In this document: piece after piece, positions 1 through 64,000 of the stretch
How the letters are laid out: each line of letters opens with the position of its first letter
How positions within the stretch are numbered: the first letter of the stretch is position 1
From: a virus
Lineage: Duplodnaviria; Caudoviricetes
Direction: 5' to 3' (one strand)
DNA: 64,000 bases
IMG/VR virus record: IMGVR_UViG_3300048060_000061
Coordinates: 39,197 to 103,196 of that record
Notes under the pieces: generated by a model
Databases searched by the model: none
Seen by the model: the letters and a program-made list of their open reading frames with translations, nothing else
Told to the model about the DNA's origin: nothing
Translations under genes and position numbers: made by a program

Positions 1-1
1 A

Positions 2-280
2 GACTCAGATCAACCAGATTTTGCTCAGGCTGAACAGGATTATTTGGATAGAATGGAAAAAGCTGAAGCGTCCAGGATAGATAGAGAAACCAAGTTCGTA
101 TTGTCTCAATTGGAATTATCTCCCAGGATACACGAACTTTTAGCGAATGATAACATTCGACTTTGGACCGTCGAACGTTTAGCACGTGCGGAGCCTGAAA
201 CGTTAACAGGTTATTCAGGTATAGGAATAAAAACAGCAAATACTATTATTGCCAAAGCACAAAAATTAGTAGGTGAGTAA
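2..280 (+). CDS. Helix-hairpin-helix domain protein, 5'-truncated
   Basis: Frame is open from position 2; C-terminal LTGYSGIGIKTANTII is an HhH motif. Confidence 0.55.
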   Translation, partial: DSDQPDFAQAEQDYLDRMEKAEASRIDRETKFVLSQLELSPRIHELLANDNIRLWTVERLARAEPETLTGYSGIGIKTANTIIAKAQKLVGE

Positions 281-298
281 TTGGTATTTCAGAAAAAT

Positions 299-338
299 AA
301 AAAGCCCCCTTCTTCTGGATTGAAGCAGGGGGCTTTTT
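299..338. terminator. Bidirectional intrinsic terminator
   Basis: AAAAAGCCCCCT...AGGGGGCTTTTT hairpin between convergent genes. Confidence 0.8.
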
Positions 339-345
339 GAATATA

Positions 346-585
346 TTATCTGCCAGCCGGACCAGACCAGTAGTTGCCTTGCAGACTACCTACCTTGTTC
401 GTTCTGATTTCATGACATTCATAGTCTGGGGTGATTTGGTTCATCATTACTTCTTCGCCAATTAATTTCCCGTTTAAAGCATCAGTTATAAATCTTGCTG
501 TTTCTTGATCTTCTATACCAGATGCTATAACTTTTTCGATTGGCCTATTGTCTATTCTAACAAAGATAAAGATACCAATTTTCAT
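346..585 (-). CDS. Hypothetical protein
   Basis: 79-aa ORF in the minus-strand cassette. Confidence 0.5.
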   Translation of the reverse strand: MKIGIFIFVRIDNRPIEKVIASGIEDQETARFITDALNGKLIGEEVMMNQITPDYECHEIRTNKVGSLQGNYWSGPAGR

Positions 586-636
586 TTTTCACAGCACAGA
601 ACACAGTTGATTTTTCGAGATATTTTACTGTCTGTT

Positions 637-1200
637 TCATAATGATTTCTCCAATCTCTCTATCGCATCGACATACAGTTGCCCGCGTGGGGGGCAGGCA
701 TAATCACTGCCGCCCCAATGGTCGAGGGCATCAAATTTCTTGAACGATCGGCAACCGCTATTATACCAATCTTGCCCATCTTTATACCATCTAATAAGAA
801 TGTAACCATCCTCGCGACGGGGATCCTTTAATAGAACCTCTATCCCTTTGCAATTTTCGATTGTTGCAAAATTAAGTTTGGCGTCGCGCAGGTTGGCCCC
901 AATCAGATTGGCGTCGCTCAGGTTGGCCCAGCGCAGGTTGGCCCCGTTCAGGTTGGCCCCGCTCAGGTCGGCCCCGCTCAGGTCGGCCCCGCGCAGGTCG
1001 GCCCCAATCAGCTTGGCCCCGCGCAGGTCGGCTCCAATTAGCTTGGCCCCGCGCAGGTTGGCCTCGCGCAGGTCGGCCCCGCTCAGATTAGTGTTCGTCA
1101 AGTTAGCCCTGCTCAGGTTAGCGTCACGCAGATCGGCGGCGCGCAGGTCGCCGCCGGTCAGGTTGGCCCTACTCAGATTTTGCTTTTGCTCTGTATTCAT
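637..1200 (-). CDS. Pentapeptide-repeat protein (paralog 1)
   Basis: A(D/N)LxG/R repeats plus C-terminal EDGYILIRWYKDGQDWYNSGCRSF domain; AAAGGA RBS. Confidence 0.92.
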   Translation of the reverse strand: MNTEQKQNLSRANLTGGDLRAADLRDANLSRANLTNTNLSGADLREANLRGAKLIGADLRGAKLIGADLRGADLSGADLSGANLNGANLRWANLSDANLIGANLRDAKLNFATIENCKGIEVLLKDPRREDGYILIRWYKDGQDWYNSGCRSFKKFDALDHWGGSDYACPPRGQLYVDAIERLEKSL

Positions 1201-1331
1201 TGGTTAGTCCTTTCTCGCTAGTTAAATTACTCAGTCTTAAATACAAGTATAACCGATTTTAACTAATTTCAATAATTTAAGGTAGTATTCTAATTTGTTC
1301 TATCTATCTCTTGCCTTAAGCCTTTGAAAAA

Positions 1332-1436
1332 TTGATAAACGTTCCATAATTCGCTATAATGTAAGAAACACATAAGCCCGGCGCAAGCCTCGCGTACATC
1401 AGGTTCGGAAACTCACCTTTACGGTGAGTTTTTTTT
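1332..1436 (+). promoter_or_regulatory. Sigma70-type promoter, conserved leader and terminator (copy 1)
   Basis: TTGATA-17-TATAAT, then GCCCGGCGCAAGCCTCGCGTACATCAGGTTCGG, then AAACTCACC-loop-GGTGAGTTT and a T-tract. Confidence 0.8.
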
Positions 1437-1446
1437 GTGAGAACCT

Positions 1447-2664
1447 ATGGCGAGATCTGATACTGTCACTTTACTTCCTCTTGATCGCTATGCACAGATT
1501 ATGCAAATCCCTCTCCCACATTTTAATCAGATGAATGGTAATAAGGCTCCAAAAGTTGGAGCTAATTGTAATAGTTTGTGGGACCAAAACGCCAGAGATG
1601 CGTTAGCCTGGGTAATGGCACAGGCAGAGGAGATGATTGCAGAATATCTCAATTTCTGGCCTAGCCCAAAATTCATTACCGAAGAAGAAATTCAATTCAG
1701 TTTGCCGGGAATTCGGAGTGATTGGTGGCACGCAGAAGTTCCAACTCGGTGGTCTAAAATAGACTGTTTTGGAACTGAACAGTTAACGCTAAAAATGGCT
1801 GATGCTAATGTCATTTATACCAATTCAAATAATAATCCGAATGATCGAGAAAACTTGGCGACTATCTCAAGTACCGGTCTTTATGTTGACGAACTGGGCG
1901 CATGTGATGACAAGTGCGAGGTGGCCGTATTCTTTCGTGAGGCAGATGGGGCAGAAGACTCGGCAGATTGCCGATGGGAGATAAGACCACTCAAGGTGGA
2001 TATTGATGGTTCAACTATGTCAATAACCGGTGATAGCGCAATGTTTGTAAAACCCGAGCTTTGGGAATTGACTGAACTTGAATCAGAAGGTTCTGTGGAT
2101 AGTGAAGCATGGGAGATTAACTTCGATACCGCTAATCTTGTTTCACAAGTAGATGTCTATTGTAGAACAGTCAACCAGGCAACACCTGTTACCCTGCTCT
2201 GGGAAGGTATATGCGATTGCCCCGGCGTGTGTGAACATTCAACTCAAACAGCTTGCGCGTATAGGACTGATAAACGACGCGGTTTTTTCGTCCCAAGGTC
2301 GGCTACCTGGAATGGCACAAGAAATATTTTTGCCAGTCCATTACATCGCCATATTGCACCCGAAAGTCTACAAGCAAATTATCGGGCGGGGATGCCTCTT
2401 GATAAATCTTGCAGGATGAACCAGTCAATGGAGCGGGCCATCGTAAAGCTGACAAATGCCCTGCTTCCTGAGCCGCCGTGTTCGTTTTGTGGTGATGTAG
2501 CCGTGAGAATTTGGCAAGACGACCGCAAGGCAGTCGATCCGTTGACTCCTGAAGCGGCCAGCATGCCGTTTGATATCTACAAACGCGGTGCGCTTGAAGC
2601 CTGGCGAATTATTAAATTGTTCGCTAGAGGTAGGGGCGGTAAAATGGGCAGAGGATATCGTTGA
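1447..2664 (+). CDS. Putative head-tail adaptor/virion structural protein
   Basis: 405 aa, upstream of tail genes; C-terminal YRAG...RAIVKLTNALLPEPPC resembles adaptor proteins. Confidence 0.5.
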   Translation: MARSDTVTLLPLDRYAQIMQIPLPHFNQMNGNKAPKVGANCNSLWDQNARDALAWVMAQAEEMIAEYLNFWPSPKFITEEEIQFSLPGIRSDWWHAEVPTRWSKIDCFGTEQLTLKMADANVIYTNSNNNPNDRENLATISSTGLYVDELGACDDKCEVAVFFREADGAEDSADCRWEIRPLKVDIDGSTMSITGDSAMFVKPELWELTELESEGSVDSEAWEINFDTANLVSQVDVYCRTVNQATPVTLLWEGICDCPGVCEHSTQTACAYRTDKRRGFFVPRSATWNGTRNIFASPLHRHIAPESLQANYRAGMPLDKSCRMNQSMERAIVKLTNALLPEPPCSFCGDVAVRIWQDDRKAVDPLTPEAASMPFDIYKRGALEAWRIIKLFARGRGGKMGRGYR

Positions 2665-2838
2665 TACAATCTTCGCGTAAGACTGCGGCCCACCTGACGC
2701 TCTGATTTCTCGCTGTAATTCGGTCTATTATTGCCTGCGGTAATGGAGCGGTTGCCATAAAAACAAAAACTCACCATTGGTTGATGAGTTTTTGACTAGT
2801 ACTGGCAAATATATGGCAACAAATCTTTTTGCAATCAG

Positions 2839-3027
2839 CTAAGTATTCTGATCTAAAGCCATCCTAACCAGCATGCAAATGTATGTCGCCATTGGTATAA
2901 GGCCACGTTCTTTCTGTAGGCGGTCGTACAATTCGGGCGGCATTGTTACCATGTGCCGCACGAACTTTTTTTCCCCCTTGCTTGCTTTGGTCTTTGGCCC
3001 TGTTTTGGATCGTGTATTGCTTTCCAT
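2839..3027 (-). CDS. Ribbon-helix-helix-like small DNA-binding protein
   Basis: RHMVTMPPELYDRL...MATYICMLVRMAL pattern. Confidence 0.55.
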   Translation of the reverse strand: MESNTRSKTGPKTKASKGEKKFVRHMVTMPPELYDRLQKERGLIPMATYICMLVRMALDQNT

Positions 3028-3085
3028 AATCAGTTCCTTTCATAGTGCGAAAATTCAAATCATCCCAAAATATATTCCACTTTTG

Positions 3086-3523
3086 TCACGTTTTAGGCAC
3101 GAACCCTTTGCAATTTTCTAACCTGGCCTTGTTTAGGTTAGCCTCGTTCAAGTTGGCTCCGTTCAAGTTGGCTCCGTTTAAGTTGGCTCCGCGCAAGTCA
3201 GCCTCACTCAGGTTAGCGTCGGTCAGGTTGGCGTCGCGCAAGTCAGCCCAGCGCAAGTCAGCGCAGGTCAGGTTAGTATTTGTCAGGTTGGCCCCGATCA
3301 GGTCGGCTCTGATCAGTTTGGCATCGGTCAGATCGGCTCCGATCAACTTGGCTCCGATCAGCTTGGCTCCGATTAGTTTGGCGCTGTTCAAGTCGGCATC
3401 GCGTAAGTCGGCCCTGCACAGGTTGGCCCCGATTAGCTTGGCCCCGCACAGGATAACCCTGTTCAGATCGGCTCCGTATAGGTCAGCTCCGTATAGGTTG
3501 GCGTCGCGCAGATTTTTCTTCAT
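3086..3523 (-). CDS. Pentapeptide-repeat protein (paralog 2, lacks the C-terminal domain)
   Basis: Continuous ADL/ANL/AKL pentapeptides. Confidence 0.9.
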   Translation of the reverse strand: MKKNLRDANLYGADLYGADLNRVILCGAKLIGANLCRADLRDADLNSAKLIGAKLIGAKLIGADLTDAKLIRADLIGANLTNTNLTCADLRWADLRDANLTDANLSEADLRGANLNGANLNGANLNEANLNKARLENCKGFVPKT

Positions 3524-3550
3524 AATGTTTAGTCCTTTATAGTATTTTCT

Positions 3551-4129
3551 TTAGTTCCCTAAAATGGCATCAATGTATTGTTGACCCCGTTCTTTATCTG
3601 GGTAGTTCTTGCTACCCCAATGGTCGAGGGCAACAGATTTCTTGAATGATCGGCAACCGCTATTATACCAATCTTGCCCATCTTTATACCATCTAATCAG
3701 GATGTAACCATCCTCGCGGGGATCCTTTAATAGAACCTTTATTCCTTTGCAATTTTCGATTGTTGCAAAGTTAAAAGTAGCGTCGCGCAGATTGGCGTCG
3801 CGCAGTTTGGCTCCGATTATCTTGGCCCAACGCAGGTCGGCCCCACTCAGGTTAGCTCCGATCAGGTTGGCGTCGCGCAGGTAGGCCCCGTATAGGTTGG
3901 CCCCGCGCAGGTCGACATTACTCAGGTCGGCCCCGCGCAGGTTAGCCCCGCTCAGGTTGGCCCCACTCAGGTTGGCCTCGCGCAGGTCGGCCCCGTGTAG
4001 GTCAGCCCTGTGTAGGTCGGCTCCGTGTAGGTCGGCCCAGCGCAGGTCGGTCCAACTCAGATCAGCTCCGTTCAGATTGGCGTTCATTAGGTTGGCCCTG
4101 CTCAGATTTTGCTTTTGCTCTGTATTCAT
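3551..4129 (-). CDS. Pentapeptide-repeat protein (paralog 3)
   Basis: Pentapeptide repeats plus the shared C-terminal domain. Confidence 0.92.
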   Translation of the reverse strand: MNTEQKQNLSRANLMNANLNGADLSWTDLRWADLHGADLHRADLHGADLREANLSGANLSGANLRGADLSNVDLRGANLYGAYLRDANLIGANLSGADLRWAKIIGAKLRDANLRDATFNFATIENCKGIKVLLKDPREDGYILIRWYKDGQDWYNSGCRSFKKSVALDHWGSKNYPDKERGQQYIDAILGN

Positions 4130-4187
4130 TGGTTAGTCCTTTTCATTATTAGTATTGGATTGACAGATTTCTTCAGAACCGGAGGGC

Positions 4188-4733
4188 TTACGTATAATCT
4201 AGTTCTTTGATCATTTTCTTGACTTTTTCGATTTCTTCAGACGTATGAGCTATGCCTGAATTTAGGAAAATATACCATTCTAACACGCCTTTATTATCCA
4301 AATTGTTGACGTGAACGATAAAGGCATGAGTCAAGTGATGTAGTTTATCTTCATATTCATCAAAATAATGCCCGAAGGCTTTGACCTTATTTTCCAAAAA
4401 ACACAGAACTGCTGTGAGGCGTTGCTTGCCGTCTACCAAGGTTATCGGACCATCAAACGAAGTATCCCAGCCATAGCAGTTGAAATAAATATCACGGCCG
4501 CTGCGTCCACCTTGTAAAATGAATTCAATATAGGCAGATTGCTGGTCCGATGACCATACATGCCCCCGTTGGTACGGAGGATCTAAATCGACTGTAAAAC
4601 ATTCTGCCCATTCATTAAGCTGTGCTTGAATTCTTTCCCAGTGGATCGTTACAGCGTAACGATCGCTGGGTACTTGTTTAATGTCCTCAAATTTCATTTT
4701 AGTCATCTCCTTTTTCGTTAATCTTTCTATCAC
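4188..4733 (-). CDS. DUF262 (ParB-like/GmrS-type) domain protein
   Basis: LDPPYQRGHVWS and LVDGKQRLTA motifs. Confidence 0.85.
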   Translation of the reverse strand: MIERLTKKEMTKMKFEDIKQVPSDRYAVTIHWERIQAQLNEWAECFTVDLDPPYQRGHVWSSDQQSAYIEFILQGGRSGRDIYFNCYGWDTSFDGPITLVDGKQRLTAVLCFLENKVKAFGHYFDEYEDKLHHLTHAFIVHVNNLDNKGVLEWYIFLNSGIAHTSEEIEKVKKMIKELDYT

Positions 4734-4846
4734 TCAGTCTTGAATACAAGTATAACCGATTTTACCTATATTGTCAACTAATTTCAATAATTTAAGGTAG
4801 TATTCTAATTTGTTCTATCTATCTCTTGCCTTTTACCTTTGAAAAA

Positions 4847-4951
4847 TTGATAAACGTTCCATAATTCGCTATAATGTAAGAAACATATAAGCCCGGCGCA
4901 AGCCTCGCGTACATCAGGTTCGGAAACTCGCCTTTACGGTGAGTTTTTTTT
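4847..4951 (+). promoter_or_regulatory. Promoter, conserved leader and terminator (copy 2)
   Basis: Part of a ~210-bp near-duplicate of 1229-1436; a divergent TTGACA-17-TATACT promoter lies on the minus strand at 4749-4777. Confidence 0.8.
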
Positions 4952-5023
4952 GTTTGAAAATAGTCTGGAAGAGCGCAGACATAGTTAAAAGAAATAGTAG
5001 CAATAACGCAAAAAGAGGTAATT

Positions 5024-6484
5024 ATGGCGACAATTGTCTATAATTCTGTTAAGAATGCGCTCTGGTTAGTACGCGAATGTACTGGGAACCTGGAATTTCT
5101 TGGCTGCCATGATTTAACAGATCTCACGCGTCCTTTGGGCGAAATAACGAACAGCTACCAGCGCAGTGACAAAAATAAATTTGATATAGTTGCAACCAAA
5201 CGAGCCATTCCTGAGCCGGGAACCGCATCAGTAGCGCTATATCGTCAAGTCGTAAATTTACTTGATGAAATCCCTTGTCCATTTAGCCTATTGGTATTCA
5301 ATTCGAATTGCGGATCTGATGAAGATCCGACTAACTATGATTTCATTGATGTCCTGGACTCGATCGACAAACTTGAAATCAGCCAGGCTAATGTTGTCAA
5401 TGCAATCGGTGCGGATGGCGCGACTGATGTAGGCGGTGATGTCCTTCAAGAAATCAGTATACAATTTCAAAATTTTTTCACTATGAAGCCTCTCCTTTCT
5501 ACTGATTTGACACTCGCATCATTAGCTGGTCGCATTGTCTCAGATATTTCAGTTTGTGATACTGATCCAGAATGTGGCGATTGCGATACTCCAACTATCG
5601 GATGTCAAACGCTCTGGATTATCACCAACGGGTCACCGGGCTTCTATGGTGATGCTCGTATCTTTAAATCAACAGATGGCGGTACAACCTGGACTGAACA
5701 AACCAACAGTATGACAATAGATAGTGACAACCTGAGTTCGGTTTCCTGTTCTGGAGATGTAGTTGTTGTCACAAACGGAACTACTGCTGAATATCAATTT
5801 ACAAATGATGGTGGTACAACCTGGACGTTAGTCACCACACCAGATCAAGTTATCAGCGATGTGTTCGTTTTATCAGATACGAAGATTTGGTTTGCTGCTG
5901 CCGGTGGGAATATCTATTTCAGCAGCGACAAGGGCGCCTCTATCGTCACTCAGGACGATGGAGTAGCTACTGCTCAAAATCTGAACAGTATCCATTTTGC
6001 TGATAGCGAAAAAGGTTATGCAGTCGGGGCGGCTAATGCCTTTGTAACCACAATTGACGGCGGAACATCCTGGGCGGCTGGTACTGGTCCGGCAGCGGCT
6101 ACTGTACTAAATATTGTCCGTGCCGTTCCAAACTCTAATATCGTTTTTGTTGGCGATGAGAATGGTGTGGTTTACAGGTCGGTTGATAAGGGTGTAACCT
6201 GGACCACTTCACTACCCGCTATCACAGCATTTGCTGGCGGTATCACTGATATTGCAATCTGTGAATGTAACCGAATTCTGGTAAGCGGTAATGATAGTGA
6301 TGGCCTGGGCTCAATTCGGGAAAGTATTGATGGCGGGAATACCTATACGGCAGTCACAACGCCAATTACTGGAGCGGAAAGTATCAATGCCCTGACTTGC
6401 TGCGACGTCAACACTTATTATGGCAGCGGAGATAATGGAACGATCTTCAAGGTGGCTGGCGCTTCATTCCGTGACACTGATTAA
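5024..6484 (+). CDS. Probable major tail (tube) protein with C-terminal BNR/Asp-box beta-propeller
   Basis: Lies before the chaperone and tape measure genes; repeated SxDGGxTW Asp-boxes in the C-terminal ~290 aa. Confidence 0.6.
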   Translation: MATIVYNSVKNALWLVRECTGNLEFLGCHDLTDLTRPLGEITNSYQRSDKNKFDIVATKRAIPEPGTASVALYRQVVNLLDEIPCPFSLLVFNSNCGSDEDPTNYDFIDVLDSIDKLEISQANVVNAIGADGATDVGGDVLQEISIQFQNFFTMKPLLSTDLTLASLAGRIVSDISVCDTDPECGDCDTPTIGCQTLWIITNGSPGFYGDARIFKSTDGGTTWTEQTNSMTIDSDNLSSVSCSGDVVVVTNGTTAEYQFTNDGGTTWTLVTTPDQVISDVFVLSDTKIWFAAAGGNIYFSSDKGASIVTQDDGVATAQNLNSIHFADSEKGYAVGAANAFVTTIDGGTSWAAGTGPAAATVLNIVRAVPNSNIVFVGDENGVVYRSVDKGVTWTTSLPAITAFAGGITDIAICECNRILVSGNDSDGLGSIRESIDGGNTYTAVTTPITGAESINALTCCDVNTYYGSGDNGTIFKVAGASFRDTD

Positions 6485-6511
6485 TAATTTTATAAAGTTA
6501 TAAGGATATAT

Positions 6512-6913
6512 ATGAAAATAGGTTTAGACTATGGTGGTGTTATTTCATTCTCTCCTGACGGATGGGCCAAAACTATCAAAAAGTCAATAGGAAATGGGCA
6601 TGAGATATTTCTTATCTCGCATGTTAACCCTGGCCTTATTGAACATTTACAAATGAGAACTGACTTTGCAGAAAAAACCGGTGCAGTCAATTTAACTTTC
6701 TCTGATCTTGAATGGCAGAGTCAAAAAAAACAAGTCGGTCAAAGAAAAGCAGATTTATGCATCCAACATGATATAGAAATTTTCATTGATGACGACTTAT
6801 TTATGGTTCAAGAAGTAGGCAGGATATGTAGCAGGTGTTCATCTCTTTATATTCCACAAAACTTATGGCAAGTTGGACAACGACTTATTGATGGACTGAC
6901 AGAGGATTGGTAA
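6512..6913 (+). CDS. HAD-superfamily-like protein
   Basis: KIGLDYGGVI (motif I-like) and IFIDDD (motif IV). Confidence 0.6.
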   Translation: MKIGLDYGGVISFSPDGWAKTIKKSIGNGHEIFLISHVNPGLIEHLQMRTDFAEKTGAVNLTFSDLEWQSQKKQVGQRKADLCIQHDIEIFIDDDLFMVQEVGRICSRCSSLYIPQNLWQVGQRLIDGLTEDW

Positions 6914-6917
6914 ACAA

Positions 6918-7657
6918 ATGACAGTAGATTTGATGGCCCTGGCCAAAACAGCAAACGAAACCTATATGGATGTTGATACATCTTTTGGCGAACTTCGTGT
7001 TTATCATGTACCCGACGCCATGCTTTTATCGATCGGTCCTGACAGACCTGAGCCGGAAATACCTGTAATTAGAATGAGGACAGCTACAGGCTATCAGGAT
7101 CGACAGGCCAAACCGGGGGATGAGCAATACGAAGCCTGGCAGCAAGATAAGACAAATTACGAAACTGAATCGTATCAATTACGAGTAGCAATAGGCGCAG
7201 TAAGCGCCTTAAAGGATATTGATTGGTCAAAATACGATCTAACAAAAGCGCCGCCAATTGATGCTGCTCAAGAAATGTATGATGGTAAATGGCCTGAGCA
7301 CGAACTGCTACGTAAAAAGGCGTGGCTAGATTGGACCATCCTTTTTAAACGCGGTGATCAGACTGCCATTCTTGATGCAATGAATACAATGAATGGCGAG
7401 AATGAACCAACTGATGGAATGGTGGAAGAAGTTAAAAAAAATTCGGTATCGTCCTAAAAACGAAGCCGAAGAAAAAAACAACATCTGATAATAGTTTCTC
7501 TATTGTTTCTCAAAATCCTATGTGGTACAGAGGAGCATCAGCAGCTCTCAAAGCCGGAAAACTCGACATATGGCCATATCTTCCCGCGTGGCATAAGGCA
7601 TTTATTATAGCCGTTGTCGAGGAAGATATTTTGATACATAATATAATCAATGGGTAG
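6918..7657 (+). CDS. Tail assembly chaperone G (6918-7457) and -1 frameshift GT product (to 7657)
   Basis: A8 run at 7434-7441 near the end of the ORF; the -1 frame is open for ~72 codons to TAG 7655-7657. Confidence 0.7.
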
Positions 7658-7659
7658 TT

Positions 7660-8151
7660 ATGGTAGCTCAACTAACCAAAAACATAAAGCCAAGGAAGCT
7701 AAAAATCGACAAGGTGCGGCTTCGAATTCTTAATGGACTACGTAAGGAAGGTCGGATCATTAAGAAAGAATTTGAAAAAACCACGGCTACTTGGAAAGGC
7801 GCGAAGCCAACATTTGAGATTGCTATCGGATTAACTGGGCAAGATGCGATTGTATTAGTAGGCCCGGCTGGTAATCCTGAAGGCGCACAAAAATGGCTAT
7901 GGTTGAATGACGGAACTAAGCCTCATGTAATTCAGGCTAAAAATGTACCTAATCTTGTTTTTAGAACTAACTTTAAGCCAAAAACAAAAGTAAAAACATT
8001 TTCATCAAAATCTGGTAGTATCTCTCCCCCCTGGAGAGCTACACCAAAGGTAAATCATCCTGGCATAGAGGCGCGAGATTGGACTGGTGAGATTGCCAAG
8101 AAGCGTAAGAAACCATTTACGAAAGCAATGATTAAAGCAGCACAGATATGA
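7660..8151 (+). CDS. HK97 gp10-like neck/tail completion protein
   Basis: Basic protein with WLNDGTKPHVI...VNHPG motif. Confidence 0.65.
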   Translation: MVAQLTKNIKPRKLKIDKVRLRILNGLRKEGRIIKKEFEKTTATWKGAKPTFEIAIGLTGQDAIVLVGPAGNPEGAQKWLWLNDGTKPHVIQAKNVPNLVFRTNFKPKTKVKTFSSKSGSISPPWRATPKVNHPGIEARDWTGEIAKKRKKPFTKAMIKAAQI

Positions 8152-8393
8152 CACTACTTAAAGATGATGGAACCGTTCCAACTCAACAAAACTCACGTAA
8201 TATGAATATTACAGCTTGGCCTACCAGGCGTCTGTCGAACGGCATAGGCATAAGTATCAAAGACGGTTGGAATGTTGGTATAGGTTTTGGTTTAGCTATG
8301 GCTATTGCTGTGCCACTAATTTTGTTACTTCTTGGCTGTATTATCGGGATCGGGATAGTAGCCCTGGGTGGCTCATTAGGAGCGTTGTTGTAA
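8148..8393 (+). CDS. Small membrane protein
   Basis: Long hydrophobic C-terminal segment; overlaps the upstream stop codon. Confidence 0.6.
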   Translation: MTLLKDDGTVPTQQNSRNMNITAWPTRRLSNGIGISIKDGWNVGIGFGLAMAIAVPLILLLLGCIIGIGIVALGGSLGALL

Positions 8394-8403
8394 AGGTGGA
8401 TAG

Positions 8404-11400
8404 ATGGCATTAGAACCTTCTGGAATATCACTACAAGCCAAAGGTTTCAAGGATTATGTTAAAAACCTTGATACCATAGAAAAGAAACAACGCGAAGCCT
8501 TTGATACCGAATTTGAAGGAACCAGTAAATCATTTGCTCAGGTAACCAAAGCAGCTAAAGCCTACGAAAAGGAGCTAGCTGCCGTTGCTGCTGCCGAAAA
8601 AAAAGCACAACAAGAGGCAGAAAAATTAGCTCAGGCTCAGGTAAAAGCTGCCGAAACAGCCCGTACTGCACAGAAAAAACAGGCTAAAGAAGCTGAAAGA
8701 AGTAGACGGGCTGGGCGTACTCAGGTAGGTGAAGGTGTTAGAGCTATTGCGACCGGCGATATATCTGGCGGCTTAAAAAATGTCGTAGGCGGACTTAAAG
8801 CTATCGGACCGGCGGCAGCGATTGCTACTGGCGGCCTTGCAGCAGTTGCAGCTGGCGCAGTCGTTGTTACTACTGCCGTAGGTGCGATTGGTGTAAGCGT
8901 TATTAATTTAGCTAAAGATACGGATACGGCAACAAGACAAATAGGAGCCGGTCTCGGAATTACAGCGGCGCAAGCAGCAGATAAATATAACAAATCAGTG
9001 CAGAATATTTTCAAAGATAATCCACAAGCTCAGTTTGGGGAAATTGCGCAAGCAATCACGCTAACTGAGCGTGCGCTTGATGGTCTAACAGATAAACAAT
9101 TAGAAAACATAGCAGGTCAGGCGATTAAAATTAGTGATCAGTTTGACCAAGATTTACCAAAAGTTATTGGAGCCTTTGAACAATCAATGGAACAATTAGG
9201 ACTTACTGGTGATCAAGCCGGTGACTTTATAACAGCATCTTTACAGAGACTTCCAGTTGATGATGCGATTGATAGTATTAACGAGTACAGTGGCACATTA
9301 GCAGACATGGGATTCGCTGGTGATGAGGCATTTTCGCTTTTACTTGGTGGTGCGCAAGGAGCAATTCTAGGAACTGACCGTGCAATTGATGCAATAAACG
9401 AATTTAACATAAGATTTGTAGAGGGCGGTGATGATATAAAAGAAAGTTTTGCTACCCTCGGATTAAATTTTGATGAGTTTAGACAAGCAGCAGAACAAGG
9501 AACCGGAACGGCGGCGGATGCTTTTAAGGCTTTTATTCAACGAGCCGGAGAGGTTGATTTAAGTATTACTTCTAACAGAGCGGCTGTTAACGCGCTTGGT
9601 ACTCAGTTTGAACAACTAAGTGCAGATACAATTAAAGCACTTGACCCTGACGCTATTGGCTTTGAAGATGTAGCAGGTGCGGCAGACAAACTTGATGAAC
9701 GTTTTGATACATTAGGTGGAGCTTTTCAACAAATAAGAGCTGGTGCATTAGTAGCCTTGGCCCCCATTGGCAAAGTTGTCTTGGACCTTGCCAACTCAAT
9801 CGTACCAAAAATAAAAGCAGCCTTTGAGGCAGTAAGGCCAGCTATAGAAGCCTTTGCCGCCAGAGTTGTACCAGCATTTGAATTTGGCGCCGCTGCCCTC
9901 GGCAGATTAGGAGAAAGTCTCGGATTAGCCCGAGACGGAGCTTCAACATTTGAATCTGTGCTAAATGGAGTTGCCGTTGTAATCGAAGGTGTGGCAGGTG
10001 GTATTGAAATCTTGGCCAGGGTTACCGAAACGTTCAGACAGATATTTGCATTTGCGCGCGCGGGCGCGGCGGCTTTTGGATCAATTATAAGCGATGTTTT
10101 TAGTACTGCTATAAAAAGTATCGGCGCGTTAGGGGCGGCTTTTCTAAAACTCGTCAAACTTGATTTCGCCGGGGCAGGCGAAGCGCTAAAAGATTTTGAA
10201 ATTATTGGTATTGATGATGTTAATAAATCTTTAGATAAAGCTGGACAGGCGGCAATTAGTAAATTCAAGGAAATTGCTGTCGATGTAGAAGAAATACCGA
10301 TCGAACCAGTTATTGTACCGGAGGTTGAAATACCGGCAGGTATTGATACGGGATTAGCAAAACCATTTATTGAACAGACCCAGGCTATAAAACTTAGCGA
10401 AGAAGCCCTTGAATCCTATCAAGGTGCATTAAAACAGGCAGAAGATTTACAACGATCTTTCTCCCGTGAAGCTGAAGATAGTGCCTTAAAACTAATTCGC
10501 GCCAATGAAGATATTGCCCGGTCGCAAGCCAAAGCGGAAAAAGATTTAGGTAGTAAACAGGCCAAGGATAGAGACAAACTTCTTGGTGATCAGATCCGAG
10601 AACTTGATGATTTTGAGAAAGATCGTAAGAAACAAATCGCTAAAGCCGAAGCGGATATTCGGCAAGCTCGAAAAGCGGCAGATGAGAAACGGAAACAAGA
10701 TCAGGCGAAACTTCAAAGAGAATTAAAACAGGCGCAGGACAGTTTCAATTTATCTCAATTGCAATCTGAACGACGGTTCAAATTGCAGGAAACGAGGCTG
10801 ATCGCAGAAGGCGATATTTTAGCCATACAGCAGCTTAGAGAAGATCAAGCCCTACAACGTCAAGAGGAAAAAGAAAACTTTGACGAGAGCCAAAAAGGGC
10901 GCATACAAAGTGCAGAGGAAACGCAGAAAGAGCAAGGCAAGGATTTAGAAAGCCAACTTAGTACGCTTAAGGCAAATCTTGAAGACCAAAAAGCGGAACT
11001 TTTAAGATCTTTTGATGAGCAGATAGAACAACAACGAATAGCACAAGCCGAAGAAAGAACATTACAGCAGCAAAAATTTGCGGAAGATGCCGCAGAACGA
11101 CAAATACAATTAGCCAGAGAAGAAGAAGATCGGCGTATCAGTCAACAAAGGCAGATTGAGGATCTGGGCCGGTCGTTGGCAGAACAAGCCGGGGTGACGG
11201 CTGAAGGGACTGCGGCTATAGCCGGCGAATTGGAAAAAGTCTTTGGTATTGATGGGGTAGCCGACAGTATCATGACCGGCTTTACCGAGAAAACTGAGAA
11301 CGAATTTACTGATTTGTTTGCGAATTTAGAGAAGACTGCTAGTGAAAGTAGCTTAAAGAAAATATTACAAGAAGTACAAGAAACAGCATTGCCAGGAACA

Positions 11401-11733
11401 TTAAGGCCATCACCCAGTAGTGGAGGTGGAGGTTTCGGTTCTCGTATAGGCGGCATACCAGAATTTGGGGAGGGCGGTGTTGTCCCTGGCCCTGTCGGAT
11501 CTCCCCAAATAATTCAGGCACATGGTGGAGAGACTATTTTTCCTACACAACAAAGATCATTTCAGATGATAGCGCCTGTGATTCCAAGTCAGAGCCTCGA
11601 GGTGCTCATGAGCGGTGGCTTTAATATAACTGGCGACGGGCAATCAAATGAGGCAATCCTACAGGCGGCAACTCAGGAGATGACAGAAAATTTCAGAATA
11701 GCAGTTCGTAGGTTAGCACGGAGAAATAACTAG
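8404..11733 (+). CDS. Tail tape measure protein
   Basis: 1109 aa, Ala/Gly-rich helical; DSINEYS...GTDRAIDAINEF minor-tail core; coiled coils; FGEGGVVPG...AHGGE C-terminal motif. Confidence 0.92.
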   Translation: MALEPSGISLQAKGFKDYVKNLDTIEKKQREAFDTEFEGTSKSFAQVTKAAKAYEKELAAVAAAEKKAQQEAEKLAQAQVKAAETARTAQKKQAKEAERSRRAGRTQVGEGVRAIATGDISGGLKNVVGGLKAIGPAAAIATGGLAAVAAGAVVVTTAVGAIGVSVINLAKDTDTATRQIGAGLGITAAQAADKYNKSVQNIFKDNPQAQFGEIAQAITLTERALDGLTDKQLENIAGQAIKISDQFDQDLPKVIGAFEQSMEQLGLTGDQAGDFITASLQRLPVDDAIDSINEYSGTLADMGFAGDEAFSLLLGGAQGAILGTDRAIDAINEFNIRFVEGGDDIKESFATLGLNFDEFRQAAEQGTGTAADAFKAFIQRAGEVDLSITSNRAAVNALGTQFEQLSADTIKALDPDAIGFEDVAGAADKLDERFDTLGGAFQQIRAGALVALAPIGKVVLDLANSIVPKIKAAFEAVRPAIEAFAARVVPAFEFGAAALGRLGESLGLARDGASTFESVLNGVAVVIEGVAGGIEILARVTETFRQIFAFARAGAAAFGSIISDVFSTAIKSIGALGAAFLKLVKLDFAGAGEALKDFEIIGIDDVNKSLDKAGQAAISKFKEIAVDVEEIPIEPVIVPEVEIPAGIDTGLAKPFIEQTQAIKLSEEALESYQGALKQAEDLQRSFSREAEDSALKLIRANEDIARSQAKAEKDLGSKQAKDRDKLLGDQIRELDDFEKDRKKQIAKAEADIRQARKAADEKRKQDQAKLQRELKQAQDSFNLSQLQSERRFKLQETRLIAEGDILAIQQLREDQALQRQEEKENFDESQKGRIQSAEETQKEQGKDLESQLSTLKANLEDQKAELLRSFDEQIEQQRIAQAEERTLQQQKFAEDAAERQIQLAREEEDRRISQQRQIEDLGRSLAEQAGVTAEGTAAIAGELEKVFGIDGVADSIMTGFTEKTENEFTDLFANLEKTASESSLKKILQEVQETALPGTLRPSPSSGGGGFGSRIGGIPEFGEGGVVPGPVGSPQIIQAHGGETIFPTQQRSFQMIAPVIPSQSLEVLMSGGFNITGDGQSNEAILQAATQEMTENFRIAVRRLARRNN

Positions 11734-11825
11734 TGGATGAACTAATAATAGTAATAGTAATTATGATATTCATTCCTATTTTGATTATTGTTGGTCATGT
11801 TTTCCTGGGAAGAAATAGGGGGTAA
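11733..11825 (+). CDS. 30-aa single-TM peptide (not in the ORF track)
   Basis: GTG overlaps the TMP stop; MDELIIVIVIMIFIPILIIVGHVFLGRNRG. Confidence 0.45.
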   Translation: MDELIIVIVIMIFIPILIIVGHVFLGRNRG

Positions 11826-11828
11826 CTG

Positions 11829-12212
11829 ATGGCTAGTGGGGGGACGTATCGAATTGAATCAACGGCAATAAATAAGGAATTTTCAGCGCCGCCTACGACA
11901 TCCTGGGACGAACAGCCAATTGGAGCAGGCTTAAACGGAATCTCGGTAAATTCAGGCTATAAATTACACGAATGGAGTTTTGAAAATATGCTTGGATCAG
12001 ACTATGAAGATCTTGCGTCATTGTTTGACAGCCAGCAATCTAACAATAGTCAATTATCGACATTGGAGACCGATCCGTATGAGGCCGATAAAAGCTGTGA
12101 TAAGTATGGTACGAAAGAATATTCCGATTTTGTGATTTTGAATATTGCGCCTCGAACCAGGGGACTGCCATTATATCAAAGCGTAACTGTTCAGTTCGAA
12201 ATTTTTGCATAA
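11829..12212 (+). CDS. Putative distal tail protein
   Basis: Size and position immediately after the TMP. Confidence 0.5.
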   Translation: MASGGTYRIESTAINKEFSAPPTTSWDEQPIGAGLNGISVNSGYKLHEWSFENMLGSDYEDLASLFDSQQSNNSQLSTLETDPYEADKSCDKYGTKEYSDFVILNIAPRTRGLPLYQSVTVQFEIFA

Positions 12213-12326
12213 AAAAAAGAGCGGGCTTTTTTTCTCACTCTTATCCTTGTCTTACCCAACCTAGCTAAAACTCACCGTATCGGACCTAAATTGTAAATAT
12301 GCTTCACGATTCATTGCCATAACTTG

Positions 12327-12569
12327 TTAACCTCTTTGCCTTTCTAGGATTTGATAACGCCGTTCGCGAATACTGCTGGTAATTGCCGTATGGCAGATTT
12401 CACATAACGTTACAAGATCATTATTAACATTTTCTTTGGGTATTCTTCCGTAAGCTGATGGCTTATGATGTATTTGCAAGCCATCTTTACTACCACATGT
12501 CTTGCATTCGTATCGGTCTATCTGCCCACCATCCGAACTTTTTGACTTGTTTGAGCCATTGTTTCTTGG
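12327..12569 (-). pseudogene. HNH endonuclease remnant
   Basis: Start-less frame encodes CKTCGSKDGLQIHHK...DLVTLCEICH; in-frame TGA at 12570-12572 upstream. Confidence 0.6.
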
Positions 12570-12684
12570 TCATTACCAAACCATATGTAACCAATTCATA
12601 CCGAATGTCGGCCCTGATCGGCTGTGGTATAGTACCTAAGACAAATTATTTTTTTCATCATTTCAGTTTTCCTTTGGCGTCTTC

Positions 12685-12900
12685 TCAGGCTTCTATGAAT
12701 AATGTATTAATTTCTTTGATTCTATCAAGATAGTTTTTGGTCATAGAAATACCATGCTCATCCTCTCCAAGACCATTTTCAACTAAATCTGAAGCGAACG
12801 ATTGAATAGCTACCCGGACGGTCATAGCTTGACCAGTCGTTAATAATGTTCCGTTTACTATGATTTTTGGTTCATCAATTGAAAAAGTAGGCTTATTCAT
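12685..12900 (-). CDS. Hypothetical protein
   Basis: 71-aa ORF with RBS. Confidence 0.6.
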   Translation of the reverse strand: MNKPTFSIDEPKIIVNGTLLTTGQAMTVRVAIQSFASDLVENGLGEDEHGISMTKNYLDRIKEINTLFIEA

Positions 12901-12946
12901 TTTATTACCTTTGTTGTTTTCTGGTCAGTATGCCGTCTTATTTTGT

Positions 12947-13210
12947 TTACACACACCATCCGCAATGCCCAAAACTCAGTTTTACTTCTAGCATCCTGAC
13001 TATCTTTTCGTATTCTTCTTCAGATATATTGTATTTTTCTAAAATGAACTGAGTAGATGGCTTGCCTTCGAAAATCATATTACCACACCCGTACATCCCG
13101 GGATTGTTATCATGTTGATTTCCAAATTCCCTGCTATCGCCTTTCACTTGATTTATGATAAATTTAGATGTGCTACATAATGTATCGGGTACTTCTAATT
13201 CTACTTTCAT
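12947..13210 (-). CDS. Hypothetical protein
   Basis: 87-aa ORF ending CGWCV; AAAGGA RBS. Confidence 0.6.
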   Translation of the reverse strand: MKVELEVPDTLCSTSKFIINQVKGDSREFGNQHDNNPGMYGCGNMIFEGKPSTQFILEKYNISEEEYEKIVRMLEVKLSFGHCGWCV

Positions 13211-13259
13211 TTTCTAAGTCCTTTCATTTTCTAAGTCAGTCAATCCTTAACTCCCCTTT

Positions 13260-13289
13260 ACTATACCACGAAGTATATGGTTCTGTCAA
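13260..13289 (-). promoter_or_regulatory. Repeated early-type promoter
   Basis: TTGACA-18-TATAGT with conserved TATACTTCGT spacer; also at 23133, 53226 and 55041. Confidence 0.7.
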
Positions 13290-13352
13290 CCCCCAATCTA
13301 ATATGTGCTGCGCAAGCACTTACGAGTTTCCATTACCGATACCATACAAAAA

Positions 13353-13425
13353 TACCCCCGGCAGGACTCGAACCTGCATCTTCTGGGCCTAAACCAGATG
13401 CCTCTACCAATTGCGCTACGGGGGC
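13353..13425 (-). tRNA. tRNA-Leu(TAG), short variable loop
   Basis: GCCCCCG acceptor; TCTGG-TTTAGGC-CCAGA anticodon arm; GGTTCGAGTCC T-arm. Confidence 0.85.
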
Positions 13426-13431
13426 ATAAAG

Positions 13432-13515
13432 CGGAAGGGGCGGGACTCGAACCCGCAGACGTTTTACCGCTTACCTCATTAGCAGTGAGGCTCCTTACCA
13501 TTCGGACACCCTTCC
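13432..13515 (-). tRNA. tRNA-Ser(GCT)
   Basis: CCTCA-CTGCTAA-TGAGG; long variable arm; G73. Confidence 0.92.
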
Positions 13516-13522
13516 AAAATAG

Positions 13523-13610
13523 CGGATGGAGTGGGACTTGAACCCACACGGCTTTTACACCCAACTGTTTTCAAGACAGTGGCCCGTAGACCCACTTGGC
13601 TTATCCATCC
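13523..13610 (-). tRNA. tRNA-Ser(TGA)
   Basis: ACTGT-CTTGAAA-ACAGT; long variable arm; G73. Confidence 0.92.
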
Positions 13611-13613
13611 AAA

Positions 13614-13698
13614 AGGGGAATGATGGAATTGAACCATCTGCTAACCACCTGTCATATTTAAGCAAGTGTTTTACAGACACCCGACAGGAACATTCCCC
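13614..13698 (-). tRNA. Atypical tRNA-Tyr(GTA)-like RNA lacking a canonical D-arm
   Basis: GGGGAAT/ATTCCCC acceptor; GGTGT-CTGTAAA-ACACT; GATGG-TTCAATT-CCATC T-arm; only ~10 nt in the D region. Confidence 0.6.
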
Positions 13699-13702
13699 AT
13701 AA

Positions 13703-13777
13703 TGGCCCCTCCCGGATTCGAACCGGGACTGTCTGCATTTTAAGTGCAGTGCCTCATACCAATTGCGCTAAGGGGCC
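13703..13777 (-). tRNA. tRNA-Leu(TAA), short variable loop
   Basis: GGCCCCT acceptor; CTGCA-CTTAAAA-TGCAG; CCCGG-TTCGAAT-CCGGG. Confidence 0.85.
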
Positions 13778-13910
13778 AAATTATCTTACCTGAAAGTCTA
13801 CTTAAATCGTCTCAACTTCAAACCTACCGTTTCTATTTTCATTTACTTCCCTTTTATCACTAGCCATCATTTGCGATTAAAGTGTACGGTATAGGTATAC
13901 CAGTTTTCCA

Positions 13911-13947
13911 TCGAACCGGGACTGTCTGCATTTTAAGTGCAGTGCCT
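13911..13947. repeat. 37-nt exact copy of tRNA-Leu(TAA) segment 13718-13754
   Basis: TCGAACCGGGACTGTCTGCATTTTAAGTGCAGTGCCT occurs at both positions. Confidence 0.95.
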
Positions 13948-13956
13948 GTTCTTTTT

Positions 13957-14230
13957 ACTTACTCACAAACGCCCGTGGGGAAACCATGCAACACCGGGCC
14001 TGATTTCGGTTTAAAATCACTGATCCTCCAAACGCCCGTGGGGAAACCGACCTCCACAACCCACGATAACCGTTGAACCCACTGATCCTCCAAACGCCCG
14101 TGGGGAAACCGAATTGATCCTTATCAAAACAAACATCCCTGATCCTCCAAACGCCCGTGGGGAAACCTGTGAAGTGGGTTCGCGCATGTTCAACCGCGAA
14201 CCTGATCCTCCAAACGCCCGTGGGGAAACC
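13957..14230 (-). CRISPR. CRISPR array 1: four full 29-nt repeats, one degenerate terminal repeat, four spacers
   Basis: Repeat (minus) GGTTTCCCCACGGGCGTTTGGAGGATCAG at 14202-14230, 14139-14167, 14082-14110, 14020-14048; partial at 13966-13985; spacers 34, 28, 33, 34 nt. Confidence 0.95.
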
Positions 14231-14335
14231 CCTGAAAAGAGCAAATAAAAAGGTAATTCGCTCACTGTTAATATCAGCCGAATAATCTTGGCTGCACGTA
14301 ACTAGTGTCTTGGTTGAGCAGTCCCAACCGTGCAG
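14231..14335 (-). ncRNA. Putative omegaRNA/tracrRNA scaffold overlapping the 3' end of the nuclease gene
   Basis: Hairpins GGTTGG-GACTGC-TCAACC and CAGCC...GGCTG, then GAGCGAATTACC and the 5' strand of a 14-bp stem; TnpB omegaRNAs overlap the ORF end. Confidence 0.7.
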
Positions 14336-15653
14336 ACTTTTCCTCTAGCCTGCGTTCAAATTGCCCGGTTCGTGCTAATAAAATTACCTTAACATCTTTA
14401 TAAGGCGTAAATAACCGTATCTCAGGATCATTCAGCCTGGCCAAGATATTCCGAGCAGCATTTGTATCCGCTTGCAATACCTTCCCGTCGAAACAGTAAA
14501 ACCTATCCCCATTACGATGCCCCAATAGGATACCGTGCCGGGAATCAGTTTGCGAGGTATATGCAGCATTAACTGTTTTAATCGTAGAACCTCTACGATT
14601 AGATACCGATTCTATTGCCTCAGCTATAGCACCCTTCGTCCAACCAGCAAGACGGCGGTTTTGATTCTTGCCGTATGACTTGCCATTTATCGGGTTCGTT
14701 AAATCTTCGGTGACTATAATGTCGGCCTTGTCAACTACTGAATGAGCCGCCTTGAAAATCTTGTCTCTTACATTGGCTGTATGTATACGCTTGCGCTCAT
14801 CCAGCTTTTTACGCCCCAAGTTGTTTTTTAGAATATTATCACACTTATGGGGCTTCGCTTCCGCTATTGCCTTTAGCTTGTTTCTACGTTGATACTTGGT
14901 TTTAAGATAGTCTGATTCCTTACTTAACAATTCTCCTAGTCCTTCACCGTGGTGTTTCCCATCTGAATCTACAAAGACCTCAGTATAACCTTTATCAATT
15001 CCTATAGTCCCATCACCACTGGGTCGAGTAACGCAAACCTTTTCCTCATCAATAGCATAATGTACTTCAATACGTCCATTACGTAGGATCAACCGAAGTG
15101 TTCCCGATGGAGTATTGTTGCTATTCAAAGGGATAGCTATGCGCTTCCCAGATTCCAAGCTCATTACCTTAAGCCAAATCTTACCACCCTTTTCAAAAGT
15201 CGTATAGCATTGGGAATCCAGTACAATCTGATTATCAACCTTGGTTTTACCGTGCTTAAAATATTTACGCATCATACGACGCAAATAACTATCTTTCAAC
15301 CAATTGTCATATTTAAGCAGAGTATAAAGGCGTTTACGCTCGTCATTATCATCAGTCCTTTGGCGTATTGCCTTTCGCACTTTGACTTTGGCAGCTTCAC
15401 GGTAAGTAACTATATCTGCGAAAGTATCTCTTAAGGTTTCATTCCGAAGACGGGCGGCAATATTAAAGTGCCTACCTTCGGCGGTCCATTGATTTCTTAT
15501 TTGACGGTGTGTTAATTCTACACCTTGGACTGAACCAAAGCGTTGCCAGACTTCAGCCCGTAGTTTGCCCAATCGACTAGCCATTTCAGTTAATTGAGCT
15601 AACTTTCCTTCATTAAGATTTTGGCTGTAGATAATCCGAGTAACTTTACTCAT
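14274..15653 (-). CDS. tnpB: TnpB/miniature Cas12-family RNA-guided nuclease (resembles the V-U4/Cas12n clade)
   Basis: 459 aa; RuvC-I GIDKG (D220), RuvC-II VTEDL (E316), NAAYTSQ, RuvC-III ADTNAARNI (D396); degenerate Zn finger; CRISPR array 43 nt downstream. Confidence 0.88.
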   Translation of the reverse strand: MSKVTRIIYSQNLNEGKLAQLTEMASRLGKLRAEVWQRFGSVQGVELTHRQIRNQWTAEGRHFNIAARLRNETLRDTFADIVTYREAAKVKVRKAIRQRTDDNDERKRLYTLLKYDNWLKDSYLRRMMRKYFKHGKTKVDNQIVLDSQCYTTFEKGGKIWLKVMSLESGKRIAIPLNSNNTPSGTLRLILRNGRIEVHYAIDEEKVCVTRPSGDGTIGIDKGYTEVFVDSDGKHHGEGLGELLSKESDYLKTKYQRRNKLKAIAEAKPHKCDNILKNNLGRKKLDERKRIHTANVRDKIFKAAHSVVDKADIIVTEDLTNPINGKSYGKNQNRRLAGWTKGAIAEAIESVSNRRGSTIKTVNAAYTSQTDSRHGILLGHRNGDRFYCFDGKVLQADTNAARNILARLNDPEIRLFTPYKDVKVILLARTGQFERRLEEKSARLGLLNQDTSYVQPRLFG

Positions 15654-15660
15654 CAGATAC

Positions 15661-15867
15661 TTATACTACCTTGTCTTTCTTTTTTACCGTAGGTGGATTG
15701 ACCTGAATATCACCGCTAATTCCCAACAGAATCAGAGCTTCAACATATGATTGCCAGCGAATAAAGCCAGATTTTTTAGCAATATCTATAAGTTTTTCTT
15801 TGAAATCTTTTTCAATCCACATTTGGAGGTTGATTTGATTTTCACGGGTCATATTTTTGCTCCTCAA
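15661..15867 (-). CDS. RHH-like regulator upstream of tnpB
   Basis: INLQMWIEKDFKEKLIDIAKK...SYVEALI pattern; 7-nt gap to tnpB. Confidence 0.55.
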   Translation of the reverse strand: MRSKNMTRENQINLQMWIEKDFKEKLIDIAKKSGFIRWQSYVEALILLGISGDIQVNPPTVKKKDKVV

Positions 15868-15923
15868 TCATATTCAATATACACCTCCTATACAGAATTG
15901 TCAACTCTGGAATAGATATACTA

Positions 15924-16041
15924 TAATTAAGCAAGAATTGATAACTCTTGCTTAATTAGTTATAATGTAGACAAGCAAATATAGCCCGGCGCAAGCCTCG
16001 CACACATCAGGTCCGGAAACTCACCTTCACGGTGAGTTTTT
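15924..16041 (+). promoter_or_regulatory. Promoter, conserved leader and terminator (copy 3) with overlapping palindrome
   Basis: TTGATA(15938)-17-TATAAT(15961); same leader and hairpin; TAATTAAGCAAGA-N9-TCTTGCTTAATTA inverted repeat. Confidence 0.8.
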
Positions 16042-16047
16042 GTTTTT

Positions 16048-16524
16048 ATGGCAACCGCTCCACTACCACAGGCAATAATAGATAGGATTACAGCGAGAAA
16101 TCAGAGCGTCAGGTGGGCCGCAGTCTTACGCGAAGTAAGAGAATTTCGTGCCTACTGCTGCAATATTGATAGCGACGACATTATGAACGTCTCAAAAGAG
16201 CCGGTCGTCATTTTAACTCTGAGTCCAAATCCAATCTGCTTGGGTAGCGCAATGGCCTGGGATTTCACAGGCTCCTATGCTCCCGGCAGTACGGTAACTG
16301 GACGCGATATAAATTTTGGCGATACCAATACAGACAGCGGCGTATCTGGCAATCACACTTATGCAAGTGCAGGAACTTTCACAGTGACCGCTACGGTTAC
16401 TGAGGGCGGAGGGACAACGCAAACAGTAACCGAAGAAGTAAATGTTATTGACTGTAGTGATTCACTTTTATTAAATAATATCTATGCCTCGACCGATGGG
16501 TCAGGTGTTTTTTATTGGGAGTGA
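16048..16524 (+). CDS. PKD-domain tail protein
   Basis: INFGD...NHTYASAGTFTVTATVT PKD motif. Confidence 0.75.
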   Translation: MATAPLPQAIIDRITARNQSVRWAAVLREVREFRAYCCNIDSDDIMNVSKEPVVILTLSPNPICLGSAMAWDFTGSYAPGSTVTGRDINFGDTNTDSGVSGNHTYASAGTFTVTATVTEGGGTTQTVTEEVNVIDCSDSLLLNNIYASTDGSGVFYWE

Positions 16525-16527
16525 TCA

Positions 16528-16731
16528 GTGAACATAGATGTAACCGAAAAAGACAAAACGAAGGCTATTAACCTGAACCTATCCAATCTATCCGATAGGG
16601 TTTATGTTGACGAAAAAATATGGATAGCCACGACCTATGGTGAGATTAAAATAGGCATAGTAGATGGTCCGATTTACAAATTAGTAGGCAAGAAGTTGGT
16701 AGAAAATAATGACCTGGACTGCACGAAATAA
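16528..16731 (+). CDS. Hypothetical protein
   Basis: 67-aa ORF with GGGAG RBS. Confidence 0.45.
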   Translation: MNIDVTEKDKTKAINLNLSNLSDRVYVDEKIWIATTYGEIKIGIVDGPIYKLVGKKLVENNDLDCTK

Positions 16732-17068
16732 CGGTCTAACCGGCACGGCATTAAACGTTAATTACATAGTGCAGCATCCTTCATCCAGACATCGAAATAA
16801 TACCAGCCACGAACTTTTAATTACTACAGATGACGGATTATACCATTCGACTAATGGCGGCCGCTCCTGGGCAAAAATTACGTTACCTGATCCGACTGGT
16901 GGCGGCGCAACGGTCGATGAACTAACGTTTCATTGGGTAGATTATGATCCTACAGATAGCAACATTATTTATGCGCTGGGAATAAAAGTGAGTGCAGATC
17001 AACAGTGGCTTTATAAGTCAAGTGACGGTTTAGCAAGCTGGATTAGTAGATTGGTGGCGACGGCATAA
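16709..17068 (+). CDS. BNR/Asp-box repeat tail protein
   Basis: GLYHSTNGGRSW and LYKSSDGLASW. Confidence 0.7.
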   Translation: MTWTARNNGLTGTALNVNYIVQHPSSRHRNNTSHELLITTDDGLYHSTNGGRSWAKITLPDPTGGGATVDELTFHWVDYDPTDSNIIYALGIKVSADQQWLYKSSDGLASWISRLVATA

Positions 17069-18351
17069 TGGCAACACTAGAAAATATTACCCATGAAAGC
17101 GGACCTCCTGTTTCAGCACATTGGAACACTGTCACTGATCCTGGTGGTAGATTGTCAATTACGAACGCAGCAGCACTAAATGGAACTACGAATGGGTTAC
17201 AGTGTGATTTTTCTACAACCAATAATGCTGATGTAATTGAACCATATACACCACCAGGTAGCGACGAGTTACGGTTAAGGTTTTTTTTTGATCCTAATAG
17301 TGCTGGCACACCTACAGTTACGTCCAGGAATTTGATACAAGTAACGCTAAGTGAGGATGGTACTGTATTTGGCGATCTTTTGGGTAGAATTCGCGTAACC
17401 AAAATTATTACAACAGGCGAATCCAGAACTTTCTTTATACATGGCACTGATGCTAATCCTAGCGGTATTACAAGCGCGACAACTTTTGACATAACTGACG
17501 AATCACATTGCTTTGAGATAAGGGTTAAACGGGCTTCGTCAGCAGTGGCGAATGATGGAGAGGTGGAATTTTTTGTTGATGAAGTTTCTAAGGTTAATCT
17601 TGCTTCTATTGATAATTTCGACCTGTTTCCGACAATTGATAATATTTGGGTACGGCATAATGTATTAGAAGCTGCAATGGCTGGAACTGATGTATATTCT
17701 GATGAATATCTTCTAACCGATGTCGAAGGAACTGGTTTATGCGTAGCCGTTCCAGCTTTGGGCCTCGCTGCAATGACTAAACCAGCGGATATAGACGCTG
17801 CCGGTGAGTTTGTCTATTTAGCATTATTAGATAGTGGAACCCCAATCCTCACCAAAATTTCAACAGTCCTGGATGCTGACGGCACAACCGTTTTTGATCC
17901 CGGTGCAGGTGATAATATTGGTGTAGAATGTGGGCGTTTTTCATCTGATACCGTTTGGGTAGCTGGCAATTTTGACGGTACAAATGTGGTTGAAAAATCA
18001 GAAGATGGGGGCAGCAGTTTTACGGTGAAAGACGATGGGACTATTGGCGATGTGCGCTCATTTGTTATGGGACCTGATAGTGATGAAAGGATATTAGTTT
18101 TCGATGAAACGAATGGCGATATTCTGGAGACCAGAGACGACGGCGCAAGTTGGGATAGTATCAATGCGAGTGTGACTCCAGAAATTAATGCCATCGCCCG
18201 GCTTGGGGAGAATGTACAGGAAAGCGTTTTCGGGAATGATGGGGCGGCGAATGATAGCGTAAATTATAGCGTAAATAGCGGTGACGATTTGGAAGATTTT
18301 CAGACAGGTGTATATCCGAACGCCAACGCAACACGGGTAATTGTTAACTAA
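17068..18351 (+). CDS. Tail protein (beta-sandwich plus Asp-box repeats)
   Basis: KSEDGGSSF and ETRDDGASW; overlapping start/stop codons in the tail operon. Confidence 0.65.
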   Translation: MATLENITHESGPPVSAHWNTVTDPGGRLSITNAAALNGTTNGLQCDFSTTNNADVIEPYTPPGSDELRLRFFFDPNSAGTPTVTSRNLIQVTLSEDGTVFGDLLGRIRVTKIITTGESRTFFIHGTDANPSGITSATTFDITDESHCFEIRVKRASSAVANDGEVEFFVDEVSKVNLASIDNFDLFPTIDNIWVRHNVLEAAMAGTDVYSDEYLLTDVEGTGLCVAVPALGLAAMTKPADIDAAGEFVYLALLDSGTPILTKISTVLDADGTTVFDPGAGDNIGVECGRFSSDTVWVAGNFDGTNVVEKSEDGGSSFTVKDDGTIGDVRSFVMGPDSDERILVFDETNGDILETRDDGASWDSINASVTPEINAIARLGENVQESVFGNDGAANDSVNYSVNSGDDLEDFQTGVYPNANATRVIVN

Positions 18352-19463
18352 TGGCAATTGAAAACAGCACAAGTCTAATCGTGCAATCAATTGAAGGCGA
18401 TGGAGACCGGGGCGGCTGGCAGGCCACCGCGTCTTTCGCTAATGATCAAGATGAAGCCGCATATGGCCGGCGCACTGATCTTTATTGGACTCCAGAAGGT
18501 GATGGCGTTTGGGCCGATGAGCCAATCCTGGCAATGACCGGCAGTATCTTGCCTCAGTCAGTTAGATTTGACATCAGACAATCAGGGACACCGCTGACGA
18601 TTGTTACTACCGACGCCTTTATGACAAGCGCTGGTCTACAAGGAATTTATTTTACTGATGTGGATCCGCCAACAAATCCTCACCAGTATACAGATCTTCG
18701 ACTTGGTACTACTGTCAAGCACATAATAGAGCAACATACCAACATTTCATCTACAGCTAATGTTCAAAATACCGATGGAACTGATAGCGGAAATCCTATC
18801 GGGGGGTGGGTTGATACATCCAATATTGATGTGATTTTCACAACCAAAATTGATGTCATCACAGTTCGTCAAGCTAATGCATTATGGCAAGCCATTAAGG
18901 ATATTGGTCGTAATGAATTCTATGTAGCCTATATGTCGAAAGATGATAAATTCAACTATGAACCACATCCAGTATTCAAATCCGTACTTGATCCATTTAC
19001 GTTGGCCATAGATGACACCATGATAGTTGGGCAACCTGAGATACAATTCCGTGATCGGGTTGACATGGATCAGGTAGTTTTGGCGGCCCTGACAGATGAT
19101 GGAGAGATACTAAGAGCGGAATTTCCAACGGATATTACAGCCCAAGGCCGGCGCAAAAATATTACTAATTTGCGATGTAACGATCAGAACAGACTTGATA
19201 ACCTGGCACAACGGGCATTTAGCTTTGAAAGCCGATTATACAATCTCAGGATACAATTGCCCGGCGCGAGTGGATTATATTTTGAATTATTTGATCGTGT
19301 TTCTTTTACCTATTCGGGCACGGCAAGGAACGGTGTTTCTTTATCATTTTCGGCAGAACCATTTTTCATTAACAAGATCAGAGTAAATCGTGTCGGTAAT
19401 TTTGGAGCGATAACAGATCTTGAATTAGAACAAGAAAATTTAGTAGGAGCGATCTATGCCTGA
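18351..19463 (+). CDS. Putative baseplate hub/tail protein
   Basis: C-terminal LYFELFDRVSF...FFINKIRV pattern; position in the operon. Confidence 0.6.
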   Translation: MAIENSTSLIVQSIEGDGDRGGWQATASFANDQDEAAYGRRTDLYWTPEGDGVWADEPILAMTGSILPQSVRFDIRQSGTPLTIVTTDAFMTSAGLQGIYFTDVDPPTNPHQYTDLRLGTTVKHIIEQHTNISSTANVQNTDGTDSGNPIGGWVDTSNIDVIFTTKIDVITVRQANALWQAIKDIGRNEFYVAYMSKDDKFNYEPHPVFKSVLDPFTLAIDDTMIVGQPEIQFRDRVDMDQVVLAALTDDGEILRAEFPTDITAQGRRKNITNLRCNDQNRLDNLAQRAFSFESRLYNLRIQLPGASGLYFELFDRVSFTYSGTARNGVSLSFSAEPFFINKIRVNRVGNFGAITDLELEQENLVGAIYA

Positions 19464-21420
19464 TGAAGCATTAATTACACAGATGGAAAATATATTAGCT
19501 GATGTAATAACTCTTGGTGGGCAAAATGAACGATCCAGTGTCGTACCAAATTTAACTGTTCAGGATGCTAATCCTACAGGGTTAAGTGGGTTTGTAATTA
19601 TTTCTGATGATCGAGATGGTGATAACATTGTAGCCAAAAAGGTTGGAAGTGTTATCTATACTGACAATGATTTAGTCAATGTCCTTTTCCCGAAAGGTGG
19701 TGAGGCTATCGCTTTTCAGCAGGGATCACAATCTGCTAATAGTGGTATCTGGGAAATTGTACCAAGTACAACAACTGACATTTTTTATGACAAGGGAAAT
19801 GTTGGAATAGGTAAATCGGTTGCGCCTGATGCGGCACTTGAAATTTTAGATGCAAGCCAGGCACAATTAAGACTGACATTTGAAGAAGACGTAAAATTTG
19901 TTGATTTCACCCTGGATACGAACCATGATCTAACTATTACTCCCAGCTCAAATGGTCAAATTATCCTACAGCCTACAACGGATTCAGTAGATTTTTTCCA
20001 AGTATTAGATGCAGATGGGGGAGATCCGGTTTTTAATGTCGATGTTGTTAATGAGAGAGTAGCGATTGGATCAGCTGCGCCAAACAGGGCATTATTGGTA
20101 GAGAAAGATACTACCGCCGTTACCGTCAGCGCCGTTCCGCTGATAACTACAAGAAACATAAATACTAGTGGAAATTCGTTAGCTGGCTATGAGATGGCGG
20201 CTGACAATGGAGCTATAACAGGTCAATTCTTCGCCGATGGAAACGATTTATTCGGGTTTGGCACGGATAGCATATATTTCCGTGTGTTTACAAATCACCC
20301 CCTTGTATTTGGCACAAATAATACGGCACGCGCCATATTTGAAGCAGATGGCGATTTTGGACTAGGTACTTTAACTGTACCTCATGGGGGTGTTGGTGCG
20401 GCAAAATTTGCTATTGACGGGGCAAATAACAGTTTAGCTGGTCCCCACATTCAGATTACTACAGATGCTGATGATTTTCCGATATTACAACATTTTAATT
20501 GGGGACATGATAATATTGGTTTTGCATTTGACCTTTATTTTGATGGGCAATTTAGGAGCGCCGATGCTGGTACGAACTGCCTGATGAGAAAGTTAAATGA
20601 TGTTTTTCTCATAGCATACGATTCGGGAATTGCTCAGGGAAACGCTGTGGTACTTAATACCGCTCTGAGTATTGATCTTGCTACAGGTGCTATAAGCGTT
20701 CAAGATGAGATAAACCATCTTGGCGATACGGATACTAAATTAGTTTTTGGCACTGATTCCCTAGAAGCTACTATAGGTAATCTGTCAATGTTGAAATTGA
20801 CGGAAACGGCACAGGATTTGGTAGAAATTGGTGATGTAGCTGGAACTGGCGATGTTGATGTCAGCGTTAATGATGAGCAAATATTTTTACGTGGCAGTGA
20901 CGGTACATTAGGGATAGGGATAGCCTCTGGTTCGTTAGAGGCGAACACAATAGTCGAGATTGAAGAAGGTGGTGTCAAAATTGCCGGCGGTGGGTTTGGC
21001 GATTTTGTTAATGCTAGCAATTATGAAATTTTCTTTACCTCGAATGGTTGGTTTGGCAGAAATACTTGGAATGTGCAGGATATTGATTTTGGCGGTTGGT
21101 GGATTGACCTGTTAAATAATGTTACTGATACTGTAGACAGATTTAGTATTAAATATCGCGCTCAAAGTGCAGCGGCTGGCACATTTACAACACATTTATC
21201 TATGAATAAAGATGGACTACTTGGAATAAATGGAATAACATCACCATCAACCGAACTTGACATAGGCGCTGGCGCTATGGAATTTGAAGAAATGACAGCG
21301 CCGGGAGCAGGGGCAGTAAATACGGCGCGGTTATTTGCACAAGACAATGGAGCGGGAAAAACTCAATTAGCAGTTCGTTTCAACACAGGAGCAATTCAGA
21401 TTTTAGCTACGGAGCCATAA
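19456..21420 (+). CDS. Tail fiber/receptor-binding protein
   Basis: GNVGIG/LGIG repeats; C-terminal ARLFAQDNGAGKTQLAVRF. Confidence 0.75.
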   Translation: MPDEALITQMENILADVITLGGQNERSSVVPNLTVQDANPTGLSGFVIISDDRDGDNIVAKKVGSVIYTDNDLVNVLFPKGGEAIAFQQGSQSANSGIWEIVPSTTTDIFYDKGNVGIGKSVAPDAALEILDASQAQLRLTFEEDVKFVDFTLDTNHDLTITPSSNGQIILQPTTDSVDFFQVLDADGGDPVFNVDVVNERVAIGSAAPNRALLVEKDTTAVTVSAVPLITTRNINTSGNSLAGYEMAADNGAITGQFFADGNDLFGFGTDSIYFRVFTNHPLVFGTNNTARAIFEADGDFGLGTLTVPHGGVGAAKFAIDGANNSLAGPHIQITTDADDFPILQHFNWGHDNIGFAFDLYFDGQFRSADAGTNCLMRKLNDVFLIAYDSGIAQGNAVVLNTALSIDLATGAISVQDEINHLGDTDTKLVFGTDSLEATIGNLSMLKLTETAQDLVEIGDVAGTGDVDVSVNDEQIFLRGSDGTLGIGIASGSLEANTIVEIEEGGVKIAGGGFGDFVNASNYEIFFTSNGWFGRNTWNVQDIDFGGWWIDLLNNVTDTVDRFSIKYRAQSAAAGTFTTHLSMNKDGLLGINGITSPSTELDIGAGAMEFEEMTAPGAGAVNTARLFAQDNGAGKTQLAVRFNTGAIQILATEP

Positions 21421-21421
21421 T

Positions 21422-21808
21422 ATGAATCCGAGAGTTTATCAAGCGGCAGATGATCGCTGGTTAGTTTTTCATAATGAAATAAAATCAGATTATTTCACTT
21501 TAGAAAGTGAGGCGCAAGACATGGCAACAAAACTAACGTGGGCTGGGCAGGCTCAAGCGCAGGCCACTACATTAGCTCAAATAGGTGATCAATTGGCAAA
21601 TCTGGAAACGGTTTATTTTGACCGGGGATATGATGGGGGGGGCTCTAACCCGATTACCAATGACGATGTGGTATCGTTAAATATCACGGCGGCTGATTTG
21701 GCGGCATTAATTACACTAATCCAGCAATTAAATAATTTCCTTGGCAATTCTGCCGTGACAACAGGCGATTATGACGCTACTTTGAATACAGTCAGGACTG
21801 ATGTTTAA
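21422..21808 (+). CDS. Hypothetical virion-associated protein
   Basis: Closely coupled downstream of the tail fiber gene. Confidence 0.55.
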   Translation: MNPRVYQAADDRWLVFHNEIKSDYFTLESEAQDMATKLTWAGQAQAQATTLAQIGDQLANLETVYFDRGYDGGGSNPITNDDVVSLNITAADLAALITLIQQLNNFLGNSAVTTGDYDATLNTVRTDV

Positions 21809-22146
21809 TGGAGGAGAACCAACAAACACAAACTGGTTTAACATTTTCCGAAATTCGGAGCGCACTTCAAAATATATTTTCAGAAGTTATCAGTGGTCAG
21901 GCGCTGCAAATCGCCGCACTGAATAAACAAATCGAAGTATACCTTCAAACTATTCAAGATATGACCATAAAAGAAAAAGGTCTTATAGATCATATCCAAG
22001 ATCTTCAAGTTGAAATTTTTGAACTTCAACGAATGGATGCTATAGTTGAGGAAACTGAGGAGCTATCTCCAGGACTGGCAGAGATAGCAGGGCGGGGGAG
22101 TGCCATACTAGATGAAAATGCAAAAGAAAGAGCCGCCTCAGTTTGA
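21808..22146 (+). CDS. Coiled-coil protein
   Basis: Heptad pattern; followed by GCCGCCTCA/TGAGGCGGC hairpin. Confidence 0.55.
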   Translation: MEENQQTQTGLTFSEIRSALQNIFSEVISGQALQIAALNKQIEVYLQTIQDMTIKEKGLIDHIQDLQVEIFELQRMDAIVEETEELSPGLAEIAGRGSAILDENAKERAASV

Positions 22147-22186
22147 GGCGGCCTTTTAAGAGGAAAAGTGAGCTTTGCAAGCGTAT

Positions 22187-22594
22187 TCACTTGTAACTTG
22201 CAAGATATTGTAATTCTACCGCTCCATCCTCCCACGATCTTACCGCCTTGGTCTCTATGTGAGTAGCCCATCCAAGGACTACTCTAGCTGTCCATCCAGA
22301 CGGACACGTGTTAATGATCAACCGGGGTCGTTCGTTAGGTTTACCCACAATGGCCTCTTTGCCAGAAGATGTAAGTTTTATTCCCTGTTGATTTAGAAAG
22401 GCTAATGCCTTTCTATTTGAAAGCATTTTTCTGGTAGTAGGACCATACCTATTCTCGCCTGGACAGTCTGGCCTATCCGCCATTCTTGTTTCCAGCACGA
22501 ACACGCGCTTGCTCTTGTCTCTTTCTTCATATTCTGCATACAGTGTTTCAAAATTTCCATTCACCGTGATTCTGCCTAATCCTTGCTTAAACAT
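22187..22594 (-). CDS. Hypothetical protein
   Basis: Preceded by the conserved GCAGGACCTAGC..AAAGGAG leader. Confidence 0.65.
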   Translation of the reverse strand: MFKQGLGRITVNGNFETLYAEYEERDKSKRVFVLETRMADRPDCPGENRYGPTTRKMLSNRKALAFLNQQGIKLTSSGKEAIVGKPNERPRLIINTCPSGWTARVVLGWATHIETKAVRSWEDGAVELQYLASYK

Positions 22595-22799
22595 TAAACT
22601 CTCCTTTCTTGCTAGGTCCTGCTGAATTTCGTTTGTTTATCCTGGCTATTATCGAAGCCGCCAGTCCTGAGTATCTATGTTCCGGTTTATTTTACCCGTC
22701 AGTTTTTCAGGCGTTTGGGATTTTAGTATAGCGGTCCTCACGTCCGCTTGGTGATTTAATCTCACCCCTTAGCCCCCCGTAAGGGGCTAAAGGTTGGGG

Positions 22800-23087
22800 T
22801 TAAATTATCTGATACCAACCGTTACCGGTTCTACTAAGACGGCTATCACTATAGCGAGCTTCTGTATTTAAGATTGCTCTGATTTGATTTAGTCCGATAG
22901 TGTTTTTGTTTATTCGACGAGTATTACTATCAACTTTCTCTTTAACGTCTGCACCATCTTCTATTAACTGTTGTGCGACATGCTTACAATGGAATATCCC
23001 ATCAAACTCTTGTGACGACACTTCATCCACTGTTTCCAACACTGTCTTTGTATTTATCATCCAGCCATCTTGAGTTCTTATAATCAT
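22800..23087 (-). CDS. Hypothetical early protein (copy 1 of a duplicate)
   Basis: One residue different from 63683-63970; has its own promoter at 23133-23162. Confidence 0.75.
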   Translation of the reverse strand: MIIRTQDGWMINTKTVLETVDEVSSQEFDGIFHCKHVAQQLIEDGADVKEKVDSNTRRINKNTIGLNQIRAILNTEARYSDSRLSRTGNGWYQII

Positions 23088-23241
23088 TTTCGTTTCTCCT
23101 TTTCGCTAGGTCCTGCTCTCAAATCTGTATTTATTATACCACGAAGTATATAGTTTTGTCAACCCCCAATATGCTAAAAAGGAGCAGTATTCTATACATA
23201 TTTTTTTAGCGTGTATTTTTAAGGTAGGGGTATTACTTAAG

Positions 23242-24135
23242 TTATCTTTTCCACGCCGTATTGAAAAATGTAGCAAGGTCTTTCAAATCGCACTTCGGTA
23301 ATTCATAGCACGGTGCTTTTCTTGATCCACGTCCAGCAAAAAAACCATCTTGGTGGCGAAACCAAAGTGTTAATTCTTTAGCAACCGGCGAAGAAGATAA
23401 GACCAAATCGACTAATTTTCCAAGATGAGGTTCTTTCCATTCGGGAGCCCGTGAAGCTCCCATTGGGTAAGAGATTCCTTCTGGCGTCTTAATAGGCTCC
23501 CCTTCAAATACAACTATACGAGCCCCCTTATCATATGCGGAGAAGGTAACAGAGGGTGTTCCCCCACGAATTGCCCAAATTAACTTGTCATCTGATTTCC
23601 AGATAACTTTCTCGTCTAACTCTGCTTTTGTTTCTACTTTATGCTTTAACCAAGCTGCCGCCCGATCAAGCAAATCAAAACCGACCGCTACCATTTCCAT
23701 ATCGGTTAGGCGTTGACCAGTTAGTAAATTTTTTTGCAACCCTCCCCCCCAGAGGATAGAGTGAATCCCAACTGGTTCGGTTCGTGCTAAATCTCCCTGC
23801 CAAATAACTTTGATCAGGGGAGAAAGATAGGAAACATCAATACCTAAGTATAAAAGATATTCCCAAAGCATTTTTGCTGCACAAGTATTGGTACTTTGCG
23901 ATCCTTCAAGATGGTGGTGGTCAAAGCGCCATGTTTCAGGGCGGTATACTCCCCCCATATCACCGACTGATATAGCCGCTTCCAAAACATCCTGATCAAT
24001 CCGACTAAGAGACATCAAATTGATTTCGGCATCTTTGAAGGTCGGAACCACTTGACTTGCAAATCGTTTGACAAGCCAAAGGTAACAAATGGCATCAAAG
24101 TCTGGACTCTGATGGGTTACTATATGTTCTCTCAT
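23242..24135 (-). CDS. MYG1/DHH-like metal-dependent hydrolase
   Basis: IVTHQSPDFDA, VGDMGGVY and RFDHHH motifs. Confidence 0.65.
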   Translation of the reverse strand: MREHIVTHQSPDFDAICYLWLVKRFASQVVPTFKDAEINLMSLSRIDQDVLEAAISVGDMGGVYRPETWRFDHHHLEGSQSTNTCAAKMLWEYLLYLGIDVSYLSPLIKVIWQGDLARTEPVGIHSILWGGGLQKNLLTGQRLTDMEMVAVGFDLLDRAAAWLKHKVETKAELDEKVIWKSDDKLIWAIRGGTPSVTFSAYDKGARIVVFEGEPIKTPEGISYPMGASRAPEWKEPHLGKLVDLVLSSSPVAKELTLWFRHQDGFFAGRGSRKAPCYELPKCDLKDLATFFNTAWKR

Positions 24136-24372
24136 TTTAGCTTTCCTTTATCTGTATTTTGTGGTGGCGGGTCGTAAATTTCCTCACCATATGTATCATC
24201 ATAGTGCGAGAAAGTCCAACCTGCCTTTTCCATCTTACTAGCCGCTTTGCTGGCTAATGAATGATTAAGGTCTAGAGCGGATTGTCCGTATAGATAGACA
24301 GCAACTTGCCACGCATCCATTGGGTATTGAGGAATTTCTTCAATAGTCTTTAATTGTATCATTTGTATCCTG

Positions 24373-25335
24373 TTATTCAAGGTAATCTTTGTCATCGTCC
24401 TCATCATCATCCCAGGCCCCGTAATCGCCAGGGTGGGCTTGCCTTGTAGGCAACGGCAGTATCGGTTCAGGCTTGTGTCCAGTCCATTCGTAGAATTTGG
24501 ACCGGGGCCACGGGTCTGTCATCCAAGAGGTATCGGGCTCGACCAGCATCATTGCCTCCTTAACTGTCAGCCACTCGGAACATTCCCACGAATTTGGGTT
24601 TCCACTGCGAGCAGTCCAATCGAGACGGCCAACAGCGTCTACAGCCTGCGCCAGGTCCAAAGTGTTCCGGACATCCCAAGACACATAATCCAAAACCTTA
24701 TGATACTCACCTTTGGCCCAAAGCTCCGGAGCCTTAGCGCCTGTCATTCCTTCCGGCTTGCCCGGCAACTCCATACCCTTGGCGGCGTCGTCGAGGCCCA
24801 GACGATGGCCCTTTTCGCAATGGAAATGGAACATCATGTCGATATGATTTAGGGCCAACTCCTTACACTCGATATACATACCGCTTTCCTCCGAAAGCAC
24901 ATCAAAATCGAACCCTAACCCGTTCCAGGTTAATAGCGTGTAACCCTTCTCGATAAAATTCAACAAAATAAACACCAAAAGTTCACAATCTTCTCTGCTC
25001 ATTTTATCAGTAAATCGCCTATCGACATCATGCGCGTACCAATTCCACAACCCCCCATCACTTGACACGGCTGCAGCGCAGGTGATACCCAAAGGTCTGA
25101 AACGTTTCCAATCGTTATTATCAATTGGTCTCCACATCGCAGTTATGTCGGGCAAGATTAGAGTACCAGGAGATTTTGCTAAATAAACACCGCCTTCGCG
25201 GTAAACCCCTTTTTCCCACCCATCAATGAGGCTAACTTCGATAACTTCCTCATTTCTTGGCGGGTCATTCTGGAACGATAATGCACCTAAATCTTTTGCT
25301 ATCTCTATATCAACTGCCAAATATTTTTTCATCAT
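24373..25335 (-). CDS. DEDD/RNase H-like 3'-5' exonuclease
   Basis: AVDIE, TWNGLGFD, HIDM and YVSWDV motifs. Confidence 0.8.
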   Translation of the reverse strand: MMKKYLAVDIEIAKDLGALSFQNDPPRNEEVIEVSLIDGWEKGVYREGGVYLAKSPGTLILPDITAMWRPIDNNDWKRFRPLGITCAAAVSSDGGLWNWYAHDVDRRFTDKMSREDCELLVFILLNFIEKGYTLLTWNGLGFDFDVLSEESGMYIECKELALNHIDMMFHFHCEKGHRLGLDDAAKGMELPGKPEGMTGAKAPELWAKGEYHKVLDYVSWDVRNTLDLAQAVDAVGRLDWTARSGNPNSWECSEWLTVKEAMMLVEPDTSWMTDPWPRSKFYEWTGHKPEPILPLPTRQAHPGDYGAWDDDEDDDKDYLE

Positions 25336-25822
25336 TAATCTCCTTTTTTGGTTCGTGGTGCTTCAAAAATTTTTCTGCTCGTTCCCTTCTGCTCCTGAAG
25401 GAAATCAGAGGGTTTACCAAAGCCCTGATAACTTTTCGGGCTTCCTCCATCTCATCTTGCAAAATAGAAATCGCTCCAAGCGCCTCAATTTCTGTTTTGC
25501 TTGCTGGCCGGCGAGGCGGTAACTGTGTTTTGTCTACTTCTTCCAAAATCTGCCTGGCTAATTCGGGACTATGATTAATAAGTCTTTTCAACTCCCAACA
25601 CGGATCACATAATTTTGTGCCAAGCATTGGGGTCTGTTTGCCGCAATAACGGCAATCGGTTGTTTCTTGGTTGTTCATTAGCGTTAATCCTCTATCCCCT
25701 GAATTGAAAATCCTGTTTTAAGTGACAATTTCAGTTTAATCTCAATCGTCAGATTAGAGTATTTTCTAGCATAAATCTTGAGTAGTAGCTTGACCTTGAA
25801 TATTAATGACATAGCTAGAATA

Positions 25823-26191
25823 TCATTCATTGTCAACACCTTGAATTGTAAAGTCTACGTCAAAAGTGTCATTATCTTGCTCAAGTAGTGGATAGCCATT
25901 TGTAGCTTGATTGTCTCCCTTTAGTTTGAGTATTTCCTTACCATATTGGGCCAGAGATTGCATCTTAACTGTGTCCCAACGATCATTATTATTTTGTGCT
26001 TCAATTGCCAGTTTTGCACCTAATTGAATCGATCTATGTGCGTACCAAATACCAACGCTGAATATACCTGAAATGAGCACGGTTAGGCCAACAGTTGATA
26101 GTCCAATCAATAGAAACGTACCACCCACAGTAGCATAAAGAATCGCCAAAATCAGCGTTAAACCTACTAAACTACCGGTTATCCATTTCAC
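25823..26191 (-). CDS. Two-TM membrane protein
   Basis: Two N-terminal hydrophobic helices; downstream of the FtsK-like gene. Confidence 0.65.
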   Translation of the reverse strand: MKWITGSLVGLTLILAILYATVGGTFLLIGLSTVGLTVLISGIFSVGIWYAHRSIQLGAKLAIEAQNNNDRWDTVKMQSLAQYGKEILKLKGDNQATNGYPLLEQDNDTFDVDFTIQGVDNE

Positions 26192-26322
26192 TAGATTCTT
26201 CTCCGTTTTAGTTGTCGTTCCATTCCATTCCCCTTAAAACATAGGGTATTTTAAGGGGAATAGGTCGAAATAGGGGGAATATTAGGGGGAATGGAATGAT
26301 TTACGTGGTTTTGAGTTATACA

Positions 26323-27621
26323 TTAGGCCTCAATAAATTCGTTCGTTACGAAGCAATATTGCTGAGATTCACTAGCGTTTTTGAGCCATTCTCTAATACC
26401 GTCAGCGAACCGTTTGGCTCGTGTCGCTTTTTTTCCCCCTATACCTAACTCGCTTTGCAGTTTGTTAATCGACATAGGTTTGAATAGGGCCACAGCTACA
26501 TGTTCTGGTTCTAATCGTTCCGGTTGTCTGGTGACTGGCGGCCCATTATTAACCGTATCATCTTCGGGCAAGTCAAGCATAGGAACATTATCAACCCGTT
26601 CTAATTTGGCAACATGCTTGGGTTGAATATGAGCTATGGTTAACCGGCTTAATCCGTTAAAATCCTTAAGCAGAAAGTCGCCATAACCTTGTAAACTTTC
26701 TGCCCCACTACCAACTATCCCAAGGGCATTAGATGCGCTTTGGCTATCATCTACCTTGCCACATAAGCGAGTGGTTACATTGCGCTTTAACTCTGCACTC
26801 CCAAGCATTTTAATTTGTGGATACTGTGTACTCAAGATAAGGTGTAAACCGAACTCACCCCCTATTGAGGCAATCCGACTTAAGTAAGAACTAGCCAATT
26901 TGCTATCATCAGCTAAGGCTTTTAATTCATCTATCAGGATAAAGATTTTAGGTTCAGTATATCTTGCTTCCCCTCGTCTATTTATCTCTTGACTGGCCCA
27001 AGCTAAAACCTTGTCTGCTTCTTCCAATTCGGTAATGAGGGGATGAGCCAAACTTGCTACATTGCCAAAATCTGACCAATTAAAGCCTTTTTTGGCTACA
27101 TCAAAGACAATTAGTTTAGTCTCATCTGGTGAGGTATTGCGGGCTAAATTCCAAGCGATAAGCTTTTGACCATTGGTTTTACCGCTGCGCGTTTGACCAG
27201 TTATAAAGACGTGGGCCATGCTCGCTTCCTTGAAGTCTATTCTTTTAGGCTCATCCTGTAGCCCTAAGCCGATAGTAGCGATTGGCCCCTTGCGGATATA
27301 ATGACTTGCTTCCATTCTCTCAATGGTAACTTGTTTCCAGAATTGGGTCGGTTTAGGAATCTCGATCAAGATGTTAGGGCCTTGCCACCCGATGCGTACC
27401 TTGTGTTTGTCGTCCAGGCCGGCGAACATCGTCAACTCGTTGACCATACCGCTTATCTTGGTTAGATAGTGGGGATTGATACCAGATAGTTTTAAGGTGT
27501 TTACCCTGGCAGAATTGTTCCCATTAGGCTTATAATGCTGATTAGGCAAGATGCTTAATTCTTGAGCTAGTCCGCGCATAACGCCATAACTGGACTGATA
27601 GCAAAATTGTTTTAGATTCAT
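26323..27621 (-). CDS. FtsK/SpoIIIE-family ATPase (TraB-like)
   Basis: Walker A GQTRSGKT, Walker B ILIDE, GLHLILSTQYP and AESLQGYGD. Confidence 0.85.
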   Translation of the reverse strand: MNLKQFCYQSSYGVMRGLAQELSILPNQHYKPNGNNSARVNTLKLSGINPHYLTKISGMVNELTMFAGLDDKHKVRIGWQGPNILIEIPKPTQFWKQVTIERMEASHYIRKGPIATIGLGLQDEPKRIDFKEASMAHVFITGQTRSGKTNGQKLIAWNLARNTSPDETKLIVFDVAKKGFNWSDFGNVASLAHPLITELEEADKVLAWASQEINRRGEARYTEPKIFILIDELKALADDSKLASSYLSRIASIGGEFGLHLILSTQYPQIKMLGSAELKRNVTTRLCGKVDDSQSASNALGIVGSGAESLQGYGDFLLKDFNGLSRLTIAHIQPKHVAKLERVDNVPMLDLPEDDTVNNGPPVTRQPERLEPEHVAVALFKPMSINKLQSELGIGGKKATRAKRFADGIREWLKNASESQQYCFVTNEFIEA

Positions 27622-28589
27622 AATCTCACCCCTTGCCTTGTCAGATTATTAGAGAACAATCCGACTAAATAATTAGTGGCGATGATTTCAATTTTTTCTT
27701 TCAGACCTTGCCAGATTGACGGTAAAGTTACCTCAATTTTGACCGTTGATTCATATAGGGTTATCAGTTCGGTTATCTCACTGACTACACACTTTCGCCT
27801 AGTTCGGGTAAAAGTTAGTTTTGGTGAAGATGCTATGGCTAAAAATCTCATCGCCTTATCCTGTTGATTTAGGTTAGTCACTTATTAGTTTCTTATAATT
27901 AGCCTGTCTTTTTTTTGTCATTGGTCGCCTTCGTTTAATTCTCGTATCACAATTATTGCACCAAATGGAGACATAAAGGCAGCTTCGTCAGTTTTTCCTA
28001 ATGGCTTGATTGCCTCCCAAGATGGGCGTTTATCACGCCAATATTCAATTGCTTCTTTCGCCGTGTCAAATTCGATGGTTGCTGCAAGTGTGCTATTTTC
28101 GGGGTAAAAAAAAGCGTATTTAGCCATTGTTCATCTACCTTTGTTAAATAGTTCTATTCTGTAATAAAATATTTCTCATAACGCAATTGGCCCAACGCTT
28201 GCGCCATACGCGCCAAGATGCGATATTCTTTTACGTCAGGGAATTCGTTTTGTATCGTTTCCATTACGTCTGTATGGCTTTTAAGTACATTCAAATCGGC
28301 ATCCTTCAACAGTTCCTTGGCTCGTCGTATCATTGCCTTGTTCTGGGCCGCGGTCTGTTTGGTAAAAGTTGCCTTTCGTTTTTTAGTCATAAGTTACATC
28401 CTTTCGACTTGTCTCATAGCATCAGTTCTTGAAGAAGCTACAAATCCGCCTGTATATCCCCACGTCCAGAAGAACGCCCCAGGGCGTTCCCATATTCTCC
28501 CAATCTTTACACCATTCCGATAATAAGTATCTTGTTTCCACATATCTAACTCCTTTCTTTTATTTCTTGGGTTGTGTTTGACAATACTT

Positions 28590-29144
28590 TCAGCGGCATT
28601 TTTGGCTAGTTTCTCTTTCAGGTATAACTGGCCCATTTATAATTTTGCTATTATCGGTTATCAAACCAGCCAGTTGAACCTTGGTACTTGCCTCAATTCT
28701 TGGTAATTCCGCCTCGCTCACATCAGTCAGTAATAATCGTTCACCATTGTTTGGATTGAAAATACGCCGGCCGTTTCCATAGAGTAGTAAAGGGTATTGC
28801 CGAGTGGCAATGTCTAGCGGAATTTGTTGGGCACGTTTATGTCTGATACTGTAAAACGACATCCCGACTAGAAAATAAATTGCGCTGGCAACACCACCGA
28901 CCATTAACGCTATGCCACTAACCATTAAAGACCAGAGCAAAAATTCTTTTACTATTAGCCTGACCGGTGTCAACGCCGCGCTGTCTGCCATTGCTAAATC
29001 ATGTCTATCGTCAGCTCGATTTGTCGCATGGTGCTGGTTTCGCGCCTTGGCATGTTTAATGCTATTGTCGCATCCGGTTAAGAGAATTGCGAGTACGATA
29101 ATTACGGTTATTCGGCTGTTTTTGGTCCACCAAGTTAAGTGCAT
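28590..29144 (-). CDS. Membrane/lipoprotein-like protein
   Basis: LLTGC lipobox-like motif plus a TM segment. Confidence 0.55.
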   Translation of the reverse strand: MHLTWWTKNSRITVIIVLAILLTGCDNSIKHAKARNQHHATNRADDRHDLAMADSAALTPVRLIVKEFLLWSLMVSGIALMVGGVASAIYFLVGMSFYSIRHKRAQQIPLDIATRQYPLLLYGNGRRIFNPNNGERLLLTDVSEAELPRIEASTKVQLAGLITDNSKIINGPVIPERETSQKCR

Positions 29145-29182
29145 ATCAAACTTCTTTATAACTTTATAAAACTATGATTTTA

Positions 29183-29515
29183 TTAAACTAATCCTGAAAT
29201 TAACCAGCCTATACCGGCAACCATTAACGGATAAACTAATACTTTTCCAATAAAAACACTTGCAAGGTCAGAGACGGTTTTAGTTTCAGTAATTTCATTT
29301 TGTAAATGCACTGTCAAAAAATTCACGGTCATGAAAATTCCGATAGCTTGTATGACCGTCAACATAGGTAATTTGAAAATCGGGACAATAAACCATTTCC
29401 ATAGCAAAGATAAAACCCAGCCATTCATAAATGTTGCTAATATTAATGCTGCAATAACTATTACTGTCGTTCCTACACAACTTGTTAATAGTTCTGAATC
29501 GCTACTTCTAGCCAT
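29183..29515 (-). CDS. Multi-TM membrane protein
   Basis: Three hydrophobic segments. Confidence 0.6.
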   Translation of the reverse strand: MARSSDSELLTSCVGTTVIVIAALILATFMNGWVLSLLWKWFIVPIFKLPMLTVIQAIGIFMTVNFLTVHLQNEITETKTVSDLASVFIGKVLVYPLMVAGIGWLISGLV

Positions 29516-29540
29516 AATTCTCCTTTATAACTTTATAGAA

Positions 29541-30380
29541 CTATGATTTTAATTCGTACCCGTTGCCATTCTTGATGACTTCGCCTTTCCCGGCAAGTGT
29601 CCCAAGGTGACGGTAAAGTGTCCCACGCCCAATGTCCAGGCGCTTGGCCAATTGTGTCATATTCGGCTTCTCCTGGCTCAGTTCTGCGATTATATCAGGT
29701 TTAAGTGTTTCAAGGTCTTTTTTGTGAGACATTTCTGAGACAGTTGATGAGACACTTTTTGGGACACTTTGGGACACTTTCTCGACCTCAATCCGTGCCA
29801 AGTTTTCGGCATGCTTTAGGTCCGCATTTTGTTCTTTCATGCGCCGTTGATGTTCCGCATTTTGTTCTTTCATGCGCCGTTGATGTTCCGCATTAAGACG
29901 CGCTTGTTCAATGTGGAAGTCCCTTTTGGCATCGTGGACTTCTTTTGCTTCTTCTCGCGCCATGCCAATTTCTTTGGCCGATGACCGGCTCAGATAAACA
30001 ATGAGCGTCAAGAGACTGGCTACGGTCCCCACTATCTTGACATCAAAGCTGACTGTCATCAGCCATAGACCGACAATTTCAAGAAAGATGTATCCGATGA
30101 CCAGTGACCAAGGACGCCAACCGCCCGCTATGATTGCATTATGGCTTGATACTGCACCAGCCACGATTAGTGCAATGGCGACGGCGATGGCTGTCATTAG
30201 CCGAAATTCTGCCATATCAACAGGAGCGCTAACATAAAGAGCATAGCCAAAAATGATAGCCGGGCCGAGTGGGACTAACCAGGGTCCTAAACCGATAGCA
30301 GCAGCAAAAGCAAAGCTATCACTAGCTTGAATGTTGGCTATTCTGTTTTCAATGAATTTGCTGAAATTTATTGCTGACAT
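29541..30380 (-). CDS. 4-TM, coiled-coil and C-terminal HTH protein (SpdB/DUF2637-like architecture)
   Basis: Four TMs; NAEHQRRMKEQ x2; NMTQLAKRLDIGRGTLYRHL. Confidence 0.65.
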   Translation of the reverse strand: MSAINFSKFIENRIANIQASDSFAFAAAIGLGPWLVPLGPAIIFGYALYVSAPVDMAEFRLMTAIAVAIALIVAGAVSSHNAIIAGGWRPWSLVIGYIFLEIVGLWLMTVSFDVKIVGTVASLLTLIVYLSRSSAKEIGMAREEAKEVHDAKRDFHIEQARLNAEHQRRMKEQNAEHQRRMKEQNADLKHAENLARIEVEKVSQSVPKSVSSTVSEMSHKKDLETLKPDIIAELSQEKPNMTQLAKRLDIGRGTLYRHLGTLAGKGEVIKNGNGYELKS

Positions 30381-31688
30381 ATTATCTCTCTGCTACAATC
30401 TGGTTAACCGGGTTTTTATCTCTCGCCCGGCATGGCATGCGCGGTCTCTCCCCACGCATGCCATATTTTTTATCTCCAAAATACTGACAATTAGAATGAA
30501 CTTACGGCGATTTTCTTTATCTCTTTAATATTGCTAATTGCGCAGCTTTTATAGATCAGTTGGCCTATGTTTCCATATTGCAAACAGAATTTCCAGTAAC
30601 TCATGTCCTTTTATTTCTGATTTGGTCAATTTTTTCCACTGCCACAACGCTTGGCGTAAGACGTCTTTCGTGTCTGGCCACTCTCTTTGTATCTTGGCAG
30701 CCTGATCGTCTGAGATGTCCAGTGCCATCCCCGCGATTTCCTGAAAATGTGTTAATTCAGTCATTTTACACTCCTTTTTATACTTGTCTCTTGAAATTCT
30801 AATAGGTAACGGATGATCTGCGATTGTGATACATTTACTAAATCTAAGTCGCGGGCAATTTTCTTTTGCAATTCTACTACCTTCAATTTGTCTGTTTCAA
30901 AAATTCTGATAAAGGTAGTTTTTTCGCGTCTTTGGAAAACCTGTCTGAATTTTTGAAACATAAAAAAACTCACTTAATCAATGTTAACTTTGTTATCAAT
31001 GTTAACATTATATACTAGATTATTAGTATTGTCAATTACTAATTTATTTTTAGAAATTATTGTTTCAATTTTAGGGATTGGGGTGCCATTCTATTTGCTT
31101 GATCAATATCGCTGTCAACGAATCAGGGCGATGCGGGTACAGTGAACGTACTTGGGCAATAGCATCCTCATGATCTTTGGCACTGACAGTTTCCAATAGC
31201 ATTGCAGAGGATGTGACGAATACGCGGTATAGTTTGGTCGTTCGGGGGTTCCTGGACTTGGACGGTTTTGGTTTATTCTTTGACATGACATCTTCTTAAC
31301 TGATTAAATTTATTAGCGTCCCGACGACGACGATGGCCCAAAAAAGGCAGGTGGTCAGGAAGGCCAGGGCCTCATATTCATGCTGAGTCATTGACCGTAT
31401 GCCTGTGTAAATATCTCAGATAGGTATAGTATGCTGAGAGTGTCGTGTGGCTCCATTGCCGTTCGAAACAGGCAGGGCACTCGTACACGACAGCCAAATT
31501 ACTACTGGGCTTATCTGGCATCCCGAAGCCAAGGCAGTCCTGACCTAGATTATAAATACGTTTATCACTATCACATCGCCCGCAAGATGAGACGTAAGGA
31601 TTATGAACGCCAATATTTAAAACACGATGGTCTTTATCCACTTGATTTAAGTCTGTCGGTTGCCAGCCCATAATTTTGTGTTGGTCCA

Positions 31689-32255
31689 TTATACCCTCGC
31701 CTTAGTAATCCCAGTCTGGCTCTGATATTTTCCGCCTCCATCGCGCTGATGATAAGCAACATTGGCTGGGTCACTCTCGAAAAAAATGCACTGTGCAATC
31801 CCTTCGTTAGCATAAATACGGGCAGGTAGTGGTGAAGTATTGCTAATCTCAATAGTCAGATGGCCTACCCATCCAGCCTCTAATGGCGTAAAATTTGTTA
31901 TTATGCCCACGCGGGCATACGTTGATTTACCTAAGCAGATACCAACAATATTGGTCGGTATTCTAAAATATTCAATTGACCGGGCCAGAGCGAAGGAATT
32001 CGGTGGAATTGTGCAAATCGGACCTTGATAGCGATAAAGTAATTCAGGATCAAAGTTCTTGGGATCAACGACTTTGGCTCCATTACCAACATTTGTAAAA
32101 ATCTCAAATTCATTGGCTACTCTAATATCATACCCATGTCCTCCCAGCCCGTAACTAATTACGCCGTCTCGGATTTGACCAGGTATAAAAGGGCTTATGA
32201 GGGCAATACTACTCTCACACATCTTTGCTATCCACACATCATTTTTCAGGCTCAC
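31689..32255 (-). CDS. dcd: dCTP deaminase
   Basis: [28 protein letters not shown] and GKYQSQ motifs. Confidence 0.93.
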
Positions 32256-32296
32256 TTTTCATTTCCTTTCAGTCTTTATGACACATCCTGGAGCAA

Positions 32297-32869
32297 CTAT
32301 TTGGGCAGTTTTAATGCCCTTCGATCTTTAGCTTTCATCCGTTTCTTTTTGATTTTCTTTGGCTTAGGAGCCTGAGTTAGTTTATCTCCTAGACGCCGAA
32401 AATAGCCCATTATTGCCTCAATCAAAAACACCTGATCAACAAAGCGTTCGCTTTGTTTGCTAAACTCCTTAAGCCATATCAAATCTATGGGATCTGTAAT
32501 ATATGTTTCCTGCCTACGCCAACTAAACCGATATTGTACCAGTGGTTGACCCTGATTATCAAGGTAACATCCTCTGGAACGTTTTCCACGTTTACCAACG
32601 GCTCGGATTGCTACAAATCGTCCACGATCTAAATATCTCATGATATTATTATGATCTGCCTTACTAATCCTGATACCAATAATTTCTTCTGCCGGTATGT
32701 CAAGCAGAGGATGACCAACCAAGATCTGGTCAACGTGTCGCAGTTTTATAATCTGGTCAATGGGTATAAAAATCGTGAAATATTTACCAGCAGGATCCGG
32801 AGACGGGGCTGGGGAGACACTAACTAGCATGGCATGAGGGCGACCTTGTTTATCTTTATCTATTTGCAT
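32297..32869 (-). CDS. Hypothetical protein
   Basis: 190-aa ORF in the replication operon. Confidence 0.6.
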   Translation of the reverse strand: MQIDKDKQGRPHAMLVSVSPAPSPDPAGKYFTIFIPIDQIIKLRHVDQILVGHPLLDIPAEEIIGIRISKADHNNIMRYLDRGRFVAIRAVGKRGKRSRGCYLDNQGQPLVQYRFSWRRQETYITDPIDLIWLKEFSKQSERFVDQVFLIEAIMGYFRRLGDKLTQAPKPKKIKKKRMKAKDRRALKLPK

Positions 32870-33156
32870 TTTTCAATTCCTTTCAGTCTTTATGACACAT
32901 CCTATGCCATCCCAATACAAAAATGATTTGGTACGTTGGTTAAGCCTGGCACAATACAACTGGCCAGGGTCGACTTTTTGGCTTTGGATATAGGCCGATA
33001 GAATAAATGTAGCCAACATTATCATTAGGAAAATAAGAAGCAATTTGCGTTGCGAAATGCCTGGACCGGTATCTGCAATAACTGAGAAGGATCTATTTCT
33101 TTGCATTTTCAAATTCTTTCGTGAATTTGGTATGGTGTTTTTTCTAAATTCTATGC

Positions 33157-33867
33157 TCATTTAAATAAATCCTTACTATTAACACAACGTTTAGAACCAT
33201 CTGGATATTTTATGAAAGTCCTATTACCATTTATACTTAAGCCAATTACTTCTACTTTTTTATCATAAAAACGCATTTGGCGAGGTTTAATAGTATTAAA
33301 TAATGACAACTGTCCATCTTCATAACGCTGGATTTTCCCGAATGTGATTTGTTGTCCAATATTCAATCCCCAAGTAAACCAGGCCACAGGAAATTTAGCC
33401 CCACCCCCTCCATATTTCTTATAAGGCATTTTGAAATTTATACGCTTATCTAACAAAATGACTTCGATCCCGTATCGCTCAAAAAGTCTTTGGCCCTTTA
33501 CAGCCCCCATAGTTTCTAGGGGAAGCAATAGAGCAAATGGTTTTTCAAGCTCGTAACATCGTTCCAGCCATTGGTATTTTATACTATATGGCGGATTTGT
33601 TACCTGCAAATCATATTGAGGTGGAATATATTCAAAAAAGTTCTGGCCTGTAAGTATATCACCAGCTATAACATCAAGCCCAGTTAATTCTAGCTTAGTA
33701 ACAATATGCCCATCTCCAGCAGCTGGCTCCCAAATAATACCTTGTGGCAGATAAGGAATCAATGGATCTAAGGCATAAAAAGGAGTTTGACACTGGTCAA
33801 AAGTTTTCGATTTCTTAATAGAACCTTTCTGATTTCGTTTAGGTTTCACGTTTCGTTTAGGTTTCAC
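33157..33867 (-). CDS. Phage N6-adenine-type DNA methyltransferase-like protein
   Basis: IWEPAAGDG and TNPPYS motifs. Confidence 0.75.
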   Translation of the reverse strand: MKPKRNVKPKRNQKGSIKKSKTFDQCQTPFYALDPLIPYLPQGIIWEPAAGDGHIVTKLELTGLDVIAGDILTGQNFFEYIPPQYDLQVTNPPYSIKYQWLERCYELEKPFALLLPLETMGAVKGQRLFERYGIEVILLDKRINFKMPYKKYGGGGAKFPVAWFTWGLNIGQQITFGKIQRYEDGQLSLFNTIKPRQMRFYDKKVEVIGLSINGNRTFIKYPDGSKRCVNSKDLFK

Positions 33868-34309
33868 GAAATTCCACCTTTGCCCTAACTAATCTAGTTA
33901 CATCTTCCACGCATCCCTGCGTATCCCACCAAATCCGGTCACTTGTAAATCTGATCACGATCCAGCCCTGACACATCAAGTCTAAATCGCGGCTATTATC
34001 CGCGTTTATTTGCACTTCAGTACAATGATATTCGTAGCTATCACATTCTATGGCTACTTTGAATTTATCTCCTACAAGAGCAAAATTCAGGCAGTATGCC
34101 CCAGCTTTTACCTGCGGGATAAATTCACCCAACTTTGACAGTTCTACGTATCCAGCTGCCCAGAATATTTGTTCAATCGGCGACTGGCACCGACGCCCCA
34201 GGGTAATGAGTTTATTATTTTGAATTATTAATGTAGCTTGATTGAGTAGTTTATCCTTTTGTGCCAGTCGCCGGGCCAATGTTTCATTTGAAAGTTTGGT
34301 TAATATCAT
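33857..34309 (-). CDS. DUF559/Vsr-like endonuclease
   Basis: SPIE, VAIECDSYEYH and GWIVIRFT. Confidence 0.75.
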   Translation of the reverse strand: MILTKLSNETLARRLAQKDKLLNQATLIIQNNKLITLGRRCQSPIEQIFWAAGYVELSKLGEFIPQVKAGAYCLNFALVGDKFKVAIECDSYEYHCTEVQINADNSRDLDLMCQGWIVIRFTSDRIWWDTQGCVEDVTRLVRAKVEFRET

Positions 34310-35313
34310 TCTATTGCCTCATGTTGTATTGGAGCAATTTGATTTTTTGCAAAATCAATATGGCATAGCCAGCTTTTACCACTTGGTAAGCCTGGCTTTT
34401 GTTTTAATACCTTCATCAATAGTTGATTTTCTTCCACTGTGAATAAATATTGTCCATTGTGACGTATCTCAGTTCCAAGCGGATAACTCATTTTTGGCAT
34501 CCACTGGCTCATAATGCGGTCGGCACGTTCGCTAATCTCGCTGGCTTCCTTACCGTCATATAGGCCCGGTATCATTAGCTGGCCAATTGCGCCATCAAGT
34601 TTCTGTTTGGCCTGGACTGCTACCCAGACCGGGCAATTGAAATAAGCTGCTGCTTGTCGCAAACGATACACGTCTGATCTGACTTGCAAGCGTCTTTGAT
34701 CAAGATGCATTCCTCTTTTTCTGGTTTCTTCATCAAATGGGAATGCCTGAAGGTAATCAAAAAATAGACCAGCTATTGTTAGTGGCTGCTCGGTTACCTC
34801 GCCAGACTGTAAAATCTTGATTGACCGTATCATGTTTGATATAGTTAAATTGGGAAAATCATCAGCGCGAGCGATGCTTTCACCAATACGGTAAATAGGA
34901 ATTGATCCTATCTTGATTGCCGCCCGATCCAAGAGATTCCAATCTTGAATTTGACCTCGTGCCAATTTCCCGGCGCTTTCTCCCATCTCACGCCCCAAGA
35001 GCAAAAATGCTTGTTCTTCAATATTTTCCTCAACAGAGATATGAATGATCACCTCATTTTGGCGTCCCTGGGCCTCTAATTGCCGCGCCGCTACTGTTTC
35101 TAGATAGTGAAGCATCCCTGTTTTGTAGTTCGATGTCTGGGCAAAGAGCATAGCTAATTGCCCAGGGCGTACAGGGGCAAAATAATCTCTGACACCCGAA
35201 ATACCAACGCCTAACCCGCGCCGCTCATTTTCCTTGACCGCCTGGATAGCTTGTCGGCCGTAGGTGGCCACTTCTGGCGGCGTATATACTGCTGTTTTGG
35301 GATCAAAAGTCAT
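34306..35313 (-). CDS. DnaB-like replicative helicase
   Basis: Walker A-like AQTSNYKT, ISVEE, FDYLQ, VAVQ, ISERAD; next to the primase. Confidence 0.75.
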   Translation of the reverse strand: MTFDPKTAVYTPPEVATYGRQAIQAVKENERRGLGVGISGVRDYFAPVRPGQLAMLFAQTSNYKTGMLHYLETVAARQLEAQGRQNEVIIHISVEENIEEQAFLLLGREMGESAGKLARGQIQDWNLLDRAAIKIGSIPIYRIGESIARADDFPNLTISNMIRSIKILQSGEVTEQPLTIAGLFFDYLQAFPFDEETRKRGMHLDQRRLQVRSDVYRLRQAAAYFNCPVWVAVQAKQKLDGAIGQLMIPGLYDGKEASEISERADRIMSQWMPKMSYPLGTEIRHNGQYLFTVEENQLLMKVLKQKPGLPSGKSWLCHIDFAKNQIAPIQHEAIE

Positions 35314-35801
35314 ACTAACCCCCTAACCAGGTTTATTACTTCAGCTACGCAGCCCTGCACGTCTCCATAAATTTCCTGTCCAGTGAAACGGATAACTTGC
35401 CAGCCATTAAGCTGTAATTGGCGCTGGCGTTTATAGTCACTTGTCATCTGCTCCTGGCGGCAATGATAGTCGTGGCCGTCTAGCTCTATAGCTACCTTGA
35501 AACCATTATTAACCAGAGTAAAATCAACCCGATAACGGTTGACGTTGACTTGAGGGGTTAGATGGCCATATTTAGATAGCTCAAAGTAAGCCGCGTTCCA
35601 AAAGATACGCTCAATTGGGCTTTCAAGGCGCCGAGCGAGTCGATCAAACCGCTTATGGTCATAATCCAATGGGCGATATAGGCCCAAATTTTCTAAAATC
35701 TTAAGACCTATCATATCACCCTCCCGCTTTCCAAATATTGGACAAACTGTGTCGTTGTCCCCCCGTAGAGAGTGAAAAAATCGTCTGGCTTGGTCGGACA
35801 T
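35310..35801 (-). CDS. DUF559/Vsr-like endonuclease (paralog)
   Basis: YRVDF, VAIELDGHDYH and GWQVIRFTG. Confidence 0.8.
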   Translation of the reverse strand: MSDQARRFFHSLRGDNDTVCPIFGKREGDMIGLKILENLGLYRPLDYDHKRFDRLARRLESPIERIFWNAAYFELSKYGHLTPQVNVNRYRVDFTLVNNGFKVAIELDGHDYHCRQEQMTSDYKRQRQLQLNGWQVIRFTGQEIYGDVQGCVAEVINLVRGLV

Positions 35802-36625
35802 GAAACGAGGCGAGTTTTGATACCCGCCCCGCTCAACATTTTGCCTATTTTCAGCGCCTGAACTTCGGCCCCTGGATCAAGTGCCACATAGACTACCTGG
35901 TCTTTTGAGAACAATTTTAGCCATTTTTCTTTGAAAATATTTGCCCCTGGAATAGCAATAGCAGATATACCGTATTGAACCAATACCATTGCCTTGAATT
36001 CGCCTTCAACCAGTACGATCCAGTCGAATTCATTGATGACACTGGCGTTAAAAATGGCCGTGGGGAGGCCACTGGCTTCTGGTCGATACTTTCCGTTACC
36101 GTTGGGATTTATTAGCCTGTGGCGTAAATTTATGAGGTTGTCAGCCCAATAATAGGGAATAGTAAAACTGTCAGAATAGGCAGAAGTGGGACAAGACCGG
36201 CAATATCCTACTCTGAACTGGTCTATAGTTTCTTGTGCCAATCCCCACCGCGATTGAAGTACACTCGCTTGTCCGTTCAAGTTGCGATGATAAATAATGT
36301 CTGGACGCCTGGCTTGTAAACGCTCCAAAGCCGTTCGTTTGCGATCTATCTCCGCTTGTCTGGCTTGCTGCTTGCGCCGATCAATGTCGGCCCGCCGATC
36401 ATCAGTTAATGAACTTTGCGCTTCCTGATTGACAAAACCGGATAGCTCGCATTTCCTGCACCAAAAATTACCGTCATCAGGCCAAAAAAGAAATCTATCC
36501 TTGCCTGAGCACTGCGGACAGGCCGATGACCATTCTTTGGATGATTTAATTTTATGGTTCGGTAAGTGTTCTATGTCAATCGTCGATAATTTGACAGTGT
36601 TACGTAAAGGTGATACTATATTCAT
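35711..36625 (-). CDS. Primase (Zn-binding domain plus TOPRIM)
   Basis: CPQCSGKDRF...CRKC; VEGEFKA; ALDP. Confidence 0.85.
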   Translation of the reverse strand: MNIVSPLRNTVKLSTIDIEHLPNHKIKSSKEWSSACPQCSGKDRFLFWPDDGNFWCRKCELSGFVNQEAQSSLTDDRRADIDRRKQQARQAEIDRKRTALERLQARRPDIIYHRNLNGQASVLQSRWGLAQETIDQFRVGYCRSCPTSAYSDSFTIPYYWADNLINLRHRLINPNGNGKYRPEASGLPTAIFNASVINEFDWIVLVEGEFKAMVLVQYGISAIAIPGANIFKEKWLKLFSKDQVVYVALDPGAEVQALKIGKMLSGAGIKTRLVSCPTKPDDFFTLYGGTTTQFVQYLESGRVI

Positions 36626-36699
36626 AGCTTAAGGTTCCTTTCTAACCGGGGTAGGTTAGTTAATATAAGATCACGGCCCGAACCGTGATCTTTTGCTTT

Positions 36700-37719
36700 T
36701 TATATGTAAAATCCTTTTCCCAAATCTATTTCTTGGGTTGGCTGTGCTGTTTCATTTGCTACCTCTGGAAGTGCCCACTTCGTAAGTGACCCTGGTCGCC
36801 AGAATGATAATTGAGCATCACTCATTTTTATAGTAGCCTTTTTGTAGAATAATGACAACTTTTCAAGGCTGTAGTTTTTGAGGTGGTCAGAAACTGCCTT
36901 ATACCAGTCCTTGCGGGTGGGTGTATCATTGGGTAATACAAATCCCGAATGATGTGATCTCACAGCTTGTACAAAATATATAATGGCCGTTTCTACATCC
37001 GGGCTATGGATATGCCAGCCAGCGGTATTAATTTCTTGTCGGATAGCGTAAATGTCTGGATCTACTTGATCAGGCAAGACGCCGAATGTTCGAAGGTGGG
37101 CTTTATCTGCTTCGGAAGGTTTGGGTTTGCCATTTTTGGGCAGGTTATCAGGAGGGGATTGGTTTCCAAAAAAGTCGGAAAAATCATCTGTGCCGCTTTG
37201 CGGCATTTGTTTTTCAGTAGTTTCTGTAGTAGTCTTTGTTAAGGGTCTTCCCCTTTGGGTAATTGCGGGTTTGACCTTTGGTAAAACCCGGTCTTCCCCT
37301 TTGGGTAATTGCGGGTTTGACCTTTGGGTAATTGCGGGCAGCTCAAGTTGAGCTTGCCACAATTCCATAAACCGGTTATATTCTAGGCGGATATGAACCA
37401 TCCGTAATCCACCGAATCTAAAATGATCCTTGGTTATGATCCTTTGGTCAATCAAGATATTTGAGGCCCGATCAAATTGTTTGGCTGTGATGCGTATTTC
37501 GCACCACCAGTTATCTCTGGCTTTGGCTATCCAGAGATGACCGTCTTTTTGTACTCTCAATTTGGTTTTTCCGTGTTCGTCGGGAAGATACCAATAAATA
37601 ATCTGGCTCAGTAATAGACCTGCTATTAGGTCGCCAGCGATGTCAACATAGACCTTTTTGAAGTCAATTGTATCGCGGCTCTTGGCCTCCCAGAGTAAAA
37701 ATTTATCAAAATCTGTCAT
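36700..37719 (-). CDS. Replication initiator protein
   Basis: AGLLLSQIIYW wHTH N-terminus; internal iterons. Confidence 0.75.
   Translation of the reverse strand: MTDFDKFLLWEAKSRDTIDFKKVYVDIAGDLIAGLLLSQIIYWYLPDEHGKTKLRVQKDGHLWIAKARDNWWCEIRITAKQFDRASNILIDQRIITKDHFRFGGLRMVHIRLEYNRFMELWQAQLELPAITQRSNPQLPKGEDRVLPKVKPAITQRGRPLTKTTTETTEKQMPQSGTDDFSDFFGNQSPPDNLPKNGKPKPSEADKAHLRTFGVLPDQVDPDIYAIRQEINTAGWHIHSPDVETAIIYFVQAVRSHHSGFVLPNDTPTRKDWYKAVSDHLKNYSLEKLSLFYKKATIKMSDAQLSFWRPGSLTKWALPEVANETAQPTQEIDLGKGFYI
37252..37338. repeat. Iterons/putative replication origin
   Basis: CCTTTGGGTAATTGCGGG-type units at 37252, 37275, 37298 and 37321 (23-bp period). Confidence 0.75.
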
Positions 37720-37760
37720 TAGGTTCCTCTTGAAATCTGATTATTATTATTTTCATAGTT

Positions 37761-40700
37761 CTATTCCTTCCGCCCGCTTGTAAGACGTGCCAACGCTTGT
37801 TCAGCCGCAATTTTCATTTGTGAACCAACTTTATCAGGATCATAATCAGATTTATCCTTTGATTCTTGATTTACCTCAAGCAGCTTCAATTCTTCGATTT
37901 TATTACGAATTACCTTCGCGCTCTCAACAAACTCACTAAAATGATCCCAGTCTACTTCCTCGAAAGATAACTGCCATCTAAGATCACCTTTAATCAATTC
38001 AAGATGGTCTATTAACTCTTGGATATATTGCGTGGTTTCCATAATTTTATCCTTTCACCCTTTCTCTGGTCCAAATTTCTTGTGAGCCGCCCTAGTCGCA
38101 ATGATATCAGCCATAAACTCATAGTCCGGTCGATATCGGTTTGCATTTTTGGCAATTACAACTCCCTCTCCAAATGTTAGAAGTAGGTTGCAATTAACCA
38201 GACTTTCTATAAATTTTTCGATTTCAGGATGCAATAGTATTTCAATGATCATGTTTTTCCTTTCTGGGGCAATAAAAAAACCGCTTTGAAATCATTTCAA
38301 CCAAAGTAAAAGCTCCTATCTTCGGGGCATTGCTGGTTGGCGGCTCACCTCATAACTGGCTAGGTAGATATGAATTGAGTTTACCAGCAACCCCCCCAAA
38401 ATAGGAGCTTGCTTCCTAGCCTGATAACTATTCGCCGCCGCCAAACGGACTAAATTATTAATCTCAGTATAACACATTTCCATCATCTTTGCAACTAACT
38501 AACTCCCCATCCTTGCTCCACTAAAAGCTACTTAAGAATATTAGTCTGCCCTGCTATCCTTTATAGCATCTCATTTCTGCACCTGCCTTGAATTCTTTAG
38601 GATAGGTAACCCTAAACCATTCAATGGCCTCTGCATCATCCTTAAACCATTCTATATCGGTTATACGTTTTCCTCTCAACGTAAAAAATGAATAGGGAAA
38701 CGTAGACTGTCCTATAACTGTCCCTCTTACAACTTCTATCATTCTCAGTCCCTTTCGCCTTGGGTAACAAAAAACCACTTATGGACTTTAATCTATCTGC
38801 TTAACTGAATCAGCATCAACTTCTTTAATCTCTGGTATCTCTACCTCTGCGGTAACCCAGAAGTAATTTTCACCATAGCCAATGTTATCAGCAACCATAT
38901 CCTTTAAATCATCCTCATTGGCTTCTGACCAACCACCAGCACACCAATTCCCATCAAGGTCAATCCCTACCATTATTTTAATCTTCTTGAAAATCGCCAT
39001 TATTTATCCTTTCACTCACTCTAGAGTATCAAAAAACCACTTATAATTTTTTAGTTTGCCAATAATCATGAGCCAAATTCCTTCTTCGCTCATGGTGTAA
39101 TTCCCTTATATTAGAACCAAAAACTTTATCTTTGTATCTGAGAATAGCCCACAATTTTCGTATTGTTGGCCCATCCTCTTTTCTGGGCACAAAGTTTTTC
39201 CATACCTTGTACTTCAACACCGGAATATTCCCTGGCGAAAATTCTAAAACCTGCCCATCTCGGTCAACAGGAGATGGCCCAAAGTTGTTCATCTCTTTCA
39301 TCCTTTCGCCCACTCTGGGGTATTAAATTCGGCCCAAGTTTGCGTGTTGCTCTGCCCAATCCATTTCTTCATTTTCATCTTCATCATCGTCTGGACAGCC
39401 ACAGCTAATTAATTGTCCTCCACATTTCGGACATATCTCCATATCACAACCGGGATGATGATATCCGCCGGGCTTGACATTGCAATCGTGACAATTATCT
39501 CTTGCATAATATACAATCGAAGGCATTGGTTGACCATCAGGAAAGTGAACAAATTCAATAGTACATGAATTTACATCTAACATTTCTTGTCTACACCAGT
39601 CACATTTTGCCATCATTCGTCCTTTCGCCCCTAATGGCCTCATTTCATTAAACTCTTTTTGTCAAACTTCTCTCGGCTTGCACTTGCATCCAATCTTCGT
39701 AATCATCGGCTGCTGACTGGGCCTCATAGCAATGCTCGCAAATATCAATATCTTCATCTTCCCAAACGAATGTCATTTTACCGCAGTCAATACAGACGAT
39801 ACGTCTTGAGCAGGGAATTTTCTGGAGTGTTATGTTTAATTCATAGCCTAAAATAGTTATCTTCACAATCCTATCCTTTCATAGACACTTAATCCCACCC
39901 CTCATCATCTTCGATGAAGTATGGCGGCGTTCTTGTCCTGATACCAACTTCAGTCTTAATAGTTGGCGCTGCTGTCCACAAAACAGCGTTAATATTTTTT
40001 TCTATTTGATCAATGAATTCCTTCATTTGACCAGTGCTTTGAAGGTGGCTCAATAGGCCCACCGCCTCTTGTAATTGATCAGCCTCTTGTTCTGTCAGTC
40101 TGTTTCCGTGCAATTCATCTTCCATCGGTCAGTACTATCCTTTCGCCCGCTCCAGTACTCCAAGTTTTTCCAGTAGTTCTCTTATCTTGGCGTAATACGT
40201 TTTCTTCACCCGCTCAAATTCGCTTGATAAATTCAGTGAATGGCTCGCCATGTCGTCAAGCCTTTCTCCAAATTCGATATGACATTTCATGATTTCATTT
40301 AAAATTTCACTACGTTCCATCAGTGCTATCCTATCCCTTCGCGCTTTTCAACCGCTAAACATTCTACAGTTTGATCAAAAAACAATCGTATACCGTCAGG
40401 AGTTTCAAATTCCCTCGTTGTCTGGTCCCCCTTGTGAGCTATATCAATTCGGCCACGAATCCGAATTGGTATTTCGTCAGGTAATAGGTCGAATATCTGC
40501 GCGTCCAGCCCTAGCCCCTTCTGAAGACCTTCCATTCTTAAATTTAATGCTTCTGTCAAAATCATAGTTCGTCCTTATCGCCCGTAGCAATTCACACAGT
40601 ATAAACTATCACAATCTTTAGTTAATTTAGTTCCGCAATCATCACAGTAATCAGGAAGTAAATCAAGGGCATTTCTAATAGCTGCGCTTTGTTGAATTGC

Positions 40701-40886
40701 AATTCGACTATCACCTGCGCCAGCCAATTTATAGAGTGAAATTAATTCATGAACACATTCTAAAATTACATTTTCTGTATTATCCATCTTTTCCGCCTTT
40801 CGCCCGCTTTGGGCATAACCACTATTCGCCGCTAATCTTGATTTGATAAGCCCTTTGTCGGAATTCAATATGAAATAAACGGCCAC
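37761..40886 (-). other. Cluster of about a dozen small hypothetical ORFs, several with CxxC motifs
   Basis: Tightly packed 60-106 aa ORFs, many with AAAGGA RBS. Confidence 0.6.
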
Positions 40887-40894
40887 TAAGACAC

Positions 40895-41089
40895 CTAATT
40901 TTTTTCCAGCTTGATGACCAATTGATAGCCCATTGCCGACATAATCCGGCGCAACACTCCTAATGTAACCCGTTCTGGATTTTTACGCACATTATAAATT
41001 GTGTTTCGGCTAACGCCGGACACAGCAGCCACATTTGTATAGGTTTCAGTTTTGCTCATACTATTGAACGCTTCTAATATTTCATTCAT
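40895..41089 (-). CDS. XRE/Cro-like HTH regulator
   Basis: YTNVAAVSGVSRNTIYNV...VTLGVLRRIMSAMG. Confidence 0.75.
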   Translation of the reverse strand: MNEILEAFNSMSKTETYTNVAAVSGVSRNTIYNVRKNPERVTLGVLRRIMSAMGYQLVIKLEKN

Positions 41090-41172
41090 AATATTGCCTC
41101 CTTAATTAATAATATACCAGTTCAATAGATTTGTCAAGCTGAAAACTGGTTCGATCAATTTGACTAATATAT

Positions 41173-41248
41173 TTGACACCTAATCGAAAATATGATACAA
41201 TATACTTAGATTTGAGAAGCAGGACCTAGCAAGCAAAGGAAGCAAAAA
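41173..41248 (+). promoter_or_regulatory. Rightward early promoter with conserved leader
   Basis: TTGACA-17-TACAAT, then AGATTTGAGAAGCAGGACCTAGC...AAAGGA. Confidence 0.7.
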
Positions 41249-50822: not shown

Positions 50823-51452
50823 TTAGTTCCCTAAAATGGCATTGACATACAGTTGCCCGCGTGGGGGGCAGGCATAATTACTCCCACTCCAATGGTCGAG
50901 GGCAACAGATTTCTTGAATGATCGGCAACCGCTATTATACCAATCTTGCCCATCTTTATACCATCTAATCAGGATGTAACCATCCTCGCGGGGATCATGC
51001 AATAAAACCTCTATCCCTTCGCAATTTTTGATTGTTGCAAAGTTAAAAGTAGCGTCGCGCAGATTGGCGTCGCGCAGTTTGGCTCCGATTATCTTGGTCC
51101 AACGCAGGTCGGCCCCACTCAGGTTGGCCTCGCGCAGGTCGGCTCCGTGTAGGTAGACCCCGTATAGGTTGGCCCCGCTCAGGTCGACATTACTCAGGTC
51201 GGCCCCGCACAGGTTAGCCCAGTACAGTTTGGCCTTGTACAGTTTAGCGTCGCGCAGGTCAGCCCCAATCAGATTGGCGTCGGTCAGGTCGGCCCAGCGC
51301 AGGTCGGCCTTGCTCAGGTTGGCATCGTGTAGGTTAGCATCGCGCAGTTTGGCCCCGTGCAGGTTAGCCCCGCTCAGGTCGGTGCCGCTCAGGTTAGCCC
51401 CGATCAAGTCGGCGCGTTTACCATATTTAGATTTTAATATTTGTTCTATCAT
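50823..51452 (-). CDS. Pentapeptide-repeat protein (paralog 5)
   Basis: Pentapeptide repeats plus the shared C-terminal domain. Confidence 0.92.
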   Translation of the reverse strand: MIEQILKSKYGKRADLIGANLSGTDLSGANLHGAKLRDANLHDANLSKADLRWADLTDANLIGADLRDAKLYKAKLYWANLCGADLSNVDLSGANLYGVYLHGADLREANLSGADLRWTKIIGAKLRDANLRDATFNFATIKNCEGIEVLLHDPREDGYILIRWYKDGQDWYNSGCRSFKKSVALDHWSGSNYACPPRGQLYVNAILGN

Positions 51453-51500
51453 TGTTTAGTCCTTTACCTATGATATTCTTATTCGCTTTCTGCTTCTAGG

Positions 51501-51839
51501 TTAGCGATTAGCCAAGAATTGATCAATGACCTTGACCGGGAATCTCCCATTTTTTCTCTCCCATTTATTCTTCTTTGCCAACTGACTTACTCGTTGGCGG
51601 CTAATCCCTGCCTTGTCCATAACCTCTTGAGGAGTATAAAACCCCTTCTTGGCCGTCATTTTTGGGCGTCCAGGGCGACGCCGCTGGGATTGACATTTGT
51701 CAAGCTGGACCTTGGTAAAAAGGTATATTCTGCCCTTTTTTTGTCCTCTAAGTTGACCGGAGGAAATCCAGTTTTTGATAGTTTGCCGATGGACCGTAAA
51801 ATATACGGCCGCTTCAGCAGTGGTATATAATAGTTTCAT
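51501..51839 (-). CDS. Excisionase-like double-HTH DNA-binding protein
   Basis: LYTTAEAAVYFTVHRQTIKNWI; RRPGRPK; YTPQEVMDKAGISRQRVSQL. Confidence 0.75.
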   Translation of the reverse strand: MKLLYTTAEAAVYFTVHRQTIKNWISSGQLRGQKKGRIYLFTKVQLDKCQSQRRRPGRPKMTAKKGFYTPQEVMDKAGISRQRVSQLAKKNKWERKNGRFPVKVIDQFLANR

Positions 51840-52794
51840 TTTATTTCCTTTATTAAATTTTCAACGACCTGACGAGCGTTATTATTCAAGAGGCGTGGCA
51901 ACGCCTCTTGAGACGGCGCCCATTTGAATCCATTTATCTTCAACTTTTTTCTCACTTCTTTCGGCGGTTTTCCCTCAAAAAGTAACTGAAGCCGCCCTTC
52001 ATCCCGATTTTCAACGATAGTAACCGGAGTCCCTTCAATGTCTGCTTTTCGATCTTCTACCTCTGGTCGGGCATCCTCTGCCTTGAGAATGGCAATCCTT
52101 GCTTTCATTCTCTTAATATTGGCGTTGTTGTTAGTCAAGCGATAAGCCGGGAATTTACCCCCTGCTTGTCTGAAAATTTTCAACAACTCCTCAGATAGCC
52201 CTAATGCAATTATTTTGGTGATTTTTTGGTCATCATCTAGTTTACTTCGGACGATCTTGTTAACCGCTTTCATCGCGGCTTGATCTTTTTCGGCAGCGTC
52301 AATCTTGGCTTGAAGTTGTTCGATTGCGTCAGGCTCATCAGACCGGATTGGAGCTTTAGCAAGTATTGCGGGATTATAGGTACGATTCAATCGATTCAGT
52401 GCTTTTTTTCGCCATTCTAATAATTCTTCCCTACGCTTATCCAGGGTATTATTACGCTTTTCCATTTGTCGAACTGGGAAGTTTGATGGGCCGGCAATCA
52501 TCGGGGAAATGACGCGGCTCATGGCGGAAAGACGGGCGTTGAGGCGTCGTAAATATCCTGGCGGTATTGCTCAAGATCAGCTTTCAGTCTTGCCTCATTT
52601 TCAGGCGAAGCAAATTTCCCAAATTGTTCTGATACTTCTTTCATCTCATCCATGTACCCGGCAATTTCTTGATCAGCCCGGGTATCAGGGACAAAACTTG
52701 TGCCCCTATGGGCATCGTAACATAATTGTCTGTTAAGGTCGGTTTCGGTAAACGGTAGTTCGTCTAATAGCTCTTTTTTTTCTTGGTCAGTCAT
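51836..52794 (-). pseudogene. DUF3560-like protein split by a frameshift near 52558
   Basis: Adding one G at CAGGATAT gives YRQGYLRRLNARLSAMSRVISPMIAGPSNF and joins the two ORFs. Confidence 0.6.
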
Positions 52795-52915
52795 TTGGTC
52801 TCCTTGCTAATAGTTAATTTAGTCAGTTACCCGCAATCCGTCGCTCACTGTGGACGACGGCCTTACCGGGTTTAATCTCACCCCTCAGCCCCCCGTAAGG
52901 GGCTAAAGGTTGGGG

Positions 52916-53179
52916 TTAAACCCACAAATTGATTTTAAATTCTGATCTCCAAAGTAAATTAGTGTCATGTTCTGTGATTGTTTCAAATCGGGTTTTCTCT
53001 TTAATATCTTTGATTTGCTGGTCAGTGACTTGGCTTCGCTTTGCTATTACGTTAAAAAATAAGTAATCGTTGTCTGCACCTACAAAAACAACTTTGGCGT
53101 TGGGCATTTCTACATCTACAATATTTTGAGCTTCATTAAGTGTTCTTTGGGCTTTTTGAAAACTTTCTGCTGTAATCAT
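52916..53179 (-). CDS. Hypothetical early protein
   Basis: Same promoter, leader and downstream hairpin cassette as 22800-23087. Confidence 0.7.
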   Translation of the reverse strand: MITAESFQKAQRTLNEAQNIVDVEMPNAKVVFVGADNDYLFFNVIAKRSQVTDQQIKDIKEKTRFETITEHDTNLLWRSEFKINLWV

Positions 53180-53281
53180 TTTCGTTTCTCCTTTTCGCTA
53201 GGTCCTGCTTCTCAAATCTGTATTCATTATACCACGAAGTATATAGTTCTGTCAAGGGTTGATTAGATCAATTTTGAAAAT

Positions 53282-54097
53282 TTAAGGTAAAGTATCTTCT
53301 ATCAATATTAAGATTTCTTCAACTTTACTGCACGCCTTCATAATAGCCTTCAACGGATCTGGATGATAACTGCCAATATAGTTCCAAGCATAACCGCTAT
53401 AATCACCAAAACCATATATATCCATTAAAATACAAGCAGTAAATTCGGCTACTGCTTCAGCATTGGCATGGGTTTTGGTATTTTTACTGCTGCCAGATAA
53501 GCCGCCATCTATTTTAGCATGTAGCGCATGAGCTAATTCGTGAAACCACGTTCGGGGATGGTCAGTTCCCAATCTGATAGACTTTCCATCAATTGTACAG
53601 TCCCCCTTTCTGTCAATCATTGGCATATACTCAACTGAGATATTAAATTCTTTAGCAATATCAGTTAGAGGTGGTAGTTCTTTAGGCGTATAATCTGCCA
53701 AAGGTTCATCACCTTCAGTATCGTTAGCTCCAAAGACGGGTATCTGATTAAAGCCAATTAAGCGCCGTTCTTCTTCTCCTTCTTTGTTAGTAACTTTCTT
53801 CATCCTGGGAGAAAAGATATAACCGGCTACTGATCCTTTTTTTACCTGGCGCCCAGCAGTTCCCCATTGCTTATAACCTCGACAATCAAGGCTACCAGTC
53901 TGGGCAAAAGCAAGGACTTTGTTACTAAAAGTCCATTTTTTGGCTGGTGCATCATCAGGTAATTCAAAGGTTGAAATTTGAACCAGTGCCGATAAATCGC
54001 CGTCCTGGAATTTTTTTATCATTCGGTTTACCGAGGCTTTAGCCTTTTTCGATAGTTTGACTTGAGTTACTTTTTGTGGTATTCTTGTGTTAGACAT
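53282..54097 (-). CDS. ardC: ArdC-like antirestriction protein (ssDNA-binding domain plus zincin)
   Basis: RGYKQW..AGRQVKKG, VFG..DTEG and HELAH...EAVAE motifs. Confidence 0.75.
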   Translation of the reverse strand: MSNTRIPQKVTQVKLSKKAKASVNRMIKKFQDGDLSALVQISTFELPDDAPAKKWTFSNKVLAFAQTGSLDCRGYKQWGTAGRQVKKGSVAGYIFSPRMKKVTNKEGEEERRLIGFNQIPVFGANDTEGDEPLADYTPKELPPLTDIAKEFNISVEYMPMIDRKGDCTIDGKSIRLGTDHPRTWFHELAHALHAKIDGGLSGSSKNTKTHANAEAVAEFTACILMDIYGFGDYSGYAWNYIGSYHPDPLKAIMKACSKVEEILILIEDTLP

Positions 54098-54162
54098 TTT
54101 TCAAATCCTTTTGTGGGTTTAGTCCCCTTCACTTCTTGGCGGTAGTGAAGGGGATTTTTGTT

Positions 54163-54540
54163 TTAGCCACTGATTTCTCGGCGGGTTTTCATGTTCCACT
54201 GAAGGTAGCTGTCTTCAGTGATATTAGCAGAAACCTTATATCCGGTTGCCGGGCTAAAATATCCCACTTTGAATGGTTCGCTGTAAAAACGTTTCATTAA
54301 CGTTTCTCCTTCAACAAAGAGGTATAAATTGATACTTCCCTCATTTCGGAGATAGATCTCAGCTGGCTTGCCCTGCAATGTACCCTTGAAGATTGTTTTA
54401 CTTTCGCCATGTGACCATTGGCGAATATGCTTCTTCGTAATCTCAATAGCTTTATAGAATACTATAAGTCGTTTCTGGCGCTTTTCATTATGGCGGTTTA
54501 CTGCTGTTGTCATTGCTTGTCCTACTTTGGCGGTGATCAT
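54163..54540 (-). CDS. Hypothetical protein
   Basis: 125-aa ORF with RBS. Confidence 0.6.
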   Translation of the reverse strand: MITAKVGQAMTTAVNRHNEKRQKRLIVFYKAIEITKKHIRQWSHGESKTIFKGTLQGKPAEIYLRNEGSINLYLFVEGETLMKRFYSEPFKVGYFSPATGYKVSANITEDSYLQWNMKTRREISG

Positions 54541-54586
54541 CTTTCAAATTCCTTTAAGCAGTTTTAGTCTTGCTCAAGTGGGGGGA

Positions 54587-54997
54587 TTAAAGAGTTATCG
54601 TAAAATCTTGGCTATATGCTTCTTGACGGGCTTGTCTCATCATTTCTTTGGTTTTTATAAATTCGGATGACTTTCTTAATGCTCTGCCGCTTAATGTTTT
54701 CTGTAATTCTTTTCTTATCTTCAAGGCTTCTTTTTTGAGGGGATGGTTATGATAAACGGCTGATTTCTTTTTCTCTAAATCTTGGGCGGCTGACTTGATA
54801 GCTTTGGCGAAGTCTTTGTTGCTATAATCGAGAAGTGTTGCCCCGCAAGTTGTCCCGACTGCTATAACATGACCAAGTTCGTTGCCGCTTTCGTCTAATT
54901 CTGCAAGCCACATTACTTTTTTGAGATTAGTTCTGCCGCATATATCACAACTTTCTTTATCGTTATTTGTGCCTTTGTAAGCGTATTTCTTGGTCAT
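54587..54997 (-). CDS. Zn-binding hypothetical protein
   Basis: CDICGRTNLK...VGTTC; promoter at 55041-55070. Confidence 0.6.
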   Translation of the reverse strand: MTKKYAYKGTNNDKESCDICGRTNLKKVMWLAELDESGNELGHVIAVGTTCGATLLDYSNKDFAKAIKSAAQDLEKKKSAVYHNHPLKKEALKIRKELQKTLSGRALRKSSEFIKTKEMMRQARQEAYSQDFTITL

Positions 54998-55296
54998 TTC
55001 GTTAGTCCTTTTCGCTAAATCAATTCTTAATCCTGTGTTTATTATACTACGAAGTATACAGTTCTGTCAACCCCCAAATTCGATCAATTCTGAAAGTTTA
55101 AGGTTAGGCTCTGTTTCCCGCGTAAAATTGAAACACAAGTCGCTTTGTGCTAAACTACCGTTAAGAAATAGCCAAGATATTGACCAGCAAACCAGTCTTT
55201 ATCGTTTCGCGAAGTATACATAAAGATAAAAAGGCATAAGATTCACCGGGTTTCACTTCGAAAATAGGATGATTTAGGAAAAAAGGATAGTCACTA

Positions 55297-55797
55297 ATGG
55301 CCGCCAAATCCGATCCAGTTAAAGCTCAGGAACGCGCTAATATTTTATGGCAACATTACAGGCAATATGGCAGGCTGATGATTGCAGATATAAAACAGCT
55401 AATCGGGGTGCAATGTGATGCGCTATATAAAACCTTCCAGTATAATGGTATTGAGGCTCCCCCGATTTGGAATAGCCAAGCAGAAAAAGTCAAGCGCAAA
55501 GCACGGATACTAACTGACGAAGCGGAACGGTTAGGTCAATCAAGTTTGACAAAGTCTCAGGCTGGTAAGGTATTAGGTATCAAGGCCAGTCGTGTTGGTG
55601 ATATAATGACACAGATAGCGAAGCGGGGGTATAGCGCGCCTGAAATAGTTGATGAGGTAGAAGATAGTATAAAACCTACTGATTCGATATCTTTTCAAAT
55701 GACCGGAATTGTAAACCCAAGCTATCATCCGGCTGGATTACAGGTATTAGATCATTGGTCTGGACCGGGAGATAAAGTCACATATTTATTGAGGTAA
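55297..55797 (+). CDS. Putative HTH protein
   Basis: LTKSQAGKVLGIKASRV. Confidence 0.45.
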   Translation: MAAKSDPVKAQERANILWQHYRQYGRLMIADIKQLIGVQCDALYKTFQYNGIEAPPIWNSQAEKVKRKARILTDEAERLGQSSLTKSQAGKVLGIKASRVGDIMTQIAKRGYSAPEIVDEVEDSIKPTDSISFQMTGIVNPSYHPAGLQVLDHWSGPGDKVTYLLR

Positions 55798-55799
55798 AG

Positions 55800-56327
55800 A
55801 TGGCTGAAATCGAAGAAACAACCTTATCAAAGATAAAGATAGATCAGACTAATCCTAACCAGCATACTGAACGTGGTAAGGTAATGATACGAAAGTCTAT
55901 TCATAAATATGGCTTTGCTGAAGCCGGGACACTTGATAAAAACAATCGTTTAATCGGTGGAAATTTGCGGACTGAGGCATCTACAGACCTTGGGATGGAT
56001 GAAGCTATTATTGTTGATATAGATGGTACAAAGCCAGTTTATACGCGCCGTAAAGACCTTGATTTATCTAATCCAGACGATACACGCGCCAAAGAATTAG
56101 CTTGGACTCTAAACCAAACCGCTTTGGTTTCGATTGACTTTGATCCCGAAGTCTTGGCCGCTGATATTGCTGCTGGCGTGGACTTTAGTGGCATCTTCAC
56201 GGAGGATGAACAAGCAGAAATATTACAAAGTATACCTGATATTGATTTTCCTGAATATGATGAAACGGTAAAGGACGAAGTTAAGTATATTGAATGTCCG
56301 CATTGTGGGGAGACGTTTCCGAAGTGA
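55800..56327 (+). CDS. ParB-like N-terminal domain protein with C-terminal CPHCG
   Basis: NPNQHT.RG...LIGGNLR; homologous to the N-terminus of 57945. Confidence 0.75.
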   Translation: MAEIEETTLSKIKIDQTNPNQHTERGKVMIRKSIHKYGFAEAGTLDKNNRLIGGNLRTEASTDLGMDEAIIVDIDGTKPVYTRRKDLDLSNPDDTRAKELAWTLNQTALVSIDFDPEVLAADIAAGVDFSGIFTEDEQAEILQSIPDIDFPEYDETVKDEVKYIECPHCGETFPK

Positions 56328-57902
56328 TTGATTTGTTTCCGAAGGTGTTGAGTAGGCCGGTAGTTTTCGGTCAATGTTCTGTATGTGATGACAAAAACTT
56401 GTTAACTGGTGATGATTTGGAAAGATGGAAAATTATACCTCCTGGTGGAAATCACGAAAATTTACCACTAAAATTAAGAACATCCGCAAAATTCAGTGAT
56501 GCTTTCCGTAAGTTAGCAATGAATAAACCGAGTTATACACTTCCTAAAACAGATGGTAATTTGACTACTGGAGCCTTTTTTCACCCTAATGAAACACGCA
56601 GAATAAATCAAACGGAAAAAACGAGGATTGCAAGTTTTCCAGACAAGTATCAATTTGTTGGAAACGGAAAAGATATTGCCGCAAGAATCGGCAACTCAGT
56701 CCCCCCCCCTCTTAATGAAAGCCATTGCTACCCAAATCCGTCACAACTTATGGAACGGTGAACCATTGACCAGATACCCTAAAACAATGACCTATCCTGA
56801 AATATTAGAAACTGCCTGGCAAGACCATCTTGAGCCAAAAGCTCCTGACGCGCCAACGGTGATCAGTACTTTTGCCGGGGGTGGTGGCTCATCGCTGGGC
56901 TATTCGATGGCTGGCTACCGGGAACTATTGGCGGTTGAATGGGATGATAACGCCGTGGAAACGTTCAAGTTGAATTTTCCTGACGTGCCGGTCTATCACG
57001 GTGATATTGCAAAGCTGTCAGTTAAGGAATGTATGAAATTGGCTGGATTATCTGAACCGGGTGAGCTTGATTTGCTTGATGGTTCACCGCCGTGCCAATC
57101 ATATTCGACAGCCGGTAAACGTGATATGAATGATCCGCGTAGTCAATTGTTTAGAGAATTTGTTAGACTTCTTCGAGGGCTTCAACCCAAAGTTTTTGTA
57201 ATGGAGAATGTTCCTGGTCTGATCAAAGGCAAGATGAAGTTAATCTTTGCTGAGATCATGCAAGAACTCAAGGCTAGTGGTTATCAGGTCCGATGCAAGA
57301 AGCTTAATGCAATGTATTTCTATGTCCCGCAAAGTCGGGAACGGTTGATTTTTATTGGAGTAAGGAATGACTTGGGAGTTGAAGGGAATTTTCCGAAAGC
57401 TGAAAGTAGGCCGGTAACTTTGAAAGAAGCAATAAATATTCAATCTTTGGTTCTATTTCCTCACGGTGAATATAAAGGCCGCATTGTCAATGCGGCCTTT
57501 GAACCTTCTCCAACTCTTTGCAAAACTGGTTTACCGAGTTATAAATATGAAGTGTATGATATAGGTCAAGAACCGCCAAAAGCGTCTAACTTAAAAAAGA
57601 AACGTTGGCAACAAACCAAGAAAGGCGCGAACCATAAAGAAAGGTTTAGTTTGTCACGCTTGGCTTGGAACAAGCCAAGCGTGACAGTTCAAAAAACTGC
57701 TACGGGATCGACAGGTATCATGCATCCTGATGAACCCAGAGAATTATATGTATCCGAATTGAAACGTATAGGAAGTTATCCTGATAATTATTTGTTTCAT
57801 GGAAAATGGACCAATATTTTGAACAGAATTGGCAATAGTGTCCCTCCCCTCTTTATGCGATCAATTGCCAATCATATTAAAACTCATATTCTCGGAGAAT
57901 GA
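56324..57902 (+). CDS. dcm: C5-cytosine DNA methyltransferase preceded by an extra TRD/motif IX-X module, joined across a C9 run
   Basis: STFAGGGG, GSPPCQ, MENV, QSRERL and IGNSVPP; a second HP..RR...ASFPD...IGNSVPP lies upstream in another frame. Confidence 0.85.
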
Positions 57903-57944
57903 CTTGGGGGTTGAAGGAAATTTTCCGAATTTATTGAGGTAAAG

Positions 57945-59348
57945 ATGGAAATAACAGAAGCGAAACCGACCGACTTTATACCAGACAAAAATAACGCTAA
58001 TAAAGGAACCCAACGCGGGCAAAAGATGATACAAGAAAGCTTGCGTGAAGATGGCCCGGCTCGATCTATCGTAGTTGATGCTCACAATAACATAGTAGCT
58101 GGTAACAAAACTTTAGAAAATGCAGTAGATATTGGAATTGATAAGGCCATTGTGGTTGAGACGACCGGTAATGAATTGGTAGTTACGAAGCGGATGGACT
58201 GGGATTTGTATGAGGATGAATCGCCTAGACGGTATGCTTGGCGTGATAATCAGTCAGCTCTCGTTTCAATTGATTTCAATCCAGAAATATTGGCTGAGGA
58301 GATAGCGCAGGGTGTAGACTTTAGCGGTATCTTCACGCAGGATGAGCAGTTGTCAATCCTTGAAAAGGAGCCAGATGTACCACCAGAGATAACACCGCCC
58401 ATTGACAAAGCCGAAGAACTACAGGAGATTTGGCAATGCGAAACGGGCCAAATATGGCAGATTGAAAGCAAGGCTAATCCGGGCCATTATCACCGGCTAA
58501 TCTGTGGGGATTGTCGGGATATGGAGACGGTGCAGGCGGTGACCAAGGGCAAGCCGATTAATGGCATCTTTACCAGTCCGCCTTATGCAATGCAACGGGC
58601 CAAACAATATGGGGGTGTTGAGGCTGACAAGTATGTCGAATGGTGGGAAGCGGTGCAAGAGAATATGCGGGCGGCGTTGGCGGAGGATGGTAGCTTTTTC
58701 GTGAATATTAAGCCGCATTGCAAGGATGGACAGAGGGTGTTGTATGTCTTTGATTTGGTGTTGGCGATGGTGCGGCGGTGGGGATGGCGGTATGTGGATG
58801 AGTTGTGTTGGACGCATCAGGGGATTATGGGCAAGTGGGATAACAGATTGAAAAATCAATTTGAGCCTATCTACCATTTTTCAGAAAATAAGCTCATTAA
58901 GCTAAATCATAAAAATGTAATTAAGGAATTCTCGGAAAATAGCAGAATAACCGAACTGTCTGTTTATAATGGTATTGATAATGCGCCCGCTTATTCAGGC
59001 AGTTTGTTTAGGAATAGGGGCAAGAAAAGCGCCATTTTTGACGGCGCATTACCAGGGAATAATTTACATATCACTTTGGGAGCAACACCAACTGATACTG
59101 GCGCATATCAAGCCGCCACCTTCCCCATAAAACTTCCTACCTTCTTCATCCGCGCCTACTCCGATCCTCTCGACATTTGGCTTGATCCATTCGCCGGTAG
59201 TGGTACTGTAGTCTGCGCTGCTGAGAACGAGGGGCGAATAGGGCTAATGATTGAGAAGCTGCCCAAATATTGCGCAGTAATTTTAGAAAGAATGGCAGAT
59301 ATGGGCCTTGAACCTATCTTAGTAGAAAGTCAATCAACACTACATTGA
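57945..59348 (+). CDS. ParB-N-fused N4C/N6A DNA methyltransferase
   Basis: HRLICGD, TSPPY, ATFP and DPFAGSGT. Confidence 0.88.
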   Translation: MEITEAKPTDFIPDKNNANKGTQRGQKMIQESLREDGPARSIVVDAHNNIVAGNKTLENAVDIGIDKAIVVETTGNELVVTKRMDWDLYEDESPRRYAWRDNQSALVSIDFNPEILAEEIAQGVDFSGIFTQDEQLSILEKEPDVPPEITPPIDKAEELQEIWQCETGQIWQIESKANPGHYHRLICGDCRDMETVQAVTKGKPINGIFTSPPYAMQRAKQYGGVEADKYVEWWEAVQENMRAALAEDGSFFVNIKPHCKDGQRVLYVFDLVLAMVRRWGWRYVDELCWTHQGIMGKWDNRLKNQFEPIYHFSENKLIKLNHKNVIKEFSENSRITELSVYNGIDNAPAYSGSLFRNRGKKSAIFDGALPGNNLHITLGATPTDTGAYQAATFPIKLPTFFIRAYSDPLDIWLDPFAGSGTVVCAAENEGRIGLMIEKLPKYCAVILERMADMGLEPILVESQSTLH

Positions 59349-59727
59349 CCAGCCACCTAATCGGAGGAAATTAAATGAGCGACAAACAATATACCCCTAA
59401 ACCAGACGCAGACGACCAAGAAGAAATAGCACAGGCTGAAACCGAAGAAATCAAAACAGCTTTAGAACAATCTCTCACACCCAAGTGGGAAAAATCGCCA
59501 TCCGAAATCGCTTCAGATATTGCCGATAAATTCTATCCAGTCACCTCCACATTTCATTCCGATCTGAGGCGACAAATTATCACGGCAATTGAGGCAGAGC
59601 GGGAAGTGGCCAGGTATTATATGACCCAGATAGGGCGATGGTGGGAAAGGTTAGGGAATAAATGACTGTTTTGTTTTTGACATTCTAATGTTATAATGTC
59701 CTAAAGTCTGCATATAGGAGTCTACTT

Positions 59728-60288
59728 TTGGCTGCACCCAAGCGTTCCAAGGCACAACGCGAATATGATCTTAAAGAAATATCAGGATTTTATCTCCAGG
59801 GATGGTATCAGAATGATATTGTAGATTATATTGCCAAAAATCGACCATATAGGATTACTCGCCAAGTTGTTGCACGTGACTTAAAAACAATTCAAGAGCG
59901 ATGGCTTGCTTCGTCTCTCGTAGATTTTGATTCCGCCCGTGCCGAGTCTCTGGCAAAAATTGACGAATTAGAGAGAGTAGCTTGGGGCGAGTTTATGGCA
60001 AGCAAAGAACCTGTTATTAAGCGTAAAACGGCAAAAAAGGTTGATGGACAAACAACAGAGGCTACTCAGGAGGTTACACTCGGCACGGGTGATCCACGAT
60101 TTTTCGAGACTATAAAATGGTGTATTGAAAGGCGAATTAAGATATTTGGCCTTGACGCGCCGATGAAGAAAGAAATTAGTGGCAAGGATGGCGGCCCTAT
60201 CTCAACTGTAGATATGACAGCCCTATCTGATGATCAACTGCTCAAAATTGTAGCTGGTGAGAATGTTGCTGATGTCATATCAGAATAG
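59728..60288 (+). CDS. terS: Terminase small subunit
   Basis: ERRIKIFGLDAP.K.EISGKDGGPI; upstream of terL. Confidence 0.75.
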   Translation: MAAPKRSKAQREYDLKEISGFYLQGWYQNDIVDYIAKNRPYRITRQVVARDLKTIQERWLASSLVDFDSARAESLAKIDELERVAWGEFMASKEPVIKRKTAKKVDGQTTEATQEVTLGTGDPRFFETIKWCIERRIKIFGLDAPMKKEISGKDGGPISTVDMTALSDDQLLKIVAGENVADVISE

Positions 60289-60488
60289 TTTTATGGTTTT
60301 GGTAACATACCTGAATATGGTATAATATCCTTGCCAACCTGTACACTTTGACCAGGTATAATCGCTTGATAATCTAATAGGTATCATTGTTTTTTCGCCC
60401 CCATTGGGTGTACCAAATTCGTGCAGGTTGGCACTTTCGCGATTGGACTTGATGGGGGTTTTATATTCTGCTTAAAGGAAGTGCCAAA

Positions 60489-61483
60489 ATGAAACAAAAG
60501 AGATGCAGTAAATGTAGAGAGGTAAAATATATTGATGCATTTGGTAAAGACAAAAGAACTAAGGATGGTTATAAAGGTAATTGTAAAGTGTGCTGTAAGG
60601 CGTATCAACAATCACCAGCGGGAAAAGCTGCTCAAGAACGATATAGAAAATCTGACAAAAGAAAGGTATCCCATGATCGGTATTATAATTCTGAGAAGCG
60701 TAAAAATACCCAGAAAGAATATATAAATTCTGAAGCTGGCAAAGCGACCAGGAAAAGATATGAAAATTCAGATGAATATAAAGCATCAAGAAAAAAGTAT
60801 GCTAATTCGATAAAGGGCAAAGTCTCTCAAGAAAGATATTACAATTCGGAAAAGTAAAGAAAACACAAAAAGAGTATAATGAATCTAAAGCTGGACGAGA
60901 ATCGATAAGGAAGTCAAGCGAACGTTATAGAAAATCCGAGTATGGTAGTAGGAAAATAAAGGAGCGCAATAATTCTGAGGAGCGCAAGGAGTACATGAGA
61001 AGGTATAGGGCTACTGATGAATACAAAGCGAAAAGAAAAGAATATGAAAATTCCGTAAAACGAAAATCTGCTAAAGATCGGTATCGCAATTCACCATCCG
61101 GTAAAGAGTATCAAAGGCAATACAAAAAGAGGTATAGAAAAACTTCAGTTGGCAAACAGAATATCAAGAAAGATAATAACATTAGAGAAACCAGAAAAAC
61201 ACAAGCTGGTGGTTCTTATACCATTCAAGAATGGTATGTCCTTTGTGAATTTTATGATTTTTGTTGCCTTAAATGTAAGAAACAATTCCCATTTGACAAG
61301 CTCACCGTAGATCATATAAAGCCGGTATCAAAAGGCGGAACTAGTTTTATATGGCAATTGCAACCTTTATGTAGAAGTTGTAACAGTAGCAAAGGTGACA
61401 AAGAGATTGATTATCGCAAAACATTACCCGATTGGATTGATCGATATGAGATGATATGGGTACAAGATAGCTTGTTTAGATAA
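60489..61483 (+). pseudogene. HNH homing endonuclease, frameshifted near 60852
   Basis: N-terminal CSKC...CKVC; C-terminal CLKC...TVDHIKPVSKGG...LQPLCRSCNSSK; an alternative frame joins the two ORFs. Confidence 0.7.
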
Positions 61484-61496
61484 TTGGAATATCTCA

Positions 61497-62966
61497 ATGA
61501 TAATATCTCAGTATACTAATTGGCAAGATCAAGCAAAAGCTTGGTTAGAACTTCGCAATCGTGGGATCTTACCAGACTTCATTTGGCCTGAGCAGTATAT
61601 GTCATCAGTGACAAAAAGAGAATTTATACCACAGAATGGGGAGGTAAAGGATTTTATATATAACGATAGGCCAAGATACAATTTATTACGAGGTGGGGAA
61701 GGTGGGGGTAAATCGGCGGCCGGTATCATAAAGACACTGAATCGATTAAGGCGTGGAATGAATGGTGTTTTAGTTTCAACAAACCTTCCGCATTTTAGAA
61801 AATCAATATGGCCTACTTTTAGGGAATGGTGTCCCTGGAATTGTGTTATCAAATCACAGAGGCGCAGACAAGGCGAAGGCTGGTCGCCTAATGGTCAATT
61901 TACGATGGTATTCAAAAATGAAGTCGGTAGTTATTCCGAGTTAATTTGTGGAGGGGCTTCTGAGGAAATGTTAAAAACATGGGAGGGTCCGAATCTCTCG
62001 TTTATTCACATGGACGAAAGCCGAGGATACAGAACACCTGAAGCGCTTAAGATGTTCGATGGCCGAGCCAGGATTTTGGGGCCAGCCGGTGAGCCGCCAC
62101 AAATCTACTTGACAACAACACCTAGCAAACATTGGCTATTTGATTATTTCGCAGGGGCTACGGGCGATGAGGATAGTATACCATTAGTTCCCAAAGATAT
62201 AATGGCCAAGTATGCCGGTTTCAAGCAAGATGCTGCGGTTTTTACTGTTTTGACAAGGGAGAACCCGAACATTGATCCTGAATTTGTCAAGCAGCGCGGG
62301 CAGACATTAAATGAGGCGGAACGGCGGATATTATTACTAGCTGAATGGGAAGAGGAGAGCGATGTTGAGAAATTTGTGCAGATAGTTTGGTGGGATGCTT
62401 GTGCAGAGACGGTCCCTGTAATGACCCGCAGTGAACCAGCTATCATTGCACTTGATGCGGCGACGGGTTCGGAAAATCCAGGCTATACGGCGGACTGTTT
62501 TGCGATGGTTATGGTTACTCGCCATCCTGAACGTAAACAGGATGTAATGGTTAGATATTGTGGAATTTGGATACCTGCGCCAGGACAGCTATTAGACTTT
62601 GCTCCAATAGAACAGGAGCTTAGGCGGCTATGTAGGGAGTTCGCTGTAGTTGAGGTAGCTTTTGATCCTCATCAACTTCACGATATGGCTACCCGGCTTA
62701 AGAATGAACAGATAGCGCATTTTCGGCCTTTTCCGCAACAAAAGGACCGACTACAAGCTGATAAGCAGCTACAGGATTTGATAATGAGTAGGCGTATAGC
62801 TCACGATTCTAATCCCTTACTTCGCCAACAAATAGATAACGCCAATATAAAGAAGCGAGGGGAAAACGGGATAAGAATAGTAAAGCGGAGTACCAGTCAA
62901 AAGGTGGATGCTGCTGTGGCTTTGTCGATGGCTACGTCCCGCTGTCTCTACCTTAATTTAGGGTGA
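61497..62966 (+). CDS. terL: Terminase large subunit
   Basis: Walker A RGGEGGGKS, Walker B HMDES, LTTTP; nuclease motifs ALDAA, FDP and KVDAAVA. Confidence 0.9.
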   Translation: MIISQYTNWQDQAKAWLELRNRGILPDFIWPEQYMSSVTKREFIPQNGEVKDFIYNDRPRYNLLRGGEGGGKSAAGIIKTLNRLRRGMNGVLVSTNLPHFRKSIWPTFREWCPWNCVIKSQRRRQGEGWSPNGQFTMVFKNEVGSYSELICGGASEEMLKTWEGPNLSFIHMDESRGYRTPEALKMFDGRARILGPAGEPPQIYLTTTPSKHWLFDYFAGATGDEDSIPLVPKDIMAKYAGFKQDAAVFTVLTRENPNIDPEFVKQRGQTLNEAERRILLLAEWEEESDVEKFVQIVWWDACAETVPVMTRSEPAIIALDAATGSENPGYTADCFAMVMVTRHPERKQDVMVRYCGIWIPAPGQLLDFAPIEQELRRLCREFAVVEVAFDPHQLHDMATRLKNEQIAHFRPFPQQKDRLQADKQLQDLIMSRRIAHDSNPLLRQQIDNANIKKRGENGIRIVKRSTSQKVDAAVALSMATSRCLYLNLG

Positions 62967-63682
62967 CAAACGCATAATTTAAGATAAAATTGAAATCAAA
63001 AAAAGAGGCCAGCAATTGCCAGCCTCTTTCTTCATGTCGGCGGCTCTACCACCACGCTCCTTACGACCACTCTGGTCAGCCCTGGTTCATCGTCACCTAT
63101 CGCGTATAAACTTTGTTTACTTGGCTAAGATTCTTAGATTTCCCAAGGTATTGCGCCTCTGCCTTTCGGCCCTCCTTTGGGGAGGGGGGAGACCGACAAT
63201 TTACTAGCTATTCCTCTCCTGACTGCCCCGGAGGATTACTGCGATTCTCCGGTTGCTTCCCTGCCGTTTGGCATTTTTGATGTCGCAGTCGGGACTAGCG
63301 GTCAGGAGAGGGGGAAACTGATTATGCTCCTATCAAAGCATCATTAGATAATCCGTTTTTGGTACGGAATTGTCGCCAGCTTGCAAGCTGACTCTTCTTT
63401 AGCTTTTTCAGCGCAGTCAATTGGATCGTAGCATCAAGATTACCATCAAGCTTATGGTTCCATATCGTCAATGTCTTCGGACAAATAGACGATTTGTGCC
63501 TTTCTAAGTTCATTTTCTGCGTGCATAACCTTGCGTTTCATTGTACTTTCTGTTAAAGTCACTCGTTTCTCCTATCTGAATTAATTTAGTTAGTTACCCG
63601 CAATCCGTCTCCTACTGTGAGCGACGGCCTTACCGGGCTTAATCTCACCCCTCAGCCCCCCGTAAGGGGCTAAAGGGTGGGG

Positions 63683-63970
63683 TTAAATTATCTGATACCA
63701 ACCGTTACCGGTTCTACTAAGACGGCTATCACTATAGCGAGCTTCTGTATTTAAGATTGCTCTGATTTGATTTAGTCCGATAGTGGTTTTATTTATTCGA
63801 CGAGTATTACTATCAACTTTCTCTTTAACGTCTGCACCATCTTCTATTAACTGTTGTGCGACATGCTTACAATGGAATATCCCATCAAACTCTTGTGACG
63901 ACACTTCATCCACTGTTTCCAACACTGTCTTTGTATTTATCATCCAGCCATCTTGAGTTCTTATAATCAT
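63683..63970 (-). CDS. Hypothetical early protein (copy 2 of a duplicate)
   Basis: Near-identical to 22800-23087 including flanks. Confidence 0.75.
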   Translation of the reverse strand: MIIRTQDGWMINTKTVLETVDEVSSQEFDGIFHCKHVAQQLIEDGADVKEKVDSNTRRINKTTIGLNQIRAILNTEARYSDSRLSRTGNGWYQII

Positions 63971-64000
63971 TTTCGTTTCTCCTTTTCGCTAGGTCCTGCT

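What the first reader, a model, noticed from the sequence alone, without database searches (positions are those of the whole stretch)
13718..13947. The terminal guide position holds an exact copy of the phage's own tRNA-Leu(TAA) anticodon and T arms
Seen: immediately after ...AAAAAGAACAG on the minus strand come 35 nt (13945-13911; 37 nt including AG) identical to tRNA-Leu 13718-13754, close to spacer length. The 5' half of the tRNA is not visible at the other end of the nuclease locus, which argues against simple insertion into a tRNA copy. Inference: a guide aimed at tRNA-Leu genes of related phages or at an integration site (homing or exclusion); the resident copy, flanked 5' by TATGAG, may escape through TAM mismatch.
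Basis: partly seen in the sequence, partly recalled or inferred. Interest (0 to 1): 0.8.

Follow-up and report, generated by a model that had tools for sequence, protein, structure and literature searches.

The report
Transposon guide RNA copies phage tRNA-Leu
A 35-37 base copy of the phage's own tRNA-Leu gene sits exactly where a decayed IS607 transposon's TnpB nuclease takes its guide RNA, most likely because the transposon once landed in a tRNA-Leu gene, and the intact gene 193 bases away differs from a cuttable target by one base of the recognition motif.

Summary
Bases 13911-13947 are an exact copy of 13718-13754, which lie inside tRNA-Leu(TAA). The copy starts exactly at the transposon right end, as defined independently in about 20 relatives: their guide RNA (omegaRNA) ends in ...AAAAAGGAACAG and then meets unrelated flank.

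The nuclease is an IS607-family TnpB of 459 aa with its catalytic D220/E316/D396 intact. Its transposase gene tnpA and its left end have been deleted. About 45 nt of tnpA remain, fused to a resident phage RHH-like gene. The missing tRNA 5' half at the other end therefore says nothing about origin.

Left-end flanks of 12 relatives give an insertion/TAM motif NRGAG. The intact tRNA gene has ATGAG in front of the match, so GAG is kept and only position -4 is off.

Best reading (about 0.6): the tRNA piece is the flank of an IS607 insertion into a phage-type tRNA-Leu gene, and so became the guide by construction. The resident gene is an unoccupied copy of the same site in cis, probably spared by the TAM. 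Why identity stops in the T loop is unexplained.

No target in other phages was found, and reads could not be checked. The 4-spacer array inside the guide RNA's terminal hairpin recurs in the closest relatives and is noted separately.

The parts
13702..13778 (-). Resident, apparently intact tRNA-Leu(TAA), the first gene of a minus-strand tRNA cluster (13352-13778).
   Evidence: ARAGORN; Rfam tRNA 56.8 bits.
13718..13752 (-). Perfect 35-nt match to the terminal guide, inside the resident tRNA gene (anticodon arm, short variable loop, 5' T stem and part of the T loop).
   Evidence: the only match in the genome, with the next best 20-mer at 5 or more mismatches.
13753..13757 (-). TAM-like pentamer ATGAG directly 5' of the match in the resident gene. 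It is near-cognate: GAG is kept, and -4 is T instead of a purine.
   Evidence: Upstream 10 nt are TTGGTATGAG. Family motif NRGAG comes from 12 left-end flanks.
13779..13910 (-). 132-nt spacer between the tRNA fragment and the intact gene. It is unrelated to the tRNA's own 3' flank, and no terminator was found in it.
13911..13945 (-). Terminal guide position: 35 nt of tRNA-Leu(TAA), directly 3' of the transposon right end.
   Evidence: right-end boundary from relatives.
13946..13965 (-). Canonical guide-RNA 3' module and IS607 right end, TGAGTAAGTAAAAAGAACAG. Its last AG (13947-13946) is shared with the tRNA and is probably the recombinase crossover dinucleotide. It has one G fewer than the family consensus GGAACAG.
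   Evidence: The consensus (GAGT)AAG(A)AAAAAGGAACAG precedes the flank in about 20 relatives.
13966..14230 (-). Mini-array of four identical 29-nt repeats GGTTTCCCCACGGGCGTTTGGAGGATCAG (starting at 14230, 14167, 14110, 14048), spacers of 34, 28, 33 and 34 nt, and a fifth repeat truncated to 20 nt (13985-13966). It lies in the loop of the guide RNA's terminal hairpin.
   Evidence: The same layout occurs in L028 and L029 and begins in L004.
14239..14252 (-). 5' strand of the terminal hairpin (CUUUUUAUUUGCUC). It pairs with 13964-13951.
   Evidence: Centroid fold; the equivalent ACC-UUUU...AAAAGG hairpin in canonical relatives.
14253..14420 (-). Conserved guide-RNA scaffold overlapping the 3' end of tnpB (...CGGTTGGGACTGCTCAACC...TTAACAGTGAGCGAATTACC).
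   Evidence: Alignment A1.
14274..15653 (-). tnpB, encoding a 459-aa IS607-family RNA-guided nuclease with D220/E316/D396 intact.
   Evidence: NF040570 3e-30 and PF07282. The three residues are invariant in 29 homologues. There are 1760 homologues, many next to MerR-Resolvase TnpA.
15654..15700 (-). Remnant of the tnpA 3' end. The rest of tnpA and the left end are deleted.
   Evidence: Alignment A3.
15661..15867 (-). 68-aa RHH-like ORF, a resident island gene whose last codons come from the tnpA remnant.
   Evidence: Positional counterparts in the syntenic phages L036 and L038. There is only a weak RHH lead and no Pfam hit.
15876..15904 (-). Strong sigma-70-like promoter (TTGACA-17-TATATT) in front of the RHH-tnpB-array-tRNA block.
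   Evidence: consensus match only.

Best explanation
The tRNA piece is the DNA that flanked the right end of an IS607-family transposon when it inserted, at ...TGAG|GCAC..., into a phage-type tRNA-Leu(TAA) gene. That gene was either a second copy in this tRNA cluster or one in a related phage from which the block was acquired. TnpB guide RNA is transcribed across the right end into the flank, so the tRNA sequence became the native guide automatically.

A later deletion ran from the 3' end of the phage's RHH-like gene into the 3' end of tnpA. It removed the left end, the transposase and the tRNA 5' half. This immobilised the element and placed tnpB behind a phage promoter.

The intact tRNA-Leu gene 193 bp downstream is in effect the unoccupied copy of the same site, in cis. 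It carries a perfect 35-nt match, but the preceding pentamer is ATGAG rather than the family's RRGAG, so it is probably not cut.

Shown: the duplication, the right-end register, the family membership, the tnpA/left-end deletion and the flank motif.

Inferred: the insertion history, that the terminal guide is still loaded, and that T at -4 blocks cleavage.
For: (1) The identity starts exactly at the right-end boundary defined by relatives.
(2) The shared AG matches the AG found at both junctions in the family. The right end always ends in CAG, and the left-end flank ended in GAG in 11 of 12 cases read, with L013 ambiguous.
(3) In the intact gene the three bases before the boundary are GAG, the invariant part of the insertion/TAM motif.
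(4) The fragment has the same unusual 5-nt variable loop as the phage's own tRNA-Leu, so its source was a phage-type tRNA gene, not a bacterial long-arm tRNA-Leu.
(5) Relatives are IS607 elements, many with MerR-Resolvase TnpA. The 2-kb contigs and 24 cluster members on one 6.1-Mb contig suggest they are multi-copy.
(6) Loss of tnpA and the left end in the window is shown by alignment and recurs in L028, L005 and L014.
(7) For the characterised IS607 TnpB ISFba1 the TAM is AGGAG, and any single TAM change abolishes cleavage (PMC11061315).
Against: Identity stops after 35 nt, in the T loop (13910/13911), although 16 more tRNA bases would be expected after a simple insertion. A second rearrangement is needed and is not explained. 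The insertion site itself has T at -4, outside the purine seen in 12 of 12 relatives. The terminal module has lost one G and part of the hairpin relative to L028 and L029, so it may be decaying. No close relative of this phage shows the pre-insertion state. The ISFba1 TAM data come from a protein too distant to match by sequence.
Confidence: 0.6

Rival explanations
1. The guide is kept as a working weapon or homing device, an RNA-guided counterpart of T4 SegB. TnpB cuts tRNA-Leu(TAA) alleles of co-infecting related phages that carry a cognate RGAG motif. Repair then copies the tnpB-tRNA block into the rival. The resident allele is immunised by the extra T in its D loop (GGTATGAG, against GGTAGAG in the paralogous tRNA-Leu(TAG)).
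For: tnpB is intact, with its catalytic triad, and sits behind a strong promoter. There is a perfect 35-nt match with only one TAM base off. The paralogue has TAGAG at the same place. The cassette lies next to the tRNA cluster, as segB does in T4 (PMC2330249; PMC13096335). Relatives L036 and L038 lack both the tRNAs and tnpB in the same island, so the block could move as a unit.
Against: No tRNA-Leu allele matching the guide was found in IMG/VR or in the phage database. The cleavage specificity of this TnpB is unknown. The terminal module is slightly degenerate. The D-loop T could be neutral variation.
Confidence: 0.17
2. The duplication is unrelated to TnpB. It would be an attachment-site-type repeat or a local recombination scar in the tRNA cluster that happens to abut the element.
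For: tRNA genes are common attachment and recombination sites. The island between the tape-measure gene and the distal tail genes is variable among relatives.
Against: The fragment lacks the tRNA 3' end, lies upstream of the intact gene, and has no integrase nearby. Its start coincides to the base with the right end and, in the intact gene, with a GAG motif.
Confidence: 0.08
3. Assembly artefact: the contig was mis-joined or looped at a shared tRNA k-mer.
For: It is a metagenome-derived contig, and the repeat is longer than small assembly k-mers. Reads could not be checked.
Against: Both copies have distinct unique flanks on both sides. The cassette is embedded in phage sequence on both sides: the promoter/leader and PKD gene are shared with L036 and L038 on one side, and the tRNA cluster and downstream island lie on the other. 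A mis-join would leave one copy, not two.
Confidence: 0.05
4. Regulatory use: TnpB with this guide binds the tRNA-Leu gene without cutting and modulates transcription into the tRNA cluster, as TldR-type repressors do.
For: The target lies at the head of the co-oriented tRNA cluster, with no terminator between the array and the tRNAs. A near-cognate TAM could allow binding without cleavage.
Against: The catalytic residues are intact, whereas known TldRs are nuclease-dead. There is no evidence of binding.
Confidence: 0.04

Closest known systems
IS607-family TnpB with its guide RNA (OMEGA system), e.g. ISFba1 TnpB (PMC11061315); archetypal Helicobacter IS607
   Same: It is a RuvC nuclease encoded next to a MerR-serine-recombinase TnpA in relatives. 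The guide RNA overlaps the gene's 3' end and stops at the right end, and the guide is the flank. The purine-rich 5' motif ends in GAG (AGGAG in 5 of 12 flanks). The nearest named phage-borne relative is the IS607 OrfB of a Helicobacter felis phage, at 52% identity.
   Different: There is no Rfam RAGATH-18 match, and the protein is too distant from solved structures to match by sequence. The element ends in CAG rather than the GG reported for most IS607 (PMC13565253). In the window tnpA and the left end are deleted, and a repeat-spacer array is inserted in the terminal hairpin.
TranC (transposon-CRISPR intermediates) and type V-U* TnpB-like nucleases with downstream arrays (PMC10691335; bioRxiv 10.64898/2026.03.27.714800)
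   Same: It is a TnpB-sized nuclease followed by a short co-oriented array with unique spacers and no cas1/cas2. Phage-borne examples exist.
   Different: Here the array sits inside the guide RNA, and the ancestral right-end module and flank-derived guide are retained after it. Relatives L004 and L029 still carry tnpA, so the array travels inside a mobile element. Repeats are 29 nt, against the 32-38 reported for the tested TranC clades. Membership of a named TranC clade was not tested.
Cas12r-CRISPR of Thermus Lalka phages (bioRxiv 10.64898/2026.04.20.719267)
   Same: It is a phage-borne TnpB-derived nuclease within the structural gene cluster, with 29-bp type I-E-like repeats, spacers of about 32 nt and a purine-rich 5' motif (ARG). 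Its authors proposed that the host I-E system supplies spacers.
   Different: Cas12r is 564 aa and not a detectable sequence relative. It has no retained transposon right end or flank guide. Its spacers match Thermus mobile elements, whereas none of the window's spacers found a target.
T4/T6 SegB, a free-standing homing endonuclease in the phage tRNA gene region (PMC2330249, PMC13096335)
   Same: A nuclease gene lies beside a phage tRNA cluster and its target lies within tRNA genes. This is a possible route to preferential inheritance or amplification of the tRNA block.
   Different: SegB is a protein-guided GIY-YIG enzyme and unrelated in sequence. For the window, any cutting of tRNA genes is only a hypothesis.

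Membership tests
IS607-family TnpB/guide-RNA (OMEGA) element | TnpB-type RuvC nuclease with the D-E-D triad | tested here: met
   NF040570 at 105.8 bits (cut-off 100) and PF07282. D220, E316 and D396 are invariant in 29 homologues.
IS607-family TnpB/guide-RNA (OMEGA) element | Adjacent serine-recombinase TnpA (MerR + Resolvase) | tested here: not met
   It is present in relatives L004, L006, L034, L035 and others. In the window only about 45 nt of the tnpA 3' end remain. The window holds a decayed derivative, not a complete element.
IS607-family TnpB/guide-RNA (OMEGA) element | Guide RNA scaffold ends at the right end, so the flank serves as guide | tested here: met
   The conserved scaffold and terminal module end in CAG. 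Copies of the same element at different sites diverge right after it. RNA expression was not tested.
IS607-family TnpB/guide-RNA (OMEGA) element | Purine-rich 5' TAM matching the left-end flank | tested here: inconclusive
   Twelve left-end flanks give NRGAG, which agrees with the published AGGAG. The resident tRNA site has ATGAG. This is an insertion-site motif, not a measured TAM.
IS607-family TnpB/guide-RNA (OMEGA) element | RNA-guided DNA cleavage | not testable with these tools
   It needs a biochemical or interference assay.
TranC / type V-U CRISPR-like system | Co-oriented array of direct repeats with unique spacers, conserved in relatives | tested here: met
   The window has 4 full repeats plus 1 partial repeat. 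L028 has 2 spacers, L029 has 1, and the L004 contig ends in repeat 1. Relatives at 73% identity or less have no array.
TranC / type V-U CRISPR-like system | Guide RNA functionally split into tracrRNA and crRNA, with array spacers used as guides | not testable with these tools
   There is only a sequence hint: the repeat 3' end GGATCAG resembles the right end GGAACAG.
TranC / type V-U CRISPR-like system | Spacers match mobile elements or viruses | tested here: not met
   There were no exact hits in IMG/VR, no hit to a spacer or the guide in the phage database and no other self-match.
tRNA attachment-site duplication by an integrase | The partial copy includes the tRNA 3' end, lies beyond the intact gene across an island, and has an integrase nearby | tested here: not met
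   The fragment covers only about tRNA positions 26-60. It lies 132 nt upstream of the intact gene, and no integrase lies in 11-19 kb.

The most novel reading that the evidence does not exclude
The immobilised TnpB may act as an RNA-guided analogue of the T4 SegB homing endonuclease. Its hard-wired tRNA-Leu guide would cut cognate-TAM alleles in co-infecting relatives. That would drive inheritance or amplification of the tnpB-tRNA block, while a one-base D-loop insertion (RGAG to TGAG) immunises the resident allele. The embedded I-E-like array would add further guides.
Probability: 0.12. Interest if true: 0.8.

Novelty: new variant of a known kind. Interest (0 to 1): 0.45.

Why it matters
This looks like a natural case in which a TnpB keeps its ancestral, flank-derived guide position next to a CRISPR-like array in the same transcript. 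The ancestral guide has a perfect match in the carrier's own genome, separated from cleavage by apparently one TAM base. That makes three things directly testable: which guide positions such an intermediate loads, how strict the TAM of this uncharacterised IS607 branch is, and whether a phage can turn a decayed transposon nuclease into a tool acting on tRNA gene clusters. If the guide is only a fossil, the locus is still a clear record of an IS607 insertion into a phage tRNA gene followed by domestication behind a phage promoter.

Tried and rejected
- Close relatives of the phage or the cassette: none found by megablast against phage records, by scanning IMG/VR with TnpB, the repeat and a neighbouring tail protein, or by exact search for the guide 24-mer.
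- Targets of the four internal spacers: no exact hit in IMG/VR. The phage-database blastn gave one weak partial hit (E 0.03) over the terminal-repeat/right-end stretch and none to a spacer or the guide. There was no other match in the genome with up to 6 mismatches.
- Solved structures: no usable sequence match.
- Searching the 6.1-Mb genome that holds many copies, to get a larger TAM set: the record is not held.
- Idea that the internal spacers are also tRNA pieces: folding against shuffles gave no consistent signal, so I dropped it.
- tRNA-Leu(TAG) as a second target: rejected, because the guide does not match it.
- The RHH-like ORF as part of the transposon: rejected, because positional counterparts head the same island in L036 and L038, which lack tnpB. 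BLASTP itself shows no similarity, so only position and architecture agree.
- Integrase attachment-site reading: rejected (see membership test).
- Rfam: no guide-RNA family matched.

Full report
**The observation.** The window is bases 39197-103196 of a complete 103,196-bp viral contig with direct terminal repeats. Bases 13911-13947 are an exact copy of 13718-13754 (D3). The sequence occurs nowhere else in the genome. The first copy lies in tRNA-Leu(TAA), 13702-13778 on the minus strand. This is the first gene of a minus-strand cluster of four ARAGORN tRNAs plus one tRNA-like gene.

Read on the minus strand, the locus has this order:
- a promoter-like site, 15904-15876;
- a 68-aa ORF, 15867-15661;
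- a 459-aa TnpB gene, 15653-14274;
- four identical 29-nt repeats with spacers of 34, 28, 33 and 34 nt, then a fifth repeat cut to 20 nt (14230-13966);
- the string TGAGTAAGTAAAAAGAACAG (13965-13946);
- the tRNA piece (13945-13911);
- 132 unrelated bases;
- the intact tRNA gene.

**Is this really the guide position?** Yes. The protein is a TnpB (NF040570 3e-30, PF07282) with 1760 homologues, many at 60-84% identity. Most of them sit directly after a MerR-Resolvase serine recombinase, the IS607 arrangement. Short 2-kb contigs, and 24 cluster members on one 6.1-Mb contig, point to a multi-copy element.

In about 20 relatives the conserved RNA region after tnpB runs ...ATCAACNGNGAGCGAATTACC, then a variable hairpin, then (GAGT)AAG(A)AAAAAGGAACAG, and then becomes unrelated. 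Two pairs that are the same element at different sites (L013/L015 vs L016, L012 vs L026) diverge immediately after CAG. The window's TGAGTAAGTAAAAAGAACAG is this right-end module, so the tRNA piece begins exactly where TnpB guides begin.

**What the 'other end' shows.** Alignment with relatives shows that only about 45 nt of the tnpA 3' end remain in the window, just upstream of the tnpB start. They are fused in frame to the 68-aa ORF. That ORF is not transposon-derived. Two syntenic phages, L036 and L038, have a similarly sized RHH-like ORF at the same place, heading a minus-strand island between the tape-measure module and a PKD-domain tail gene. Both lack tnpB and tRNAs there.

So a deletion from the RHH gene's 3' end into tnpA removed the left end, the transposase and whatever flanked the left end. 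The missing tRNA 5' half is therefore uninformative. tnpA-less derivatives recur in the family (L028, L005, L014).

**Insertion motif and TAM.** The left-end flanks of 12 relatives read AGGAG (5 times), GAGAG (3 times), and GGGAG, AAGAG and CAGAG once each, plus one ambiguous case ending in AG (L013, whose -4 read depends on a 2-nt offset). This gives NRGAG, with GAG invariant and a purine at -4. The right end always ends in CAG. AG is thus present at both junctions, as expected for a two-base serine-recombinase crossover (inference).

Published work gives AGGAG or GAGGG as the TAM of IS607 TnpBs. For ISFba1, any single TAM change abolishes cleavage, the guide is 20 nt, and cuts fall 16 and 22 nt from the TAM (PMC11061315; review PMC13565253).

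In the intact tRNA gene the bases before the match are TTGGTATGAG. The shared AG and the preceding G fit the motif, while -4 is T. The boundary of the duplication therefore looks like a genuine, slightly off-consensus IS607 target. The resident gene is a near-cognate, probably spared, TnpB target. The paralogous tRNA-Leu(TAG) has GGTAGAG at the same place, one T fewer, but it does not match the guide.

**Most likely history and mechanism (confidence about 0.6).** An IS607 inserted after GAG in a tRNA-Leu(TAA) gene of the phage type. The fragment carries the same unusual 5-nt variable loop as the resident gene, so a bacterial long-arm tRNA-Leu is excluded as its source. The flank became the guide by construction. 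A deletion then removed tnpA, the left end and the tRNA 5' half, and put tnpB behind the island promoter. The catalytic D220/E316/D396 are intact.

What remains unexplained is why identity stops in the T loop, with 16 tRNA bases missing. A second small rearrangement is required. The terminal module has also lost one G and part of the hairpin seen in L028 and L029, so the position may be decaying.

**Rival readings.** The most interesting rival (about 0.17) is that the guide is kept in use, as an RNA-guided counterpart of SegB. SegB cuts within phage tRNA genes and drives preferential inheritance or amplification of the tRNA region (PMC2330249, PMC13096335). In that reading the D-loop T would act as an immunity mutation. 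I found no target allele in other phages, and the relatives recovered are too distant to help. An attachment-site duplication, an assembly artefact and a repressor role are each unlikely, for the reasons given under rival explanations. The artefact could not be tested with reads.

**Context: the array.** The array lies in the loop of the guide RNA's terminal hairpin. 14252-14239 pairs with 13964-13951, and canonical relatives have a simple ACC-UUUU...AAAAGG hairpin there. The three closest relatives share this layout with different spacers:
- L028 (80% identity): two 32-nt spacers;
- L029 (78% identity): one 32-nt spacer, with tnpA still present;
- L004 (78% identity): tnpA present, and the contig ends in repeat 1.

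Relatives at 73% identity or less have no array. The repeat is 29 nt and hairpin-forming. It ends in GGATCAG, close to the right-end GGAACAG.

This resembles the TranC/V-U intermediates (PMC10691335; bioRxiv 10.64898/2026.03.27.714800). It also resembles the phage Cas12r system, which has I-E-like 29-bp repeats (bioRxiv 10.64898/2026.04.20.719267). Here, however, the ancestral right-end guide is retained after the array. None of the window's four spacers found a target.

**Verdict.** The simplest origin is a transposon insertion scar rather than an 'aimed' guide. The self-match with a one-base TAM deviation is a good experimental handle. I class it as a new variant of a known kind, interest 0.45.

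Noticed in passing
window 13966-14252; L028:1700-1890; L029:1840-1985; L004:4425-4457: A repeat-spacer mini-array (29-nt hairpin repeats, mostly 32-nt spacers, type I-E-like geometry) is embedded in the loop of the terminal hairpin of an IS607 guide RNA. It occurs only in the clade at 78% TnpB identity or more. In L004 and L029 the element still has tnpA, so the array rides inside an element that may still be mobile.
   Followed up: partly
window 15654-15867: The 68-aa RHH-like ORF ends in codons derived from the tnpA 3' end (..VKKKDKVV, against TnpA ..YKKKIKE). Positional RHH-like counterparts head the same island in the related phages L036 (8558-8764) and L038 (8397-8579).
   Followed up: partly
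window 12300-15900 vs L036:7200-9000 and L038:6800-8800: The minus-strand island between the tape-measure module and the PKD-domain tail gene is a variable accessory region. Relatives carry other genes there (one in L036 has CxxC...H motifs that look HNH-like by eye) and no tRNAs or tnpB.
   Followed up: partly
window 13614-13699: A tRNA-like gene lies between tRNA-Leu(TAA) and tRNA-Ser(TGA). ARAGORN misses it, and Rfam gives only a weak tRNA-Sec-model hit (28.6 bits, below the gathering score).
   Followed up: no
window 13352-13426 and 13702-13778: Both tRNA-Leu genes are short (75-77 nt) with a 4-5-nt variable loop instead of the long arm usual for bacterial tRNA-Leu. They share the D-arm sequence GCGCAATTGGTA.
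   Followed up: no
window 14310-14330 and 13946-13952 / repeat 3' ends: The loop ACUGCUC of the invariant scaffold hairpin GGUUGGGACUGCUCAACC is complementary (5 of 6 bases) both to the right-end GAACAG and to the repeat-end GAUCAG. This is a possible pseudoknot that either end could form. L014 has a perfect CUGUUCC/GGAACAG pairing.
   Followed up: no
window 13204-13237: An exact tandem duplication of a 17-nt unit, CTTTCATTTTCTAAGTC, lies just outside the tRNA cluster.
   Followed up: no
phage record BK070119.1:5291-6385: A Helicobacter felis phage record carries an IS605 OrfB-annotated TnpB 52% identical to the window's protein. It is the nearest named phage-borne relative found.
   Followed up: no

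What the first reader, a model, noticed from the sequence alone, without database searches (positions are those of the whole stretch)
13911..15867. Phage-encoded miniature TnpB/Cas12 nuclease directly coupled to its own CRISPR array
Seen: a 459-aa protein with all three RuvC acidic residues (D220, E316, D396), a small RHH-like gene upstream, and a co-oriented 4-spacer array starting 43 nt after the stop codon, with the degenerate repeat at the distal end. No TnpA, serine recombinase, cas1 or cas2 is in the window. Known: Cas12 effectors arose repeatedly from TnpB, and Cas12n/V-U4 are early intermediates. Inference: a self-contained, multi-guide type V system that the phage uses against competing elements. 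The KVTRIIYS...WQRFGS N-terminus recalls the V-U4 clade, from memory only.
Basis: partly seen in the sequence, partly recalled or inferred. Interest (0 to 1): 0.95.

Follow-up and report, generated by a model that had tools for sequence, protein, structure and literature searches.

The report
Phage IS607 TnpB with guide mini-array
A 103-kb phage carries a small transposon-derived RNA-guided DNA cutter (TnpB) whose guide-RNA gene has a short CRISPR-like array of four spacers inserted into its last hairpin. This is a clear natural example of the recently described half-way stage between transposon guide RNAs and CRISPR, not a new kind of system.

Summary
A 459-aa TnpB (14274-15653, minus strand; D220/E316/D396 invariant in 38 homologues) is followed, 43 nt after its stop, by four perfect 29-nt repeats, four spacers and a chimeric fifth repeat.

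- The protein is not Cas12n/V-U4-like. It belongs to a large IS607 TnpB family: about half of 105 fetched relatives have a serine-recombinase TnpA directly upstream.
- Only the five closest members (78-100% identity, one clade, support 100) are in the array-bearing clade. Arrays were seen in three, one contig ends in repeat 1, and no DNA was held for P0002. Two still have TnpA.
- The guide-RNA scaffold is intact, with strong base-pair covariation.
- The array sits in the loop of the scaffold's terminal hairpin.
- Behind the array the ancestral right end (..AAAAAGAACAG) is kept. It is followed by a fifth guide, an exact 35-nt copy of the phage's own tRNA-Leu(UAA).
- The repeat is a chimera. Its 5' part has the type I-E format (20/29 identical to other arrays in this phage). 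Its 3' end, GGAGGATCAG, imitates the transposon RNA end AAAGGAACAG.
- The phage has no cas1, cas2 or tnpA, and no protospacer was found.

The closest known systems are TranC and Cas12r. This scan has noted similar phage modules on other DNA, so this is a new member of a known kind.

The parts
15876..15904 (-). Promoter-like site (TTGACA-17-TATATT, 11/12) just upstream of the small ORF
   Evidence: This is a consensus match only; the number of sites in the region is not above the shuffle expectation.
15924..15958 (.). 16-nt inverted repeat (94% complementary, 3-nt gap) upstream of the operon; a possible operator
   Evidence: I2. The operator function is inferred.
15661..15867 (-). Orphan 68-aa ORF (63 aa from the ATG at 15852) that ends 7 nt before tnpB
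   Evidence: No homologue and no significant family match; RHH is only a weak lead.
14274..15653 (-). tnpB, 459 aa, IS607 lineage, RuvC triad D220/E316/D396
14248..14335 (-). Core of the omegaRNA/reRNA scaffold (helix GGTTG/CAACC, helix CACT-AGTTA/TAAC-AGTG, conserved GCGAATTACC). It overlaps the last 62 nt of tnpB.
   Evidence: 99.6% of cells are paired, 7 of 13 pairs show compensatory changes, and 0 of 500 shuffles reach this.
14231..14262 (-). Linker holding the 5' strand of the terminal hairpin (CCTTTTTATTTGCTC, 14239-14253); the candidate anti-repeat
14202..14230 (-). Repeat 1
14168..14201 (-). Spacer 1 (34 nt)
   Evidence: No match in the phage's own genome, INPHARED or IMG/VR.
14139..14167 (-). 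Repeat 2
14111..14138 (-). Spacer 2 (28 nt)
14082..14110 (-). Repeat 3
14049..14081 (-). Spacer 3 (33 nt)
14020..14048 (-). Repeat 4
13986..14019 (-). Spacer 4 (34 nt)
13966..13985 (-). First 20 nt of a fifth, chimeric repeat
13946..13965 (-). Ancestral 3' strand of the terminal hairpin and right end of the IS607 element (TGAGTAAGTAAAAAGAACAG)
   Evidence: It is homologous to the ..AAGAAAAAAGGAACAG end of about 34 relatives. It forms a 14-bp stem with 14239-14252 in the minimum-energy fold of the whole transcript.
13911..13945 (-). Fifth guide, at the ancestral flank-guide position: a 35-nt exact copy of part of tRNA-Leu(UAA)
   Evidence: (D3).
13702..13778 (-). Intact tRNA-Leu(UAA). It holds the matching 35 nt (13718-13752), preceded on the minus strand by ATGAG (13753-13757).

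Best explanation
The locus is an IS607-type TnpB module that has lost its transposase and left end inside a tailed phage. It is transcribed as small ORF, tnpB, guide-RNA scaffold and array.

Shown:
- The nuclease is intact.
- Its guide-RNA scaffold keeps every conserved helix of the family.
- The array lies in the loop of the scaffold's last hairpin.
- The ancestral right end and a flank guide follow the array.
- Each repeat is a hybrid: a type I-E-format repeat in its 5' two thirds, and a 3' end (GGAGGATCAG) that copies the guide-proximal end of the transposon RNA (AAAGGAACAG).

Inferred:
- The single 5' strand of the terminal hairpin (CCUUU..) acts as an anti-repeat. It pairs either with the ancestral 3' strand or with the GGAGG of any repeat, within one long RNA or after the RNA is cut.
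- This places AUCAG or AACAG plus one of five guides in the nuclease.
- The loaded TnpB then cuts DNA that matches the guide next to a purine-rich motif ending in GAG.
- CAG at the end of each repeat spares the array itself.
- The phage most likely uses the module against rival mobile elements or co-infecting phages.
- New spacers, if any are still added, would come from a host type I-E Cas1-Cas2.
For: Nuclease:
- TnpB family matches and an invariant RuvC triad.
- AlphaFold model with mean pLDDT 80. Its best fold matches are Cas12f, ISDra2 TnpB and the IS607 ISFba1 TnpB.

IS607 origin:
- tblastn with the TnpA of L005 finds a serine recombinase directly upstream in about half of 105 relatives.
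- The Helicobacter felis prophage copy is 52% identical.

Scaffold:
- 43 sequences, 13 pairs, 99.6% paired, 7 pairs with double compensatory changes, 0 of 500 shuffles as good. The window keeps all pairs.

Array inside the hairpin:
- Canonical relatives read GCGAAT.ACCTTTT, a short loop, AAGAAAAAAGGAACAG, then unrelated flank.
- In the window, L008 and L009 the array replaces that short loop, and the same right end follows it.
- The minimum-energy fold of the 441-nt transcript keeps the scaffold helices and the 14-bp bracketing stem.

Conserved pairing of gene and array:
- The window, P0002, L005, L008 and L009 form one clade (SH-aLRT 100) nested among TnpA-bearing elements without arrays.
- Their spacers differ, but the repeat end GGAGGATCA is identical.
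- The linker can pair with the repeat in each: 5 to about 15 bp, with GGAGG/GGGAGG opposite CCTTT/CCTTTTTT.

Type I-E format:
- The repeat is 29 nt with a 57-63-nt period. It is 20/29 identical to the phage's other arrays (0 of 200,000 shuffles reach this).
- That repeat type forms 61-nt-period arrays in 20 of 401 sampled Chloroflexota genomes.

Expression:
- There is an 11/12 promoter-like site upstream, and no terminator-like site between the gene and the array.
Against: - No protospacer was found for any of the four spacers, so targeting and its purpose are unproven.
- The hairpin of the repeat is weak in the window. The predicted anti-repeat duplex is short (10 bp with an internal loop, -10.3 kcal/mol, against -16.5 for the ancestral stem).
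- Covariation between repeat and linker rests on only four loci.
- The terminal guide matches the phage's own intact tRNA-Leu next to a plausible motif. This would be self-cutting if that guide were active.
- The TNB domain lacks the usual zinc-binding cysteines.
- There is no expression data.
Confidence: 0.68

Rival explanations
1. The locus is a decaying selfish element. An IS607 copy landed in the phage and lost TnpA. The repeats are inert debris of right-end rearrangements, and at most the terminal (tRNA-Leu) guide is used, as in any TnpB.
For: TnpA and the left end are gone. No protospacers were found. The ancestral right end and flank guide are still in place. Many relatives in viral contigs are plain IS copies.
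Against: The four repeats are identical to the base, and the spacers are of regular size. The ORF and all scaffold helices are intact. The same architecture, with other spacers and the same GGAGGATCA end, recurs in three independent relatives, two of them with intact TnpA. This argues for retention rather than debris.
Confidence: 0.15
2. The array does not serve this TnpB. It is a type I-E-style mini-array read by the host Cascade, or by the phage's other TnpB (424 aa, genome 16059-17333), and merely lies next to the IS607 remnant.
For: The 5' two thirds of the repeat match the phage's other type I-E-format arrays (20/29). Repeat length and period are the same. A second, unrelated TnpB with such arrays exists in the same genome.
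Against: The 3' handle that type I-E systems keep on the crRNA (..GGACCG) is replaced by ATCAG, and the stem is weakened (CCCCAC/GTTTGG). The array is enclosed between the two strands of this TnpB's own terminal hairpin. The replaced end copies this family's RNA end. Relatives from other samples carry the same hybrid repeat with the same TnpB. The leaders of the other arrays are unrelated.
Confidence: 0.07
3. The spacers were not acquired by a Cas1-Cas2 integrase. They are fossil flanks of earlier insertion sites, stacked by repeated right-end duplication or recombination during transposition. On this reading the array records where the element has been, and widens its homing range.
For: The last guide is exactly what a flank guide looks like: it starts at the shared AG after ..AACAG, and the source site has a ..GAG motif. 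Altae-Tran et al. 2023 (PMC10691335) discuss guide capture by duplication of omegaRNA segments and irregular omegaRNA arrays. No adaptation genes are in the phage.
Against: The repeat resembles a type I-E repeat, not the omegaRNA segment it replaces. The 32-nt spacers in L008 and L009 and the 33-34-nt spacers here match the ruler of type I-E-format arrays. None of about 95 canonical relatives shows a two-unit intermediate.
Confidence: 0.1

Closest known systems
TranC, transposon-CRISPR intermediates (Jin et al., Cell 2025, doi 10.1016/j.cell.2025.09.004). Known to me only through PMC13565253, PMC13639567 and bioRxiv 10.64898/2026.03.27.714800; LaTranC is PDB 9jfq.
   Same: A compact TnpB-sized effector of the IS605/IS607 lineage with a short downstream array and no cas1/cas2. 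The guide RNA is thought to be split into a scaffold and repeat-spacer units. TranC systems have been identified in viral genomes as well, and one active TranC (CauTranC9) lies in a phage genome.
   Different: By fold the protein is only a remote relative of LaTranC (Foldseek rank 29, 11% identity), and there is no sequence hit. I could not test whether this clade is among the numbered TranC clades. Here the array is visibly nested in the terminal hairpin, the ancestral right end and flank guide are kept, close relatives still have TnpA, and the repeat has the type I-E format.
Cas12r-CRISPR of Thermus Lalka phages (bioRxiv 10.64898/2026.04.20.719267; Lalka27a, PQ109076)
   Same: A phage-encoded TnpB-derived nuclease followed within a few tens of nt by a mini-array of 29-nt repeats that resemble type I-E repeats, with 32-33-nt spacers. 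There are no adaptation genes. The PAM is purine-rich (ARG), against the ..GAG motif inferred here. The repeats share TGGAGG (18/29 identical; 27 of 200,000 shuffles reach this).
   Different: Cas12r is 564 aa and reported to work without a tracrRNA. This protein is 459 aa and keeps a full, covarying omegaRNA scaffold and transposon right end. The proteins are only remotely alike (hhalign probability 84.6% over 85 columns; no tblastn hit).
IS607-family elements: serine-recombinase TnpA plus TnpB with a 3' omegaRNA/reRNA (Karvelis 2021, PMC8612924; Chen 2018, PMC6188088; ISFba1 TnpB, PDB 8iaz, PMC11061315)
   Same: The protein family, the scaffold overlapping the 3' end of tnpB, the right end followed by a flank guide, and the purine-rich motif left of the left end.
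   Different: The window has no TnpA and no left end. A four-spacer array is inserted into the terminal hairpin. The locus sits in a phage with its own promoter and a small orphan ORF. There is no Rfam RAGATH-18 match at E<=1.
Cas12n / type V-U4
   Same: A small RuvC effector with a short downstream array and no adaptation genes.
   Different: No sequence or profile match to any solved Cas12n chain, and none among the 50 best fold matches. The N-terminal resemblance was recalled from memory and is not borne out.

Membership tests
IS607-family TnpB with omegaRNA | RuvC triad and TNB domain of TnpB | tested here: met
IS607-family TnpB with omegaRNA | Serine-recombinase TnpA (MerR HTH plus resolvase) directly upstream | tested here: not met
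   Absent from the whole phage. Present in about half of 105 relatives, including L005 and L009 of the array clade. The window is therefore a TnpA-less derivative.
IS607-family TnpB with omegaRNA | Structured guide-RNA scaffold overlapping the 3' end of tnpB, ending in a conserved right end followed by a flank guide | tested here: met
   The right end ..AAAAAGAACAG lies at 13946-13957.
TranC (transposon-CRISPR intermediate) | TnpB-lineage compact effector with an adjacent CRISPR-like array, conserved among relatives | tested here: met
TranC (transposon-CRISPR intermediate) | [quoted passage not shown] | not testable with these tools
   Only in-silico pairing of the linker with the repeat was possible. 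RNA sequencing or reconstitution is needed.
TranC (transposon-CRISPR intermediate) | Sequence membership in a published TranC clade | not testable with these tools
   Clade sequences are not held. LaTranC (9jfq) is only a remote fold match.
Cas12n / type V-U4 | Detectable sequence or closest-fold relationship to Cas12n | tested here: not met
Cas12r-CRISPR | Protein homology to LalCas12r | tested here: inconclusive
   hhalign probability 84.6%, E 6.8e-6, over 85 columns of RuvC only. No tblastn hit to Lalka27a, although the record is in the collection.
Cas12r-CRISPR | 29-nt type I-E-like repeats with 32-33-nt spacers directly after the gene | tested here: met
Type I-E CRISPR array | 29-nt repeat with a stable CCCC.C/G.GGGG stem and a 3' handle ending ..ACCG; cas genes of type I-E | tested here: not met
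   Length and period are met and the 5' 17 nt are 15/17 identical. However, the stem is weakened, the handle is replaced by ATCAG, and there are no cas genes in the phage.

The most novel reading that the evidence does not exclude
The array-bearing clade would show a route to type V arrays that has been discussed but not documented step by step. An IS607 element that is still mobile (TnpA intact in L005, present in L009) took a class 1 (type I-E) repeat-spacer unit into the loop of its guide RNA's last hairpin. It then remodelled only the repeat's 3' handle to imitate the transposon RNA end, and so became a multi-guide transposon that can borrow the host's type I-E spacer integrase. The phage copy would be the domesticated end point.
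Probability: 0.3. Interest if true: 0.7.

Novelty: new member of a known kind. Interest (0 to 1): 0.5.

Why it matters
The locus shows in one place several steps of the proposed path from transposon guide RNA to CRISPR:
- an unchanged TnpB;
- an unchanged scaffold;
- an array nested in the terminal hairpin;
- the old right end with its flank guide still attached;
- sister elements that still carry the transposase.

It also adds a second, independent case, after Cas12r, of a phage TnpB-type nuclease whose repeats have the type I-E format. This supports the idea that such mini-systems depend on host class 1 adaptation machinery. As a 459-aa nuclease with a probable short purine motif, it is also a candidate compact editor. 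None of this is new in principle after the TranC and Cas12r work.

Tried and rejected
- Cas12n/V-U4 kinship: rejected.
- The array as a chance or assembly artefact: rejected by relatives L005, L008 and L009.
- RAGATH-18 or any other Rfam family for the scaffold: no match at E<=1.
- Repeat pattern in IMG/VR, and the linker pattern in JGI metagenomes: nothing found.
- Spacer targets: none in the phage itself at up to 6 mismatches, none in INPHARED by blastn, and none in IMG/VR by exact 22-24-nt seeds. The tRNA-Leu 25-mer is also absent from IMG/VR.
- TnpA remnant in the window: none by tblastn at 1e-3.
- Homologues of the 68-aa ORF: none.
- tRNA genes as a general target of the family: rejected. 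Only L019 has a tRNA nearby, and it lies 40 nt beyond the right end.
- Shared leader with the phage's other arrays: none.
- Extra copies of this scaffold in the phage: none.
- A precise logo for the motif left of the left end: not possible, because the left-end register differs between subfamilies. Only '..purines..GAG' can be stated.
- The careful tree search did not finish. The quick IQ-TREE tree is used instead.
- The host was not identified. The Chloroflexota sampling gives only a hint.
Full report
**Setting.** The window is bases 39197-103196 of a 103,196-bp IMG/VR virus record with direct terminal repeats. It encodes a tape-measure protein, a large terminase and several DNA methyltransferases, so it is a tailed phage. 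The finding lies between the tail genes and a cluster of four tRNA genes.

**Observation.**
- The minus-strand ORF 14274-15653 encodes 459 aa.
- It passes NCBIfam's guided_TnpB model (3e-30, 105.8 bits, cut-off 100) and Pfam's Cas12f1-like TNB domain.
- PHROGs calls it a transposase.
- In an alignment of 38 homologues, D220, E316 and D396 are invariant.
- An AlphaFold model (mean pLDDT 80) matches Cas12f, ISDra2 TnpB and the IS607 ISFba1 TnpB best. LaTranC is at rank 29 and no Cas12n is among the first 50.
- Forty-three nt after the stop come four identical 29-nt repeats, with spacers of 34, 28, 33 and 34 nt. A fifth copy keeps only its first 20 nt.
- The whole phage has no Cas1, Cas2, resolvase or Y1 transposase.

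The upstream 68-aa ORF is an orphan with no homologue, and its RHH nature is unverified.

**Family.**
- The protein has more than 1,700 relatives at E<=0.001, the best 120 at 58-84% identity.
- I fetched about 105 loci that encode relatives.
- A tblastn search with the TnpA of L005 finds a MerR-plus-resolvase gene directly upstream of tnpB in about half of them.
- A Helicobacter felis prophage copy is 52% identical.
- This is the IS607 family, not Cas12n. No solved Cas12n, TranC or TnpB chain matches by sequence or profile.

**Guide-RNA scaffold.**
- In canonical relatives the 3' end of tnpB and the bases after it read: helix GGTTG..CAACC; helix C.C.AGTTG..CAAC.G.G enclosing a variable stem; GCGAAT.ACC; a short terminal hairpin CCTTTT..AAAAGG; then AACAG and unrelated flank.
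- On 43 sequences the first two helices are 99.6% paired, and 7 of 13 pairs show compensatory double changes. No shuffle of 500 and no slid register comes close.
- The window keeps every pair, with an A-U in place of G-C at one position, changed on both sides.
- Only one copy of this scaffold exists in the phage.

**Where the array sits.**
- In the window, L008 (80% identical protein) and L009 (78%), the short loop of the terminal hairpin is replaced by repeat-spacer units.
- The ancestral 3' strand and right end follow the last, chimeric repeat: window ..TGAGTAAGTAAAAAGAACAG, L008 ..TGAGTAATTATGAATAAGAAAAAAGGAACAG, L009 ..GAGTAAGGAAAAAGGAACAG.
- L005 (78%) has the same linker and first repeat, and then its contig ends.
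- The minimum-energy fold of the 441-nt window transcript keeps the scaffold helices and a 14-bp stem (14239-14252 with 13951-13964) that brackets the whole array.
- None of about 95 more distant loci has an array in this position.
- In a quick maximum-likelihood tree, the window, P0002, L005, L008 and L009 form one clade (SH-aLRT 100) nested among TnpA-bearing elements without arrays.
- L005 has an intact 209-aa TnpA and L009 a TnpA cut by the contig end. L008 keeps only a 32-aa remnant, and the window has none.

**The repeat is a hybrid.**
- The same phage carries four arrays with the repeat GTTTTCCCCACAGGCGTGGGGGTGGACCG and a 61-64-nt period. They lie next to a second, unrelated 424-aa TnpB.
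- That repeat type forms long 61-nt-period arrays in 20 of 401 sampled Chloroflexota genomes. From general knowledge, it has the type I-E format: 29 nt, a CCCCAC/GTGGGG stem and a handle ending ..ACCG.
- My repeat is 20/29 identical to it in ungapped register (0 of 200,000 composition-preserving shuffles reach this), and 15 of the first 17 bases match.
- The 3' part differs: GGAGGATCAG instead of GGGTGGACCG. This end is shared by all four array-bearing loci (GGAGGATCA), and it resembles the family's RNA end AAAGGAACAG.
- The GGAGG can pair with the CCTTT of the hairpin's 5' strand through G-U pairs. In L008 (GGGAGG opposite CCTTTTTT, continuing to about 15 bp) and L009 (GTGGAGG opposite CCTTTAC) the two sides appear to change together. 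With four loci, this is suggestive only.

**The fifth guide.**
- After ..AACAG come 35 nt (13945-13911) identical to 13752-13718 of the phage's intact tRNA-Leu(UAA) gene, 193 nt away.
- In TnpA-bearing relatives, the DNA left of the left end is purine-rich and ends in GAG in nearly every case: AGGAG, AAGAG, GAGAG, GGGAG, TTGAG, ATGAG. In TnpB systems this is where the target-adjacent motif lies.
- The tRNA gene reads ATGAG before the matching 35 nt. The shared AG is what a serine-recombinase crossover would leave.
- This looks like a true IS607 insertion into a tRNA-Leu copy. However, the tRNA's 5' half is not at the other end of the locus, and the copy stops at spacer length. Why the intact gene is tolerated is unexplained.
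- The right end and every repeat end in CAG, not GAG. That would protect the locus from its own guides; this is inferred.

**Function.**
- An 11/12 promoter-like site lies upstream of the small ORF, and no terminator-like site separates gene and array.
- I found no protospacer in the phage itself, in INPHARED or in IMG/VR. The biological target is therefore unknown.
- The most likely reading (0.68) is a working multi-guide TnpB of the TranC kind, used by the phage against other mobile DNA.
- The main rival is an inert, decaying IS remnant (0.15).

**Comparison with what is known.**
- TranC systems are described as IS605/IS607-lineage TnpBs whose right-end RNA is split into tracrRNA and crRNA. 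They have 3-20 repeats and no cas genes, and one active member lies in a phage (PMC13565253; PMC13639567; bioRxiv 10.64898/2026.03.27.714800).
- Altae-Tran et al. (PMC10691335) list 40 V-U branches. They leave open whether arrays arose by duplication of omegaRNA segments or by association with existing arrays.
- Cas12r of Thermus Lalka phages (bioRxiv 10.64898/2026.04.20.719267) is a phage TnpB-derived effector with 29-nt type I-E-like repeats, 32-33-nt spacers and an ARG PAM. Its authors propose spacer uptake by the host type I-E system.
- Its repeat shares TGGAGG with mine (18/29), but the proteins are only remotely alike.

This locus is therefore a new member of a known kind. Three features may be new: the array nested in the hairpin, the retained right end, and sister elements that still carry TnpA. 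I could not check them against the TranC paper, which is not held.

Earlier notes of this scan report several similar phage TnpB-array modules on other DNA, and a second system in this same phage.

Noticed in passing
L117:2060-3334 (genome 16059-17333, outside the window); arrays at genome 15867-15944, 17438-17803 and 23791-23932, and at window 49198-49476: A second, unrelated 424-aa TnpB (NCBIfam guided_TnpB, 1.2e-68) lies in the same phage next to arrays of a canonical type I-E-format repeat, GTTTTCCCCACAGGCGTGGGGGTGGACCG. Three of the array leaders are near-identical.
   Followed up: partly
L117:4290-5972 (genome 18289-19971): A 560-aa protein matches the Ro60-related RNA-binding protein Rsr (NCBIfam, 3e-168, below the equivalog cut-off). 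It lies between the second TnpB and its arrays.
   Followed up: no
window 13614-13699: An 86-nt tRNA-like stretch inside the tRNA cluster. ARAGORN does not call it, and it scores 28.6 bits against Rfam tRNA-Sec (below threshold).
   Followed up: no
window 637-1200, 3045-4129, 50189-51452: Long 15-nt-period tandem repeats inside ORFs, the period expected of pentapeptide-repeat proteins. The copies at 3780-3811, 50418-50449 and 51052-51083 share the same unit.
   Followed up: no
window 46496-48076, 56628-57902, 57945-59348: Three DNA methyltransferase genes, two of them with ParB-like N-terminal parts (PHROGs).
   Followed up: no
window 14274-15653, residues 343-403: The TNB (zinc-ribbon) domain of this whole IS607 subfamily has only one conserved cysteine (C387) instead of the usual CxxC..CxxC.
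   Followed up: no
L003 and L029: The same IS607 element (proteins nearly identical) sits at two different sites with different flanks on both sides. This indicates recent mobility in this family (Poribacteria MAG and a metagenome contig).
   Followed up: partly
(P0002 contigs; no DNA held): The closest relative (84% identity) has a 93-aa ORF that overlaps its start by 4 nt, and a 226-nt gap after its stop. That gap is long enough for a two-to-three-repeat array. Its neighbours are small ORFs without families, as in phages.
   Followed up: no

What the first reader, a model, noticed from the sequence alone, without database searches (positions are those of the whole stretch)
13945..14335. The array appears to sit inside the loop of the omegaRNA terminal hairpin (TnpB-to-Cas12 snapshot)
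Seen: the array is bracketed by an inverted repeat, 13951-13964 CTTTTTACTTACTC and 14239-14252 GAGCAAATAAAAAG. On the minus-strand RNA these form a 14-bp stem, and both deviations are G-U wobbles. The last repeat is a chimera: 20 nt of repeat (GGTTTCCCCACGGGCGTTTG) fused to TGAGTAAGTAAAAAGAACAG. Full repeats end GATCAG and this terminus ends GAACAG; both could pair with CUG in the scaffold hairpin loop GACUGC (~14318-14323). Inference: an ancestral single-guide omegaRNA gained I-E-like repeats in its last loop, splitting it into tracr-like and crRNA parts while keeping the old 3' end.
Basis: partly seen in the sequence, partly recalled or inferred. Interest (0 to 1): 0.92.

Follow-up and report, generated by a model that had tools for sequence, protein, structure and literature searches.

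The report
CRISPR mini-array nested inside TnpB guide RNA
A phage-borne TnpB nuclease carries a four-spacer CRISPR array inserted into the last hairpin of its transposon guide RNA, with the old guide-RNA end still present behind the array, so it is a natural intermediate between a transposon nuclease and a type V CRISPR system.

Summary
Observation confirmed; interpretation supported on structure and evolution, but function is untested.

- **Locus.** The window is part of a 103-kb tailed phage. Its minus strand reads promoter, 68-aa ORF, 459-aa TnpB, guide-RNA scaffold, four 29-nt repeats with spacers, a 20-nt partial repeat, TGAGTAAGTAAAAAGAACAG, then a 35-nt copy of the phage's tRNA-Leu.
- **Array-less relatives.** In 63 distinct guide RNAs from relatives (about 50-73% protein identity), the RNA ends in a covarying stem (CCU..., loop, ...AGG) followed by AACAG or AGCAG.
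- **Closest relatives.** The three with readable DNA (78-80% identity) all carry mini-arrays at the same nested position. Two of them still have the IS607 serine-recombinase transposase. The proteins form one clade (support 100) nested among array-less TnpBs.
- **Bracketing stem.** The 14-bp stem survives in the minimum-energy fold of the whole 390-nt RNA, and it pairs best with its own partner when the loci are compared.
- **Repeats.** They are chimeric: the first 17 nt resemble the type I-E-like repeats elsewhere in this phage, and the last 8 nt (AGGATCAG) copy the guide-RNA end (AGGAACAG).

Transposon-CRISPR intermediates (TranC; Jin et al., Cell 2025) are already a published concept, so this is a new variant, not a new kind. 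This scan had already noted the same locus in this genome.

The parts
15876..15904 (-). Promoter-like site TTGACA-17-TATATT upstream of the small ORF, tnpB and array unit
   Evidence: Consensus scan, 11 of 12 positions match. Not tested functionally.
15661..15867 (-). 68-aa ORF upstream of tnpB, of unknown family. It occupies the place where relatives have the tnpA transposase.
   Evidence: ORF list. No Pfam or PHROGs match. Relatives L004, L115 and L116 have a MerR plus Resolvase TnpA at this position.
14274..15653 (-). 459-aa TnpB-family RNA-guided nuclease (P0001) with RuvC residues D220, E316 and D396 conserved
   Evidence: NCBIfam guided_TnpB 3e-30 and Pfam Cas12f1-like_TNB 5e-10. The three acidic residues are invariant in alignment A1. 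The predicted fold matches TnpB and Cas12f structures.
14232..14329 (-). Guide-RNA scaffold (candidate tracr-like part). It holds hairpin 1 (14329-14312, loop ACUGCU), stem 2 with an inner hairpin, the GAGCGAAUUA linker, the 5' strand of the terminal stem and the UUUUCAGG junction. It overlaps the last 55 nt of the ORF.
   Evidence: Covariance model R1, built from 63 array-less guide RNAs, matches 14329-14202 end to end at 69 bits, E 1e-13. Helices covary in the relatives.
14239..14252 (-). 5' strand of the terminal stem (CUUUUUAUUUGCUC), the candidate anti-repeat
   Evidence: Pairs over 14 bp with 13964-13951 at -16.5 kcal/mol. Pairs over 5+5 bp with the GGGCG...GGAGG of each repeat at -10.3 kcal/mol.
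13986..14230 (-). Mini-array of four identical 29-nt repeats GGTTTCCCCACGGGCGTTTGGAGGATCAG (14230-14202, 14167-14139, 14110-14082, 14048-14020), with spacers of 34, 28, 33 and 34 nt
   Evidence: Repeat search and pattern search. The first 17 nt match the phage's other repeat GTTTTCCCCACAGGCGT at 15 of 17 positions. The last 8 nt, AGGATCAG, compare with the guide-RNA end AGGAACAG.
13966..13985 (-). Terminal partial repeat (the first 20 nt of the repeat)
13946..13965 (-). Retained ancestral right-end remnant TGAGTAAGTAAAAAGAACAG. It consists of one half-site, the 3' strand of the terminal stem (13964-13951) and the tail AACAG (13950-13946).
   Evidence: It matches the guide-RNA ends of sister loci at 16 of 20 positions (for example GGCTAAGAAAAAAGGAACAG in L116). 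The same remnant follows the arrays in L114 and L115.
13911..13945 (-). 35-nt exact copy of the middle of the phage's tRNA-Leu(UAA) gene (37 nt if the preceding AG is counted), sitting where the ancestral guide would be
   Evidence: Direct repeat D3. tRNA-Leu lies at 13702-13778. BLAST finds both copies. No tRNA 5' half occurs elsewhere in the window.

Best explanation
This is an IS607-lineage TnpB locus caught between a transposon guide-RNA system and a type V CRISPR system, that is, a TranC-like intermediate now resident in a tailed phage.

**Ancestral state (shown by comparison).** The guide RNA (omegaRNA) overlaps the 3' end of tnpB. It consists of hairpin 1, stem 2 with an inner hairpin, a GAGCGAAUUA linker, a terminal hairpin (CCU-N, loop with transposase half-sites, N-AGG) and a single-stranded A(A/G)CAG that abuts the guide.

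**Derived state (shown).** In one small clade a mini-array lies between the 5' strand of the terminal hairpin and its loop and 3' strand. The old right end survives behind the array.

**Repeat make-up (shown).** Each repeat is a chimera. It has a type I-E-like hairpin half, and its last 8-10 nt (GGAGGAUCAG) copy the guide-adjacent end of the guide RNA.

**How it most likely works (inferred).**
1. One transcript runs from the promoter at 15904 through the 68-aa ORF, tnpB, the scaffold, the array and the right-end remnant.
2. The scaffold acts as a tracr-like RNA.
3. Its 3' segment CCUUUUUAUUUGCUC pairs either with a repeat's GGGCG...GGAGG, which rebuilds the terminal stem and places AUCAG plus a spacer where AACAG plus guide used to sit, or with the ancestral 3' strand, which rebuilds the original single guide RNA whose guide is the tRNA-Leu copy.
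4. The CAG of the tail pairs with the CUG of the hairpin-1 loop as a pseudoknot.
5. Spacers then direct the RuvC nuclease against other DNA, probably competing phages or mobile elements.
6. New spacers, if any are still acquired, would need a host Cas1-Cas2.
For: **Family and ancestral guide RNA**
- TnpB family membership and intact D-E-D residues.
- Roughly 1760 homologs were found, and about 95 fetched loci are array-less and share one guide-RNA architecture.
- On 63 distinct guide RNAs, 92.9% of cells pair against 80.9% in shuffles. In the terminal stem all 5 counted pairs show double changes and 91% of cells pair. In stem 2, 6 of 8 pairs show double changes.
- Terminal helix length is 5.9 bp with the true partner against 4.3 +/- 0.17 bp with permuted partners.

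**The array-bearing clade**
- L114 (80% identity), L115 (78%) and L004 (78%) carry arrays at the same nested place. L114 and L115 end in ...AAAAAAGGAACAG and ...GAAAAAGGAACAG behind the array.
- These proteins form one clade with SH-aLRT support 100, nested in array-less TnpBs.
- An IS607-type TnpA (MerR plus Resolvase) lies directly upstream of tnpB in L004 and L115.

**The bracketing stem**
- It is present in the minimum-energy and centroid folds of the whole 390-nt RNA.
- With the array removed in silico, the RNA folds like the relatives' guide RNAs.
- Cognate pairing of the 5' strand with the terminal strand (-16.5, -15.8 and -16.0 kcal/mol) is the best in every row and column across the three loci. 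One A:U pair in the window is C:G in L115.

**Repeats as copies of the guide-RNA end**
- The covariance model from array-less guide RNAs aligns end to end with scaffold plus first repeat in all four array loci, at 64-69 bits.
- All four loci can form the same two-helix pairing between repeat and 5' strand, although their repeat sequences differ.

**Pseudoknot**
- Covariation is seen in L094 and L099.

**Expression signals and adaptation genes**
- A promoter-like site lies upstream, and no terminator lies between tnpB and the array.
- The phage has no Cas1 and no resolvase gene.
Against: - No expression or processing data are available.
- No protospacer was found for any spacer in the phage's own genome, the fetched loci, 50,697 phage records or IMG/VR.
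- Pairing between repeat and anti-repeat in the window is short and weak: 5+5 bp at -10.3 kcal/mol, with three G-U pairs.
- The pseudoknot is almost invariant, so its covariation rests on two sequences.
- Only four loci of the array-bearing clade could be read. One of them (L004) breaks off after the first repeat, and the closest relative (P0002, 84% identity) yielded no DNA.
- The window's right-end remnant has lost one G and one half-site compared with its relatives, so the ancestral single guide may no longer work.
- The bracketing stem could be inherited sequence that has not yet decayed, not a selected structure.
- The I-E ancestry of the repeat's 5' half is resemblance only.
Confidence: 0.72

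Rival explanations
1. The repeats arose in place, by tandem duplication of the guide RNA's own 3' module (terminal hairpin, AACAG and guide). Under this view no foreign I-E-type array was captured, and the resemblance to I-E repeats is convergence or later gene conversion from the phage's other arrays.
For: - The last 8-10 nt of each repeat copy the guide-RNA end, and the covariance model treats scaffold plus first repeat as a full guide RNA.
- Each repeat can fold as hairpin plus tail, like a miniature terminal hairpin. Fold energies are -12.8 kcal/mol in L114 and -11.9 in L115.
- This is the route implied by the published RNA-splitting model for TranC (PMC13565253, PMC13639567).
Against: - The repeat hairpin half (GGTYYCYCYAC..GGCG) has no counterpart in the terminal loops of 63 array-less guide RNAs. 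Those loops hold half-sites such as GCATAAG or GTCCAAC.
- The same half matches the phage's bona fide 29-nt repeat at 15 of 17 positions, and it is also present in L004, L114 and L115, which come from other samples.
- Repeat length is 29 nt and spacers are 32-34 nt, which fits a type I-E integrase. This last point is from established knowledge and was not tested here.
Confidence: 0.15
2. The array is a passenger. It would be a phage or mobile-element mini-array serving a host type I-E system, or a decaying relic. TnpB would use only a single guide (scaffold plus first repeat and spacer 1, or the terminal remnant), and the other spacers would not be used by TnpB.
For: - The phage carries four other arrays with intact I-E-like repeats and has no cas genes, so it may rely on host factors.
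- No protospacers were found.
- Trans pairing is weak in the window.
Against: - The 3' end of this repeat was remodelled from ...GTGGACCG to ...AGGATCAG. That destroys the I-E handle and matches this nuclease's guide-RNA end.
- The nested position and the GGAGGATCAG end are conserved in four loci whose repeats otherwise differ.
- The four repeats in the window are identical, which argues against decay.
Confidence: 0.1
3. The inverted repeat is a chance match between A-rich and U-rich stretches and has no structural meaning.
For: About six other sites in the 64-kb window pair with the 5' strand as well as this one does, and 15 of 5000 shuffles reach the same energy.
Against: - The homologous stem ends the guide RNA in dozens of relatives, with covariation.
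- Cognate pairing is best across the three array-bearing loci, with an A:U to C:G exchange.
- The mismatches become G-U pairs only on the strand that is transcribed.
Confidence: 0.03

Closest known systems
TranC (transposon-CRISPR intermediates; Jin et al., Cell 2025, doi 10.1016/j.cell.2025.09.004). Known to me only through PMC13565253, PMC13639567 and bioRxiv 10.64898/2026.03.27.714800.
   Same: - A TnpB-sized nuclease that is closer to TnpBs than to named Cas12 types.
- A short co-oriented CRISPR array directly downstream.
- No adaptation genes.
- Derivation from IS605 or IS607 lineages.
- A guide RNA read as a split of the ancestral right-end RNA into tracr and crRNA.
- Some members are encoded by phages.
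   Different: - I could not check whether this clade is among the published TranC clades, because the Cell paper is not held.
- Repeats here are 29 nt, against 32-38 nt for the clades described in the 2026 preprint.
- The protein shows no sequence match to LaTranC or to any solved structure. Foldseek places LaTranC only at rank 32.
- Three features are not mentioned in the texts I could read: the ancestral right end retained behind the array, TnpA still present in two relatives, and a repeat whose 5' half looks type I-E-like.
IS607-family TnpB with right-end guide RNA (for example ISFba1 TnpB with its RAGATH-18-derived reRNA; Ren et al. 2024, PMC11061315)
   Same: - A serine-recombinase TnpA is the partner in relatives.
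- The guide RNA overlaps the 3' end of tnpB and ends at the right end of the element.
- Pseudoknots are part of the scaffold.
- AG-rich motifs lie next to the left end. Here the left-end junctions read R-GAG.
   Different: - The proteins are longer: about 460 aa against about 390 aa.
- The guide RNA is not RAGATH-18 and matches no Rfam family.
- The window copy has no TnpA and carries an array.
Cas12f / type V-F and other miniature type V systems
   Same: - A small RuvC nuclease used with a tracrRNA and a short array.
- These are the best structural matches: CnCas12f 6.7e-10 and AsCas12f 1.6e-9.
   Different: - Only about 15% identity and TM-scores near 0.3.
- NCBIfam files the protein under guided_TnpB, not under any Cas12 equivalog.
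- There is no domain gain compared with array-less sisters (458-459 aa against 461-465 aa).
Type I-E CRISPR repeats and phage-borne mini-arrays
   Same: - 29-nt repeats with spacers of about 32-34 nt.
- The 5' half GGTTTCCCCAC..GGCGT is like the phage's other repeat GTTTTCCCCACAGGCGTGGGGGTGGACCG.
   Different: - The 3' handle is replaced by AGGATCAG.
- The hairpin is weakened in the window, at -5.6 against -13.1 kcal/mol.
- The phage has no Cascade or Cas6e genes.
- No Rfam CRISPR-DR family matched.

Membership tests
TnpB (OMEGA) RNA-guided nuclease, IS607 lineage | RuvC-fold TnpB protein with the D-E-D catalytic triad | tested here: met
   NCBIfam guided_TnpB 3e-30 (105.8 bits, cut-off 100) and Pfam PF07282. 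D220, E316 and D396 are invariant in A1. The predicted fold matches TnpB and Cas12f.
TnpB (OMEGA) RNA-guided nuclease, IS607 lineage | Serine-recombinase TnpA (MerR HTH plus Resolvase) encoded next to tnpB | tested here: not met
   There is no Resolvase domain anywhere in the 103-kb phage, and a 68-aa ORF of no known family sits upstream. The feature is met in relatives L004, L115 (partial) and L116, so the lineage is IS607 but this copy is no longer a transposon.
TnpB (OMEGA) RNA-guided nuclease, IS607 lineage | Guide RNA that overlaps the 3' end of tnpB and ends at the right end, directly before the guide | tested here: met
   The covariance model from 63 array-less guide RNAs hits 14329-14202 at 69 bits. 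The right-end remnant ...AAAAAGAACAG is retained at 13965-13946.
TranC / early type V CRISPR-Cas | CRISPR array next to, and co-oriented with, a TnpB-like effector that is closer to TnpBs than to named Cas12 types | tested here: met
   Four identical repeats plus one partial repeat start 43 nt after the stop codon. The clade is nested among array-less TnpBs.
TranC / early type V CRISPR-Cas | tracrRNA whose anti-repeat pairs with the repeat, as a functional split of the right-end RNA | tested here: inconclusive
   Predicted two-helix pairing of 10-15 bp in all four loci, at -10.3 to -16.3 kcal/mol. There are no RNA data.
TranC / early type V CRISPR-Cas | crRNA-guided DNA cleavage with a PAM or TAM | not testable with these tools
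   This needs interference or cleavage assays. Left-end junctions of relatives suggest an R-GAG motif.
TranC / early type V CRISPR-Cas | Membership in one of the published TranC clades | not tested
   The Cell 2025 paper and its sequence lists are not held.
Type I-E CRISPR array | 29-nt repeat with a stable stem-loop and a conserved 3' handle ending ACCG, with I-E cas genes present | tested here: not met
   The length is 29 nt and the 5' half is alike. However, the 3' end is AGGATCAG, the hairpin is weak (-5.6 kcal/mol), the phage has no Cas1, and no Rfam CRISPR-DR family matched. The description of I-E repeats rests on established knowledge, not on a test here.

The most novel reading that the evidence does not exclude
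A family of IS607 transposons carries a CRISPR mini-array inside its own right end while still encoding its transposase (L004, L115). Under this reading the array was captured from a type I-E-like array, not grown from the guide RNA. The 8-nt 3' tag of the repeat was rewritten to the guide-RNA end (AGGAACAG to AGGAUCAG), so that the tag, through a loop-to-tail pseudoknot, decides which nuclease loads the crRNA. The phage here would then run two orthogonal TnpB-array systems that share the I-E-like half, possibly to borrow host Cas1-Cas2 for spacer uptake, but differ in the tag (GGACCG versus GAUCAG). That would make array capture plus tag rewriting a second route to type V systems, beside RNA splitting.
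Probability: 0.25. Interest if true: 0.85.

Novelty: new variant of a known kind. Interest (0 to 1): 0.68.

Why it matters
How the first CRISPR arrays became attached to TnpB is the least documented step in the origin of type V systems.

This locus and its three readable relatives show the step in natural sequence. The ancestral single guide RNA, the array and the retained transposon end lie in one transcript unit. Array-less sisters at 70-73% identity give the 'before' state. In two relatives the transposase is still in place.

The locus also suggests that the repeats were not simply duplicated guide-RNA ends. They look like chimeras of a pre-existing type I-E-like repeat and the 8-nt guide-adjacent tag. 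This can be tested directly by swapping tags and loops.

In practical terms, it defines a 459-aa nuclease with a scaffold of about 100 nt and a natural multi-guide format.

Tried and rejected
- **Spacer targets.** No protospacer was found in the phage genome or the fetched loci, in the INPHARED phage collection by blastn, or in IMG/VR by an exact 24-mer of spacer 4.
- **More members of the array-bearing clade.** IMG/VR searches with a repeat pattern and with a leader-repeat junction pattern found nothing. The contigs of P0002 (84% identity) could not be read.
- **Empty-site comparison.** The neighbouring 427-aa phage gene has no relatives in IMG/VR.
- **Rfam.** No known family covers the scaffold or either repeat type. 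RAGATH-18 was considered and rejected.
- **Solved structures by sequence.** No hits.
- **Simple IS insertion into a tRNA-Leu gene as the source of the tRNA copy.** No tRNA 5' half lies anywhere else in the window, and the copy is also cut at its 3' side. This stays open.
- **Cas12 hacker/Cas12p.** Read and set aside as an unrelated 500-700-aa family.
- **Whole-RNA stability.** The fold energy of the 390-nt RNA is not unusual (z = -0.19), so overall stability is not used as evidence.
Full report
**1. What is there**

The window is part of a complete 103-kb virus record with direct terminal repeats. A tape-measure gene at 8404-11733 marks it as a tailed phage. Between tail genes, on the minus strand, lies a compact unit with these parts, in order:
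- a promoter-like site at 15904-15876;
- a 68-aa ORF of no known family;
- a 459-aa ORF at 15653-14274, which NCBIfam places in the RNA-guided TnpB family (3e-30) and Pfam in Cas12f1-like_TNB;
- 43 nt of non-coding sequence;
- four identical 29-nt repeats GGTTTCCCCACGGGCGTTTGGAGGATCAG, separated by spacers of 34, 28, 33 and 34 nt;
- a fifth unit made of the first 20 nt of the repeat fused to TGAGTAAGTAAAAAGAACAG;
- 35 nt identical to the middle of the phage's own tRNA-Leu(UAA) gene, whose duplicated stretch begins 193 bp further along the minus strand, at the head of a tRNA cluster.

On the minus-strand RNA it gives 14 consecutive pairs, two of them G-U. On the other strand those two positions would be mismatches.

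**2. The family and its ordinary guide RNA**

The protein has about 1760 detectable homologs. Many share 60-84% identity, and most are labelled IS605 OrfB. I fetched about 110 loci.

Where the neighbourhood is visible, the partner transposase is a MerR plus Resolvase serine recombinase. The lineage is therefore IS607, not IS605.

Downstream of the array-less genes the sequence is strikingly uniform:
- a hairpin GGUUGGGACUGCUCAACC;
- a long-range stem enclosing a variable hairpin;
- the linker GAGCGAAUUA;
- a terminal hairpin that opens CCU and closes AGG, with two short half-sites in its loop;
- AACAG or AGCAG, after which the loci diverge completely.

That divergence point is the right end of the element, and the divergent sequence is the guide.

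Covariation was counted on 63 distinct sequences:

| Measure | Result |
|---|---|
| Cells forming a standard pair | 92.9% (80.9% in shuffles, none of 500 as high) |
| Stem 2 | 6 of 8 pairs with compensatory changes |
| Terminal stem | all 5 counted pairs with compensatory changes, 91% paired |

Because the terminal stem aligns poorly, I also measured it sequence by sequence. The contiguous helix averages 5.9 bp with the true partner strand and 4.3 +/- 0.17 bp with partners swapped between loci.

The family matches no Rfam model and is not RAGATH-18.

**3.

The prediction was that array-less relatives end in this stem followed by GAACAG. They do.

The sister group (L116, L005 and L007, 70-73% identity) reads CCUUU..., half-sites, ...AAGAAAAAAGGAACAG. 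The window reads CCUUUUUAUUUGCUC, then UUUUCAGG, then the array, then UGAGUAAGUAAAAAGAACAG. The last 20 nt match the sister ends at 16 of 20 positions.

With the array removed in silico, the RNA folds into the same three-part architecture as the relatives, with a 5-nt free tail. With the array left in, the 14-bp bracketing stem is still part of both the minimum-energy and the centroid structure of the 390-nt RNA.

**4. The closest relatives have the same nested layout**

| Locus | Identity | Layout after the 5' strand and a UUUCAGG junction |
|---|---|---|
| L114 | 80% | two full repeats with 32-nt spacers, a partial repeat, two half-sites, then AAAAAAGGAACAG |
| L115 | 78% | two repeats, 23 nt, two half-sites, then GAAAAAGGAACAG |
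| L004 | 78% | first repeat, then the contig ends, as contigs often do inside arrays |

The repeats differ between loci:
- window: GGTTTCCCCACGGGCGTTTG...
- L114: GGTCTCTCTACGGGCGTAGG...
- L115: GGTCTCCCCACGAGTGCGTG...
- L004: GGTTCCCCCACAGGCGCACG...

All four end in GAGGATCAG.

In a maximum-likelihood tree of 91 proteins, the window, P0002, L114, L115 and L004 form one clade with support 100, nested among array-less TnpBs. This points to a single origin. No protein domain was gained.

L004 has a complete TnpA, and L115 has the readable part of one, directly upstream of tnpB. L004 sits next to bacterial two-component genes. The array therefore lives inside what still looks like a transposon in cellular genomes. 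The phage copy has lost the transposase.

Across the three loci where both strands can be read, the 5' strand pairs best with its own terminal strand: -16.5, -15.8 and -16.0 kcal/mol against -8.9 to -14.8 for the other combinations. One A:U pair of the window is C:G in L115. This argues that the bracketing stem is maintained, not merely left over.

**5. What the repeats are**

A covariance model built only from array-less guide RNAs aligns end to end with scaffold plus first repeat in all four array loci (64-69 bits, E about 1e-13). The repeat's GGAGGAUCAG takes the place of ...AGGAACAG. The last 8-10 nt of each repeat are therefore a copy of the guide-adjacent end of the guide RNA.

The other half of the repeat is foreign to the guide RNA. 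Nothing like CCCCAC..GGCG occurs in the terminal loops of the 63 relatives.

That half does match the repeat of four other arrays in this same phage, GTTTTCCCCACAGGCGTGGGGGTGGACCG, at 15 of the first 17 positions. That repeat is 29 nt long, has a strong hairpin (-13.1 kcal/mol) and has spacers of about 32-34 nt. From established knowledge this is the look of a type I-E repeat. I could not confirm the resemblance with a tool.

A pre-existing array of that kind came to lie in the terminal hairpin, and the 8-nt 3' tag of its repeats was rewritten to the guide-RNA end. The rival reading, that the repeats grew by duplication of the guide RNA's own end, explains the tag but not the hairpin half.

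**6. How it would work**

The following steps are inferred, not shown.
- The scaffold's last segment can pair with each repeat through two short helices, CCUUU with GGAGG and UGCUC with GGGCG.
- All four loci can form this pattern although their repeats differ (10-15 bp, -10.3 to -16.3 kcal/mol).
- That pairing rebuilds the terminal stem in trans and puts AUCAG plus spacer where AACAG plus guide belongs.
- The same segment pairs more strongly with the retained right-end strand, which rebuilds the ancestral single guide RNA.
- In relatives this pairing is nearly invariant. L094 changes both sides (loop CCG, tail CGG), and L099 has the two swapped (loop ACAGC, tail GCUGU). This is suggestive but thin.

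The RuvC triad is intact, a promoter-like site precedes the unit, and no terminator separates gene and array. The phage has no Cas1. I found no targets for the spacers.

**7. Comparison with what is known**

Transposon-CRISPR intermediates, TranC, were described in 2025. [quoted passage not shown] This locus fits that kind.

I could not read the original paper, so I cannot say whether this clade is already listed.

The protein is not close to LaTranC or to any solved structure by sequence. By fold it is a generic TnpB/Cas12f.

Three features are not mentioned in the texts I could read:
- the array physically nested in the terminal hairpin, with the old right end kept behind it;
- the transposase still present in two relatives;
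- the chimeric repeat with an I-E-like half.

I therefore rate it a new variant of a known kind. The locus remains a clean natural intermediate with a testable claim about where the repeats came from.

**8. Limits**

- Four readable loci define the array-bearing clade.
- There are no RNA data and no targets.
- The I-E ancestry of the repeat half and all functional steps are inferences.

Noticed in passing
window 13911-13945 (-) and 13702-13778 (-): The guide position behind ...AACAG holds a 35-nt exact copy of the phage's own tRNA-Leu(UAA). In the intact gene the match is preceded by T-GAG, whereas about a dozen left-end junctions of array-less relatives that I read from the printed part start R-GAG. 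If R-GAG is the target-adjacent motif, the T may spare the phage's own gene. The tRNA 5' half is not found elsewhere in the window.
   Followed up: partly
genome G000:C1 15855-17803 (outside the window), 23791-23944, and window 49198-49476: The phage has four more arrays with an intact I-E-like 29-nt repeat GTTTTCCCCACAGGCGTGGGGGTGGACCG. Two of them flank a second TnpB-like gene (about 17334-16060, minus strand) that a search with P0001 did not detect. Its scaffold ends ...GGGAGTGGACCG, the same 8-mer as the repeat's 3' end, and it has a hairpin loop AGGUUC that could pair with GGACC. This is the same loop-to-tail logic with a different tag.
   Followed up: partly
genome G000:C1 17548-17803: In the 8-repeat array one spacer occurs twice (GTGCGATATGACCGATTGCAAACGTTGTGATGA), and one repeat pair is separated by only 11 nt.
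   Followed up: no
window 13614-13699 (-): Between the called tRNAs lies an 86-nt stretch with a weak tRNA-Sec-like Rfam match (28.6 bits, below the cut-off) that ARAGORN did not call. The two tRNA-Leu genes are only 75-77 nt long, short for a class II tRNA.
   Followed up: no
L114 1-277; window 15661-15700: L114 keeps only about the last 25 codons of tnpA (…LYGLRSYKKKIKE…) in front of tnpB, so it is a decaying element. The 3' end of the window's 68-aa ORF (…VKKKDKVV) loosely resembles that stretch at the DNA level, so this ORF may have replaced tnpA by partial deletion.
   Followed up: no
L043, L049, L031, L035, L036, L076, L077, L080, L116, L005, L058, L068, L013, L015, L017 (left ends): Homology between independent copies of array-less elements starts at GAG, usually preceded by a purine, and ends at A(A/G)CAG. 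This fits a serine-recombinase crossover at AG and an R-GAG target-adjacent motif.
   Followed up: partly
about 95 loci, for example L036 3783-3886 and L116 2413-2518: The roughly 105-nt guide RNA of this large IS607 TnpB family (proteins of about 460 aa) has strong covariation and matches no Rfam family. Model R1 could seed one.
   Followed up: partly
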